A stretch of 6,455 bases of DNA, taken from IMG/VR virus record IMGVR_UViG_2751185961_000002, one strand, 5' to 3'. The position numbers were made by a program, and so were the translations under genes. The notes beneath the pieces were generated by a model, which ran no database searches, had not been told where the DNA came from, and saw only the letters and a list, made by a program, of their open reading frames with translations. Positions 1 to 6,455 of this stretch are shown piece by piece (the stretch's first letter is position 1; the number at the start of each line of letters is the position of its first letter). Source of the stretch: a virus. Lineage: Duplodnaviria; Heunggongvirae; Uroviricota; Caudoviricetes.

Positions 1-67
1 CACCACGCCTTCAGTAGCGGAGCAGGAAGGACATCTGATGGAAATGGAAGCCACGCAAGCACCTTAA
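1..67 (+). CDS. 3' end of an upstream plus-strand gene (product unknown); C-terminus ...TTPSVAEQEGHLMEMEATQAP*
   Basis: Frame starting at position 2 is open from the window edge to TAA at 65-67, 20 nt before the stop of the convergent minus-strand gene. The other open frame (frame 1, open to 309) would run antisense through the neighbouring gene. No recognisable motif. Confidence 0.25.
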   Translation, partial: TTPSVAEQEGHLMEMEATQAP

Positions 68-87
68 AATCACCATCATACACTAAA

Positions 88-645
88 TCAGTAAGTTGGC
101 AGCATTACCTGAACTGCTTTATTGGCATCAATTCGTACAATATGAGCCCATTCCTTCATCTGTTCAGTGATCAGGCCTTTTTTGTAAATCATCTGAATAC
201 GTTGCGACAGCGATTCTTTTCCTGCTTCATCGCCGAGCAGTTTTTTCGTGGAGATATCGAGGACTCTGCGACAAAGAATAACCACTGTGTCGTACCGCCT
301 CCTCTGTAAATCCTCTTTTGCCTCAACAAAAGTACGGTCTGCAACCGGGGGCGTATATTCTGGTGCGGTAATTTTTTTGACCACAGGATAGATCTTGCGG
401 AAACGGTACTGGCTATTTCCTGAAATCAGAATATCGAGGTCTTTTTTCTGGCTTTCCGCCATGGGACCGTGATAGTGGTCTGATGGGATTTCAACAATAG
501 CAACACCTCCTCGATGACAACTTCTGCATACAAAAGCGACGTTAAAAAAAGGTGTTTTTTCAATTTGTTTTTCGGCAAATGCCTCAATAACAGCTCGCTC
601 TTTTAAACAGTGCGGGCATGTGATATCAAAGGAGACTAAACCCAT
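88..645 (-). CDS. Hypothetical protein, 185 aa: N-terminal zinc ribbon (CPHC...CRSC) plus C-terminal DUF4145-like domain; candidate defence/exclusion moron gene
   Basis: ORF 88..717; start assigned to the ATG at 645-643 (MGLVSFDITCPHC...) because a GAGGAA Shine-Dalgarno lies 4 nt upstream on the minus strand (complement of 650-655). Two CxxC pairs about 23 aa apart. The C-terminal stretch LCRRVLDISTKKLLGDEAG...KGLITEQMKEWAHIVRIDANKAV matches my memory of the DUF4145 consensus (...aRraLE...Lg...kg.i...l.ew.d.iR..GN.aaH). Domain assignment is from memory, not a search. Confidence 0.65.
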   Translation of the reverse strand: MGLVSFDITCPHCLKERAVIEAFAEKQIEKTPFFNVAFVCRSCHRGGVAIVEIPSDHYHGPMAESQKKDLDILISGNSQYRFRKIYPVVKKITAPEYTPPVADRTFVEAKEDLQRRRYDTVVILCRRVLDISTKKLLGDEAGKESLSQRIQMIYKKGLITEQMKEWAHIVRIDANKAVQVMLPTY

Positions 646-889
646 GGATATTCCTCGCGAAATTAAAGAAATTAACGAAATCATTGAGGTTACTGATCGC
701 CCCGAGTTTACCCTCATGCGTCGTTATGAAACAGGAACCGACGAACAAAAATACATCATGGTTACAGCATTGGCTGTGATGGCGATAGAAAGGGAGCGAA
801 GGGAAAAGGACGTAATGGTTATTCCTGAGAGAAATGATTCACCGGATTTGAGATGGCAGGAGCCGGAGTGGGATGTGGTAATCCGGTGA
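644..889 (+). CDS. Possible small acidic protein (81 aa) of unknown function; start overlaps the divergent start of the 88..645 gene
   Basis: ATG at 644-646 preceded by AAGGAG (629-634) with 9-nt spacing; open to TGA at 887-889; sequence MDIPREIKEINEIIEVTDRPEFTLMRRYETGTDEQKY... No recognised family. May be spurious. Confidence 0.25.
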   Translation: MDIPREIKEINEIIEVTDRPEFTLMRRYETGTDEQKYIMVTALAVMAIERERREKDVMVIPERNDSPDLRWQEPEWDVVIR

Positions 890-936
890 TTGATATTTCT
901 CTGGGGTAAAGCGCCGCCAGAATGACGGCGCGGTGG

Positions 937-1242
937 TTAAGCATGAGGCGAAATTTCTGCCGGGCGGTATTTTGTTGAGAGATGAGATACGTCAACTTCT
1001 CTTTCCGCTTTTTCGAGGCTCCATGCCGTCTGGAGACGAATCCATGAAGACGGAGTTCCACCCAGGACAGCAGCGAGACGAACAGCCATTTCAGGAGATA
1101 TTGTCGCATTACCTGAAACCAGTCGCTGAACAGTGGAAGGCGCGACATCAAGCGCTCTTGCCAGTTCCCTGATTCCAATATTCTGATCTTCCAGAATATC
1201 AGCAATAATTTCTCCGGGATGAGGGGGGTTAAACATCGCCAT
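937..1242 (-). CDS. higA: HigA-family antitoxin (HTH/XRE DNA-binding), 101 aa
   Basis: Sequence ...NPPHPGEIIADILEDQNIGIRELARALDVAPSTVQRLVSGNATISPEMAVRLAAVLGGTPSSWIRLQTAWSLEKAE matches the HigA addiction-module antidote signature (HPGE...helix-turn-helix...WLRLQ). Start ATG (1242-1240) overlaps the stop of the upstream toxin gene by 1 nt (TAATG). Confidence 0.85.
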   Translation of the reverse strand: MAMFNPPHPGEIIADILEDQNIGIRELARALDVAPSTVQRLVSGNATISPEMAVRLAAVLGGTPSSWIRLQTAWSLEKAEREVDVSHLSTKYRPAEISPHA

Positions 1243-1520
1243 TAGTGGTAATCCTCGTAGTTAAGAATATAAGCATCGCCGTTCCGAAACTCGAATGTGA
1301 TTCTCCAGTTACCGGAGACGGTGACAGACCATGTATCGGATCTGTCCCCCTGCAACTGGTGCAGCCTGTACCCGGCAAGGTTAATATCATCAATGATTTC
1401 AGCTTGATCTATTACCTGAAGGCGCGTTCTCAGGCGTTTAACGTGATTGGGATTTATGCCTGATGCATTTCCTGTTTCAAAGAAACGTTGAAGTCCTTTG
1501 TGTTTCCAGCTTTTTATCAT
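1242..1520 (-). CDS. higB: HigB-family toxin (RelE/ParE superfamily mRNA interferase, 'plasmid maintenance system killer'), 92 aa
   Basis: Start chosen at the internal ATG (1520-1518, MIKSWKHKGLQRFFETG...) with AGGAAA SD about 6 nt upstream. C-terminus ...GDRSDTWSVTVSGNWRITFEFRNGDAYILNYEDYH is the classic HigB motif (cf. Rts1 HigB). Toxin-first order and 1-nt overlap with higA are typical of higBA. Confidence 0.85.
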   Translation of the reverse strand: MIKSWKHKGLQRFFETGNASGINPNHVKRLRTRLQVIDQAEIIDDINLAGYRLHQLQGDRSDTWSVTVSGNWRITFEFRNGDAYILNYEDYH

Positions 1521-1547
1521 GCTTGTTTCCTGTTGCGTTACGCGAAT

Positions 1548-1576
1548 CATTATAGCGACTGTTGTGTAATGCGCAA
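1548..1576 (-). promoter_or_regulatory. Candidate sigma70 promoter for higBA: -35 TTGCGC (complement of 1571-1576), 17-nt spacer, -10 TATAAT (complement of 1548-1553)
   Basis: Perfect TATAAT on the minus strand about 28 nt upstream of the higB start; partial palindrome GTTGTGTAATGCGCAAC overlaps the spacer and -35 and could be a HigA operator. Confidence 0.4.
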
Positions 1577-1583
1577 CGGTTGT

Positions 1584-1613
1584 TTGACAAAAATAGGTAT
1601 CCGGGATTATATT
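1584..1613 (+). promoter_or_regulatory. Candidate plus-strand sigma70 promoter, divergent from the higBA promoter: -35 TTGACA (1584-1589), 18-nt spacer, -10 TATATT (1608-1613)
   Basis: Perfect -35 hexamer and 5/6 -10 hexamer; predicted start near 1620, about 80 nt upstream of an intrinsic terminator. Confidence 0.4.
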
Positions 1614-1676
1614 CACCGCACGCCAGCAAAATCTGGCGTCGGGATTAGGAACCCCGGATATTCAACCGCGACAGAC

Positions 1677-1699
1677 ACACGCCGCGAGCGTGTTTTTTA
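1677..1699 (+). terminator. Rho-independent terminator (tR2-like position, or terminator of a short leader RNA)
   Basis: Stem ACACGC (1677-1682) / GCGTGT (1688-1693), loop CGCGA, followed by TTTTTTATT. Confidence 0.55.
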
Positions 1700-1863
1700 T
1701 TGTCGTATGCACACGCACATCTGAATTATGGTGGGGCGTATGGGGCAGCCGAAAGGCTGGCCGGTTGGTTGATCCGGTAGTTCCTAACCCTGTACGTCTC
1801 GCCACCCGATGATTAGGAACCTGACGGTGGTGAATGAAAAACTCATCAACCGGAGGCGTCACT

Positions 1864-2535
1864 ATGACAACTCAAGTTTCTGTTGAAACACTCTCCACGA
1901 TTACTTACAAGCAGATCCCCGTTATCACTACTGAACTTTTGGCGCACCTTTACGGCACAGAAGCTATTCGTATTCGCCAGAATCACCACGAAAACAAAGG
2001 TCGTTTCATTGAGGAAAAACACTTCTTCAAACTTGAAGGTGAAACTTTACGTGAGTTCAAGCACAGAGTAGCTTTTAACTACTCTGTGAAAATTGCCCGT
2101 AACGTTCGTTCCCTCATCCTCTGGACTGAACGCGGCGCTGCCCGTCATGCAAAAATGCTCGAAACCGATCGGGCGTGGGAGGTGTTCGAAAAACTGGAAG
2201 ACTGCTATTTCAGCCAGGGAAAAACAGCACCAACCGAACAGCAGCCGCAGATTCAGCCACAATTCACAGCCGAGGAAATCATCCTCCTTTGCTACATGCA
2301 ACTCTGGATGGAAAAAGCCCAGGACCTTAGCAAGCAGCTGTACCCCATAATGAAAGAGCTGAACTCCTCATACACGAACAAGCTGTATGACATTGCGTTT
2401 GAGACTATCTACATGGTGACGAAGAACAGAGACGCGCTACTAAGGGAGGTAACACGTCTCGACATGTCAAGTTCCGTTATCCAGCGGGCCATGCCAATGC
2501 TGAAAAGCCTGCGGGCAAGACAATTTGAATTCTGA
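1864..2535 (+). CDS. ORF6N-domain phage protein (Roi / antirepressor-like DNA-binding), 223 aa
   Basis: Start at ATG 1864 (MTTQVSVETL...) with GGAGG SD 7 nt upstream. N-terminal region IPVITTELLAHLYGTEAIRIRQNHHENKGRFIEEKHFFKLEGETLREF fits the ORF6N consensus (...LAelYgvetk.lnqnvkrN.eRF.e..fmFqLt.eE...). C-terminal half not recognised. Confidence 0.8.
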   Translation: MTTQVSVETLSTITYKQIPVITTELLAHLYGTEAIRIRQNHHENKGRFIEEKHFFKLEGETLREFKHRVAFNYSVKIARNVRSLILWTERGAARHAKMLETDRAWEVFEKLEDCYFSQGKTAPTEQQPQIQPQFTAEEIILLCYMQLWMEKAQDLSKQLYPIMKELNSSYTNKLYDIAFETIYMVTKNRDALLREVTRLDMSSSVIQRAMPMLKSLRARQFEF

Positions 2536-2540
2536 AACTA

Positions 2541-2562
2541 AAGGAGCTTCGGCTCCTTTTTT
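2541..2562 (+). terminator. Rho-independent terminator between the ORF6N gene and ninB (nin-region terminator)
   Basis: Stem AAGGAGC (2541-2547) / GCTCCTT (2552-2558) with UUCG tetraloop, followed by a T-run. Confidence 0.65.
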
Positions 2563-2589
2563 GTTGGGAAAATCCAGTGAGAGGGAATA

Positions 2590-3000
2590 ATGAACCAGAC
2601 TATCTTCCTCCGAAGTAAGCAGCAGCAACAATTCGCCATTAACGCCATCCTTGCAACAACTCTCGATAAAGACAAACCCGTTACGATCCGTATCACCGAT
2701 TACAAGCGTAATCTCGCTCAAAATGCAAAATTTCACGCGATGGTCGCTGATATATCCCGCCAGGTTAAGTGGTGCGGCAGGTGGCTAAAACCAGAACAGT
2801 GGAAAGTTTTGTTAATCAGCGGTCATGCCGTGGCGACAAAACAGGAAGCTGATGTTTTGCCAGGTCTTGAAGGTGAATACGTCAATATCCGCGAAAGCAG
2901 TGCGCAGATGAGCGTGAAGCGTATGGCAAGCCTGATTGAGTACACAACTTCCTGGGCTGTGGATCAGGGTGTCAGATTTACCGACAGGAGGTATGAATGA
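2590..3000 (+). CDS. ninB: NinB (Orf-family recombination mediator), 136 aa
   Basis: GAGGGAA SD before ATG 2590. Matches lambda NinB as I recall it (e.g. ...[34 protein letters not shown]... versus lambda ...RSLDQNRKLWACLGDVSRQVEWHGRWLDAESWKC...). Confidence 0.9.
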
Positions 3001-3188
3001 GACGACAGCGACGAAGCATCACCGATATCGTCTGTGAAAACTGCAATTACCTTCCAACCAAACGCTCCCGAAATAAACCCAGGCCAGTCCCCAAAGAATC
3101 TGATGTTAAAACCTTCAACTATACGGCTCACCTGTGGGATATCCGGTGGCTAAGGCGTCGAGCAAGATTTAATTGTCACTCCGGATAG
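2997..3188 (+). CDS. ninE: NinE, 63 aa
   Basis: [56 protein letters not shown]... is nearly identical to lambda NinE as I recall it; start overlaps the ninB stop (ATGA). Confidence 0.9.
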
Positions 3189-3208
3189 CCTACTGCATGA
3201 GGAATAAG

Positions 3209-3502
3209 ATGATGACAAACCTACGCAAAGAAGCGCGCGGCAGAGAATGCCAGGTACGGATTTATGGCGTATGCAATGGCAACCCTGAAACTACAGTTCT
3301 GGCGCATTACCGAATGGCTGGAATTTGCGGAACGGGAACAAAGCCAGATGATCTGTTGGCTGCATGGGCCTGTAGTGACTGCCATAATGAAATCGATCGC
3401 CGTACTCGCATTCTCGACAACAACGACGCCAGACTTTACCACCTGGAAGGCGTGATCAGGACGCTGGCGATATTGCTGAAGGAGGGGAAGATTAAGTCAT
3501 GA
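3209..3502 (+). CDS. ybcO: YbcO-like DUF1364 protein (putative nin-region nuclease), 97 aa
   Basis: Start at ATG 3209 (GAGGAA SD at 3200-3205). Sequence ...EARGRECQVRIYGVCNGNPETTVLAHYRMAGICGTGTKPDDLLAAWACSDCHNEIDRR... matches the YbcO/DUF1364 family found between ninE and rusA in DLP12-type prophages. Confidence 0.8.
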   Translation: MMTNLRKEARGRECQVRIYGVCNGNPETTVLAHYRMAGICGTGTKPDDLLAAWACSDCHNEIDRRTRILDNNDARLYHLEGVIRTLAILLKEGKIKS

Positions 3503-3861
3503 ATGAATATGAGTTTGTGCTTCCCTGGCCGCCGACGGTGAATACCTACTGGCGAAGACGGGGAAGCCAGTACTACATCAGCGATAAAGGCCAGAAATAC
3601 CGAAAAGACGTACAGCAAATCATCCGGCAACTCAGATTAGACATTTTCACTAAATCACGACTTCGCATCACAATTATTGCTGAACCACCAGATTCCCGCC
3701 GTCGCGACCTCGATAACATCCTGAAAGGTTTACTCGACTCTCTTATCCACGCCGGATTTGCGGAAGACGACGTGCAATTCGATGACATTCGCGTAATTCG
3801 CAGCGTGAAAGTGCCTGGCGGTAGAGTGGGGATAAAAATCACCGAACTGGAGAACATATGA
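3499..3861 (+). CDS. rusA: RusA Holliday-junction resolvase, 120 aa
   Basis: ...FVLPWPPTVNTYWRRRG...PDSRRRDLDNILKGLLDSLIHAGFAEDDVQFDDIRVIR... carries the RusA signature (LPWPPS.N.Y, RRRDLDN catalytic region); start overlaps the ybcO stop (ATGA). Confidence 0.9.
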   Translation: MNEYEFVLPWPPTVNTYWRRRGSQYYISDKGQKYRKDVQQIIRQLRLDIFTKSRLRITIIAEPPDSRRRDLDNILKGLLDSLIHAGFAEDDVQFDDIRVIRSVKVPGGRVGIKITELENI

Positions 3862-4058
3862 ACGCCACAATTCAAACAATACCGGAATTGCTTATCCAGG
3901 CACGAGGCAATATGACTGAAGTTTCACGAAAACTGAACTGTAATCGTGCTACGGTCAGAAAATATGTCGGTGATAAAGAAGGCAAACGGCACGCCGTCGT
4001 CAACGGTGTCCTTATGGTTCATCGTGGATGGGATAAGGGGAAAGCTACTGATGCGTGA
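3858..4058 (+). CDS. ninH: NinH, 66 aa
   Basis: ...TIPELLIQARGNMTEVSRKLNCNRATVRKYVGDKEGKRHAVVNGVLMVHRGW closely resembles lambda NinH as I recall it (...TIPDMLVEAYGNQTEVARRLKCSRGTVRKYVDDKDGKMHAIVNDVLMVHRGW...); start overlaps the rusA stop. Confidence 0.85.
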   Translation: MNATIQTIPELLIQARGNMTEVSRKLNCNRATVRKYVGDKEGKRHAVVNGVLMVHRGWDKGKATDA

Positions 4059-4293
4059 TATTCAGCAGGTGCCTGAACGCATGGCTTTATTCAGGTCGTC
4101 TGGAAAAGCGCATGAGCAGCGTAATAGCGGAGTTCATGGCGAAGAGTATATGAACAGATTATTCGAATGCTATATGAGACTGAAGCACGGAGATCGCTAT
4201 GACCTGACATGTGATGCTGACGGCTTCTACTGCCGTGAAGTTGTGAAACGAATGTTTGAAGTGTGGTGTCATTGTAAAGGATGGGGGCTGTGA
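4051..4293 (+). CDS. Small Cys-rich protein, 80 aa, unknown function; possibly a Q-related zinc-binding module
   Basis: ATG 4051 overlaps the ninH stop (ATGCGTGA); MRDIQQVPER...CYMRLKHGDRYDLTCDADGFYCREVVKRMFEVWCHCKGWGL. The N-terminus MRDIQxVxER resembles, from memory only, the start of the short 933W/DLP12-type Q antiterminators. Unverified. Confidence 0.5.
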   Translation: MRDIQQVPERMALFRSSGKAHEQRNSGVHGEEYMNRLFECYMRLKHGDRYDLTCDADGFYCREVVKRMFEVWCHCKGWGL

Positions 4294-4907
4294 TGCGGCT
4301 AACCCCAGTATTCGGCATGGTTAACTTTATTAATGATGCTCATTTCCGCCGCATATGGAGGCATCCGAAGAAAATCATTAACTCTCGTCAGAAAGCATGG
4401 GTTCACTACATGCTACAGGTATGGGGAAATGTTAACGCTGGTGATGATTCTCCTTGTGGTGCAATTAACGTTATTGGGCGACTGATGATTCGCAGTCAGT
4501 GGAGCGATGACAAAGCTAAGCAGATTGAGTCTGTTGTCATGCGTCTGTATGAAGAAGACGGACTACGTGGAGATGAACTCCATCAGAAAGCCCGAGAACT
4601 GGTCATCCCTCAGTCATCGGCAGGTAATATCATTGCTCTCGCCAAAGAATCCGATGATGCTGCTTTCGTTGAACGTGTGATGGTTGAGACCTTTCATCGT
4701 GAAAGCCCTGTCCGTGATGTAGCTATTAGGCGATATTGCAATCGCGACAGCACGCAAGATATCGCCAGGATGATTTCTCAGATAACAGGAGTTGATATTC
4801 AGTATTGCCGGAGGCGGGTCGTGTGGTGCGAGAGGGTCCTTGATTCAGAAATGTTTTATGCAATGAAGCGAGAATTGGAGAAAGAACTTCTAGTGATTGC
4901 TGGATGA
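4293..4907 (+). CDS. 204-aa protein in the Q (late antiterminator) position; function assigned by synteny only
   Basis: ATG 4293 overlaps the upstream TGA (TGATG) and follows a GGGGG SD-like run. Last gene before the candidate pR'-tR' unit, which is where Q sits in lambdoid phages. The sequence does not resemble lambda Q as I recall it, so the family is unassigned. Confidence 0.5.
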   Translation: MRLTPVFGMVNFINDAHFRRIWRHPKKIINSRQKAWVHYMLQVWGNVNAGDDSPCGAINVIGRLMIRSQWSDDKAKQIESVVMRLYEEDGLRGDELHQKARELVIPQSSAGNIIALAKESDDAAFVERVMVETFHRESPVRDVAIRRYCNRDSTQDIARMISQITGVDIQYCRRRVVWCERVLDSEMFYAMKRELEKELLVIAG

Positions 4908-4931
4908 TGCAAAATATTTTTTGTAAATGCG

Positions 4932-4960
4932 TTGCTTTCGAGAAATGAAAGTAGTATGTT
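4932..4960 (+). promoter_or_regulatory. Candidate late promoter pR': -35 TTGCTT (4932-4937), 17-nt spacer, -10 TATGTT (4955-4960)
   Basis: Position immediately downstream of the Q-position gene and about 110-130 nt upstream of a strong terminator mirrors the lambda pR'-6S RNA-tR' layout. Hexamers are only 4/6 matches. Confidence 0.35.
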
Positions 4961-5067
4961 TTGTGTATGCTCGGAGCAAAAGCGCACTGAGAAGCGAAAG
5001 AGAAATCCTGATTTACCTCGGTCGTCGATAATATTTAGGATCGGCATACTGGCTAGATTAGGTAAAG

Positions 5068-5098
5068 GCCTCGGCAGAAATGTCGGGGCTTTTTGTTT
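5068..5098 (+). terminator. tR'-like rho-independent terminator
   Basis: Stem GCCTCGGC (5068-5075) / GTCGGGGC (5082-5089), two G-U pairs, loop AGAAAT, then TTTTTGTTT. The following GCACAACAGGTAAGAGCATTGA matches my memory of the sequence just downstream of lambda tR'. Confidence 0.7.
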
Positions 5099-5171
5099 GC
5101 ACAACAGGTAAGAGCATTGAACCCGCAGACCTCGTGGAATTGGTGAAAGGTGTGCGCAGTGCTCTTATCGT

Positions 5172-5298
5172 TGTGGTGAAGCTCAATGGCGAGCTAGCAG
5201 ACAGGCGACTGTGAAAATACTAGTCATGTAGCGGATCGCCGCGCGTATTGTAATCGGCAGCGCACCGATGGGAGCTGGTTCGATTCCGGCCGCCACAA
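5172..5298 (+). ncRNA. tRNA-like element in the late leader (atypical; probably a degenerate tRNA or tRNA-derived structure, not a canonical tRNA)
   Basis: Canonical T-arm GCTGG-TTCGATT-CCGGC (5274-5290); perfect 5-bp anticodon-like stem ATCGG/CCGAT (5253-5257 / 5265-5269) with 7-nt loop CAGCGCA (no U33); acceptor-like pairing TGTAGCG (5227-5233) / CGCCACA (5291-5297) with one mismatch; no D-arm; no encoded CCA. Enclosed by a longer stem GTTGTGGTG (5170-5178) / CGCCACAAT (5291-5299). Confidence 0.35.
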
Positions 5299-5417
5299 TC
5301 CAAACTGAGCCGTAGCCTCTGGGTGTCCTGAATTCATCAGTGATAGTTACGCTGCGGCCTTCTACATACGATTTTTGTGAAAAGCGGGTGGCAAGAGGCT
5401 GCGAAATTTTTAAATAC

Positions 5418-5637
5418 CTCACAATTCCACAGCTTGATGATTGTCTGGCTGCCGGAGAATTTGTTAAAAATTACATCGCGTGGTGAATCCCCCTCAGCGG
5501 CGGGGCATCTGGCAAAGTGTATGATCCAGCGAACATGCAAATTCAGTAGCCAGGCTGAATTTACCGGGAGGCACCTGGCACCATGCGACAGACAGAAATT
5601 AGGCTATACTTCAGCCCCTCTCCGGAGGGGCTTTTCT
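5418..5637 (+). repeat. Late-leader repeat unit A (about 220 nt), ending in an intrinsic terminator
   Basis: Shares with unit C the blocks CTCACAATTC, ATTGTCTGGC, TTTGTTAAAAA, TGGTGAATCCCC...GGGGCAT, ACCGGGAGGCACC.GGCACCATGC and the terminator CAGCCCCTCTCCGGAGGGGCTTT. Terminator stem GCCCCTC (5614-5620) / GAGGGGC (5625-5631), loop TCCG, then TTTTCT. Confidence 0.6.
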
Positions 5638-5689
5638 GTGCAGGATGTATCACAGTTTCCTGAATTCTGAGTACTGTCCTGTTACTCAG

Positions 5690-5849
5690 GGTGCTATATT
5701 TTCTGACGTGATGAAAGTCTGCCGGAAGGCGGAACGTATCGGAAATGACCCAGTAGAGAAAACGTTGACTCAGATACCGATGCTGAGTTACCGGGAAACC
5801 GGCATCACATGACCGCTATCCTTCCAGGCTCGCTCCGGCGGGCCTTTTT
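5690..5849 (+). repeat. Late-leader repeat unit B (diverged or partial copy), ending in an intrinsic terminator
   Basis: CTGAGTTACCGGGAAACCGGCATCACATGACC aligns with CTGAATTTACCGGGAGGCACCTGGCACCATGCGAC of unit A. Terminator stem GGCTCGC (5827-5833) / GCGGGCC (5838-5844), same TCCG loop, then TTTTT. The 5' boundary is approximate. Confidence 0.45.
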
Positions 5850-5886
5850 ACTGCAGAAAACAGTTTTCCCGTAAAATGCCACGTTA

Positions 5887-6119
5887 CTCACAATTCAGGC
5901 TGGCGATTATTGTCTGGCCAGCGGGAAGTTTGTTAAAAAAATATGGCATGGTGAATCCCCTGTGCGGAGGGGCATATCAGCGACAGGTGTTTGGTCACAC
6001 CCCTTATCCTTTCTGGTGCGGGTTCAGGTGCTGATACTGAACTCACCGGGAGGCACCCGGCACCATGCATGAACGGTACATAGCGCTACTCTCCAGCCCC
6101 TCTCCGGAGGGGCTTTCTT
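5887..6119 (+). repeat. Late-leader repeat unit C (about 233 nt), ending in an intrinsic terminator
   Basis: Same conserved blocks as unit A. Terminator stem GCCCCTC (6096-6102) / GAGGGGC (6107-6113), loop TCCG, then TTTCTT. Confidence 0.6.
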
Positions 6120-6126
6120 GTTGGAT

Positions 6127-6156
6127 AAAAAAAAGCCCGCGCCGGGAAGCGCGGGT
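6127..6156 (-). terminator. Minus-strand rho-independent terminator, face-to-face with the unit C terminator
   Basis: A8 run (6127-6134) then hairpin GCCCGCGC (6135-6142) / GCGCGGGT (6149-6156), loop CGGGAA. Read on the minus strand this is a GC-rich hairpin followed by U8. Confidence 0.5.
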
Positions 6157-6356
6157 GGCAAGGAATAAACAACAAAACGTGAAGTGATCAATTTTCAGCT
6201 GGCGAATAATACCCGACAGTAATCACTCTGCGCAACTGTATGGTCTTTTTCGTATTGCGGGCTGTAGTCATCCTCCTGTTTCTGAACCCTTGTCCATGAC
6301 TGACGTCAGCCCGCACCTTATCTTGATTGCATACACTATCCCTGCCGGGAGGAATA

Positions 6357-6455
6357 ATGGCATTTAAACACTATGACGTGGTCAGGGCATCATCGCCGTC
6401 AGACCTCGCAGGAAAACTGACGCAAAAACTGAAGGAAGGCTGGCAACCCTATGGT
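6357..6455 (+). CDS. 5' end of a late-operon gene, probably a DUF1737-like small phage protein (continues beyond the window)
   Basis: GGGAGGAA SD then ATG 6357; MAFKHYDVVRASSPSDLAGKLTQKLKEGWQPYG... The ...L..KL.EGWQP.G motif resembles small DUF1737 proteins that precede the lysis cassette in lambdoid phages. Family assignment is from memory. Confidence 0.55.
   Translation, partial: MAFKHYDVVRASSPSDLAGKLTQKLKEGWQPYG

Follow-up and report, generated by a model that had tools for sequence, protein, structure and literature searches.

The minus-strand reading frame at positions 88 to 645 of the 6,455-nucleotide stretch of tailed-phage DNA that we analysed (the window) is a prophage accessory gene that has been cut short by an IS1 element. 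The intact allele is predicted to encode a zinc ribbon joined to a HEPN domain, the architecture of the anti-phage RNase RAZR, whilst the copy in the window is almost certainly dead. We put the probability at roughly 0.8 that this IS1-cut RAZR-like gene lies antisense to the phage early operon beside a HigBA cassette that is independent of it, with a small divergent gene (which we refer to as ORF81) as its conserved neighbour. The observation that was first filed is therefore an ordinary one, namely the disruption of a prophage accessory gene whose kind is already known, and the sole new lead here is the arrangement in which ORF81 and the RAZR-like gene overlap at a CATG. The three minus-strand reading frames listed in the preliminary description (88..645, 937..1242 and 1242..1520) are all present, and their setting in a prophage accessory slot is supported, yet the first of them is not the complete gene it was taken for. 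Coordinates of all features are given in Table 1.

Table 1. Features of the window, in order of position (dotted and hyphenated ranges are nucleotide positions; aa, amino acids).
Feature	Position	Strand	Basis or detail
IS1 terminal segment	1..109	-	inverted repeat ggtaatgctgccaacttactg... at 109->87, plus insA start
insA start in IS1 segment	GTG at 53->51	-	V-A-S-I-S-I-R-C-P-S-C..., direct sequence reading
IS1-cut zinc-ribbon + DUF4145/HEPN (RAZR-like) prophage gene, almost certainly a pseudogene	88..645	-	IS1 junction and intact allele
Six IS1-encoded codons and stop	88..108	-	tail VMLPTY*
Broken codon 179	109..111	-	'ca' native, 'g' IS1
Surviving HEPN (DUF4145) part, aa 100-178	109..348	-	R171 codon 133-135, N175 codon 121-123, destroyed His179 codon 109-111
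Native codons 1-178	112..645	-	
Zinc-ribbon domain (aa 1-52)	490..645	-	four beta strands, pLDDT ~90; Cys conservation
Cys codons of zinc ribbon	616-618, 607-609, 526-528, 517-519	-	C10, C13, C40, C43
CATG palindrome, head-to-head ATG overlap of RAZR-like gene (-) and ORF81 (+)	643..646	both	
ORF81, 81 aa, PHROG 8371 (function not assigned there)	644..889	+	phrog_8371 E 1.4e-55; RefSeq WP_000354247.1
higA antitoxin, 101 aa, HTH_3, intact	937..1242	-	TIGR02607 equivalog E 2e-25; identical to WP_001240641.1
higB toxin, 92 aa, RelE/ParE superfamily, intact	1242..1520	-	PF05015 E 1.1e-21; phrog_3066 'toxin of TA system'
Probable higBA promoter	1549..1576	-	TTGCGC, 16 nt, TATAAT; read by eye, under scan threshold

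The frame is open from the ATG at 645 to the stop at 88 (185 aa), and its 3' end is IS1 sequence. Positions 1-112 share 100% identity with features labelled 'IS1 family transposase' (9,265 records, spread over 4,958 of 5,426 E. coli genomes), both the terminal inverted repeat and the insA start are identical to those of known IS1 copies, and the remainder of the element lies to the left of the window, beyond position 1. Homology to intact prophages begins at base 110 exactly, which places the junction at 109|110. The intact allele encodes 224 aa, of which residues 1-178 are identical to the window copy and are followed by His179; intact orthologues thus read RIDANKAVH and continue for 45 further residues where the window copy reads RIDANKAVQ, the string quoted literally in the preliminary description. 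One such intact allele is WP_032144013.1 of E. coli G1/2. As codon 179 is composed of two native bases and one from IS1, the Gln, the six residues behind it and the stop all come from the IS1 inverted repeat, and the 'Gln variant', proposed earlier as a non-catalytic or sensor form, is a junction artefact. The insertion removed the catalytic His179 together with the closing HEPN helix, which spans aa 186-222 when the intact protein is modelled, and this makes the window copy a pseudogene. An ATG at 717, which would give 209 aa, was considered as the true start and ruled out, as 645 is favoured alike by the family alignment, by RefSeq and by the conserved CATG.

As read from its sequence, the intact protein has a Cys4 zinc ribbon at the N-terminus, followed by a linker rich in proline and, at the C-terminus, by a HEPN domain of the DUF4145 type whose motif is R171-x3-N175-x3-H179. 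The two CxxC pairs picked out in the preliminary description correspond to C10/C13/C40/C43, which are invariant in the family alignment and conserved in 119-131 of 132 representatives. Its suggestion of a DUF4145-like C-terminus is borne out by Pfam, where the window copy matches PF13643 (HEPN clan CL0291) with E 1.3e-5 and 25.6 bits, just over the gathering score of 23.1, whilst the intact allele reaches 36.9 bits (E 3.9e-9, profile positions 11-88). The domain has the all-alpha up-and-down bundle of the HEPN fold, and the Arg...His catalytic motif is complete in intact members (R171 and H179) but lost from the window copy, whose His codon the insertion has destroyed. All 33 natural homologues in the alignment have His179, R171 and N175 are invariant among them, and the full-length cluster representatives (n = 132) carry the His in 130 cases, the Asn in 128 and the Arg in 123, with Gln at position 179 in a single representative and in none of the 33. 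Known architectures of the DUF4145 family include fusion to a zinc ribbon, and the family has been recorded in dsDNA viruses (Anantharaman et al. 2013, PMC3710099). Described members are mostly fused to enzymes such as restriction endonucleases and helicases, whereas the window family consists of small, stand-alone zinc-ribbon-HEPN proteins of prophages.

The nearest characterised architecture is that of RAZR, the ring-activated zinc-finger RNase, which is the PD-T7-4 system of E. coli UMB1727 (Vassallo et al. 2022, PMC9519451; Nature 2026, PMC13017515; PDB 9y9c). RAZR acts by abortive infection and joins a zinc-finger domain (ZFD) to a DUF4145-HEPN domain, in which alanine at R146 or H154 abolishes defence; the ZFD, which alone carries trigger recognition, binds to large rings of phage protein (portal, Gp77), the HEPN dimers are repositioned and RNA is cut (PMC13017515). 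Both families have an N-terminal Cys4 zinc ribbon (a predicted zinc site in the window family) with CPHC as its first knuckle, then a linker with proline and a C-terminal DUF4145-HEPN domain. Both share R-x3-N-x3-H, in which His comes eight residues after Arg with Asn between them, the catalytic motifs aligning residue for residue, as well as a length of about 220 aa and mobile elements as carriers. The earlier guess that this class of protein serves defence or abortive infection is therefore well placed, the architecture being that of the characterised RAZR/PD-T7-4 (PMC13017515), and the word 'uncharacterised' remains apt for this particular family but not for the kind of system, as RAZR is known.

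For the linker and the HEPN domain, remote homology to RAZR is suggested, though not strongly. The PADLOC model for PD-T7-4 (PDLC04109) gave only a partial, non-significant match to the window family (E 0.0022, 15.5 bits), the family profile matched the RAZR chain of PDB 9y9c with E 0.19, and reciprocal hmmsearch between RAZR and the window family returned 15-21 bits, which is not significant database-wide. Alignment with hhalign to a RAZR-family profile reached 79.5% probability (E 1.5e-5, 98 columns) and set R171/H179 on RAZR R146/H154, and BLASTP against RAZR found 27% identity over 109 aa (E 3e-5, a single-comparison E value). We take the window family to be separate from RAZR and distantly related to it. 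The zinc-ribbon regions of the two did not align, and in the window family some 30 additional residues, modelled as a helix and a strand, separate the zinc ribbon from the linker, so the ligand that it senses may differ from that of RAZR. The window family resides in lambdoid prophage accessory slots, whilst the RAZR homologue examined is in an integrase-associated island; RAZR is a single-gene system, whereas one subfamily here has an adjoining divergent gene of 60-81 aa; and the window copy, unlike RAZR, is without its catalytic His. A further E. coli protein, DS-38, is described as validated in defence and as combining a HEPN domain with a zinc finger; it superposes on PD-T7-4 in its HEPN domain only (DefensePredictor, bioRxiv 10.1101/2025.01.08.631726). 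By this description it resembles the window family, in which likewise the HEPN part alone resembles PD-T7-4, and DS-38 may belong to the same family or to a third one.

In the reading that we favour, 88..645 holds four-fifths, on the 5' side, of a prophage accessory gene that runs antisense to the phage early rightward operon; IS1 has inserted inside codon 179, which cost the gene its catalytic His and its final HEPN helix and added a six-residue tail. By analogy with RAZR we infer for the window family an RNase activity, a trigger and an abortive-infection phenotype; the intact protein made in the lysogen would then be a latent HEPN RNase, activated by a superinfecting phage. A truncated zinc-ribbon fragment could in principle still be made from the window copy and do something, for example as a decoy, a dominant-negative or a binder of phage rings or of full-length homologues. 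The zinc ribbon, the linker and three HEPN helices are left intact, as are the start codon, the Shine-Dalgarno sequence (GAGGAA, 5 nt 5' of the ATG) and the 178 native codons, which are identical to functional-looking alleles, and the role of the RAZR ZFD in trigger recognition would be in keeping with such a function. We nevertheless consider an expressed, functional fragment improbable. Losing the last core helix should make the HEPN bundle less stable, and IS1 insertions are usually plain knock-outs. Moreover, the IS1|gene junction was found in none of the 5,426 complete E. coli genomes and, by exact search, in no viral contig, and the fused protein, in its 185-aa or 209-aa reading, had no exact match in the gene-call collection, which points to a recent, unselected insertion.

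Beyond the window, the family forms 199 clusters at 50% identity (E <= 1e-30), with 106 matches in viral contigs, and is almost confined to temperate phages of Enterobacterales. A survey of gene neighbourhoods, as suggested in the preliminary description, identified phage replication, nin, lysis and terminase genes around the family (26 diverse loci), and no consistent co-occurrence with higBA. Two accessory slots are occupied, one between replication genes and ninB and the other between lysis and terminase genes. The pair of RAZR-like gene and ORF81 is also present in the sequenced Shigella Stx phage 75/02, where the RAZR-like protein (gp19) is named 'DNA binding protein' in RefSeq, as is the family as a whole in PHROGs (phrog_1305). 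Zinc ribbons often bind nucleic acids, and that of the window family weakly matches RPB9/TFIIS-type zinc ribbons, so that the family might be thought a prophage DNA-binding regulator and no nuclease defence protein at all. We regard this as very improbable, as we found no experimental source for the 'DNA binding protein' label, the R...N...H signature retained in 93-98% of representatives is the pattern of active HEPN RNases, and RAZR itself is an RNase.

The identification of the two adjacent minus-strand genes as higBA stands, with a PF05015 toxin and a HigA that scores 88.4 bits against the equivalog TIGR02607 (cut-off 47.7). The toxin gene precedes the antitoxin gene (1520->1242, then 1242->937), the two are coupled by a stop/start overlap TAATG, and higB has a Shine-Dalgarno AGGA 7 nt 5' of its ATG. 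The pair thus shares with type II systems of the Rts1/Vibrio/Proteus HigBA type a RelE-superfamily toxin encoded first, an HTH-type HigA, the overlap and a putative promoter upstream. This putative promoter stands back-to-back with a plus-strand promoter at 1584-1613; a consensus promoter scan returned no minus-strand promoter for higBA or for the RAZR-like gene. Between higB and the ORF6N gene lie isrK-like and C4-like RNA genes with a plus-strand promoter of their own. Among E. coli genomes the zinc-ribbon-HEPN gene occurs in 37 and the full higBA in 22, the two being adjacent in 14, whilst higBA adjoins the RAZR-like gene in only 2 of 93 related loci, and RelE/HigB families are absent from the top 25 neighbour families in the 26 diverse loci. 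Elsewhere the same zinc-ribbon-HEPN gene adjoins a different RelE/HTH pair, the slot carries a different toxin-antitoxin cassette or is free of any, and higBA is also found without the zinc-ribbon-HEPN gene. We read higBA as an ordinary, intact type II cassette, a prophage-borne copy in no way unusual among HigBA systems, which is exchanged independently with other RelE/HTH pairs in the adjacent slot and is no partner of the zinc-ribbon-HEPN gene. That a complete 185-aa protein with a natural His-to-Gln change acts as a non-catalytic sensor with HigBA, in a three-gene exclusion or abortive-infection module, deserves hardly any credence: the frame is indeed open, the three genes share one strand within 1.5 kb and 14 complete E. 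coli genomes have the same arrangement with an intact zinc-ribbon gene, but the Gln codon and everything downstream of it are IS1 sequence, natural homologues almost never carry Gln there, higBA is replaced or missing in most loci and occurs on its own, and a plus-strand gene separates higA from the zinc-ribbon gene.

That plus-strand gene is ORF81, which fills the 291 nt that the preliminary description had treated as an empty gap of about 290 nt, and which runs in the same direction as the rightward early operon of the phage. Its codon-position entropy (0.88/0.76/1.27) follows a coding pattern and its median dN/dS of 0.29 indicates purifying selection; the structure model has three helices (pLDDT 72). 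All loci with the small gene show the CATG overlap (59 loci in the CATG test, 30 distinct junctions), down to about 35% protein identity. ORF81 is the usual partner of one RAZR-like subfamily, whilst a 212-aa subfamily stands alone, without a small divergent partner. A strictly obligate partnership is ruled out by a single lineage of E. coli phages, in which eight loci carry ORF81 with a changed N-terminus but have other ORFs in place of the RAZR-like gene.

A possible, if rather unlikely, reading is that the CATG-overlapped RAZR-like gene and the 60-81-aa gene form a two-gene unit, in which the small gene would be the phage's own off-switch. Lysogens would produce the RNase, whereas the small protein is encoded on the lytic rightward transcript, which is also antisense to the whole RNase gene. 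The small protein might then act as an inhibitor, or silencing might be coupled to the antisense transcript. After induction, the phage's own portal or ring assemblies would in this way be kept from triggering the abortive-infection RNase.

The filed copy, an insertion-inactivated gene, is in itself of little import. It does carry a caution, in that the tails of reading frames beside insertion-sequence ends need checking, as the apparent active-site change here would have misled a hypothesis of a sensor variant. More broadly, prophages carry a sizeable family of zinc-ribbon-HEPN proteins with the RAZR architecture, which the PADLOC PD-T7-4 model barely detects and phage databases mislabel. Owing to this weak detection and the 'DNA binding protein' label, its members, in Stx phages and other lambdoid ones, are candidates for an anti-phage activity that has gone unrecognised. 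With its divergent zinc-ribbon region, the family may recognise phage structures other than those recognised by RAZR. The strictly conserved head-to-head CATG overlap with a small gene under purifying selection is unusual, and could show how a prophage restrains a suicide RNase during its own lytic cycle.

The window copy of the zinc-ribbon/HEPN (ZnR-HEPN) gene is a pseudogene which has lost its conserved His and its last helix. In genomes sharing the region, similarity begins at base 110 and never before, and when the window is compared base by base with an intact reference locus (L001), the break falls between 109 and 110. Of 5,426 E. coli genomes, 4,958 carry IS1 copies (annotated 'IS1 family transposase') whose ends match window bases 1-112 with 100% identity. 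The window starts inside an IS1 element (bases 1-109: inverted repeat and the start of insA), and this accounts for the 9,409 E. coli records that bases 1-1900 matched initially. The L001 allele has 224 codons, residues 1-178 being identical to the window protein and followed by H-TDEVFTPIEASQILSFTEMFLVYAFTLPAMVEARREQKRSDSASI; in the window, codon 179 reads as Gln because it joins 'ca' from the gene to a 'g' supplied by the inverted repeat of IS1, and the VMLPTY-stop tail is the IS1 repeat ggtaatgctgccaacttactga translated in frame. The RIDANKAVQ string noted in the preliminary description is therefore literally present, but it is a fusion artefact at the IS1 junction and not a natural Gln variant, the native residue being His179. 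Neither the fusion protein nor the IS1-gene junction was found elsewhere in E. coli genomes, viral contigs or protein look-ups, so the insertion looks recent and private.

Intact relatives combine a HEPN fold with a conserved catalytic signature. The native motif is R171-x3-N175-x3-H179; His179 is kept in 33 of 33 aligned natural homologues, and among the 132 full-length representatives that an exhaustive HMMER search yielded, the His is retained in 130, the Asn in 128 and the Arg in 123, with four nearly invariant Cys. These His counts, and the IS1 origin of the Gln, overturn the suggestion of a non-catalytic or sensor variant. Pfam DUF4145 matches the intact allele at 36.9 bits and the truncated one at 25.6 bits, both above the gathering score of 23.1, confirming the suspected resemblance of the C-terminal region. 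As modelled by AlphaFold2 (pLDDT 88.3), the intact protein runs from a four-stranded N-terminal zinc-ribbon domain through a short helix and strand and a linker with invariant prolines to a five-helix C-terminal domain. This last domain agrees with the proposed HEPN relationship, as does the prior placement of DUF4145 in the HEPN superfamily, where zinc-ribbon fusions and dsDNA virus occurrence were listed (Anantharaman et al. 2013, PMC3710099). The family spans 199 clusters at 50% identity (E <= 1e-30, full-length coverage). PHROGs names it (phrog_1305) 'DNA binding protein', a name passed on to RefSeq phage records such as NC_029120.1 gp19 (locus L161, 1828-2502); since fold and motif point to a HEPN RNase, the name is probably mistaken and conceals a candidate defence gene of Stx phages.

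The same combination of Cys4 zinc finger and DUF4145-HEPN defines RAZR (PD-T7-4, ring-activated zinc-finger RNase), which was discovered by functional screening in E. coli (PMC9519451). RAZR was shown in 2026 to be an abortive-infection RNase whose zinc-finger domain binds rings formed by Gp77 (24-mer) or by the portal (12-mer), whose HEPN sites become active on assembly round the ring, and whose defence is abolished by R146A and H154A (PMC13017515). Two database fragments were joined to give the E. coli protein, RAZR-Ec, which at 219 aa equals PDB chain 9y9c in length; its R146 and H154 lie on invariant columns. Alignment of the two families with hhalign (E 1.5e-5, probability 79.5%, 98 columns) places R171/H179 on RAZR R146/H154, BLASTP of the ZnR-HEPN family protein P0001 against RAZR-Ec gives 27% identity over 109 aa, and the PADLOC PD-T7-4 HMM and reciprocal profile searches score 15.5 and 15-21 bits, respectively. 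Because these scores are remote and the zinc-ribbon regions fail to align, ZnR-HEPN is treated, on sequence grounds, as a separate family that shares the RAZR architecture rather than as RAZR orthologues; it is a new and distant variant within a kind of system that has now been characterised. A preprint (bioRxiv 10.1101/2025.01.08.631726) reports DS-38, an E. coli system of the type 'HEPN + zinc finger' that has been validated and has a zinc finger unlike that of PD-T7-4; it may belong to this family or to a third one. Gene calls of the canonical RAZR family (P0084-P0203, alignment A2) are mostly 146-169 aa, beginning at an internal Met just ahead of the linker and missing the zinc-finger domain; this reflects either a systematic error in calling start sites or the existence of many ZnF-less homologues. 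By analogy with RAZR and HEPN biology, the intact protein would be a latent RNase expressed in lysogens, and a phage-made structure sensed via the zinc ribbon would switch it on, causing abortive infection. The window copy would be incapable of this RNase-based response, since RAZR loses its defence when the corresponding His is replaced (H154A).

Members of the family occur overwhelmingly in prophages, with 106 confirmed viral-contig matches vs. 14 among species-representative genomes. A Pfam census of 149 neighbouring ORFs (<=1.3 kb) at 26 diverse loci returned NinB (8), Phage_rep_O (6), phage lysozyme (5), DnaB (4), lambda P (4), Rz (3) and small terminase (3), with HTH_3 in just two loci; matches and census support the prophage accessory-slot context first proposed. 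There are two slots, one between replication genes and ninB, holding a 215-224-aa subfamily, the other between lysis and small terminase genes, holding a 212-aa subfamily ('MAMLSID...'; L009, L010, L017, L076-L097).

The window corresponds to the nin region of a lambdoid prophage of E. coli/Shigella type; among complete genomes the nearest is E. coli JNEC-KY204, which matches 97% of bases 110-6455 at 98.7% identity. All three minus-strand open-reading frames described earlier are present at the positions given for them, and the window yielded no tRNA genes. Overall, the preliminary description holds in part, and its interpretation finds only partial support. The promoter-like site, isrK-like sRNA and C4-type RNA (1584-1830) are an antirepressor control module like P1 immI and Gifsy-1 isrK-anrP, back-to-back with the probable higBA promoter. 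The hairpin beyond the small gene lacks a clear T-run on both strands and may be a bidirectional terminator or RNA stabiliser.

Features of the window and of the exchange slot in compared loci
Feature	Coordinates	Strand	Remarks
ZnR-HEPN gene	88-645	-	
Small gene, 81 aa	644-889	+	PHROG 8371, function not assigned in PHROG
GC-rich hairpin	911-931		gcgccg, 9 nt, cggcgc; in 47 nt between convergent ends of small gene and higA
higA	937-1242	-	
higB	1242-1520	-	
Promoter-like site TTGACA-18-TATATT	1584-1613	+	between higB and ORF6N antirepressor gene
isrK-like sRNA	1620-1698	+	68.9 bits
Terminator-like hairpin of isrK-like sRNA	1677-1693	+	
C4-type antisense RNA	1724-1809	+	67.5 bits
ORF6N/P22_AR_C antirepressor	1834-2535	+	
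NinB	2590-3000	+	
NinE, YbcO, RusA, NinH		+	
Q-like antiterminator	4281-4907	+	
STnc100 sRNA family, copy 1	5448-5641	+	139.9 bits; downstream of Q-like antiterminator gene
STnc100 sRNA family, copy 2	5917-6125	+	129.8 bits; downstream of Q-like antiterminator gene
Toxin-antitoxin exchange slot	L002 4835-5462; L004 3001-3978; L161 2801-3362; L162 2803-3486		

The higBA pair was correctly recognised: both genes are intact and of canonical form, the toxin gene leading and overlapping the antitoxin gene in TAATG, higB matching PF05015 (E 1.1e-21) and higA the TIGR02607 equivalog, and a probable promoter, TTGCGC-16-TATAAT, was read by eye at 1576-1549 (-). Complete E. coli genomes carry the ZnR-HEPN gene in 37 of 5,426 cases and full higBA in 22. 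The ZnR-HEPN gene sits beside a different HTH/RelE pair in strain G1/2 and 14 viral loci, and beside other toxin-antitoxin pairs in phages 75/02 Stx and PhiR12_3; higBA, which always adjoins an ORF6N gene, occurs without it in STEC2018-553. These patterns make HigBA an independent, exchangeable cassette, and the supposed three-gene module does not stand, the genes being adjacent in 14 of the 37 ZnR-carrying genomes. Nor did the neighbourhood survey bear out co-occurrence, no RelE/HigB family being among the top 25 neighbour families of the 26 loci. Toxin-antitoxin cassettes are exchanged in the slot flanked by the small gene and the antirepressor module: it holds higBA, a RelE/ParE of 109 aa paired with an HTH antitoxin, or other RelE/HTH pairs, and in O157:H7 strains an orphan higA then a ParD-family gene.

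What had been taken for a spacer of ~290 nt between higA and the ZnR gene is filled by the small plus-strand gene, which, judged by codon-position entropy (0.88/0.76/1.27, third position most variable) and median dN/dS (0.29), is coding and under purifying selection. About 60 of 93 loci have it divergent from the RAZR-like RNase gene, with identity as low as about 35% (Photorhabdus and a Zoogloeaceae MAG), and wherever the two are neighbours (about 60 loci; L005-L157) their ATGs overlap in CATG. The 212-aa subfamily lacks the divergent small gene and has an ordinary upstream ribosome-binding site instead. The Shine-Dalgarno of the RNase gene falls within small-gene codons 3-5 in 29 of 30 distinct junctions, and the reverse case, a small-gene Shine-Dalgarno within the RNase gene, holds in 15 of 30. 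Searching from the small gene, 51 of 59 loci have the RNase gene, the other eight forming one E. coli phage lineage with the RNase gene replaced and the small-gene N-terminus altered. In this lineage (L115-L122, e.g. L115 1686-2500) unrelated ORFs of 166 aa (+) and 96 aa (-) occupy the RAZR-like gene site, the small gene begins MNNKINIPLEIKE..., and the recombination breakpoint falls at the shared start codon. E. coli genomes number 48 with the small gene and 37 with the RNase gene. Since the small gene runs in the direction of ninB and the other genes of the rightward operon, the operon transcript is antisense to the RNase gene along its full length. The small-gene model is a three-helix bundle for which no fold assignment was obtained, and a role in regulating or inhibiting the RNase is possible, though less likely than not. 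With the specific copy in the window a pseudogene, what is of most interest here is the gene pair locked together by its start codons.

Follow-up and report, generated by a model that had tools for sequence, protein, structure and literature searches.

A promoter and IsrK-type leader RNA as the probable first part of a P1 immI-type antisense module upstream of a prophage anti-repressor gene

Why would a phage place a near-consensus promoter only about 80 nt ahead of an intrinsic terminator, in an interval that carries no annotated gene? The locus lies in a 6,455-nt stretch of Caudoviricetes DNA (IMG/VR record IMGVR_UViG_2751185961_000002), hereafter the window, and the whole window looks like a nin region from a lambdoid prophage. 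On the minus strand, HigB and HigA (937-1520) lie immediately upstream of the interval and on the opposite strand to it. On the plus strand, the interval is followed by an ORF6N gene (1864-2535), NinB, a YbcO-family gene, RusA and NinH and then, 3' of NinH, by a plus-strand ORF (4293-4907) at the place where related phages carry Q. Escherichia phage GER2 and several E. coli chromosomes carry positions 1560-1870 with 100% identity, and in these identical copies the interval from higB to ORF6N carries no annotation at all. Among 5,426 complete E. coli genomes, 741 contain similar sequence at an identity of at least about 75%. The first-pass annotation of the window had proposed that the interval encodes either a discrete small RNA of about 80 nt or a terminator-containing leader, possibly a tR2-like attenuator governed by phage antitermination factors. 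An inverted repeat that could serve as a HigA operator was sought in 1500-1625 and was not found.

A sigma-70 promoter, TTGACA-N18-TATATT, occupies plus-strand positions 1584-1613 (-35 element at 1584-1589, -10 element at 1608-1613, 18-nt spacer), exactly where the first-pass annotation had put it, and is predicted to start transcription near A1620. It is the best promoter match in the window and the only one there that agrees with the consensus at 11 of 12 positions. The plus-strand RNA that would follow opens, in its MFE fold, with hairpin 1 (1620-1639), whose stem extends the CGCCAG/CUGGCG helix already recognized at 1621-1638 to 7 bp (1620-1626/1633-1639) and encloses the loop CAAAAU. Hairpin 2 (1640-1656) was likewise present as described, with a CGGG/CCCG stem (1640-1643/1653-1656) that displays AUUAGGAAC in its loop. 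A terminator scan recovered the intrinsic terminator at its earlier placement, 1677-1699, composed of a 6-bp stem ACACGC/GCGUGU with a 5-nt loop (1677-1693) and the tract U6 (1694-1699). The energy of its hairpin (-7.1 kcal/mol) points to a terminator of modest strength that is probably leaky, and the combination of a modest hairpin with U6 fits partial read-through.

The promoter scan alone is no proof of function, because the window contains 7 promoter-like sites compared to 9.1 +/- 3.1 in shuffled sequences, which is no enrichment. The predicted fold of the 80-nt RNA (-23.5 kcal/mol, z = -1.42) was matched by 20 of 200 shuffles and is uninformative. Because both the promoter scan and the fold energy are unremarkable, the case rests on comparative evidence. 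An Rfam scan, which the first-pass annotation had suggested, was run over the whole window and returned the isrK family (RF01394, named 'Hfq binding RNA') at 1620-1698 with 68.9 bits (E = 1.2e-13; model positions 1-77 of 77; gathering score 50 bits). The c4-a1b1 family (RF03163) overlaps this match over its full length of 1-53 at 1607-1660, with 44.5 bits (E = 5.6e-09), just under its gathering score of 46.7; phage P1 itself reaches 51.0 bits with the same model.

The same scan placed a C4-type antisense RNA (RF01695, 67.5 bits; gathering score 45), the expected partner of an IsrK-type RNA, at 1724-1809 on the plus strand. Its fold energy is -43.5 kcal/mol (z = -3.96), and it ends in GCCACC at its 3' end. 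The only reading frame through C4 terminates at the TGA of 1810-1812, and no plus-strand ORF bridges 1724-1864. With no ORF between C4 and the ORF6N gene, the latter (1864-2535, plus strand) follows as the candidate regulated output, an anti-repressor gene with Pfam matches to ORF6N (71.1 bits) and P22_AR_C (31.4 bits), whose start codon is the same in RefSeq for an identical E. coli copy (equivalent to 1864). In all nine related phage loci that we examined (Stx phages, a Yersinia phage, a Klebsiella phage and Salmonella phage SW-37), isrK is followed by C4 about 25 nt later, and the GenBank record of the Stx2 phage F039 already carries an 'isrK Hfq binding RNA' and then a 'C4 antisense RNA'. 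In phage VT2-Sakai, the module lies between ninE and ant-roi-ninG-ninH-Q. The first-pass annotation had passed over C4 as well as two further sites discussed below, a2 (1811-1821) and b2, which lies over the ribosome-binding site of ORF6N.

To broaden the comparison, 98 distinct modules that could be parsed were collected from a pattern scan of IMG/VR with the conserved 5' part of C4, combined with fetched loci. The C4 3' end RCCACC is found in 94 of the 98 loci, and in 80 a TTGAY...TAnnnT pattern precedes C4 at the same distance. In 72 loci a strict scan detected a hairpin plus T-run that precedes C4 by about 30 nt; most of the remaining 26 have a terminator by eye, with a shorter stem or a larger loop. 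These terminators were identified sequence by sequence, in place of a covariation analysis of the terminator helix that was dropped because its columns were misaligned between subgroups, with just 40-61% of cells paired. A first MAFFT alignment of all pattern hits, which included about 10 chance matches, was also discarded and a cleaned set was used. Among 48 homologues, all seven base pairs of hairpin 1 show compensatory changes and 91% of cells are paired, and none of 500 shuffles reached its covariation score. Its loop CAAAAU is conserved among the homologues, and hairpin 2 is paired in 99% across the alignment.

In dozens of phages, the promoter, two hairpins and terminator precede a C4 gene at constant distances. 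Because of this recurrence, the isrK match and the covariation of hairpin 1, the element stands above chance; a chance origin of the promoter, hairpins and terminator was considered and is ruled out by the covariance-model match and the covariation. On the strength of its sequence, the RNA at 1620-1699 very likely belongs to the IsrK family over its full length, as an unannotated copy of an RNA type that is already known. The promoter and leader appear to stand in the same relation to an anti-repressor operon as they do elsewhere in the family. By analogy with that family, the RNA would be a short isoform if the terminator stops the polymerase, and the 5' leader of the C4-ant transcript upon read-through.

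We found that the leader and the region downstream of it share a set of short complementary sites, all on the plus strand, which we name after the corresponding P1 elements. Site a1 (1644-1652) is the loop AUUAGGAAC of hairpin 2, with the core UUAGGAAC at 1645-1652; the first-pass annotation had singled out this loop, which proves to be a recognition element complementary to C4. Site b1 (1662-1668, UCAACCG) is single-stranded and complementary to C4 1761-1773. Within C4, the b' recognition site CCGGUUGGUUGAU (1761-1773) lies in the loop of C4 hairpin 2 and is complementary to b1 and b2, and the a' recognition stretch GUUCCUAACCC covers 1780-1790. The first 8 nt of a' (1780-1787, GUUCCUAA) fall within the unpaired 3' internal stretch of C4 and are the 8-nt Watson-Crick complement of the core shared by a1 and a2, while the CCC at 1788-1790 opens the closing stem of C4 and additionally complements the GGG of a1. 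Downstream of C4, the a2 target site GAUUAGGAACC (1811-1821, core at 1813-1820) is an exact repeat of 1643-1653, and its position agrees with the annotated a2 of P1. The b2 target site AUCAACCGG (1845-1853) contains UCAACC(G) and lies on the anti-repressor's own Shine-Dalgarno sequence, overlapping GGAGG at 1852-1856, 8 nt ahead of the ATG at 1864.

These complementarities are conserved as pairings across phages whose sequences differ. The 98 modules contain 20 types of a', 31 types of b' loop and 49 combinations of the two. A duplex-energy matrix over 11 loci ranked the cognate partner first in 10 cases for a1b1 and in 8 for a2b2; this measure is noisy, as GC-rich stems contribute to it, and it was replaced by a test on all 98 loci that scores the longest complement, with at least 7 nt required, in cognate and non-cognate pairs. 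By this test, a1 complements its cognate a' in 84/98 loci (4.2% of non-cognate pairs; median position -77 from the C4 start) and b1 its cognate b' in 62/98 (non-cognate 5.2%; median -60). On the other side of C4, a2 complements a' in 97/98 loci (non-cognate 4.1%; median +9 after the C4 stem) and b2 complements b' in 81/98 (non-cognate 3.2%; median +39). The a and b boxes therefore show a three-way covariation of C4 with its upstream and downstream partners, which keep fixed positions. The a' of the window also occurs in four loci with another b', and its b' in three loci with another a', while the combination of the two is unique within the 98-locus sample. Since each box is found with other partners and their pairing in the window is unique, the boxes reassort.

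The two flanking pairs of sites differ in their relation to translation. A Shine-Dalgarno-like motif overlaps b2 in 74 of 94 loci, compared to b1 in only 4 of 79. From b2 to the next start codon, the median distance is 10 nt. Because the motif is common at b2 and rare at b1, a1b1 amounts to the target copied without its ribosome-binding site.

We also calculated how these sites would pair. In the MFE fold of 1620-1880, the a1 segment (1641-1656) pairs with 1775-1790 and the b1 segment (1662-1667) with 1763-1768, so that the middle of the IsrK-type RNA (1641-1667) is engaged with 1763-1790 downstream in a duplex of -57.8 kcal/mol. The complete fold has an energy of -103.1 kcal/mol, compared to -93.8 kcal/mol for IsrK and C4 folded separately, a gain of 9.3 kcal/mol, and it mirrors the 'structure A' described for the Gifsy-1 transcript (PMC4825925). 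The complementarity between a1b1 and the recognition region of C4 is almost unbroken. This region is predicted to form a duplex of -34.8 kcal/mol with a1b1 and of -27.5 kcal/mol with a2b2. The upstream copy pairs with C4 at least as well as the downstream target because of its spacing, which is 17 nt in a1b1, close to the 13 nt in C4, and 32 nt between a2 and b2. Whole-molecule cofolding of C4 with the target leader yielded a ddG of 0.0, and cofolding of C4 with the short RNA yielded just -2.2 kcal/mol. Any pairing by C4 would have to begin as loop-loop contacts, which lie outside what MFE folding models.

The arrangement closely resembles the immI region of P1 and P7 (related Rfam entries RF01695 and RF03163, clan CL00128). 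The P1 GenBank record lists, in order, promoter P1c4 (P51b), 'putative a1', 'putative b1', c4, a2, b2, icd and ant1/2, and a hairpin plus U-run is present after b1. The window has the same order of promoter, a1, b1, hairpin plus U-run, C4, a2, b2 at the ribosome-binding site and anti-repressor, with the same three-way complementarity and the same RCCACC at the C4 3' end. Measured from C4 and from the start codon, a2 and b2 take closely similar positions in P1 and in the window; in P1, a2 begins 4 nt after c4 and b2 lies 11-18 nt before the icd start. Judged by its position, the promoter at 1584-1613 is the apparent equivalent of P1c4/P51b. The P1 sequence scores 51.0 bits with the c4-a1b1 model, 68.8 bits with C4 and 35.1 bits, below threshold, with isrK; the P1 leader and the window leader therefore belong to diverged subgroups. 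Three differences stand out. The host element here is a lambdoid prophage, whereas P1 is a plasmid prophage. P1 carries icd between c4 and ant, and translation of icd is the direct target, whereas the window has no icd. The anti-repressor of the window, as assigned from its Pfam domains, is of a different protein family from Ant1/2.

A second close relative is IsrK of the Salmonella prophage Gifsy-1. The window RNA has the same three-hairpin architecture and Rfam model, and each of the two RNAs has a promoter of its own and an intrinsic terminator that is leaky, in the window probably so. Extensive complementarity links each RNA to the sequence that directly follows it, and in both cases an anti-repressor gene lies further downstream, in the part of a lambdoid prophage close to Q. 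In Gifsy-1, the short terminated IsrK and the read-through anti-repressor mRNA have both been shown experimentally (Hershko-Shalev et al. 2016, PMC4825925), so that the small RNA and the leader, which the first-pass annotation had offered as alternatives, are both forms of the prototype and by homology may both be made here. The read-through mRNA is translationally silent, and the region downstream of IsrK gives rise to a stable processed RNA, STnc1160. Helix b-I forms between the middle of IsrK and about 30 nt of 'orf45' further downstream, and IsrK supplied in trans increases anti-repressor translation more than 100-fold, an effect that depends on this pairing with the downstream region and is lost in IsrK mutants (PMC4825925). 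The 'orf45' is conserved in its nucleotide sequence and not in its amino-acid sequence (PMC4825925), which is the pattern expected of an RNA gene. The Gifsy-1-like Salmonella phage SW-37 carries isrK, C4, a gene and isrJ in the order published for Gifsy-1; we used it as a proxy, and its numbering is not exactly aligned with that of the published mutations (G28, G31, C159 and C162; PMC4825925). The window differs from Gifsy-1 in its recognition sequences (a = UUAGGAAC, b = UCAACC) and in its ORF6N/P22_AR_C type of anti-repressor. Furthermore, in Gifsy-1 a translated orf45 is coupled to the anti-repressor start, whereas no orf45-like frame runs from C4 into the start codon of the window. Because the frame of Gifsy-1 orf45 or P1 icd is absent, the translational-coupling step cannot operate here, and the published trans-activation is not transferable unchanged.

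More distant systems show the same principle. Satellite phage P4 (CI RNA, seqA and seqC) also has a processed antisense RNA flanked by complementary sites on one transcript; there, transcription of replication genes terminates prematurely, whereas the window is predicted to block translation of the anti-repressor. IsrK has been called a structural homologue of P4 seqA (PMC4825925), and the Rfam C4 and isrK profiles detect relatives of CI and seqA (PMC10111431). A comparative study from 2010 included the c4-a1b1 motif as well as c4 antisense RNA (PMC2864571). The family, its neighbours and its principle are thus already in the literature and in Rfam, and the window copy leaves the known picture of the family unchanged. 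What appears particular to this copy, on comparison of the loci, is that no icd or orf45 frame bridges C4 and the anti-repressor and that its a/b combination is unique in the sample.

We judge it likely that the region comprises the promoter and first RNA of a P1 immI-type antisense module that controls the prophage anti-repressor, with a mechanism of the following kind. Transcription from 1584-1613 would start near 1620, and the first 80 nt or so would form the IsrK/c4-a1b1 RNA. Polymerases that pass the terminator would produce a read-through transcript that carries C4 (1724-1809), a2, b2 over the ribosome-binding site (1845-1856) and then the anti-repressor. In P1 and P7, RNase P releases C4 from the read-through transcript, and repression is followed by Rho-dependent polarity. 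If the window follows P1 and P7, C4 would likewise be cut out by RNase P, and its a' and b' would pair with a2 and b2, blocking anti-repressor translation at the gene's own ribosome-binding site and keeping the prophage immune. In cis, a1b1 may lock the read-through transcript into an inactive fold, as Gifsy-1 IsrK suggests. In trans, the short terminated RNA would act on the C4 region, so that repression is relieved, anti-repressor is made and induction is favoured; by analogy, it most likely relieves C4 repression by target mimicry. Since the terminated RNA and the read-through transcript act differently, their ratio would set the switch.

A more specific form of this mechanism is possible, and we put it forward tentatively, as a proposition that leans towards the doubtful. 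It holds that the short RNA, as a version of the target that has no ribosome site and binds C4 better than the true target, is a dedicated decoy for C4 within a three-RNA switch of decoy, antisense and target that is set by the leakiness of the terminator, that the a and b boxes are a combinatorial address, that the Gifsy-1 'orf45' is the C4 gene and that no upstream coding frame is needed. A rival to the module mechanism as a whole is a leader that works in cis only, where a1b1 and the terminator set the flow of polymerase into C4-ant and hold nascent C4 inactive, and the 80-nt RNA is a by-product that does nothing in trans. The predicted read-through fold pairs a1b1 with C4 in cis, a1 and b1 are given as 'putative' target sites in the P1 record, and in native gels the binding of IsrK to the wild-type long RNA was minimal at 37 deg C (PMC4825925). 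We nevertheless consider the cis-only leader unlikely, since IsrK in trans activates the Gifsy-1 anti-repressor and its mutants fail to do so (PMC4825925), and since a terminator with a U-tail, typical of stable Hfq-bound small RNAs, is kept in nearly all members including P1.

Two further explanations are both improbable. According to one, the site is a lambda tR2-like terminator of the early rightward operon that stops upstream transcription or, with N or Q, lets it pass, and the promoter is incidental. The lambda 6S RNA, StxS and tR2 do share a constitutive promoter closely before an intrinsic terminator, near or within the nin region, and early termination at phage promoters gives a short RNA and sometimes a read-through mRNA (PMC7547250). 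The module does lie in the nin region, as in VT2-Sakai, and upstream of ninB...Q in the window, where all transcription that arrives from outside would be subject to an intrinsic terminator. Those systems use antitermination by Q or N and have no partner antisense RNA, in contrast to the window, where specificity would reside in the pairing of a1/b1 with C4. The fixed distance of the promoter in 80 of 98 loci, its annotation at the homologous position of the non-lambdoid P1, and the opposite orientation of higBA directly upstream all argue against a plain terminator, in which the covariation of a1/b1 with C4 has no place. The comparison with tR2 and antitermination factors in the first-pass annotation is not where the homology points; that is to the P1 immI antisense type with its own conserved promoter.

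The other explanation is a trans-acting, Hfq-dependent small RNA that regulates core-genome mRNAs of the host through its loops or single-stranded stretch. The prophage small RNAs AgvB, AsxR and StxS regulate host mRNAs. The Rfam family is named after Hfq binding, the RNA ends in a Rho-independent terminator with a U-tail, and the invariant-looking CAAAAU loop is explained by no model. The variable parts of the RNA, however, co-vary with the adjacent C4 and not with anything in the host, so that a host target is an improbable main function; such a role could exist alongside the main one.

With the IsrK-type RNA placed at the head of such a module, an unannotated intergenic stretch beside the anti-repressor gene of a lambdoid, Stx-phage-like prophage gains a function. 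The 'dual-function RNA' IsrK and the classical a1b1/C4 system of P1 can be seen as the same device, one that can work without the upstream coding frame of Gifsy-1. If the decoy proposition is true, the reassorting a and b boxes would keep co-resident prophages from cross-talk. As control of the anti-repressor influences prophage induction, the module is relevant to how stable such prophages are.

The terminator of the IsrK-type RNA (1677–1699, plus strand) is flanked by CGACA (1669–1673) and UGUCG (1701–1705), which lengthen its hairpin to a folding free energy of −11.5 kcal/mol. The sequence ACACGC in the terminator's 5′ arm (1677–1682) recurs 34 nt downstream, at 1711–1716, and the spacer preceding the antisense RNA C4, ATTGTCG-ATGCACACGCACA, shows conservation across lambdoid members.

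An IsrK-type terminator is also found outside the lambdoid phages. In phage P1, a hairpin and U-run follow the phage's own a1b1 region (48230–48311), and the isrK model scores this segment at a sub-threshold 35.1 bits. Consequently, the IsrK-type terminator is an old feature of the immI antisense immunity module, and lambdoid phages are not its sole carriers.

Salmonella phage SW-37 has a Gifsy-1-type layout, with isrK, C4 and isrJ located within about 910 nt (1111–2019; Rfam scores of 46.2 bits, which is below the gathering score, 61.9 bits and 101.7 bits, respectively). This span agrees in both length and layout with the published isrK-orf45-anrP-isrJ transcript of Gifsy-1 (PMC4825925). Therefore, C4 falls where that study draws orf45/STnc1160.

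On the other side of the IsrK promoter lie the divergently oriented genes (937–1520, minus strand) for an HTH antitoxin and for a toxin of the HigB type, which scores 78.9 bits. The gap of approximately 100 bp between them and the IsrK-type RNA (1521–1620) must be common to the higBA and IsrK promoters; a search of this gap for an inverted repeat, as a candidate operator, detected none. The minus strand also carries an ORF with a DUF4145 domain (88–645; 26 bits), which bears no relation to the IsrK-type RNA.

Several other small-RNA signals were observed. On the plus strand, the ORF that occupies the position of Q is followed by a tandem array of three STnc100 copies, two of them full-length (5448–5641 and 5917–6125; Rfam scores of 139.9 and 129.8 bits against a gathering score of 47) and the third weak and degenerate (5677–5852; 30 bits), with a terminator-like hairpin closing each copy. 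The segment at 5269–5339 (plus strand) resembles the 3′ half of a tRNA (ggttcgattccggccgccaca). ARAGORN found no tRNA in the window, including at this segment, where the sole Rfam match was to tmRNA at a chance-level 13.5 bits; the segment could represent a decayed tRNA gene like those located downstream of Q in Stx phages. Small RNAs also adjoin related modules elsewhere: sRNA-Xcc1 lies directly 3′ of the anti-repressor in phage phiSTEC1589 (2261–2351; Rfam 68.6 bits), and ryfA, truncated by the end of the locus, lies at 1–162 of a Yersinia phage locus (Rfam 77.7 bits).

Two related phage loci carry tandem C4 modules, three in L036 (9774–11108) and two in L081 (4803–5481), spaced by exactly 656 bp and with C4 recognition sequences a′ and b′ that are identical between copies. 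Either the immunity module has truly been amplified in these loci, or the arrays are an artefact of assembly. Among 5,426 complete E. coli genomes, 741 contain similarity to window positions 1584–1866, at up to four places per genome, and a single E. coli cell often houses several modules. Reassortment of the a/b specificities thus bears on cross-talk between modules that share a cell.

Follow-up and report, generated by a model that had tools for sequence, protein, structure and literature searches.

A repeated motif upstream of a prophage ORF6N gene very probably marks a P1 immI-type (c4/IsrK) antisense-RNA module for the antirepressor

Three copies of the 8-mer TTAGGAAC, two direct and one inverted, lie upstream of an ORF6N gene in the 6,455-nt window (the whole stretch of viral DNA analyzed here). 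We conclude that they are, in all likelihood, the a1, a', and a2 elements of a P1 immI-type (c4/IsrK) antisense-RNA module for a prophage antirepressor. The 340 nt from the minus-strand higB gene to the ORF6N gene contain three co-linear plus-strand Rfam matches, and for two of these Rfam families (isrK and C4) the module scores above the curated threshold. The motif triple is a real, non-random feature: with both strands counted, the window has three copies where 0.13 would be expected, and three copies were not reached in any of 200 shuffles that preserved dinucleotides. It is nevertheless an ordinary feature, belonging to a known kind of system. The circuit is already known as textbook-type phage immunity (P1 c4, 1990) and in its lambdoid form (Gifsy-1 IsrK, 2016), and little is added to it by the present locus.

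The extended direct motif GATTAGGAACC is exact at 1643-1653 and 1811-1821, as had been claimed in an earlier analysis made from the letters of the stretch (the sequence-only reading). The inverted copy that this reading placed at 1780-1789 is real, GTTCCTAACC being the reverse complement of GGTTAGGAAC, but it is slightly shorter than was stated, the perfect core common to all copies being 8 nt (TTAGGAAC, or GTTCCTAA at 1780-1787). Compared with copy 1, the inverted copy can be extended to an 11-nt match with one mismatch. A stem within 1780-1820 is possible as well, with 8 perfect base pairs between 1780-1787 and 1813-1820 and 25 nt separating the arms, versus the 9 bp and about 22 nt proposed. 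On the plus strand, a1 is copy 1 (TTAGGAAC, 1645-1652; extended motif GATTAGGAACC, 1643-1653), a' is the inverted copy (GUUCCUAA, 1780-1787), and a2 is copy 3 (TTAGGAAC, 1813-1820; extended 1811-1821). The a' element is complementary to both a1 and a2, over 8 bp each.

Upstream of all three copies there is a plus-strand sigma-70 promoter at 1584-1613 (TTGACA, 18 nt, TATATT) with 11 out of 12 consensus matches, and the TTGAC...TATATT arrangement is conserved 5' of the leader in related loci. The predicted transcription start is A1620, based on the IsrK +1 position in Gifsy-1 (Hershko-Shalev et al., 2016, PMC4825925) and on the start of the Rfam isrK model. An IsrK-like leader sRNA follows at 1620-1698 on the plus strand, with a score of 68.9 bits against the model of the isrK Hfq-binding RNA (RF01394; gathering threshold 50), its own promoter, and a strong intrinsic terminator predicted at 1677-1698 (+). 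The predicted fold of the leader has a first hairpin at 1620-1639 and a second one at 1640-1656 (both +). The a1 element forms the loop of hairpin 2, in agreement with the earlier proposal that copy 1 sits in the hairpin loop of a small RNA, and the RNA in question is a small terminated one. This position is equivalent to the annotated a1 of P1 and to G28/G31 of Gifsy-1 IsrK. Complementarity of the middle hairpin to a downstream processed RNA, a hallmark of the isrK family, is found here as the perfect 8-bp a1-a' helix. The c4-a1b1 model (RF03163) gives a full-length match at 1607-1660 (44.5 bits, E = 3e-10) that stays below its gathering threshold of 46.7, whereas the isrK model, which spans the same two hairpins, passes its own. 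The leader is the equivalent of the P1 a1b1 leader and of P4 seqA.

Further downstream, a C4-type antisense RNA is found at 1724-1809 (+), where Rfam C4 (RF01695) is matched over the full length of the model (1-87) with 67.5 bits against a gathering threshold of 45. Alignment to the annotated P1 c4 (a 77-nt misc_RNA) predicts a mature C4 of 1730-1806, 77 nt in length. The minimum free energy (MFE) of the C4 region is -43.5 kcal/mol (z = -3.96), and the MFE structure agrees with the model in having a long closing stem and two internal hairpins. Across 15 homologues, P1, N15, and P4 among them, 16 of the 27 pairs of the consensus fold show two-sided compensatory changes. As is characteristic of the C4 family, two unpaired segments, b' as the loop of a hairpin and a' toward the 3' side, each have an upstream and a downstream partner, and the downstream target extends into the ribosome binding site of the first gene of an anti-immunity or antirepressor operon, here the antirepressor gene. 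The a' element lies between C4 hairpin 2 and the closing stem, and a2 lies a few nt past the predicted C4 3' end, the same position as the annotated a2 site in P1. A tRNA scan of the window found no tRNA. The 5' end of P1 c4 is reportedly made by RNase P.

These two RNAs give the pairings suggested by the sequence-only reading a definite meaning. Its proposed contact between copy 1 and the 1780-1788 site is the a1-a' interaction; the G28-C162 and G31-C159 pairs that were validated by compensatory mutation in Gifsy-1 (PMC4825925) are a1-a' pairs when mapped on the Gifsy-1 sequence, that is, pairs between motif copy 1 and the inverted copy. Likewise, the proposed pairing of the inverted copy with copy 3 is the counterpart of a'-a2, the antisense-target interaction that the P1 record annotates. 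As for the suggested hairpin or RNA switch, RNA pairing is indeed what the repeats provide for, but it is mainly an intermolecular (or precursor-level) contact and no simple riboswitch-like stem, because the inverted copy sits inside a separate processed antisense RNA of the 77-nt type. At the precursor level, a2 is predicted to be in the loop of an alternative hairpin of the unprocessed transcript (1799-1806 with 1826-1833), and in the predicted MFE structure of the whole read-through RNA (1620-1880) a1 and b1 are paired with a' and b' in cis. Precursor folding probably contributes to the regulation, judging from these predicted structures.

A second triple of complementary elements, all on the plus strand, accompanies the first. 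The b' element (UUGGUUGAU, 1765-1773) is the loop of the second C4 hairpin; b1 (UCAACCG, 1662-1668) is in the single-stranded stretch from leader hairpin 2 to the terminator; b2 (AUCAACCGG, 1845-1853) overlaps the Shine-Dalgarno sequence GGAGG (1852-1856), which is 7 nt ahead of the ATG at 1864. The b'-b1 helix has 7 bp with one G.U pair and the b'-b2 helix has 9 bp with two G.U pairs. The b2 element of P1 similarly covers a ribosome binding site, that of icd. Both this second triple and the separate processed antisense RNA that holds the inverted copy had been overlooked in the sequence-only reading. A repeat of CGGTTGTTTGA (1577-1587, overlapping the -35 element) and CGGTTGGTTGA (1762-1772, in b') was considered as a fourth site and rejected as a chance occurrence: the upstream copy has the same sense as b' and is unconserved elsewhere.

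The gene downstream of the module (1864-2535, +) encodes an antirepressor-like protein with ORF6N (Pfam, 1e-19) and P22_AR_C (2e-07) domains. The product is 60% identical to Gifsy-1 STM2616/AnrP over 149 aa, and its homologues carry antirepressor annotation. The start at ATG 1864, already assumed in the earlier reading, is backed by conservation of the N-terminus and by RefSeq, which annotates the equivalent start at an identical locus. Another in-frame ATG, at 1834, use of which would put a2 beside a ribosome binding site, was discarded as the gene start: it is missing from Gifsy-1 and other loci, and the RefSeq start is equivalent to 1864. Upstream of the gene, the ORF that begins at the conserved AUG 1728 has only 14 codons, with its stop at 1770-1772, 92 nt short of the antirepressor AUG. 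Across 12 related loci the same ORF varies from 8 to 64 codons or is fused in frame to the antirepressor gene, and among these 12 loci the AUGA overlap of the upstream ORF with the antirepressor start is found only in Gifsy-1; it is absent here. The ORF published as 'orf45' is unconserved in this comparison, and the comparative data call its coding role into question.

Matches to the segment 1560-1900 occur in 275 phage records and in 741 of the 5426 complete E. coli genomes, with many Stx phages among them. Phage GER2 has the segment at 100% identity, and the isrK locus of Gifsy-1 matches it at 82%. In all 12 loci that were fetched, an isrK match is followed by a C4 match, and the next gene is of antirepressor type in most of them. 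Over the 12 loci there are at least eight versions of the a element (TTAGGAAC, TTGGCGT, TTAGGAC, TTCGAAC, TTAGCAC, TTGGAAC, GTAGGAA, and TCGCAG), and the b' loop sequence differs in all 12. Within each locus, a1 is the same as a2 and both are the reverse complement of a', with 6-8 perfect pairs, while b1 and b2 match b' over 6-12 pairs. The b2 element is on the Shine-Dalgarno sequence in nearly all loci examined.

A permutation test was used to evaluate this covariation, in which the duplex energies of the cognate pairs in the 12 loci were compared with those of 20000 random partner re-pairings. Energies were used instead of a covariation count for the intermolecular pairs because a whole-module MAFFT alignment put a2 and b2 out of register. 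The windows were limited to homologous positions; they replaced the whole leader and downstream regions, from which the duplex energies were noisy, with short oligonucleotides finding other partners in stems. For a'-a1 the cognate mean was -9.1 kcal/mol versus a permuted mean of -3.9 kcal/mol, and for a'-a2 it was -9.1 versus -4.5 kcal/mol. The corresponding means were -10.5 versus -4.9 kcal/mol for b'-b1 and -11.3 versus -6.7 kcal/mol for b'-b2. No re-pairing out of 20000 was as good as the cognate set for any of the four contacts, and in the a'-a1 comparison the cognate was the top partner in 12 out of 12 loci. A comparison of the longest helices with G.U pairs allowed separated cognate from non-cognate partners poorly, because the a variants differ by 1-2 nt only. 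Several of the cognate base pairs are wobbles between a G of the target and a U of C4, and these fit only plus-strand RNA. As a positive control, the same search on P1 recovered the annotated a1 and a2 exactly and b1 and b2 within 1-2 nt; on N15 and P4 it gave the identical a/b layout.

With the identity of the RNAs, their architecture, their complementarities, and the covariation established at this locus, the functional roles rest on homology with the known systems and would be as follows. From one constitutive-looking promoter (1584-1613), transcripts would mostly end at the terminator and yield a leader sRNA of roughly 79 nt (1620-1698), with a1 displayed in a hairpin loop and b1 just downstream. 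The read-through transcript would hold the tRNA-like, stably folded C4 RNA (about 1730-1806), which would be excised from the precursor and expose b' as the loop of a hairpin and a' as unpaired sequence. The mRNA would present a2 directly after C4 and b2 on the antirepressor Shine-Dalgarno sequence, with the same sequences as a1 and b1. Free C4 could pair with a2 and b2, mask the ribosome binding site, and keep the antirepressor off. The leader sRNA, offering the same two sites, would compete for C4, and this competition would account for the activation of antirepressor translation by additional leader RNA. The amount of leader sRNA relative to C4 would in this way set the synthesis of the antirepressor and the move of the prophage toward induction. 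The exact a and b sequences may serve as a specificity code against cross-regulation of co-resident prophages, as in P1/P7 heteroimmunity. We infer that C4 blocks translation at b2 here and that the leader is its competitor. By analogy with the characterized systems, we hold the translation block and the competitor step to be probable on balance, and the output step at this locus could differ, given the termination mode of P4.

The closest known layout is that of P1, whose record (NC_005856) annotates a1, b1, a 77-nt c4 RNA, a2, and b2. In P1, a1 forms the loop of leader hairpin 2 and is followed by the single-stranded b1; within c4, the loop of hairpin 2 holds b', and the unpaired segment ahead of the closing stem holds a'; a2 lies 3 nt past c4 and b2 over the icd ribosome binding site. 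The immI regions of P1 and P7 (c4, then icd-ant1/2) have the same order and placement of the six elements and the same C4 fold as the present locus, and in both cases the regulated function is an antirepressor. In P1/P7, it is the sequence differences in the recognition elements that give immunity specificity. According to the summary of Citron and Schuster (1990) given in PMC12197685, the translation of ant in P1 is blocked by c4, which pairs around the ribosome binding site. The differences from P1 are in the surrounding parts. P1 has icd, whereas none is found here and b2 is directly on the antirepressor's own Shine-Dalgarno sequence; the antirepressor family (ORF6N/P22_AR_C) differs from that of P1; and no C1 operator is evident at the promoter here, unlike in P1. 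The isrK model, which gives 68.9 bits here along with a strong leader terminator, gives only 35.1 bits for P1.

In satellite phage P4, which has a CI RNA with seqA, seqB, and seqC, an isrK-like leader and a C4-family RNA are both found by Rfam, and the a/b triples have the same layout, with b2 at GGAGG. The RNA is the primary immunity factor of P4 and is described as acting on the replication operon, whereas here the antirepressor gene is downstream. The immA region of N15, a linear plasmid-prophage, contains a leader whose Rho-independent terminator is annotated, together with a C4-family RNA and the a/b triples, and it controls an anti-immunity operon, the downstream genes of which (icd, antA, antB) differ from those here. 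As cited in PMC4488713, a small processed CA RNA from N15 immA controls icd-antA-antB (Ravin et al., 1999). The sar/ant system of P22 also has a small RNA controlling an antirepressor gene, and the C-terminal domain of the P22 antirepressor is common to both. P22 sar, a genuine cis-antisense RNA, is made from the opposite strand, whereas all components here are on one strand and pair via short dispersed complementarities.

The isrK-orf45/STnc1160-anrP unit of Gifsy-1 (Salmonella) is a direct homologue, 82% identical over 1584-1900, with the same promoter, a terminated leader sRNA, a C4-like processed RNA, and the 60%-identical antirepressor. The recognition elements differ: the a element is TTAGGAAC here versus TTGGCGT in Gifsy-1, and b' is GGUUGAU here versus GGUGAU. 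So does the position of the module, which is upstream of ninB and behind a divergent higBA pair here versus downstream of Q in Gifsy-1, and a 45-codon ORF with AUGA overlap in Gifsy-1 stands against 14 codons here. In Gifsy-1 the isrK promoter drives the entire unit, and the IsrK terminator stops most transcripts. The RNA that reads through is not translated, and downstream of IsrK lies a processed RNA of about 80 nt, STnc1160 (PMC4825925). The authors likened the system to P4 seqA/CI/seqC, and a downstream target at the anrP ribosome site was left undiscussed (PMC4825925). We tentatively suggest, as a possibility that we rate below an even chance, that in lambdoid IsrK-type modules, including Gifsy-1, the leader is a built-in decoy of C4, the true target is a2/b2, and 'orf45' is mostly non-coding. 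If the decoy reading were true, the published model, with its activation of orf45 translation by IsrK, would need revision, and the module would be a three-RNA toggle made from one transcript, with the addition of a precursor-level hairpin (1799-1806/1826-1833) showing a2 in its loop.

Some of the Gifsy-1 data do not fit the simple competitor model. The a1 mutants in cis (G28A and G31A) raised, rather than lowered, basal antirepressor translation, and IsrK toxicity was enhanced instead of reduced when STnc1160 was co-expressed constitutively (PMC4825925). In the a1+a' double mutants, repression was poorly restored, with 224 and 327 units compared to 4 units in the wild type (PMC4825925); we note that such poor restoration is expected if a' must match a2 too.

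The main alternative to the translation block concerns the output. The same RNAs and pairings, with C4 acting on nascent a1/b1 and a2/b2, could mainly cause premature transcription termination, either at the leader terminator or in a Rho-dependent manner before the antirepressor gene. P4 and N15 both carry an isrK-like leader, a C4 RNA, and a/b triples in the same layout, and the leader here closes with a strong intrinsic terminator. N15 may act in a manner similar to P4. The CI RNA of P4 is described as causing premature transcription termination via seqA and seqC in the summary given in PMC4825925, and in Gifsy-1, IsrK supplied in trans raised a transcriptional fusion 8-fold (PMC4825925). 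The same IsrK in trans, however, raised anrP translation 139-fold, far above the transcriptional effect (PMC4825925), and b2 lies on the Shine-Dalgarno sequence in nearly every locus, a placement that typifies translational occlusion of the P1 kind. On this evidence, termination as the principal output appears rather unlikely. The translation block and transcription termination are not mutually exclusive, being mutually compatible outputs of the same pairings. In P1, the translation block leads secondarily to Rho-dependent termination.

The published Gifsy-1 model is another alternative to the translation block at b2. It states that the leader pairs with the C4/'orf45' region and converts the read-through transcript from structure A, which is inactive, into the active structure B, in which the orf45 ribosome binding site is freed and orf45 translation is coupled to that of the antirepressor via the overlapping AUGA; a2 would have no specific role. 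The model was built on genetic and biochemical experiments made directly in the 82%-identical Gifsy-1 locus, and its authors attributed activation to alternative folds of the long transcript and to upstream ORF translation, not to titration of a repressor RNA (PMC4825925). The predicted MFE structure of the read-through RNA here (1620-1880) resembles structure A, and AUG 1728 is conserved. On the other hand, AUGA coupling is impossible at the present locus because the 14-codon ORF from AUG 1728 ends 92 nt before the antirepressor AUG, and Gifsy-1 is alone among the 12 loci in having the overlap. By the authors' own account, the nucleotide sequence of the orf45 region is conserved and the amino-acid sequence variable (PMC4825925). 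The model also leaves unexplained the covariation of a2/b2 with a'/b' in every locus and the poor repression in the a1+a' double mutants (224 and 327 versus 4 units). As an account of the present module we consider it improbable.

The sequence-only reading had also offered the three copies as DNA operators for a phage regulator, possibly the ORF6N/Roi-like protein itself. In favor of this are the location of the repeats, ahead of the ORF6N gene, and the fact that domains of the ORF6N/KilA-N type are DNA-binding folds. This explanation is unsupported and most improbable, since the copies are in unpaired parts of transcribed, Rfam-recognized RNAs, past the transcription start and downstream of the promoter rather than around it; the a and b triples covary as RNA pairs, the G.U pairs of which would be A-C mismatches on the opposite strand; and a varies widely between loci with nearly identical ORF6N N-termini (the window and ArgO145 share the first 40 ORF6N residues, and their a elements are TTAGGAAC versus TTCGAAC).

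With the c4/IsrK-type module as the preferred reading of the three copies, an RNA switch that would gate antirepressor-driven prophage induction, and potentially the induction of Shiga-toxin phages too, is unannotated in RefSeq at an identical locus. The RefSeq record of that E. coli locus annotates neither RNA (the ORF6N protein only), whereas the GenBank record of phage F039 annotates both. In the literature on E. coli Stx phages, only passing citations of IsrK were found for the module. A modest side result concerns the published Gifsy-1 model, the orf45 of which is unconserved and in which a third partner, a2/b2, was overlooked. The variable a and b elements look like an addressing code, with which co-resident prophages could run the same circuit without cross-talk. 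Strain JNE122137 has three such modules in two prophages, with the a elements TTCGAAC, TTGCTAC, and TTGGCGT, which is consistent with a heteroimmunity-type code as in P1/P7.

Identical copies of the block made up of the higBA toxin-antitoxin pair, the IsrK-like leader sRNA, the C4 antisense RNA and the ORF6N antirepressor gene occur in the E. coli G1/2 chromosome and in phage GER2, where RefSeq has no ncRNA annotated. The prophage surroundings of this identical block differ from those in the window: it lies near the integrase end and adjoins a BRO-N protein and a methyltransferase interrupted by IS150, whereas in the window the same arrangement is followed by ninB through rusA. Since the identical block is found in different prophage neighborhoods, we concluded that it behaves as a mobile cassette. 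In the window the higB/higA pair (937-1520, minus strand; Pfam HigB-like toxin, 4e-22, and HTH antitoxin) is located immediately upstream of the leader-C4-ORF6N module and is divergent to it; phage ArgO145 likewise carries a toxin-antitoxin pair in this position (585-1096 of the fetched locus). The higB/higA promoter region (1530-1573) holds the direct repeats CTGTTGCGTTACGCG and CTGTTGTGTAATGCG, which may serve as a HigA operator. The spacer of the module promoter includes CGGGATTA (1601-1609), which duplicates the 5' half of leader hairpin 2 (1639-1647). Positions 1598-1608 and the 3' side of the same hairpin (1650-1660) make up an inverted repeat of 11 nt (91%). The G+C-rich CCGGGG/CGGGG spacer directly 5' of the -10 is kept in most of the related loci.

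In the C4 closing stem, the 3' strand, TCGCCACC (1799-1806), is complementary to GGTGGTGA (1826-1833), which lies directly 3' of a2, the a-type specificity element at 1813-1820. Judged from this complementarity, the two segments would form an alternative hairpin with a2 in its loop, and this hairpin and the C4 closing stem would be mutually exclusive. Of 15 loci, 14 retain the pairing, and F039, Lahn2, Kp48ST307/N15, and P4 show compensatory changes in it; just 5 bp of it is present in P1. The C4 5' end includes the conserved AUG of "orf45", the small upstream ORF in the published Gifsy-1 model. When the window and loci L002-L012 were compared, the "orf45" reading frame was not conserved: its equivalent in the window (1728-1772) has 14 codons, those in the remaining loci have 8 to 64 codons or form an in-frame fusion with the antirepressor gene, and the AUGA overlap is found in Gifsy-1 only.

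Strain JNE122137 carries co-resident modules, two in one prophage (L017) and a further one in another (L018). Their a elements differ (TTCGAAC, TTGCTAC, and TTGGCGT), and two of the modules have the same b specificity, GGTTTC/GAAACC. This suggests that a single differing element may suffice for insulation, or that some cross-talk occurs.

In the distal part of the window, a tRNA-like T-arm sequence, GGTTCGATTCCGG, was found at about 5225-5300. No tRNA gene was detected there by ARAGORN, and the sole Rfam match nearby is to the tmRNA model (13.5 bits, 5269-5339). The T-arm sequence may be what is left of a tRNA gene at the site that tRNA genes occupy in Stx phages. Further downstream, 3' of a 208-aa ORF without a Pfam match (4281-4907), the sRNA STnc100 (Rfam RF02076) is present in tandem as two strongly matching full copies (5448-5641, 139.9 bits; 5917-6125, 129.8 bits) and one weakly matching degenerate copy (5677-5852, 30 bits).

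Follow-up and report, generated by a model that had tools for sequence, protein, structure and literature searches.

The window analysed here, a stretch of 6,455 nucleotides, is part of an E. coli lambdoid prophage, and its segment 3858-5110 shares 99.8% identity with Escherichia phage PhiR5_2 and with 18 complete E. coli chromosomes. Its plus strand carries NinB, NinE, YbcO, RusA, NinH, ORF80 and ORF204 in that order, then a promoter-like site and then an intrinsic terminator. The genes, with an antirepressor further upstream, are:

1834-2535, plus strand: antirepressor, ORF6N/P22_AR_C (Pfam)
2590-3000, plus strand: NinB (Pfam)
2997-3188, plus strand: NinE (Pfam)
3173-3502, plus strand: YbcO (Pfam)
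3499-3861, plus strand: RusA (Pfam)
3858-4058, plus strand: ninH, final gene of the nin region (Pfam PF06322 Phage_NinH, 3.2e-29; RefSeq 'protein ninH')
4051-4293, plus strand: ORF80, a chimeric frame of 80 aa (ATG 4051, TGA 4291-4293; from translation)
4051-4088, plus strand: 5′ remnant of a displaced 933W/Q21-family Q, about its first 10-12 codons (megablast of 3914-4084 against PhiR12_3)
4150-4293, plus strand: 47-aa core small gene, PHROG 3871 family, residues 34-80 of ORF80 (RefSeq CDS WP_032155250)
4293-4907, plus strand: ORF204, 204 aa, candidate late antiterminator of the Q21 fold, DUF1133-related branch (ATG 4293, TGA 4905-4907)

A first-pass annotation made from the sequence had described two translationally coupled ORFs in the position of the Q antiterminator, and both are there: the stop of ORF80 and the start of ORF204 overlap as TGATG, and the ORF80 ATG in turn overlaps the 3′ end of ninH. 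Because of this gene order and the promoter-like site and terminator downstream, we assign the pair to the lambdoid Q slot. The genes beyond the slot could be read in related loci. In strain JNEC-KY204, where the region shares 99.9% identity with the window, 1.45 kb without a CDS lies 3′ of ORF204; this gap is followed by genes for an esterase, DUF1378, DUF826, holin, lysozyme and a lysis protein, on the same strand throughout. The ORF204 homologue of the P22-like phage UPF_BP1 is the last gene before holin/endolysin, in place of gene 23, and the CE10 prophage runs RusA, 47-aa ORF, 204-aa ORF, holin. Same-strand lysis genes therefore lie 3′ of ORF204 or its homologue in all three annotated loci examined. 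A tRNA gene occupies the corresponding downstream position in Stx phages and was conceivable here by analogy; ARAGORN found none downstream of ORF204.

The smaller ORF had been noted for its Q-like N-terminus. This likeness is real, as MRDIQQVPER of ORF80 is near-identical over 10 residues to MRDIQQVLERWGAW of the PhiR12_3 933W-type Q (MRDIQQVLER). By megablast, window positions 3914-4084 match PhiR12_3 ninH and the start of its 'antitermination protein Q', with similarity running from ninH to a mosaic junction at about 4084-4088 and ending before the WGAW motif. The likeness to 933W-type Q is limited to residues 1-10; ORF80 has no match to PF06530 and returned nothing in Pfam, NCBIfam and PADLOC scans. 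ORF80 thus consists of the Q remnant, about 23 read-through leader codons and a 47-aa gene. RefSeq calls the small gene at 47 aa, not 80 aa, with a stop that overlaps the ORF204 ATG. The profile phrog_17609 covers full ORF80 and residues 34-77 match phrog_3871. The 80-aa form occurs only in near-identical relatives, every other homologue being 46-49 aa. One relative (P0122) has Leu at the internal Met, so the 80-aa form may well start at the ninH-coupled ATG. By eye, the intervening 23 codons bear a loose resemblance to the untranslated leader that precedes the small gene elsewhere.

The Cys/His clusters that had drawn attention to ORF80 are present in this copy but do not form a conserved motif. 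Across 18 homologues of the small protein C42 alone is invariant; C28 is replaced by A/G/V, C40 by R/Y and H41 by D/E. Most homologues have Arg at C24, and for the 'TCD' Cys, too, most have Arg, the closest ones included. As the ligand set is not conserved, we rejected the idea that ORF80 or its 47-aa core is a zinc-binding protein. An AF2 model of the 47-aa protein is a helix-hairpin-helix (pLDDT 88.8) for which a fold search gave no PDB match.

Could the small protein nonetheless be an obligate partner of Q? Under this reading the 47- or 80-aa product would be a cofactor, chaperone or modulator of ORF204, kept stoichiometric by translational coupling. The TGATG overlap, found in both the window and the CE10 prophage, would fit such coupling, and the small gene also adjoins ORF204 homologues in Escherichia and Intestinirhabdus and lies about 150-210 bp upstream in two Serratia species. 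However, it accompanies only three of the 51 homologues from other species (directly upstream in locus L007, about 150 bp away in L014 and, as a weaker match, about 210 bp away in L016); it is missing upstream of the other 48 and from UPF_BP1. In phiP27 and Stx2a_WGPS2 it is a neighbour of xis within the early-left region, a long way from any Q gene and with no ORF204, and several other Stx phages match the same small-gene DNA segment. The small protein also has no fold or family annotation. We consider an obligate partnership very unlikely, and the earlier proposal of a Q with a partner is not supported. The simplest reading is that the 47-aa gene is an accessory 'moron'-type gene, whose product might act as a modulator of Q in those few phages that have it. 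Rather than one half of a split Q, ORF80 itself is the scar of a recombination event joined to a small mobile gene.

We then turn to ORF204. Pfam, NCBIfam and PADLOC scans gave no match for it, and RefSeq labels it 'hypothetical protein'; with neither a functional name nor a detecting Pfam or NCBIfam model, the prophages that carry it appear to have no Q gene. It does fall in phrog_753 (PHROG 753), 'anti-termination protein Q-like', at 3.3e-68, and the RefSeq records of UPF_BP1, ENT47670, ST64B and ZF40 give their homologues the same Q-like label. A word-indexed search found 214 homologues, mostly of 200-207 aa, across Enterobacterales. The gene is present in 35 of 5426 complete E. coli genomes, and further prophage hosts are Salmonella, Klebsiella, Enterobacter, Pantoea, Erwinia, Serratia, Xenorhabdus and Proteus. 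The family is narrow, since its profile found 41 members among 1.84 billion cluster representatives.

The Q21 and 933W proteins are represented by Pfam PF06530 and the structures 6P18, 6P19, 6JNX and 6JNY. Direct comparisons with curated families are weak. ORF204 does not match PF06530 at E up to 0.1, and four of 31 homologues match it weakly (best E 0.032); for DUF1133 (PF06576), ORF204 and 30 aligned homologues gave no match at E up to 1. An hhalign comparison of the ORF204 family with a shallow 933W-Q (PF06530) alignment was not significant (E 0.36), and the ORF204 profile reached Q21 among PDB sequences at E 1.2. ORF204 therefore falls short of strict HMM membership of either PF06530 or PF06576. 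A match to ERp29 (E about 1e-3, residues 28-100, phmmer/profile against PDB sequences) was taken as chance because the fold searches do not list ERp29.

Links through intermediates are stronger. Relatives P0147, P0158 and P0161 pass the DUF1133 gathering score (26-33 bits against a cutoff of 23.1), P0147 matches the ORF204 family profile at E 1.7e-45, and UniRef names the homologue P0006 'DUF1133 family protein'. P0158 and P0161 both have WGAW, a motif characteristic of Q21 and 933W-type Q. P0161, a distant relative, also passes PF06530 (36.2 bits, cutoff 26); the Q-family HMM check proposed earlier gave no match for ORF204 and ORF80 themselves. With an HMM built from the extended family, all 120 retrieved PF06530 Q proteins obtain scores, up to 18.4 bits, whereas the maximum among 2400 shuffled decoys is 8.8 bits. 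The alignment to this HMM has two regions. The first pairs the 'L..WG' helix of ORF204 (about residues 38-54) with 'LERWGAW'; the second pairs residues 115-197 (AKESDDAAFVERV...RYC...QDIAR...RRRVVWCE) with the 933W-Q C-terminal domain (CxDDDA...DYYV.G.T...LA...), that is, the DDA...HTH C-terminal domain. By sequence, DUF1133 is the nearest curated family to ORF204.

The predicted structure points in the same direction. An AlphaFold model of ORF204, built from a 31-sequence alignment, is all-helical with a mean pLDDT of 76, falling below 50 in two segments (residues 52-70 and 106-117). The ten top Foldseek matches in the PDB are all Q21 chains (prob 0.97-1.00, target-normalised TM 0.49-0.66), so the suggestion of a divergent Q holds up in the structural comparison that had been proposed for it. 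In the model, as in Q21, the N-terminal helix packs against a sigma-R4-like HT[loop]H domain. The putative membership of ORF204 in the Q21 superfamily rests on this fold match together with the transitive sequence links.

ORF204 alone spans both modules of the Q21 family, the N-terminal WG helix and the C-terminal sigma-R4-like domain. The stretch between them is about 45-60 residues longer than in Q21 or 933W-Q, and holds an invariant IGRLMIR motif as well as both low-confidence segments of the model. In Q21, the inter-module segment (H1-H2 linker, H2 and H2-H3 linker) refolds into a nozzle in the RNA-exit channel. We infer that ORF204 carries an enlarged version of this nozzle-forming segment.

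The features 3′ of ORF204 in the window are:

4911-4928, plus strand: A/T-rich conserved element AAAATATTTTTTGTAAAT, 5′ of the -35; class-A cassettes have a similar AAATATTTT(C/G)TAAAT
4932-4960, plus strand: candidate late promoter pR′, with -35 TTGCTT (4932-4937), a 17-nt spacer and -10 TATGTT (4955-4960), read from the sequence
4942-4952, plus strand: spacer motif GAAATGAAAGT, a candidate binding element for Q at about -25 to -15 in the promoter, conserved in class-A cassettes
4966-4974, plus strand: TATGCTCGG, -10-like, about -1 to +5, candidate sigma-dependent pause element by conservation, with TATGCT at 4966-4971
4969-4994, plus strand: conserved leader with the palindrome GCTCGG...CTGAG(C), from the alignment of cassettes
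5068-5098, plus strand: intrinsic terminator tR′, with a 9-bp GC-rich stem (5068-5089), GAAA loop, TTTTTGTTT and a T-run at 5090-5098, from RNA folds

We compared these features across 51 loci of ORF204 homologues from other species, taken together with the annotated loci. In 54 homologous loci of Enterobacterales a conserved cassette starts 50-83 nt past the stop of the ORF204 homologue. Class-A cassettes, the window included, read TTGnnn-N16/17-TATATT-N5/6-TATGCTCGG(G)AGCAAAAGCGAAC(T)GAGC, so that the geometry of pR′ (TTGnnn-N16/17-TATATT) recurs across class-A loci; class-B cassettes differ in the -35 region. The element AAAATATTTTTTGTAAAT may serve as an UP element, or as a second site for protein binding. 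Transcription is predicted to start near A4967. TATGCTCGG occurs exactly in 27 of the 54 cassette windows and in one of 2556 control windows drawn from the same loci; with one mismatch or fewer, the counts are 42/54 and 21/2556. Among 36 distinct cassettes, positions A2, G4 and T6 of TATGCT are invariant. We take A2 and T6 to be -11A and -7T, the -10 positions read most specifically by sigma-70 region 2, and their invariance would fit a sigma-dependent pause element.

A strong hairpin with a T-run lies 3′ of the homologue stop in 55 of the 57 loci searched, at a distance of 53-434 nt (mostly 100-280 nt), and the predicted 133-nt transcript of the window folds with z = -3.45. A generic promoter/terminator scan listed neither the proposed pR′ nor tR′, and Rfam has no family over 4900-5100. 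The cassette 3′ of the 933W-type Q in PhiR12_3 lacks TATGCTCGG and has a different layout; the cassette described here is therefore specific to the ORF204 family. By its sequence, the locus has the order of a Q-type cassette: gene, promoter, -10-like pause element, terminator and same-strand late/lysis genes.

Three classes of promoter spacer were found, A (GAGAAATGAAAGT-like), B (AAAGGGCA...CCTGG) and C (CGCCTAAAAAC), and pause element and leader are constant across them. The classes co-segregate with clusters of the protein: 23 of 24 class-B loci fall in one cluster that holds no other class, and all five class-C loci are in a separate cluster. This pattern would be expected if a Q-binding element co-evolved with its protein, and simple linkage could also yield it. 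With a spacer motif at about -25 to -15 and a -10-like element where the transcript begins, the layout resembles that of published Q cassettes. The Q21 binding element, too, is placed between the -35 and -10 hexamers; its subsites are near -21 and -13, and a -10-like element is found in the initial transcribed region (PMC6606751). A well-conserved candidate qut site with three apparent specificity classes offers material for testing how Q21-fold proteins read DNA.

The leader that follows the pause element is near-invariant and is kept from Escherichia to Xenorhabdus and Proteus. In a manual test of its palindrome, pairing reached 68.7% of cells (slid controls: 8-37%) and 6 cells were compensatory; RNAalifold gave no consensus structure for the leader, and the manual test is only suggestive of pairing. 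If the leader is an RNA hairpin or a second DNA site needed for loading, it would be an extra cis requirement that is undescribed for lambda Q, Q21 and Q82. The palindrome is the one feature that could hint at a mechanistic twist. We regard as unlikely the stronger proposal that the ORF204 family is a functionally distinct branch of the Q21 superfamily, marked by its longer inter-module segment and by a loading site that includes TATGCTCGG and the leader palindrome.

Another possibility is that ORF204 activates transcription from the late promoter, or serves there as an alternative initiation factor. In the fold search, however, Q21 stands above every sigma domain by 4 Z units, with a match over 114 residues. 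Furthermore, a strong terminator separates the promoter from the same-strand late genes in 55/57 loci, and the promoter itself contains good sigma-70 hexamers, with the invariant -10-like repeat at the transcription start that marks a Q-type layout. We give this reading only a slight chance. The probability is close to negligible that one ancestral Q was split into ORF80 as N-terminal and ORF204 as C-terminal part, as the two adjacent, overlapping frames and the identical or near-identical first 10 residues might suggest, since just those 10 residues are Q-derived and the WGAW motif of a real Q was lost at the junction, since ORF204 has its own N-terminal WG helix and aligns from Q21 residue 8, and since in 48/51 loci the homologue, full-length at about 204 aa, occurs by itself.

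Of the possibilities first raised for this gene pair, a divergent Q is the best supported. Collectively, the observed fold match, family links, gene position and conservation of the cis-acting cassette are consistent with a model in which ORF204 is very probably a Q-type late-gene antiterminator of the prophage and a divergent member of the structural superfamily of phage 21 Q; its antitermination activity, along with DNA binding, pausing, loading and read-through, would follow from these observations by analogy. Specifically, RNA polymerase would initiate at the promoter just 3′ of ORF204 (TTGCTT-17-TATGTT), and sigma-70 would re-bind the -10-like TATGCT at about +1, causing the polymerase to pause. 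ORF204, bound at the candidate spacer site GAAATGAAAGT, would load onto the paused polymerase (site 4932-4974), and the modified polymerase would pass the terminator at 5068-5098 into the late region, reaching the STnc100 repeats, the esterase gene and the holin, lysozyme and spanin genes. The arrangement of the locus probably arose when a cassette of small gene, ORF204 and pR′-tR′ replaced a 933W-type Q by recombination just inside its start. This exchange would have joined the old Q start and its 10 codons, without a shift of frame, to the leader and coding region of the unrelated 47-aa accessory gene, making ORF80 a by-product. A mosaic junction just inside a gene start can in this way create a misleading 'Q-like' chimeric ORF.

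Part of this picture is already known. The function is an ordinary one, and PHROGs calls the family 'Q-like'. DUF1133 proteins in Stx phages have been listed as 'Q antiterminator (HHPred)' (PMC8136144). Numbered Q 'types' are attributed to Grose & Casjens 2014 (cited in PMC12315714), and the ORF204 family may already have such a number. What is new is the structural evidence for the Q21 superfamily, the enlarged inter-module segment, the conserved cassette with its three spacer classes and the explanation of the chimeric ORF. Once ORF204 is recognised, the late-gene switch of a number of Enterobacterales prophages can be named; the biology is otherwise standard lambdoid late-gene regulation.

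Among known systems, AlpA of Pseudomonas aeruginosa (7XYB) resembles ORF204 much less than Q21 does and differs in genomic context. Lambda Q has a zinc site with a Cys motif; ORF204 has no conserved Cys motif of that kind, and neither HMM nor fold searches matched it to lambda Q or Q82, in agreement with the initial impression that the 204-aa protein is unlike lambda Q. Q21, at 162 aa, is about 42 aa shorter than ORF204 and shares 14% sequence identity with it, and its TGAGCA direct repeat is unrelated to the candidate site GAAATGAAAGT. With lambda Q and Q82, ORF204 has in common its genome position and presumed function, and its cassette shares the lambda-like geometry, with a candidate binding element in the spacer and a candidate pause element covering about +1 to +6.

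Alignment A6, which brings together 36 homologous cassettes, revealed a conserved element in the leader:

4969-4994, + strand: conserved leader palindrome, GCTCGG...CTGAG(C)

The palindrome lies directly 3' of the -10-like TATGCT, and its compensatory variants in the alignment replace C-G with A-U in two homologous loci (L039 and L055) and with U-A in a third (L036). The copy in the window reads GAGA, not GAGC, which disrupts its outermost pair.

Beyond the leader, a CDS-free stretch with the terminator tR' on one side and the late genes on the other holds three tandem matches to an Rfam sRNA family, STnc100 (RF02076):

5448-5641, + strand: STnc100, first copy
5677-5852, + strand: STnc100, middle copy
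5917-6125, + strand: STnc100, third copy

The middle copy reaches 30 bits, which is under the gathering score, and the other two score 139.9 and 129.8 bits. Barring promoters of their own, the copies would be transcribed solely via Q-modified polymerase. Also after tR', a segment at ~5255-5300 (+) resembles a tRNA T-arm and 3' acceptor (GGTTCGATTCCGGCCGCCAC). ARAGORN called no tRNA in this segment and Rfam gave no tRNA match. Some Stx-type phages carry tRNA genes downstream of pR', and the segment may be a leftover fragment of such genes.

The 47-aa gene directly upstream of ORF204, the late antiterminator candidate, encodes Cys at codon 24 (4219-4221) in the window and Arg in most homologues (DLTCD vs DLTRD), among them relatives at 98-99% identity. 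Part of the 'Cys-rich' look recorded in the first-pass annotation comes from this one substitution. Among the distant relatives of ORF204, two metagenomic proteins of 366-379 aa (P0158 and P0161) have an N-terminal HNH_3 endonuclease domain fused to a C-terminal Q-like domain, an unusual architecture for a Q relative. The Q-like domain of both matches DUF1133 as well as PF06530, and P0161 has an additional weak, sub-threshold match to AP2.

Some other genes of the window lie on the opposite strand, as annotated in phage PhiR5_2 and RefSeq (toxin pair) or, in RefSeq, in the near-identical strain JNEC-KY204 (88-717):

88-717, - strand: ORF whose counterpart is a DUF4145 domain-containing protein
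937-1242 and 1242 to ~1520, - strand: HigA antitoxin and HigB/RelE-family toxin pair

A PADLOC scan returned no match for the 88-717 ORF. The HigA and HigB/RelE pair has the replication genes on one side and, on the other, the antirepressor gene (ORF6N/P22_AR_C; 1834-2535), which is immediately preceded on its 5' side by three Rfam RNA matches:

1607-1660, + strand: c4-a1b1 (44.5 bits, slightly below the 46.7-bit gathering score)
1620-1698, + strand: IsrK
1724-1809, + strand: C4 antisense RNA

Together, these RNAs (1607-1809, +) and the gene resemble the c4-ant antirepressor module of P1/P7, which is under RNA control, here placed within a lambdoid nin region.

Follow-up and report, generated by a model that had tools for sequence, protein, structure and literature searches.

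What kind of element occupies the late leader of this phage, where a tRNA-like sequence closed by a long stem stands between a Q-like gene and the lysis region? The window (the whole stretch of DNA analysed here, 6455 nt, from the Caudoviricetes record IMGVR_UViG_2751185961_000002) had been the subject of a preliminary description, in which three identities were offered for this sequence: a decayed tRNA gene, a tRNA-derived structured RNA in the late leader, or the remnant of an old integration site. The second of these is supported by the results below, with the addition that the element is also found outside late leaders; it is a conserved phage non-coding RNA gene, previously unannotated. 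A homologue search yielded about 133 copies, representing 65 distinct sequences, and a covariance model (R1) built from these 65 distinct homologues finds one copy in the window, on the + strand only. The analysis described here establishes the RNA family together with its fold and strand, the self-complementary nature of one loop, and the genomic contexts.

Location of the element

The Q-like gene (Table 1) is preceded by genes encoding NinB, YbcO, RusA and NinH (Pfam matches), and its position places the element in the late-operon leader. The tR′-like terminator has a predicted fold of −19.2 kcal/mol (z = −3.84), and from position 5090 on the window aligns with phage HK75 (92.7 % alignment), whose record marks Tr′ just upstream (locus L002, 1463-1504). 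Between terminator and element lies hairpin 1 (−28.6 kcal/mol, z = −4.99), the closing stem of which takes the compensatory forms GAGAGTATTT/AAGTACTCTC and AAATCAATTT/GAGTTGGTTT in other phages. Its interior, 29-74 nt long, exists in more than 10 unrelated versions, and hairpin 1 is a second ‘slot’ of variable interior.

The stem that closes the element was previously compared with lambda, and the comparison was correct: lambda has GTTGTGCTG (44857-44865) and CAGCACAAC (44933-44941) between homologous flanks, enclosing a different and shorter insert of 67 nt as against 112 nt in the window. The compensatory flip that had been claimed is at the seventh pair, which is G-C in the window and C-G in lambda, and such changes extend well beyond this pair of phages. 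Lambda is without the element at both of the places considered below (the late leader and the N leader). Its late-leader insert was tried as a distant homologue and rejected at 13.4 bits with model R1, as was the interior of its N-leader hairpin, the sole weak match at that locus reaching 7.8 bits with the same model; the late-leader insert (44866-44932) is a different small conserved element, also present in rV5-type tRNA arrays.

Table 1. Coordinates of the RNA element and of neighbouring features in the window
Feature	Position	Strand	Details
Q-like late antiterminator gene	4281..4907	+	PHROGs phrog_753 ‘anti-termination protein Q-like’, E = 3.5e-68
Intrinsic terminator, tR′-like, of short late-promoter transcript	5064..5099	+	13-bp hairpin then TTTTTGTTTG
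Hairpin 1	5107..5169	+	Closing stem AAGAGCATTG (5110-5119) / CAGTGCTCTT (5157-5166), variable interior
tRNA-shaped RNA element, whole	5170..5299	+	Covariance model R1 match 5168-5303, 147.8 bits, E = 8.8e-34
Acceptor-like stem, 5′ strand	5170..5178	+	GTTGTGGTG, pairs with 5291-5299; 9 bp
D arm GCTC-AATGGC-GAGC	5181..5194	+	4-bp stem, GG dinucleotide in loop
Extra arm, 55 nt, between position 26 and anticodon-like hairpin	5197..5251	+	Covarying stems
Hexamer ACTAGT in apical loop	5219..5224	+	Self-complementary; proposed kissing-loop (intermolecular) site
Anticodon-like hairpin ATCGG-CAGCGCA-CCGAT	5253..5269	+	Perfect 5-bp stem, arginine-type ‘anticodon’ GCG
T arm GCTGG-TTCGATT-CCGGC	5274..5290	+	3/5 pairs changed on both sides; 99.4 % of cells paired
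Acceptor-like stem, 3′ strand	5291..5299	+	CGCCACAAT, pairs with 5170-5178

Fold, covariation and strand

The fold is a full cloverleaf plus one extra arm. Among the 65 distinct sequences 96.9 % of the cells in predicted pairs are paired, compared with 30-48 % when the partners are slid, and none of 500 shuffles reaches the observed pairing. Changes on both sides are seen at 22 of the 37 pairs in this alignment, although the aligned sequences are related and such counts are partly inherited, not all of them being independent events. All helices have undergone compensatory changes apart from the D stem, which is nearly invariant, as are the loops. The RNA corresponds to the + strand, since many of the pairs are G-U and model R1 scores the minus strand poorly (6.6-12.7 bits over other copies, with no match below E = 10 to the element in the window). 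A single-sequence minimum free energy fold of 5160-5315 is uninformative alone (z = −0.58, with the T arm broken).

Direct reading bears out several parts that had been recognized earlier, namely the 9-bp closing stem, the T arm, and the perfect anticodon-like stem-loop with an A at the U33 position. The closing, acceptor-like stem has changed on both sides at six of nine pairs, with 97.8 % of its cells paired, so that the multi-phage alignment proposed as a check of the stem does reveal covariation. A D arm had been said to be missing; it is present in canonical form, starting two bases (AA) 3′ of the 5′ acceptor strand, and is almost invariant in sequence with 99.2 % of cells paired. The T loop is TTCGA(T/C)T, invariant at its other positions, and its variable position 5284 covaries with position 5187 (T/C) of the D loop in all 65 sequences (TT, n = 36; CC, n = 29). 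The anticodon-like stem also occurs as ATCAG/CTGAT, ATTGG/CCAAT and ATAGG/CCTAT, and its loop is C-A-(G/U)-C-G-C-A, with C35, G36, C37 and A38 invariant.

Relationship to tRNA

The element has the acceptor stem of a cloverleaf, a D arm with G18-G19, an anticodon arm of 5 bp and 7 nt, a T-psi-C-type T arm and a variable region of 4-5 nt, and departs from it in the fifth arm and in the 9-bp length of the acceptor stem. The tRNA finders suggested as a check call nothing in the intact sequence: ARAGORN with default settings reports 0 genes in the window and nothing at the element in 18 loci, and the Rfam tRNA model (RF00005) has no match in the window at E ≤ 10 and none at the gathering score in 11 loci. 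ARAGORN finds no tmRNA in the window, and the one hit that comes up, a partial match to the Rfam beta_tmRNA model over the T arm/3′ acceptor strand and the 3′ flank, has 13.5 bits (E = 0.52) where the gathering score is 84. With introns allowed and thresholds relaxed ARAGORN gives mutually inconsistent calls (Ala, Thr and Arg), which we disregarded. The same check becomes positive once the extra arm is taken out: with 5196-5252 deleted in silico the window element is called as a tRNA-Arg, and tRNA-Arg(GCG/TCG) is called in 30 of 51 constructs lacking the arm, the window's included. True tRNAs score 16-20 bits with model R1. Two outcomes had been named in the preliminary description as counting against a tRNA-like element, namely no tRNA call combined with no covariation of the stem, and the call of a canonical tRNA; the stem covaries, and no canonical tRNA is called by default ARAGORN or by Rfam. 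The element probably derives from an arginine tRNA.

It is, however, probably a decoding tRNA no longer. Position 33 is A in 64 of 65 sequences and position 37 is C in all 65, where a tRNA has U33 and a purine at 37 (in the window, A at 5259 and a C at position 37), and both linker positions 8 and 9 are A in 65/65, so that A8 replaces U8 of the core U8-A14 contact. A functional if odd arginine tRNA, or an aminoacyl carrier, charged by ArgRS via C35 and G36 and serving translation or some tRNA-dependent transfer reaction, would account for the tRNA-Arg calls after removal of the arm, for the location of the element in tRNA slots adjoining true tRNAs, and for the pattern of variation in the ‘anticodon’, in which only the wobble base varies (G in 56 sequences, U in nine) while C35 and G36 are invariant. 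We nevertheless consider it improbable, since A33 and C37 are incompatible with a decoding loop, A20, an ArgRS identity element, is absent from the D loop, and A8, the 9-bp acceptor stem, the lack of a fixed discriminator/CCA register and the failure of ARAGORN and the Rfam tRNA model to recognize intact copies all point the other way.

The 3′ end illustrates the lack of register: late-leader copies have 8 bp followed by C/T and CCA, N-leader copies have 9 bp followed by A and CCA, and Skatevirus and group-C copies have no CCA. The statement that the window element has no CCA calls for qualification, there being a CCA at 5300-5302 directly 3′ of the 9-bp stem (or after an 8-bp stem plus T5299); this CCA is part of the flank and not of the element, since it is shared by lambda, which is without the element, whereas copies in other contexts have none or a different register. 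Given the 9-bp acceptor-like stem, A8 and no fixed discriminator or CCA, efficient handling by RNase P or the CCA enzyme is uncertain.

The absence of calls by tRNA finders and the loss of U33, U8 and the purine at 37 are also what a decaying tRNA pseudogene without function of its own would display. We find this barely credible, since compensatory changes are present in all helices but the near-invariant D stem, the loops are near-invariant, selection on structure acts on the added arm as well, and the element has been retained in four unrelated phage backgrounds, with 72-94 % identity across these lineages.

The extra arm and its self-complementary hexamer

Stem 1 of the extra arm (5197-5200/5248-5251) has changed on both sides at three of four pairs and stem 2 (5204-5211/5232-5240) at six of seven. 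The internal loop between them, A-U/C-A (5201-5203) facing G-C-G-C-G-U-A (5241-5247), has bases that are invariant in 61-65 of the 65 sequences. A tertiary contact between GCGC of this internal loop and GCGC of the hairpin loop was considered and is unsupported, both being invariant and the change of G34 to U being uncompensated.

The apical loop (5212-5231) contains the hexamer, which is self-complementary by Watson-Crick pairs in 63 of 65 distinct sequences and in all 65 when G-U pairs are counted. Seven versions are found (ACTAGT, ACCGGT, TCTAGA, TCCGGA, TCGCGA, GCTAGC and TCTGGA), and other registers of the loop are self-complementary in at most 4/62. The innermost covarying pair is made up of adjacent bases (TA 49, GC 12, CG 2, TG 2), which excludes intramolecular pairing and indicates that the partner is a second molecule. 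A partner within the molecule or nearby was in any case rejected, since at 125 of the 133 loci the hexamer has no second copy within 400 nt. A thermodynamic cofolding model gives the dimer an advantage of −10 to −17 kcal/mol, as against −3 to −10 when the palindrome is broken; the size of the apical loop, 19-20 nt compared with 7-9 nt in classic kissing loops, counts against a kissing dimer.

Six of the seven hexamer versions are DNA palindromes, and the outer stem bases are common to whatever fills the slot in lambda, as recombination at short conserved sequences predicts. A feature acting at the DNA level therefore has to be weighed: the stems could link mosaic modules during recombination, and the palindrome could be bound by a dimeric protein or be left over from an attachment site targeted to a tRNA gene. 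This appears very improbable to us: the helices are kept via G-U pairs, which would be A-C on the other strand, the model is strand-specific, the version TCTGGA (18/133 copies) is self-complementary only as RNA, via G-U, and is not a DNA palindrome, and a protein site should conserve sequence rather than self-complementarity. The integration-site remnant proposed earlier is likewise not supported, since the element stands between the Q-like gene and the lysis region with no integrase adjoining it, the D arm and the two acceptor strands are all there, and only 12 of the 17 bases of the anticodon arm of host tRNA-Arg(ACG) are matched by the hairpin.

Distribution and genomic contexts

Lambdoid, P22-like, Skatevirus and Pantoea phages, mutually unrelated phages that infect Escherichia, Salmonella and Pantoea, carry the element, as do 158 of 5426 complete E. 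coli genomes; the copies fall into four kinds of genomic context. A second BLAST search with the most divergent copy as query recovered the same 92 phage records, and a scan of genome contigs with a 17-base pattern gave true matches only in L143 (Superficieibacter) and L214, the rest being chance matches in GC-rich genomes. No fetched phage locus contains two copies. None of the approximately 133 copies is correctly annotated, and the annotations placed over them include a 58-nt ‘tRNA-Ser’, a ‘polyubiquitin-A’ and a minus-strand hypothetical protein; no earlier description was found in the literature, searches with exact sequence strings included. The element is retained in all of the genome-reduced seszw mutants, which we do not take as a sign of need, since that study targeted annotated genes only. 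One laboratory-evolved seszw clone has a mutation that breaks the T stem, and the RNA is thus probably dispensable in rich culture.

The leaders of late or early-left operons hold 126 of the 133 copies, just upstream of genes. In two loci (L248 and L255) the element heads an array, with tRNA-Arg(TCT) and tRNA-Met/Ile(CAT) directly after it, which substantiates the link made earlier with the tRNA slot of Stx phages. In two others (L009 and L073) it takes the place of the interior of the hairpin that separates nutL from the start codon of lambda N, with the closing stem and its bulged A kept; in lambda this hairpin is the RNase III site by which N synthesis is tuned. The Skatevirus copies are antisense to the flanking tail genes and have no downstream ORF to regulate; true tRNA genes lie 3′ of them on the same strand, a promoter-like TTGACA-17-TAGATT is located upstream, and a terminator or tRNA downstream, although one consensus match of this promoter-like kind was seen where 0.9 is expected by chance. 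Group-C copies have a terminator within 8 nt downstream.

The concentration of copies in leaders upstream of genes also fits a cis-acting role, as does the replacement of the N-leader hairpin interior with retention of its closing stem and bulged A. The tRNA fold would then be only a processing signal and the extra arm an accessory; cleavage by RNase P and RNase III would detach the upstream nut or qut-terminator RNA from the message that follows, and would thereby control translation or stability for N or the lysis genes. We regard this as unlikely, however, since invariant loops, a covarying 55-nt arm and a self-complementary tip are needless for a processing signal, the Skatevirus gene is antisense to its neighbours with no ORF downstream, group-C copies are followed so closely by a terminator, and lambda manages without the element in both leaders.

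Proposed mode of action

On balance we favour, by a modest measure, a stand-alone RNA gene derived from tRNA-Arg, the product of which would be excised, stable and dimerising and would act in trans; we infer the processing, the dimerisation, the trans action and the target. The RNA would be transcribed within strongly expressed non-coding leaders, of the late operon after tR′ or of the early-left operon in the nutL-N interval, or else from small phage tRNA operons, and could be excised by host tRNA-maturation enzymes, with RNase P acting at the 5′ side and trimming at the 3′ side; RNase III may also cut the version in the N-leader hairpin. The tRNA fold would stabilise the excised RNA, in which the D and T arms can form a tRNA elbow, and two molecules may pair via the hexamer in the apical loop of the extra arm to give a symmetric particle of double-tRNA shape, which would be the form that acts in trans. 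The orientation of the Skatevirus element, antisense to its neighbours and with its own promoter-like site and terminator or tRNA, favours action in trans, as does the limit of one copy in each phage locus retrieved, and the invariant arginine-like loop together with the elbow suggests that the most likely target is a tRNA-binding factor of host or phage. More tentatively, the symmetric kissing-loop homodimer is a possible trans effector, for example as a decoy or inhibitor of a tRNA-binding host factor, of which examples would be a tRNA-Arg-directed anti-phage nuclease or a tRNA-processing enzyme.

Were such an effector real, it would be a miniature and tractable counterpart of the self-assembling ROOL and GOLLD RNAs in phage tRNA arrays, and if its target were a tRNA-directed defence or a tRNA enzyme, an RNA-based strategy would be added to the phage-host arms race; taken with the lambda insert and its occurrence in rV5 arrays, lambdoid leaders and tRNA arrays would be slots for exchangeable small RNA genes. 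No viruses have been studied better than the lambda-like phages, and still a conserved RNA gene was missed in two of their much-examined regulatory leaders. It is a small and experimentally easy case of non-decoding tRNA mimicry by a phage RNA, and of natural RNA self-association (as predicted here), for which a 2026 review has few examples. The findings suggest that small structured RNA genes pass between the N-leader and late-leader hairpins of these phages and tRNA arrays in lytic phages unrelated to them, which alters how ‘non-coding’ leaders and tRNA arrays should be annotated.

Comparison with known systems

One comparison is with the lambda N-leader RNase III hairpin and late-leader insert, since the element occupies exactly these sites and shares their closing stems and flanks, although the interiors are unrelated to it in sequence. 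Some lambdoid phages have tRNA genes in their late leader, such as ileZ-argN-argO of the Stx phages and the Asn and Leu tRNAs of phage L (PMC8022706), and these genes resemble the element in their slot after the late promoter and terminator, their strand and a cloverleaf with D and T arms. The element differs from them in its 55-nt arm, A33, C37 and A8, its 9-bp acceptor stem and self-complementary loop, in being present also in the N leader, and in drawing no call from ARAGORN or Rfam.

The YrlA-type bacterial Y RNAs are non-decoding tRNA mimics that keep D- and T-arm features, as the element does, and that of Mycobacterium smegmatis is a substrate of RNase P and acquires CCA (PMC4201824), a precedent for tRNA enzymes acting on such mimics. 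YrlA RNAs are, however, encoded beside Ro60/rsr and end in a Ro-binding helix with the motif GNCGAAN0-1G where an anticodon arm would be, whereas the element ends at its acceptor stem, has no such motif, no rsr nearby and no Rfam match, its neighbours being nin genes, the Q-like gene, N genes or tail genes.

In its tip the element resembles the HIV-1 DIS and other kissing-loop homodimers (reviewed in PMC12990946), which have a 6-nt self-complementary loop sequence, variation that preserves self-complementarity, and A-rich flanks; in the element, too, the flanks are rich in A, and self-complementarity of an exposed loop is kept through variation, in a unique register. The DIS is a 9-nt loop in a viral genome, whereas the element has a 19-20 nt loop in a small tRNA-shaped RNA, and its dimer is only predicted. 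The ROOL and GOLLD RNAs are likewise phage or prophage RNAs, often in tRNA arrays, and self-assemble through kissing loops, which for the element is a prediction; they are 500-800 nt long, form rings or cages of 6-14 subunits and belong to other bacterial groups, whereas the element is about 130 nt, tRNA-shaped and enterobacterial (PMC12286853, PMC12990946). Neither sequence nor model similarity to ROOL or GOLLD is seen with Rfam at E ≤ 10.

Finally, the element has a likeness in the laboratory. The engineered ‘tRNA scaffold’ for expressing RNA in E. coli, reportedly devised by Ponchon and Dardel, has a foreign structured arm grafted at the anticodon side of its tRNA body, and is processed and stabilised in the cell like a tRNA; whereas that graft is a design, the one described here is natural, stands beside the anticodon arm instead of replacing it, and coevolves with the body that carries it.

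Structure and covariation of the element

The element folds as a full cloverleaf to which a single extra arm has been added. The T arm and the perfect anticodon-like hairpin, with an A at the position of tRNA U33, stand in the window as the preliminary description had read them, as does the 9 bp stem enclosing the whole element. Its statement that there is no D arm was wrong, since one lies two bases past the 5′ acceptor strand. A CCA, said to be absent, does follow the element, but it is not the element's own; we assign it to the flank because lambda, without the element, has it, and other contexts have no CCA or one in another register.

The structure was read from the sequences and scored on a MAFFT alignment of 65 distinct sequences, in which 96.9 % of pair cells are paired (30–48 % with the 3′ partners slid by 1–3 columns). 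Both sides have changed in 22 of 37 pairs, a count that overstates independent events because the sequences are related and come from a narrow family (Enterobacterales phages), and none of 500 shuffles matches any of five measures. The covariation claimed for the closing stem is borne out, and further variants of the anticodon-like stem are ATCAG/CTGAT, ATTGG/CCAAT and ATAGG/CCTAT. The several pair types per position, taken with the seven hexamers at the tip of the extra arm, argue against pure inheritance. Unpaired bases are almost invariant across the 65 sequences, namely positions 8–9 (AA), the D loop (AA(U/C)GGC), the extra-arm internal loop (A-U-A opposite G-C-G-C-G-U-A), the anticodon-like loop (C-A-(G/U)-C-G-C-A), the stretch before the T arm (GG(A/G)A) and the T loop (UUCGA(U/C)U), and that the element is a pseudogene is scarcely credible. 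The D-loop base at 5187 and the T-loop base at 5284 (columns 20 and 119 of A2, the alignment of homologues) are not a Watson–Crick pair and co-vary in all 65 (TT in 36, CC in 29). They correspond to tRNA positions about 16/17 and 59, in the ‘variable pocket’ of the elbow, and their joint change would fit an intact tRNA elbow, as it might also fit shared descent.

Many G–U pairs mark the + strand as the RNA strand. With R1, a covariance model built from the 65 sequences, true tRNAs score 16–20 bits and the minus strand over other copies 6.6–12.7 bits; the minus strand of the window element gives no match below E=10. The single-sequence fold of the element region is uninformative (z=−0.58).

Features of the window and of the element (pair changes from the 65-sequence alignment; gathering score for STnc100, 47 bits)
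Feature	Position	Sequence or score	Pairs	Changed on both sides
HTH antitoxin	937–1242 (−)
HigB-like toxin	1242–1616 (−)
c4-a1b1/isrK/C4 antisense-RNA cluster	1607–1809	44.5, 68.9, 67.5 bits
Antirepressor-type ORF (ORF6N + P22_AR_C)	1834–2535
Q-like antiterminator	4281–4907
Strong terminator hairpin with T run	5064–5099	z=−3.8
Hairpin 1, 63 nt	5107–5169	−28.6 kcal/mol, z=−5.0
Element	5170–5299 (+)	147.8 bits (R1)
Acceptor-like closing stem	5170–5178/5291–5299	GTTGTGGTG/CGCCACAAT	9	6
D arm	5181–5194	GCTC-AATGGC-GAGC	4	0 (almost invariant)
Extra arm, stem 1			4	3
Extra arm, stem 2			7 shared	6
Anticodon-like hairpin	5253–5269	ATCGG-CAGCGCA-CCGAT	5	2
T arm	5274–5290	GCTGG-TTCGATT-CCGGC	5	3
CCA in flank	5300–5302
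STnc100 copy, hairpin end 5613–5632	5448–5641	139.9 bits
STnc100 copy, hairpin end 5826–5845	5677–5852	30.0 bits
STnc100 copy, hairpin end 6095–6114	5917–6125	129.8 bits

The self-complementary loop

The extra arm ends in a loop of 19–20 nt with a hexamer at its centre that is self-complementary by Watson–Crick pairing in 63 of the 65 distinct sequences, and in all 65 if G–U is admitted; no other register exceeds 4/62. Seven versions occur among 133 copies (ACTAGT 72, TCTAGA 21, TCTGGA 18, TCGCGA 14, GCTAGC 5, TCCGGA 2 and ACCGGT 1), the outer pair varying between A–U, U–A and G–C and the innermost between U–A, G–C, C–G and U–G. The innermost ‘pair’ consists of adjacent nucleotides, which are unable to pair in one molecule, and the constraint thus falls on a duplex of two molecules; 125 of the 133 loci have no second hexamer copy nearby. 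A cofold model favours arm dimers by −10 to −17 kcal/mol, and by −3 to −10 kcal/mol with the palindrome broken, and so predicts dimerisation of the element through the hexamer. TCTGGA, self-complementary as RNA only, argues against the hexamer being a DNA palindrome for a protein, and we hold a DNA-level feature to be very improbable.

Relation to tRNA

Default ARAGORN makes no call on the element, nor does Rfam match it to tRNA at a cut-off as loose as E≤10. When the extra arm (window 5196–5252 and homologous columns) was deleted in silico, default ARAGORN called tRNA-Arg for 30 of 51 distinct constructs, that of the window among them, and read the anticodon as GCG or TCG. The anticodon-like hairpin matches the anticodon arm of host tRNA-Arg(ACG), a sequence verified against all 5426 E. 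coli genomes, at 12 of 17 bases. Same-strand tRNA genes lie downstream of the element in two independent settings: tRNA-Arg(TCT) and tRNA-Met/Ile(CAT) directly follow it in the phage loci L248 and L255, and tRNA-Ile(AAT) or tRNA-Met(CAT) lies about 100 nt downstream in Skatevirus. A decoding tRNA is ruled out by A33 and C37, A8 for U8, the 9 bp stem and the lack of a fixed CCA register, and we think it improbable that the element is an odd tRNA that is charged. Judged by the defining features of each class, it belongs with none of tRNA, tmRNA, YrlA and ROOL/GOLLD.

Distribution and genomic contexts

Escherichia phage PhiR5_2 matches the window at 99.8 % identity. BLAST picks out the 140 bp element alone, at 72–94 % identity, in phages that share little else (HK75 and other lambdoids, Salmonella Skatevirus siphoviruses, a P22-like phage and Pantoea phage PdC23), and two IMG/VR pattern scans added about 125 copies. 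Among 5426 complete E. coli genomes it is present in 158, none with an annotation over it. A ‘hypothetical protein’ in the PhiR5_2 record (window ~5183–5515, minus strand), a 58 nt ‘tRNA-Ser’ in vB_CECAV_048 (PQ186186, 21833–21890) and ‘polyubiquitin-A’ in vB_EcoP-611R6/683R2 (ON470589/ON470594) are probably mis-annotations. Literature searches, exact sequence strings included, found no prior description, although subscription journals, outside their coverage, may hold a mention.

The proposed placement in the late-operon leader is upheld by the Q-like gene (with NinB, YbcO, RusA and NinH also upstream), terminator hairpin and 63 nt hairpin that precede the element. Late-leader copies (98/133) have the order terminator, CAACAGG, hairpin 1, element. 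The 10 bp closing stem of hairpin 1 covaries, being kept through compensatory changes across loci, around more than ten unrelated interiors of 29–74 nt, and hairpin 1 is a second slot. One such interior (phage locus L024) contains a T-arm-like CAGAG-TTCGATT-CTCTG.

The lambda stem had been given correctly (GTTGTGCTG/CAGCACAAC, lambda 44857–44941, with homologous flanks on both sides): one pair is G–C in the window and C–G in lambda, and a different insert of 67 nt is enclosed (44866–44932; L007 1067–1133). This insert is itself a conserved small element, with copies of about 87 % identity in rV5-type myoviruses (115 records; phage rV5, L266 1501–1568), where they stand within the tRNA array, between tRNA-Ser and tRNA-Thr and on the same strand. 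P1-like phage D6 has a 98.5 % copy, and in Salmonella phage ST1UNAM a copy lies within hairpin 1 (L005 ~2410–2480). Its closing stem covaries (to GTTGACCTTG/CATGGTCAAC) and its inner hairpin shows a compensatory change (GGCG/CGCC versus GTCG/CGAC); it is likely to be a second unannotated phage RNA gene, in lambda itself. Leaders thus act as slots bounded by conserved stems, in which phages may exchange small structured RNA genes that elsewhere stand in tRNA arrays. Between the rV5 copy and tRNA-Thr we also note an unannotated tRNA-like stretch (1582–1683; acceptor GCTAGGT/ACCTAGC, T arm GGTGG-TTCGATT-CCATC; 18.4 bits with R1).

Another 28 of the 133 copies lie in early-left leaders, with a boxA/boxB nut site on one side and on the other an N-type gene, which in loci L009 and L073 is lambda N itself. 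Compared with lambda 35400–35520 (L262), these two have the element in place of the interior of the N-leader hairpin, the RNase III site through which N synthesis is tuned, and retain its stem (CTTTGG-GGTGTG.../...CACACC-A-CCAAAG, with a bulged A), the nutL boxB and the N ribosome-binding site. The swap is a natural test of the purpose of that interior. In Skatevirus the element gene is flanked by tail genes and runs on the strand opposite to them, preceded by a promoter-like TTGACA-17-TAGATT and followed by a terminator or tRNA.

Compared with L264, two laboratory genome-reduced clones of Salmonella phage seszw (L263 and L265) each have one point mutation within the element (PMC9825161): in one a C-to-T at the first hairpin-loop base, identical to a natural variant, and in the other, laboratory-evolved clone an A-to-T in the T stem that breaks a pair. 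None of the 69 genome-reduced seszw mutants has lost the element, in a study that targeted annotated genes only (PMC9825161); neither the T-stem mutation nor this retention says much about need for it.

The late leader of the window also holds three tandem copies of the STnc100 sRNA family downstream of the element, each with a terminator-like hairpin end, and L016, another locus with the element, has one. Elsewhere, within the nin region, the antisense-RNA cluster and the antirepressor-type ORF directly downstream make up an antirepressor module under RNA control, comparable to P1/P7 immI or Gifsy-1 IsrK. The toxin–antitoxin genes lie between the replication and nin genes.

Proposed role and known systems

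Fold, strand, distribution and context of the element are established; beyond these we infer a single mechanism, towards which we lean. The RNA would arise as part of leader or tRNA-operon transcripts, be cut out by the enzymes of tRNA maturation (with help from RNase III in the N-leader version), be stabilised by its tRNA fold, join a second copy through the apical hexamer and act in trans. An invariant Arg-like loop, together with the elbow, suggests that its partner binds tRNA. As main rival we consider a purely cis-acting processing site in leaders, which is unlikely: it leaves unexplained why the loops are invariant, why the extra arm covaries and why its tip is self-complementary, as well as the stand-alone antisense gene of Skatevirus.

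The trans-acting RNA that we favour would work as a tRNA mimic, and bacterial tRNA enzymes accept such mimics, as with YrlA (PMC4201824). Its loop would follow the logic of the retroviral dimerisation site. In its placement in phage tRNA arrays and its predicted self-association the element recalls ROOL and GOLLD (PMC12286853, PMC12990946), at one fifth of their size.

Follow-up and report, generated by a model that had tools for sequence, protein, structure and literature searches.

Organization of the locus

The window (the whole stretch of DNA that was analyzed, 6455 nt) covers the part of a lambdoid prophage in which a Q-like late antiterminator gene is followed by the start of the esterase/lysis genes, and between these two limits lie three tandem repeat units, here called A, B and C (Table 1). 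The Q-like gene, recognized by its PHROG profile, has no Pfam match. In a 99.9%-identical genome the gene starting at 6357 carries the RefSeq label 'SASA family carbohydrate esterase', and the gene order downstream includes DUF1737/SASA esterase, holin and lysozyme genes. The stop codon of the Q-like gene (4907) is separated from the DUF1737 start (6357) by 1449 nt, for which RefSeq annotates no CDS in the 99.9%-identical genome; five ORFs of the window in and around this interval (5377-5667, 5645-5809, 6065-6184 and, on the minus strand, 5186-5422 and 4859-5104) have no Pfam or PHROG match, in agreement with the initial annotation, which saw no convincing ORF there. Between the tR'-type terminator and unit A there is a decayed tRNA-Arg-like remnant; ARAGORN at default settings reports no tRNA gene in 5100-5340, and related prophages carry intact tRNAs (ileZ/argN/argO) at this place.

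Table 1. Features between the Q-like gene and the first gene of the late region (window coordinates)
Feature	Position	Strand	Basis
Q-like late antiterminator gene, upstream limit of the region	4281-4907	+	PHROG phrog_753 'anti-termination protein Q-like', E 3.5e-68
tR'-type intrinsic terminator, 3' of the presumed late promoter	5067-5099	+	10-bp hairpin 5067-5090, -16.7 kcal/mol
Decayed tRNA-Arg-like remnant	5227-5298	+	ARAGORN tRNA-Arg(gcg)-like fold at relaxed threshold only
Unit A, canonical STnc100-family sRNA gene	5418-5640	+	RF02076, 139.9 bits
Unit A terminator hairpin	5613-5632	+	8 bp, TCCG loop, U-run from 5633, -17.3 kcal/mol
Unit B, diverged sub-threshold STnc100 relative	5650-5853	+	RF02076, 30.0 bits, E 0.0012
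Unit B terminator hairpin	5826-5845	+	8 bp, TCCG loop, U-run 5846-5850, -15.6 kcal/mol
Unit C, canonical STnc100-family sRNA gene	5887-6122	+	RF02076, 129.8 bits
Unit C terminator hairpin	6095-6114	+	8 bp, TCCG loop, T-run, -17.3 kcal/mol
Convergent sRNA gene, EcOnc08/21/42 homologue	~6315-6128, terminator 6155-6136	-	Homology, terminator scan; 5' end uncertain
First late-region gene start: DUF1737 N-terminus, SASA-family (NanS-p-like) carbohydrate esterase	6357-6455, runs off the window	+	Pfam DUF1737, E 4.7e-12

Three units related to the STnc100 family

The search against Rfam matched all three units with the covariance model of STnc100 (RF02076), a family of small-RNA genes already known from lambda-like prophages, and the model spans each of them end to end (model positions 1-206). 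Units A and C (match limits 5448-5641 and 5917-6125) are full-length matches above the curated gathering score of 47 bits and belong to the family, whereas unit B, at 30.0 bits, falls below that score and is a relative of STnc100, not a member by the curated criterion. Pairwise comparisons give a consistent picture. Units A and C are 77% identical, with a local alignment score of 109 compared with 17.3 +/- 2.3 in dinucleotide shuffles (z = 40). Unit B shares 65-69% identity over aligned columns with the other two; its shuffle z is 7.1 (vs A) and 6.8 (vs C) with the terminator included, and 2.8 and 5.5, respectively, with the terminator excluded, the terminator hairpin being the part of unit B that is best conserved relative to A and C. 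The original description of three tandem, diverged repeat units, for which a self-alignment had been proposed as a check, is thus upheld by the covariance model and by shuffle tests for all pairings. The start of unit B, placed at about 5690 in that description, is shifted by the alignment to about 5650 (TCACAGTTTCC), and the start-to-start spacings are 232 and 237 nt. Tandem Repeats Finder did not report the array (5418-6122) because its copies are too diverged, and the covariance-model and shuffle tests were therefore used instead.

A covarying RNA fold and the question of translation

The STnc100 fold consists of a long-range helix around three hairpins, followed by a variable single-stranded stretch and then by the terminator. 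Across 20 family members, 90.4% of the cells are paired as compared with 36.9-51.0% in slid controls, and 18 pairs change on both sides; the observed values were reached in none of 500 shuffles. When one genome per species was scanned for an exact 22-mer, nine loci were obtained, a sample that is sufficient for covariation but is not a census, and the Salmonella STnc100 copies differ in the 22-mer used. The long-range helix pairs 5478-5485 with 5579-5586 in unit A and 5946-5953 with 6061-6068 in unit C, and the minimum free energy (MFE) folds of both units contain the family helices. In unit B, the corresponding strands are ACGUGAUG (5706-5713) and CAUCACAU (5803-5810); the helix is kept via two A-U for G-C exchanges, the fold in which it is enforced lies 3.7 kcal/mol above the MFE, and a CCGG-GAAA-CCGG hairpin stands in place of the GGGAGGCACCC hairpin. 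Two further elements of the family fold deserve mention, namely the CCGGGAGGCACCCGG hairpin, which is extremely conserved across genera, and an ATG within the long-range helix, which covaries with the opposite strand in that CAUGGUG/CACCAUG becomes UGUGGUG/CACCAC in Enterobacter.

Are the units nevertheless translated? In units A and C, a Shine-Dalgarno (SD)-like GGAGG precedes this ATG and, as noted initially, opens short ORFs; its spacing is N11, not N12 as first given. These ORFs (...SPSPEGL...) might make the units small-protein genes, whether as mRNAs or as dual-function RNAs, and the ribosome footprints found on several STnc100 copies of EDL933, with a ribosomal coverage value (RCV) as high as 3.2, mean that short-ORF translation is possible in some copies (PMC5331693). 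Across the 20 family members, however, the length of the ATG-initiated ORF varies from 3 to >79 amino acids, two Enterobacter copies lack the conserved ATG altogether, the only peptide stretch that the family ORFs have in common is the translated terminator hairpin, and unit B uses another frame. Moreover, both the ATG and the GGAGG are base-paired parts of the covarying fold. We therefore consider a small-protein function highly improbable; the protein-coding reading of the array was rejected on account of the non-conservation of the ORFs across the 20 members together with the blank Pfam and PHROG searches. The suspicion that conservation acts at the RNA or DNA level can accordingly be narrowed to the RNA level, given the covarying fold and the lack of ORF conservation.

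Relationship to known prophage small RNAs

What is known of the RNAs to which the units are related? The STnc100 RNAs of EHEC are Hfq-bound and were detected on Northern blots (EcOnc05, EcOnc27). Northern blotting and Hfq-CRAC are the methods behind EcOnc05, EcOnc27 and the further homologue STnc100_4, and Hfq-bound, Northern-positive relatives are known from EPEC as well. The Northern probes for EcOnc05 and EcOnc27 map within the STnc100 matches of the Sakai prophages Sp4 and Sp5, and it is the probe sequences, not the published peak coordinates, that were used to place EcOnc27. The Hfq peak coordinates of EcOnc27 in Tree et al. appear offset from the current Sakai record. Overexpression of sRNA103, which corresponds to EcOnc27, has led only to reported changes in fimZ and espA. 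In EDL933, transcriptome reads cover 11 of the 11 annotated STnc100 copies, one of which was confirmed by Northern blotting (PMC5331693), and RpoD and RpoN ChIP-exo binding patterns are reported for the STnc100 copies of Salmonella (PMC10794520). The units share with these RNAs the fold, the UCCG-loop terminator (a feature of the E. coli copies), the site between PR'/moron and the esterase gene, and the convergence with a minus-strand sRNA; unit C is 81% identical to the Sp4 copy that is detected by the EcOnc05 probe. They differ in that three tandem units, the middle one below threshold, occupy the place of one, and in that they do not follow stx or any other moron gene.

A second group of relatives is formed by PasD1 and PasD2 of EPEC E2348/69 (EcOnc13 in EHEC), for which a relationship to, and common ancestry with, STnc100 has been proposed (bioRxiv 10.64898/2026.05.13.724894). 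They too score below the RF02076 threshold (41.4 and 37.7 bits). Both are sRNAs that depend on Hfq and whose ends have been mapped, and Hfq-dependent chimeras of PasD with many different mRNAs have been reported. What PasD and the units have in common is the 5' helix strand (GCAUGGUGAAUCC), the first of the hairpins and a GGGAGG block. By contrast, PasD has a 3' half of its own, with its own seed (CCUUGUGAGUUCUGG) and terminator, and the 3' halves do not align with the units.

Unit B as a putative third RNA type

Five other loci have a sub-threshold match of the unit B type in the corresponding position, their B units scoring 24.7-30.1 bits, and unit B is present in 673 of 5426 complete E. coli genomes. 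Its two alleles differ by compensatory changes in the first hairpin while the body is almost invariant; likewise, the extended -10 element TGcTATATT (5692-5700) is invariant, whereas the DNA upstream of it diverges. To judge by the sequences of these alleles, unit B looks functional, its conservation pattern being that of a functional RNA gene. Could it simply be PasD? This was ruled out, as unit B is only 56-57% identical to PasD and lacks the PasD seed; the place where the window comes closest to this seed lies outside the units and differs from it at 4 of 15 positions. Because of the missing seed and the low identity, unit B is better regarded as a separate, diverged branch. In the literature searched, neither the diverged middle unit nor the constant arrangement of three copies appears to have been described. 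Standard annotation overlooks this third, diverged type; ~12% of complete E. coli genomes carry it in a fixed place, with a canonical copy on either side.

A convergent small RNA gene on the minus strand

The array faces a minus-strand gene homologous to EcOnc08/21/42, so that plus- and minus-strand sRNA genes converge between PR'/moron and the downstream ORF. It shares 87% identity with E2348C_1409.E2348C_1408.IGR, a candidate sRNA of EPEC, and the EcOnc08/21/42 Northern probe matches window positions 6205-6239 at 31 of 35 positions (4 mismatches). The 5' end of its RNA could lie further to the right, antisense to the start of the esterase gene. Its terminator and that of unit C stand back to back, 21 nt apart, and the whole segment 5887-6454 is colinear with Sakai Sp4 at 80% identity. 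The possibility that the partner is an anti-sRNA of the AsxR or AgvB type (RF02703, RF02702) was ruled out, as neither covariance model has a match in the window at E <= 1; the same Rfam scan does detect AsxR beside STnc100 in two other places, strain 83972 and Sp5 of Sakai.

STnc100 RNAs are encoded 3' of PR' and as a rule converge with a minus-strand sRNA. Hfq-bound convergent sRNA pairs 3' of PR' have been described in eight Sakai prophages (PMC4104026, PMC7873438), and the moron-site dyads of lambdoid prophages include AsxR/EcOnc27, AgvB/EcOnc06 and EcOnc05/EcOnc08-21 (Tree et al. 2014). Unit C together with the minus-strand RNA is colinear with the last of these dyads, that of Sp4. Two differences stand out: the partner is of the EcOnc08/21/42 type (~180-270 nt) and not a 51-60 nt anti-sRNA like AsxR or AgvB, and the plus-strand side is triplicated.

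Distribution and mosaicism

Of 5426 complete E. coli genomes, 2889 have STnc100 matches, at up to 11 places per genome; few other prophage-borne RNAs of E. coli are as widespread as those of this type. The A-B-C triple is found in ~671 of the 5426 genomes as well as in E. albertii, in loci L004-L008 and L011, and in phage PhiR5_2, and the whole triple is contained in only 5 of 339 matching phage records. The comparison of copy number suggested at the outset shows that a prophage or phage carries one, two or three units, and the number varies over this range between functional phages; one STnc100 copy lies directly behind stx2. In relatives, the Q and tRNA regions that adjoin the cassette boundary at ~5403 are unrelated. 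The cassette of three plus-strand sRNA genes and one convergent gene moves as a unit between prophages with different Q/tRNA regions. PhiR5_2, a deposited phage genome whose host is given as K-12, carries an identical array and would be a tractable system for studying both the function of the RNAs and the role of the terminators in late-gene control.

Candidate promoters and 5' ends

How do the individual RNAs arise? A consensus promoter scan of 4800-6455 found no plus-strand promoter, so that the candidates proposed here all lie below consensus. For unit A, the putative -10 elements are TAAATA (5411-5416) and TGtTAAAAA (5462-5470), for unit C TAAAAT (5872-5877) and TGtTAAAAA (5931-5939); that of unit B is the near-consensus extended -10 named above. 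For unit A, the elements were placed by homology to the mapped PasD 5' end and by the Northern sizes of EcOnc05 and EcOnc27. RNA-seq places the 5' ends of PasD1 and PasD2 on the base that opens the long-range helix, immediately 3' of the conserved TTAAAAAAT block. Northern sizes of homologues fall into two classes, 173-187 nt (PasD, EcOnc06, EcOnc13) and 222-247 nt (EcOnc05, EcOnc27), which makes the 5' ends of the units ambiguous, and the long forms could come from processed read-through or late transcripts.

The initial annotation had considered a series of small RNAs released from the late transcript. The small RNAs themselves are well founded, since STnc100 is an sRNA family with Hfq-bound homologues seen on Northern blots; their release from the late transcript is the less likely part. 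In its full form this reading holds that the units have no promoters at all and are cut from PR' or other read-through transcripts, to be stabilized by their 3' hairpins in the style of 3'-UTR-derived sRNAs. The blank promoter scan would fit with it, as would the 222-247 nt sizes, which put the 5' ends of EcOnc05 and EcOnc27 close behind the upstream gene or terminator, and PasA, a published RNA, is presumed to be a processing product. Yet an intrinsic terminator precedes every unit (tR', the previous unit or, in Sp4, the tRNA-operon terminator), and in spite of it the homologues are abundant without induction. Also difficult to reconcile with processing are the invariance of TGcTATATT in unit B amid diverging upstream DNA and the fixed distance between the PasD 5' ends and the conserved AT-rich block. 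Transcripts matured in this way are thus rather unlikely to account for the units; since the homologues are seen in uninduced cultures and each unit stands behind a terminator, own promoters are the simpler reading.

Terminators and the late leader

Each unit closes, as originally described, in a GC-rich hairpin of 8 bp with a TCCG loop and a T-run. The three stems contain 6 G-C pairs each and, together with the U-runs, have the makeup of intrinsic terminators, the U-runs being short or interrupted (UUUUCUGU, UUUUUACU and UUUCUUGUU). The TCCG loop, said to be the same throughout, is indeed common to the copies of the E. coli clade but is not invariant across the family. The tR' hairpin is followed by UUUUUGUUUG and does not figure in the list from the consensus terminator scan. 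The 4800-6455 interval holds 11 terminator-like sites against 1.9 +/- 1.3 in shuffles. With tR', the stretch that separates the Q-like gene from the DUF1737/esterase gene has four predicted plus-strand terminators in succession within 1.05 kb, so that the earlier count of at least four from tR' to the first late gene agrees with the hairpin scan and the folding energies. The proposed resemblance between the GGGGCAT block and the hairpin that precedes lambda S found no support: in the Q-S region of lambda (NC_001416 43800-45600), Rfam gives no STnc100 match at E <= 1, and for the 12-mer block TGGTGAATCCCC this region offers only a chance-level match with 3 mismatches, inside the Q gene.

It is tempting to see in this stack the selected function, i.e. 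insulation that makes the esterase/lysis genes strictly Q-dependent, with the RNA bodies being incidental. The stack is real, all four terminators lie in the interval from the Q-like gene to the first late gene, and the hairpin is what unit B has best preserved in common with A and C. Insulation, however, would not explain why RNA bodies of 150-230 nt are conserved in their entirety and with covariation, why that of unit B is nearly invariant between alleles, or why homologues accumulate as stable Hfq-bound RNAs. Furthermore, a single unit suffices in functional Stx phages while others carry two or three, and the cassette travels independently of the Q/PR' type, being found with unrelated Q regions. 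Selection for a terminator stack as such is, in our opinion, quite unlikely, and its role in making late expression dependent on antitermination is probably incidental.

A probable small RNA cassette at the moron site

The repeats can be explained by known biology. Most likely, 5418-6122 comprises three paralogous sRNA genes of the STnc100/PasD superfamily, the terminators of which would be read through by Q-modified polymerase, the terminator stack being a by-product. The array and the minus-strand sRNA gene together make up an sRNA cassette of the kind present in many lambdoid prophages at the 'moron' site, which is situated between the late promoter/tR' and the esterase/lysis genes. Homologous RNAs occur as discrete, Hfq-binding species of 170-250 nt in uninduced lysogens. 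By extension, each unit would be transcribed in the lysogen from its own sigma-70 promoter, using an AT-rich -10 just 5' of CTCACAATTC, an extended -10 (TGnTAAAAA/TGcTATATT) 6-8 nt before the first helix, or both. Each transcript would end at its own UCCG-loop terminator, whose hairpin and U-tail would provide the Hfq-binding 3' end, and the single-stranded segments, in which A, B and C diverge, may direct the three RNAs to different targets. Upon induction, Q-modified RNA polymerase coming from PR' would pass tR' and the three sRNA terminators to reach the esterase/lysis genes. The packing of terminated sRNA genes into the late leader would thereby create the four-terminator stack, which may add some insulation at most without being the selected function.

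Could the conserved core instead work in cis, acting on polymerase or on the late mRNA, for instance in processing, stability or antitermination? The constant position 3' of PR' and 5' of the esterase/lysis genes in many prophages and the conservation of the CCGGGAGGCACCCGG hairpin across genera would be in line with such a late-operon element. On the other hand, the elements are closed by terminators and give rise to separate Hfq-bound RNAs, cryptic prophages have retained copies of them, chimeras of the relative PasD involve many targets in trans, and the cassette is not tied to one Q type, all of which leaves a cis-acting role with very little probability.

Among sRNA modes of action other than that of a base-pairing scaffold, the nearly invariant STnc100 core, i.e. 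the AUG-holding long-range helix and the CCGGGAGGCACCCGG hairpin with its SD-like GGAGG, might conceivably serve as a structured decoy that binds the ribosome, its 30S subunit or some other protein. In that case, the dose would be increased by tandem arrays, and unit B, with its GNRA-closed hairpin and without the in-helix AUG, would be a distinct, undescribed sRNA between two decoys; we regard this idea as a long shot. Both the ribosome footprints in EDL933 and the fact that no target has been confirmed in more than 10 years are compatible with it.

Returning to the preferred reading of three paralogous sRNA genes, two comparisons with better known systems are instructive. The first concerns the PR'-tR' 6S RNA of lambda and StxS of Stx phages, where the short PR' transcript is the sRNA itself. 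A tR'-type terminator likewise lies shortly 3' of the Q-like gene here; the three units, by contrast, are situated 3' of tR' and are unrelated in sequence, and lambda is without an STnc100-like element in its Q-S region. The second concerns OmrA/OmrB and PrrF1/PrrF2, which are adjacent, separately terminated sRNA paralogues with a common scaffold and partly different sequence. Those pairs are core-genome genes with known regulators and targets, whereas the array described here is phage-borne.

A sub-threshold STnc100 relative between two canonical units

Three plus-strand repeat units, A, B and C, lie between the Q-position gene and the start of the late genes and match STnc100 (Rfam RF02076), a family of small RNAs already described from prophages, where it is present in multiple copies. 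An Rfam scan of the whole window, with an STnc100 threshold of 47 bits, returned three matches to this family, all on the plus strand and each over model positions 1-206; the match of B is sub-threshold. Self-alignment gives 77% identity between A and C (local alignment z = 40 against dinucleotide shuffles) and 65-69% between B and either of them, with z = 7.1 against A and 6.8 against C, and 2.8 and 5.5, respectively, when the terminator is left out. The tandem diverged repeats of the initial annotation are thereby confirmed, although B is much more diverged than that word suggests and begins some 40 nt earlier than the proposed position of ~5690, since in the alignment every unit opens with (C)TCACA(A/G)TT and the starts fall at 5418, ~5650 and 5887.

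Each unit closes, as had been described, with a TCCG-loop terminator of 8 bp, six of them G-C pairs, followed by a T-rich tail; UCCG closed by C-G is a member of the UNCG class of stable tetraloops. A fourth hairpin was found where tR', the terminator behind the presumed late promoter PR', is expected, so that the count of four plus-strand terminators also stands.

Features of the window, with strand and supporting evidence
Feature	Position	Strand	Evidence
DUF4145 gene, left of toxin-antitoxin pair	88-717	-	RefSeq name, near-identical genome
HigA-family antitoxin and RelE/ParE-family (HigB-like) toxin pair	937-1242 and 1242-1520	-	RefSeq names, near-identical genome
c4-a1b1 targets	1607-1660	+	Rfam, 44.5 bits, just under threshold
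isrK	1620-1698	+	Rfam, 68.9 bits
C4 antisense RNA	1724-1809	+	Rfam, 67.5 bits
ORF6N/P22_AR_C antirepressor gene	1834-2535	+	Directly downstream of C4/isrK elements
Q-like gene	4281-4907	+	PHROG phrog_753 'anti-termination protein Q-like', E 3.5e-68
tR'-position terminator	5067-5099	+	10-bp hairpin, -16.7 kcal/mol, then UUUUUGUUUG
tRNA-Arg(gcg)-like fold	5227-5298	+	ARAGORN, relaxed threshold only
Unit A, Rfam match	5448-5641	+	139.9 bits, E 8.7e-32
Unit A, terminator hairpin	5613-5632	+	-17.3 kcal/mol
Unit B, Rfam match	5677-5852	+	30.0 bits, E 0.0012 (below threshold)
Unit B, terminator hairpin	5826-5845	+	-15.6 kcal/mol
Unit C, Rfam match	5917-6125	+	129.8 bits, E 3.3e-29
Unit C, terminator hairpin	6095-6114	+	-17.3 kcal/mol
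Minus-strand terminator beside unit C	6155-6136	-	Terminator scan
Convergent sRNA, EcOnc08/21/42 type	6128-6315, possibly to about 6400	-	Homology
First late gene start	6357	+	DUF1737 N-terminus of ORF (Pfam)

Conservation of a fold rather than of a peptide

What is conserved in these units, an RNA or a short protein? An alignment was made of twenty family members, drawn from Escherichia, Shigella and Enterobacter and including both alleles of B and both copies of the EPEC relative PasD. One of them, an 888-bp contig filed as Xanthomonas pisi DSM 18956 (NZ_JPLE01000080.1), is really E. coli Stx2-phage sequence; its 99.8% identity to the stx2B-STnc100-AsxR region of Sakai Sp5 (E. coli O157:H7) marks it as almost certainly a contamination of the Xanthomonas assembly. 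Across the twenty sequences the Rfam-type fold pairs 90.4% of cells, a value that drops to 36.9-51.0% once the 3' partners are shifted by 1-3 columns; of the 31 pairs, 18 show changes on both sides in one or more sequences (seven of eight in the hairpin at alignment columns 125-151), and none of 500 shuffles reached any of the observed pairing measures. The conserved ATG, which had been noted behind GGAGG-N12 (the actual spacing is N11), sits in the 3' strand of a long-range helix (GCAUGGUG/CACCAUGC) and covaries with its helix partner, reading UGUGGUG/CACCAC in Enterobacter and GUGAUG/CAUCAC in B. It is absent from two of the copies, and the ORF that it opens varies from 3 to over 79 codons, the sole common part being the translated terminator hairpin (...SPSPEGL...); none of the short ORFs has a Pfam or PHROG match. 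The earlier argument for RNA-level conservation therefore holds. Translation of some STnc100 copies is possible, and ribosome footprints on several EDL933 copies were reported in a RIBOseq study.

Unit B and the age of the array

Of 5426 complete E. coli genomes, 673 carry B-type units, and in 671 a query running from the A core through B into C is covered to at least 80%, so B is essentially always flanked on both sides by STnc100 units. Two B alleles exist (341 records at >=99% identity and 333 at 80-90%), which differ by heavy substitution upstream of the -10 region, while TGCTATATT and nearly the entire transcribed body are invariant; the first hairpin carries compensatory substitutions, UCUGCC/GGCGGA becoming CCUGUC/GGCAGG. 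An RNA gene that is expressed and structured would be expected to show this pattern. B lacks the GGAGG because CCGG-GAAA-CCGG replaces the family hairpin CCGGG-AGGCA-CCCGG. PasD1 and PasD2 likewise score below threshold against the STnc100 model (41.4 and 37.7 bits), and a common ancestor of PasD and STnc100 has been argued (bioRxiv 10.64898/2026.05.13.724894). An assignment of B to PasD was rejected, the PasD seed and terminator being absent and identity only 56-57%; B is a further diverged branch.

The array is old and mosaic rather than a recent duplication. The same succession of high, ~30-bit and high Rfam scores recurs in six other sequences (E. coli strains JNEC-KY204, M217, 83972 and 2013C-3033, phage PhiR5_2 and E. 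albertii), and STnc100 tandem pairs are also present in two Enterobacter species. The full triple is found in only five of 339 matching phage records, one unit being the usual number in Stx phages. Unit C (5887-6116) shares 88% identity with the first unit in the array of strain 83972 (locus L006, 2259-2485) and only about 70% with its colinear third unit, so units have recombined or been exchanged between array positions and prophages. In all relatives the left edge of the cassette lies near 5403; the DNA beyond that edge varies from locus to locus, the upstream neighbours including other Q types, a methyltransferase, tRNA genes, and TerB and DUF3927 genes.

Known homologues and the convergent partner

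Units of the A and C kind, their location and their convergent pairing are already known. EDL933 has 11 annotated STnc100 copies, all with transcriptome reads and one Northern-confirmed (PMC5331693), Stx2 phages carry one copy ~75 nt behind stx2B (PMC12370729; PMC12711010), and in eight Sakai prophages the 'moron' site downstream of PR' was found to carry Hfq-bound sRNAs arranged as convergent pairs (Tree et al., PMC4104026). The Northern probes for EcOnc05 (Sp4) and EcOnc27 (Sp5) map without mismatch inside STnc100 matches of 138 and 207.7 bits, respectively; the probe for EcOnc06 was made against the Sp17 copy and has one mismatch to the Sp4 copy of EcOnc05. Unit C is 81% identical to that Sp4 copy. 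PasD1 and PasD2 of EPEC E2348/69 are abundant, Hfq-dependent sRNAs in RIL-seq (PMC8550237), and the common motif that Pearl Mizrahi et al. report in the targets of PasD is CUCACA, the hexamer that opens units A to C; the presence of (C)TCACA(A/G) at 5418, 5650 and 5887 (+) may be coincidence.

On the opposite strand, the sequence of 6120-6360 shares 87% identity with a candidate sRNA of EPEC, E2348C_1409.E2348C_1408.IGR, equated by its authors with EHEC EcOnc08/21/42, whose probe matches 31 of 35 positions at 6205-6239. Given this homology, and given that 5887-6454 aligns colinearly with Sakai Sp4 (80% identity) through EcOnc05 and EcOnc08/21 into the esterase gene start, the right end of the array is the published convergent 'dyad'. 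A partner of the short AsxR/AgvB type was rejected, as no such Rfam match occurs in the window at E <= 1, whereas the same scan found AsxR in the partner position in strain 83972 and Sp5. The minus-strand sRNA begins with a strong hairpin (arms 6256-6270 and 6301-6315) and is antisense to the esterase gene leader; were it as long as the ~271 nt Sakai Northern species, it would also cover the esterase RBS and start codon. In prophage PP6 of EPEC E2348/69 (locus L003), the STnc100 copy beside the candidate sRNA (1621-1797) is truncated at its 5' end; an ISEc13 (IS4-like) element is found upstream, and the aligned sequence switches to ...TGTGTATAAGAGACAG.

Labelling of such copies is not new either, since one phage record already carries an Infernal/Rfam-based STnc100 label and a Bakta/Infernal run assigned others (PMC12711010). 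What seems new is limited to a third type, B, that falls below the Rfam threshold and bears the conservation signature of a functional RNA, and to its fixation in a three-unit array carried by about 12% of the complete E. coli genomes. Neither STnc100 arrays nor the B type turned up in the searchable papers, and the Pas copies are not tandem (bioRxiv 10.64898/2026.05.13.724894). For the family as a whole, the only effects reported are fimZ and espA changes when sRNA103 (EcOnc27) is overexpressed.

Setting and proposed working of the array

The window derives from a lambdoid prophage of E. coli: 4900-6455 is 99.9% identical to the JNEC-KY204 chromosome, and 5418-6128 shares 99.4% identity with PhiR5_2, a deposited phage genome. 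RefSeq annotates the identical region as NinB, NinE, DUF1364, RusA, NinH and two hypothetical proteins, then a 1.45-kb stretch without any CDS, then a SASA-family carbohydrate esterase, holin, lysozyme and lysis protein. The Q-position protein is hypothetical in RefSeq and has no Pfam match at E <= 0.01, phrog_753 being its sole match. Since this ORF is Q-like and the one at 6357 has a DUF1737 N-terminus, the initial annotation had placed the region correctly, and its reading of no convincing ORF in between agrees with the RefSeq gap and with ORFs devoid of Pfam or PHROG matches. The likeness to the hairpin upstream of lambda S was not borne out, the lambda Q-S region giving no STnc100-like match at E <= 1 and only a chance-level match to the TGGTGAATCCCC block. 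A weak PR' candidate, TTGCTT-17-TATGTT (4932-4960), can be read from the sequence only. The tRNA-like fold is probably what is left, after decay, of a tRNA cluster (ileZ/argN/argO) found downstream of Q in related prophages.

Are the RNAs released from the late transcript, or made independently? The former had been proposed as a series of small RNAs; the sRNA family is real, and each unit would instead be its own transcription unit, because a terminator precedes each (tR', the previous unit or, in Sp4, a tRNA-operon terminator). In uninduced cultures, homologous RNAs accumulate as discrete species of 173-247 nt that are bound to Hfq. Mapped PasD 5' ends coincide with the base that opens the long-range helix, 6-8 nt past a conserved TTAAAAAAT block; by homology, candidate starts would lie near 5478, 5706 and 5946, giving RNAs of ~160, 145 and 175 nt. 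Alternative starts just upstream of CTCACAATTC, where AT-rich hexamers stand (TAAATA, 5411-5416; TAAAAT, 5872-5877), would give about 215-237 nt and fit the Northern sizes of EcOnc05 and EcOnc27 (222-247 nt). No candidate promoter element of the units reaches the consensus-scan threshold. In the AT-rich block of A and C, minus-strand promoter-like hexamers, TTAACA-16-GACAAT (5467-5440 and 5936-5909), are the reverse complement of the proposed plus-strand promoter block, and a divergent or antisense promoter is possible.

The terminator hairpin and U-tail would serve as the Hfq-binding 3' end. The stretch between long-range helix and terminator, which is the seed region in PasD, is completely different among A, B and C, suggesting that the three have different targets. 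After induction, Q-modified polymerase would have to pass tR' and then the terminators of all three sRNA units before the esterase and lysis genes could be expressed; the stack seems compatible with lytic growth, since PhiR5_2 was deposited as a phage whose host is K-12. The four terminators are thus real, but strict antitermination dependence, the purpose first proposed for them, is less simple than a by-product of terminated sRNA genes in the late leader, with extra insulation as a possible consequence.

Other elements

Further upstream, the window carries a P1/P7-type C4-ant immunity module (1607-2535) within the lambdoid prophage and, on the minus strand, a toxin-antitoxin pair beside a DUF4145 gene.
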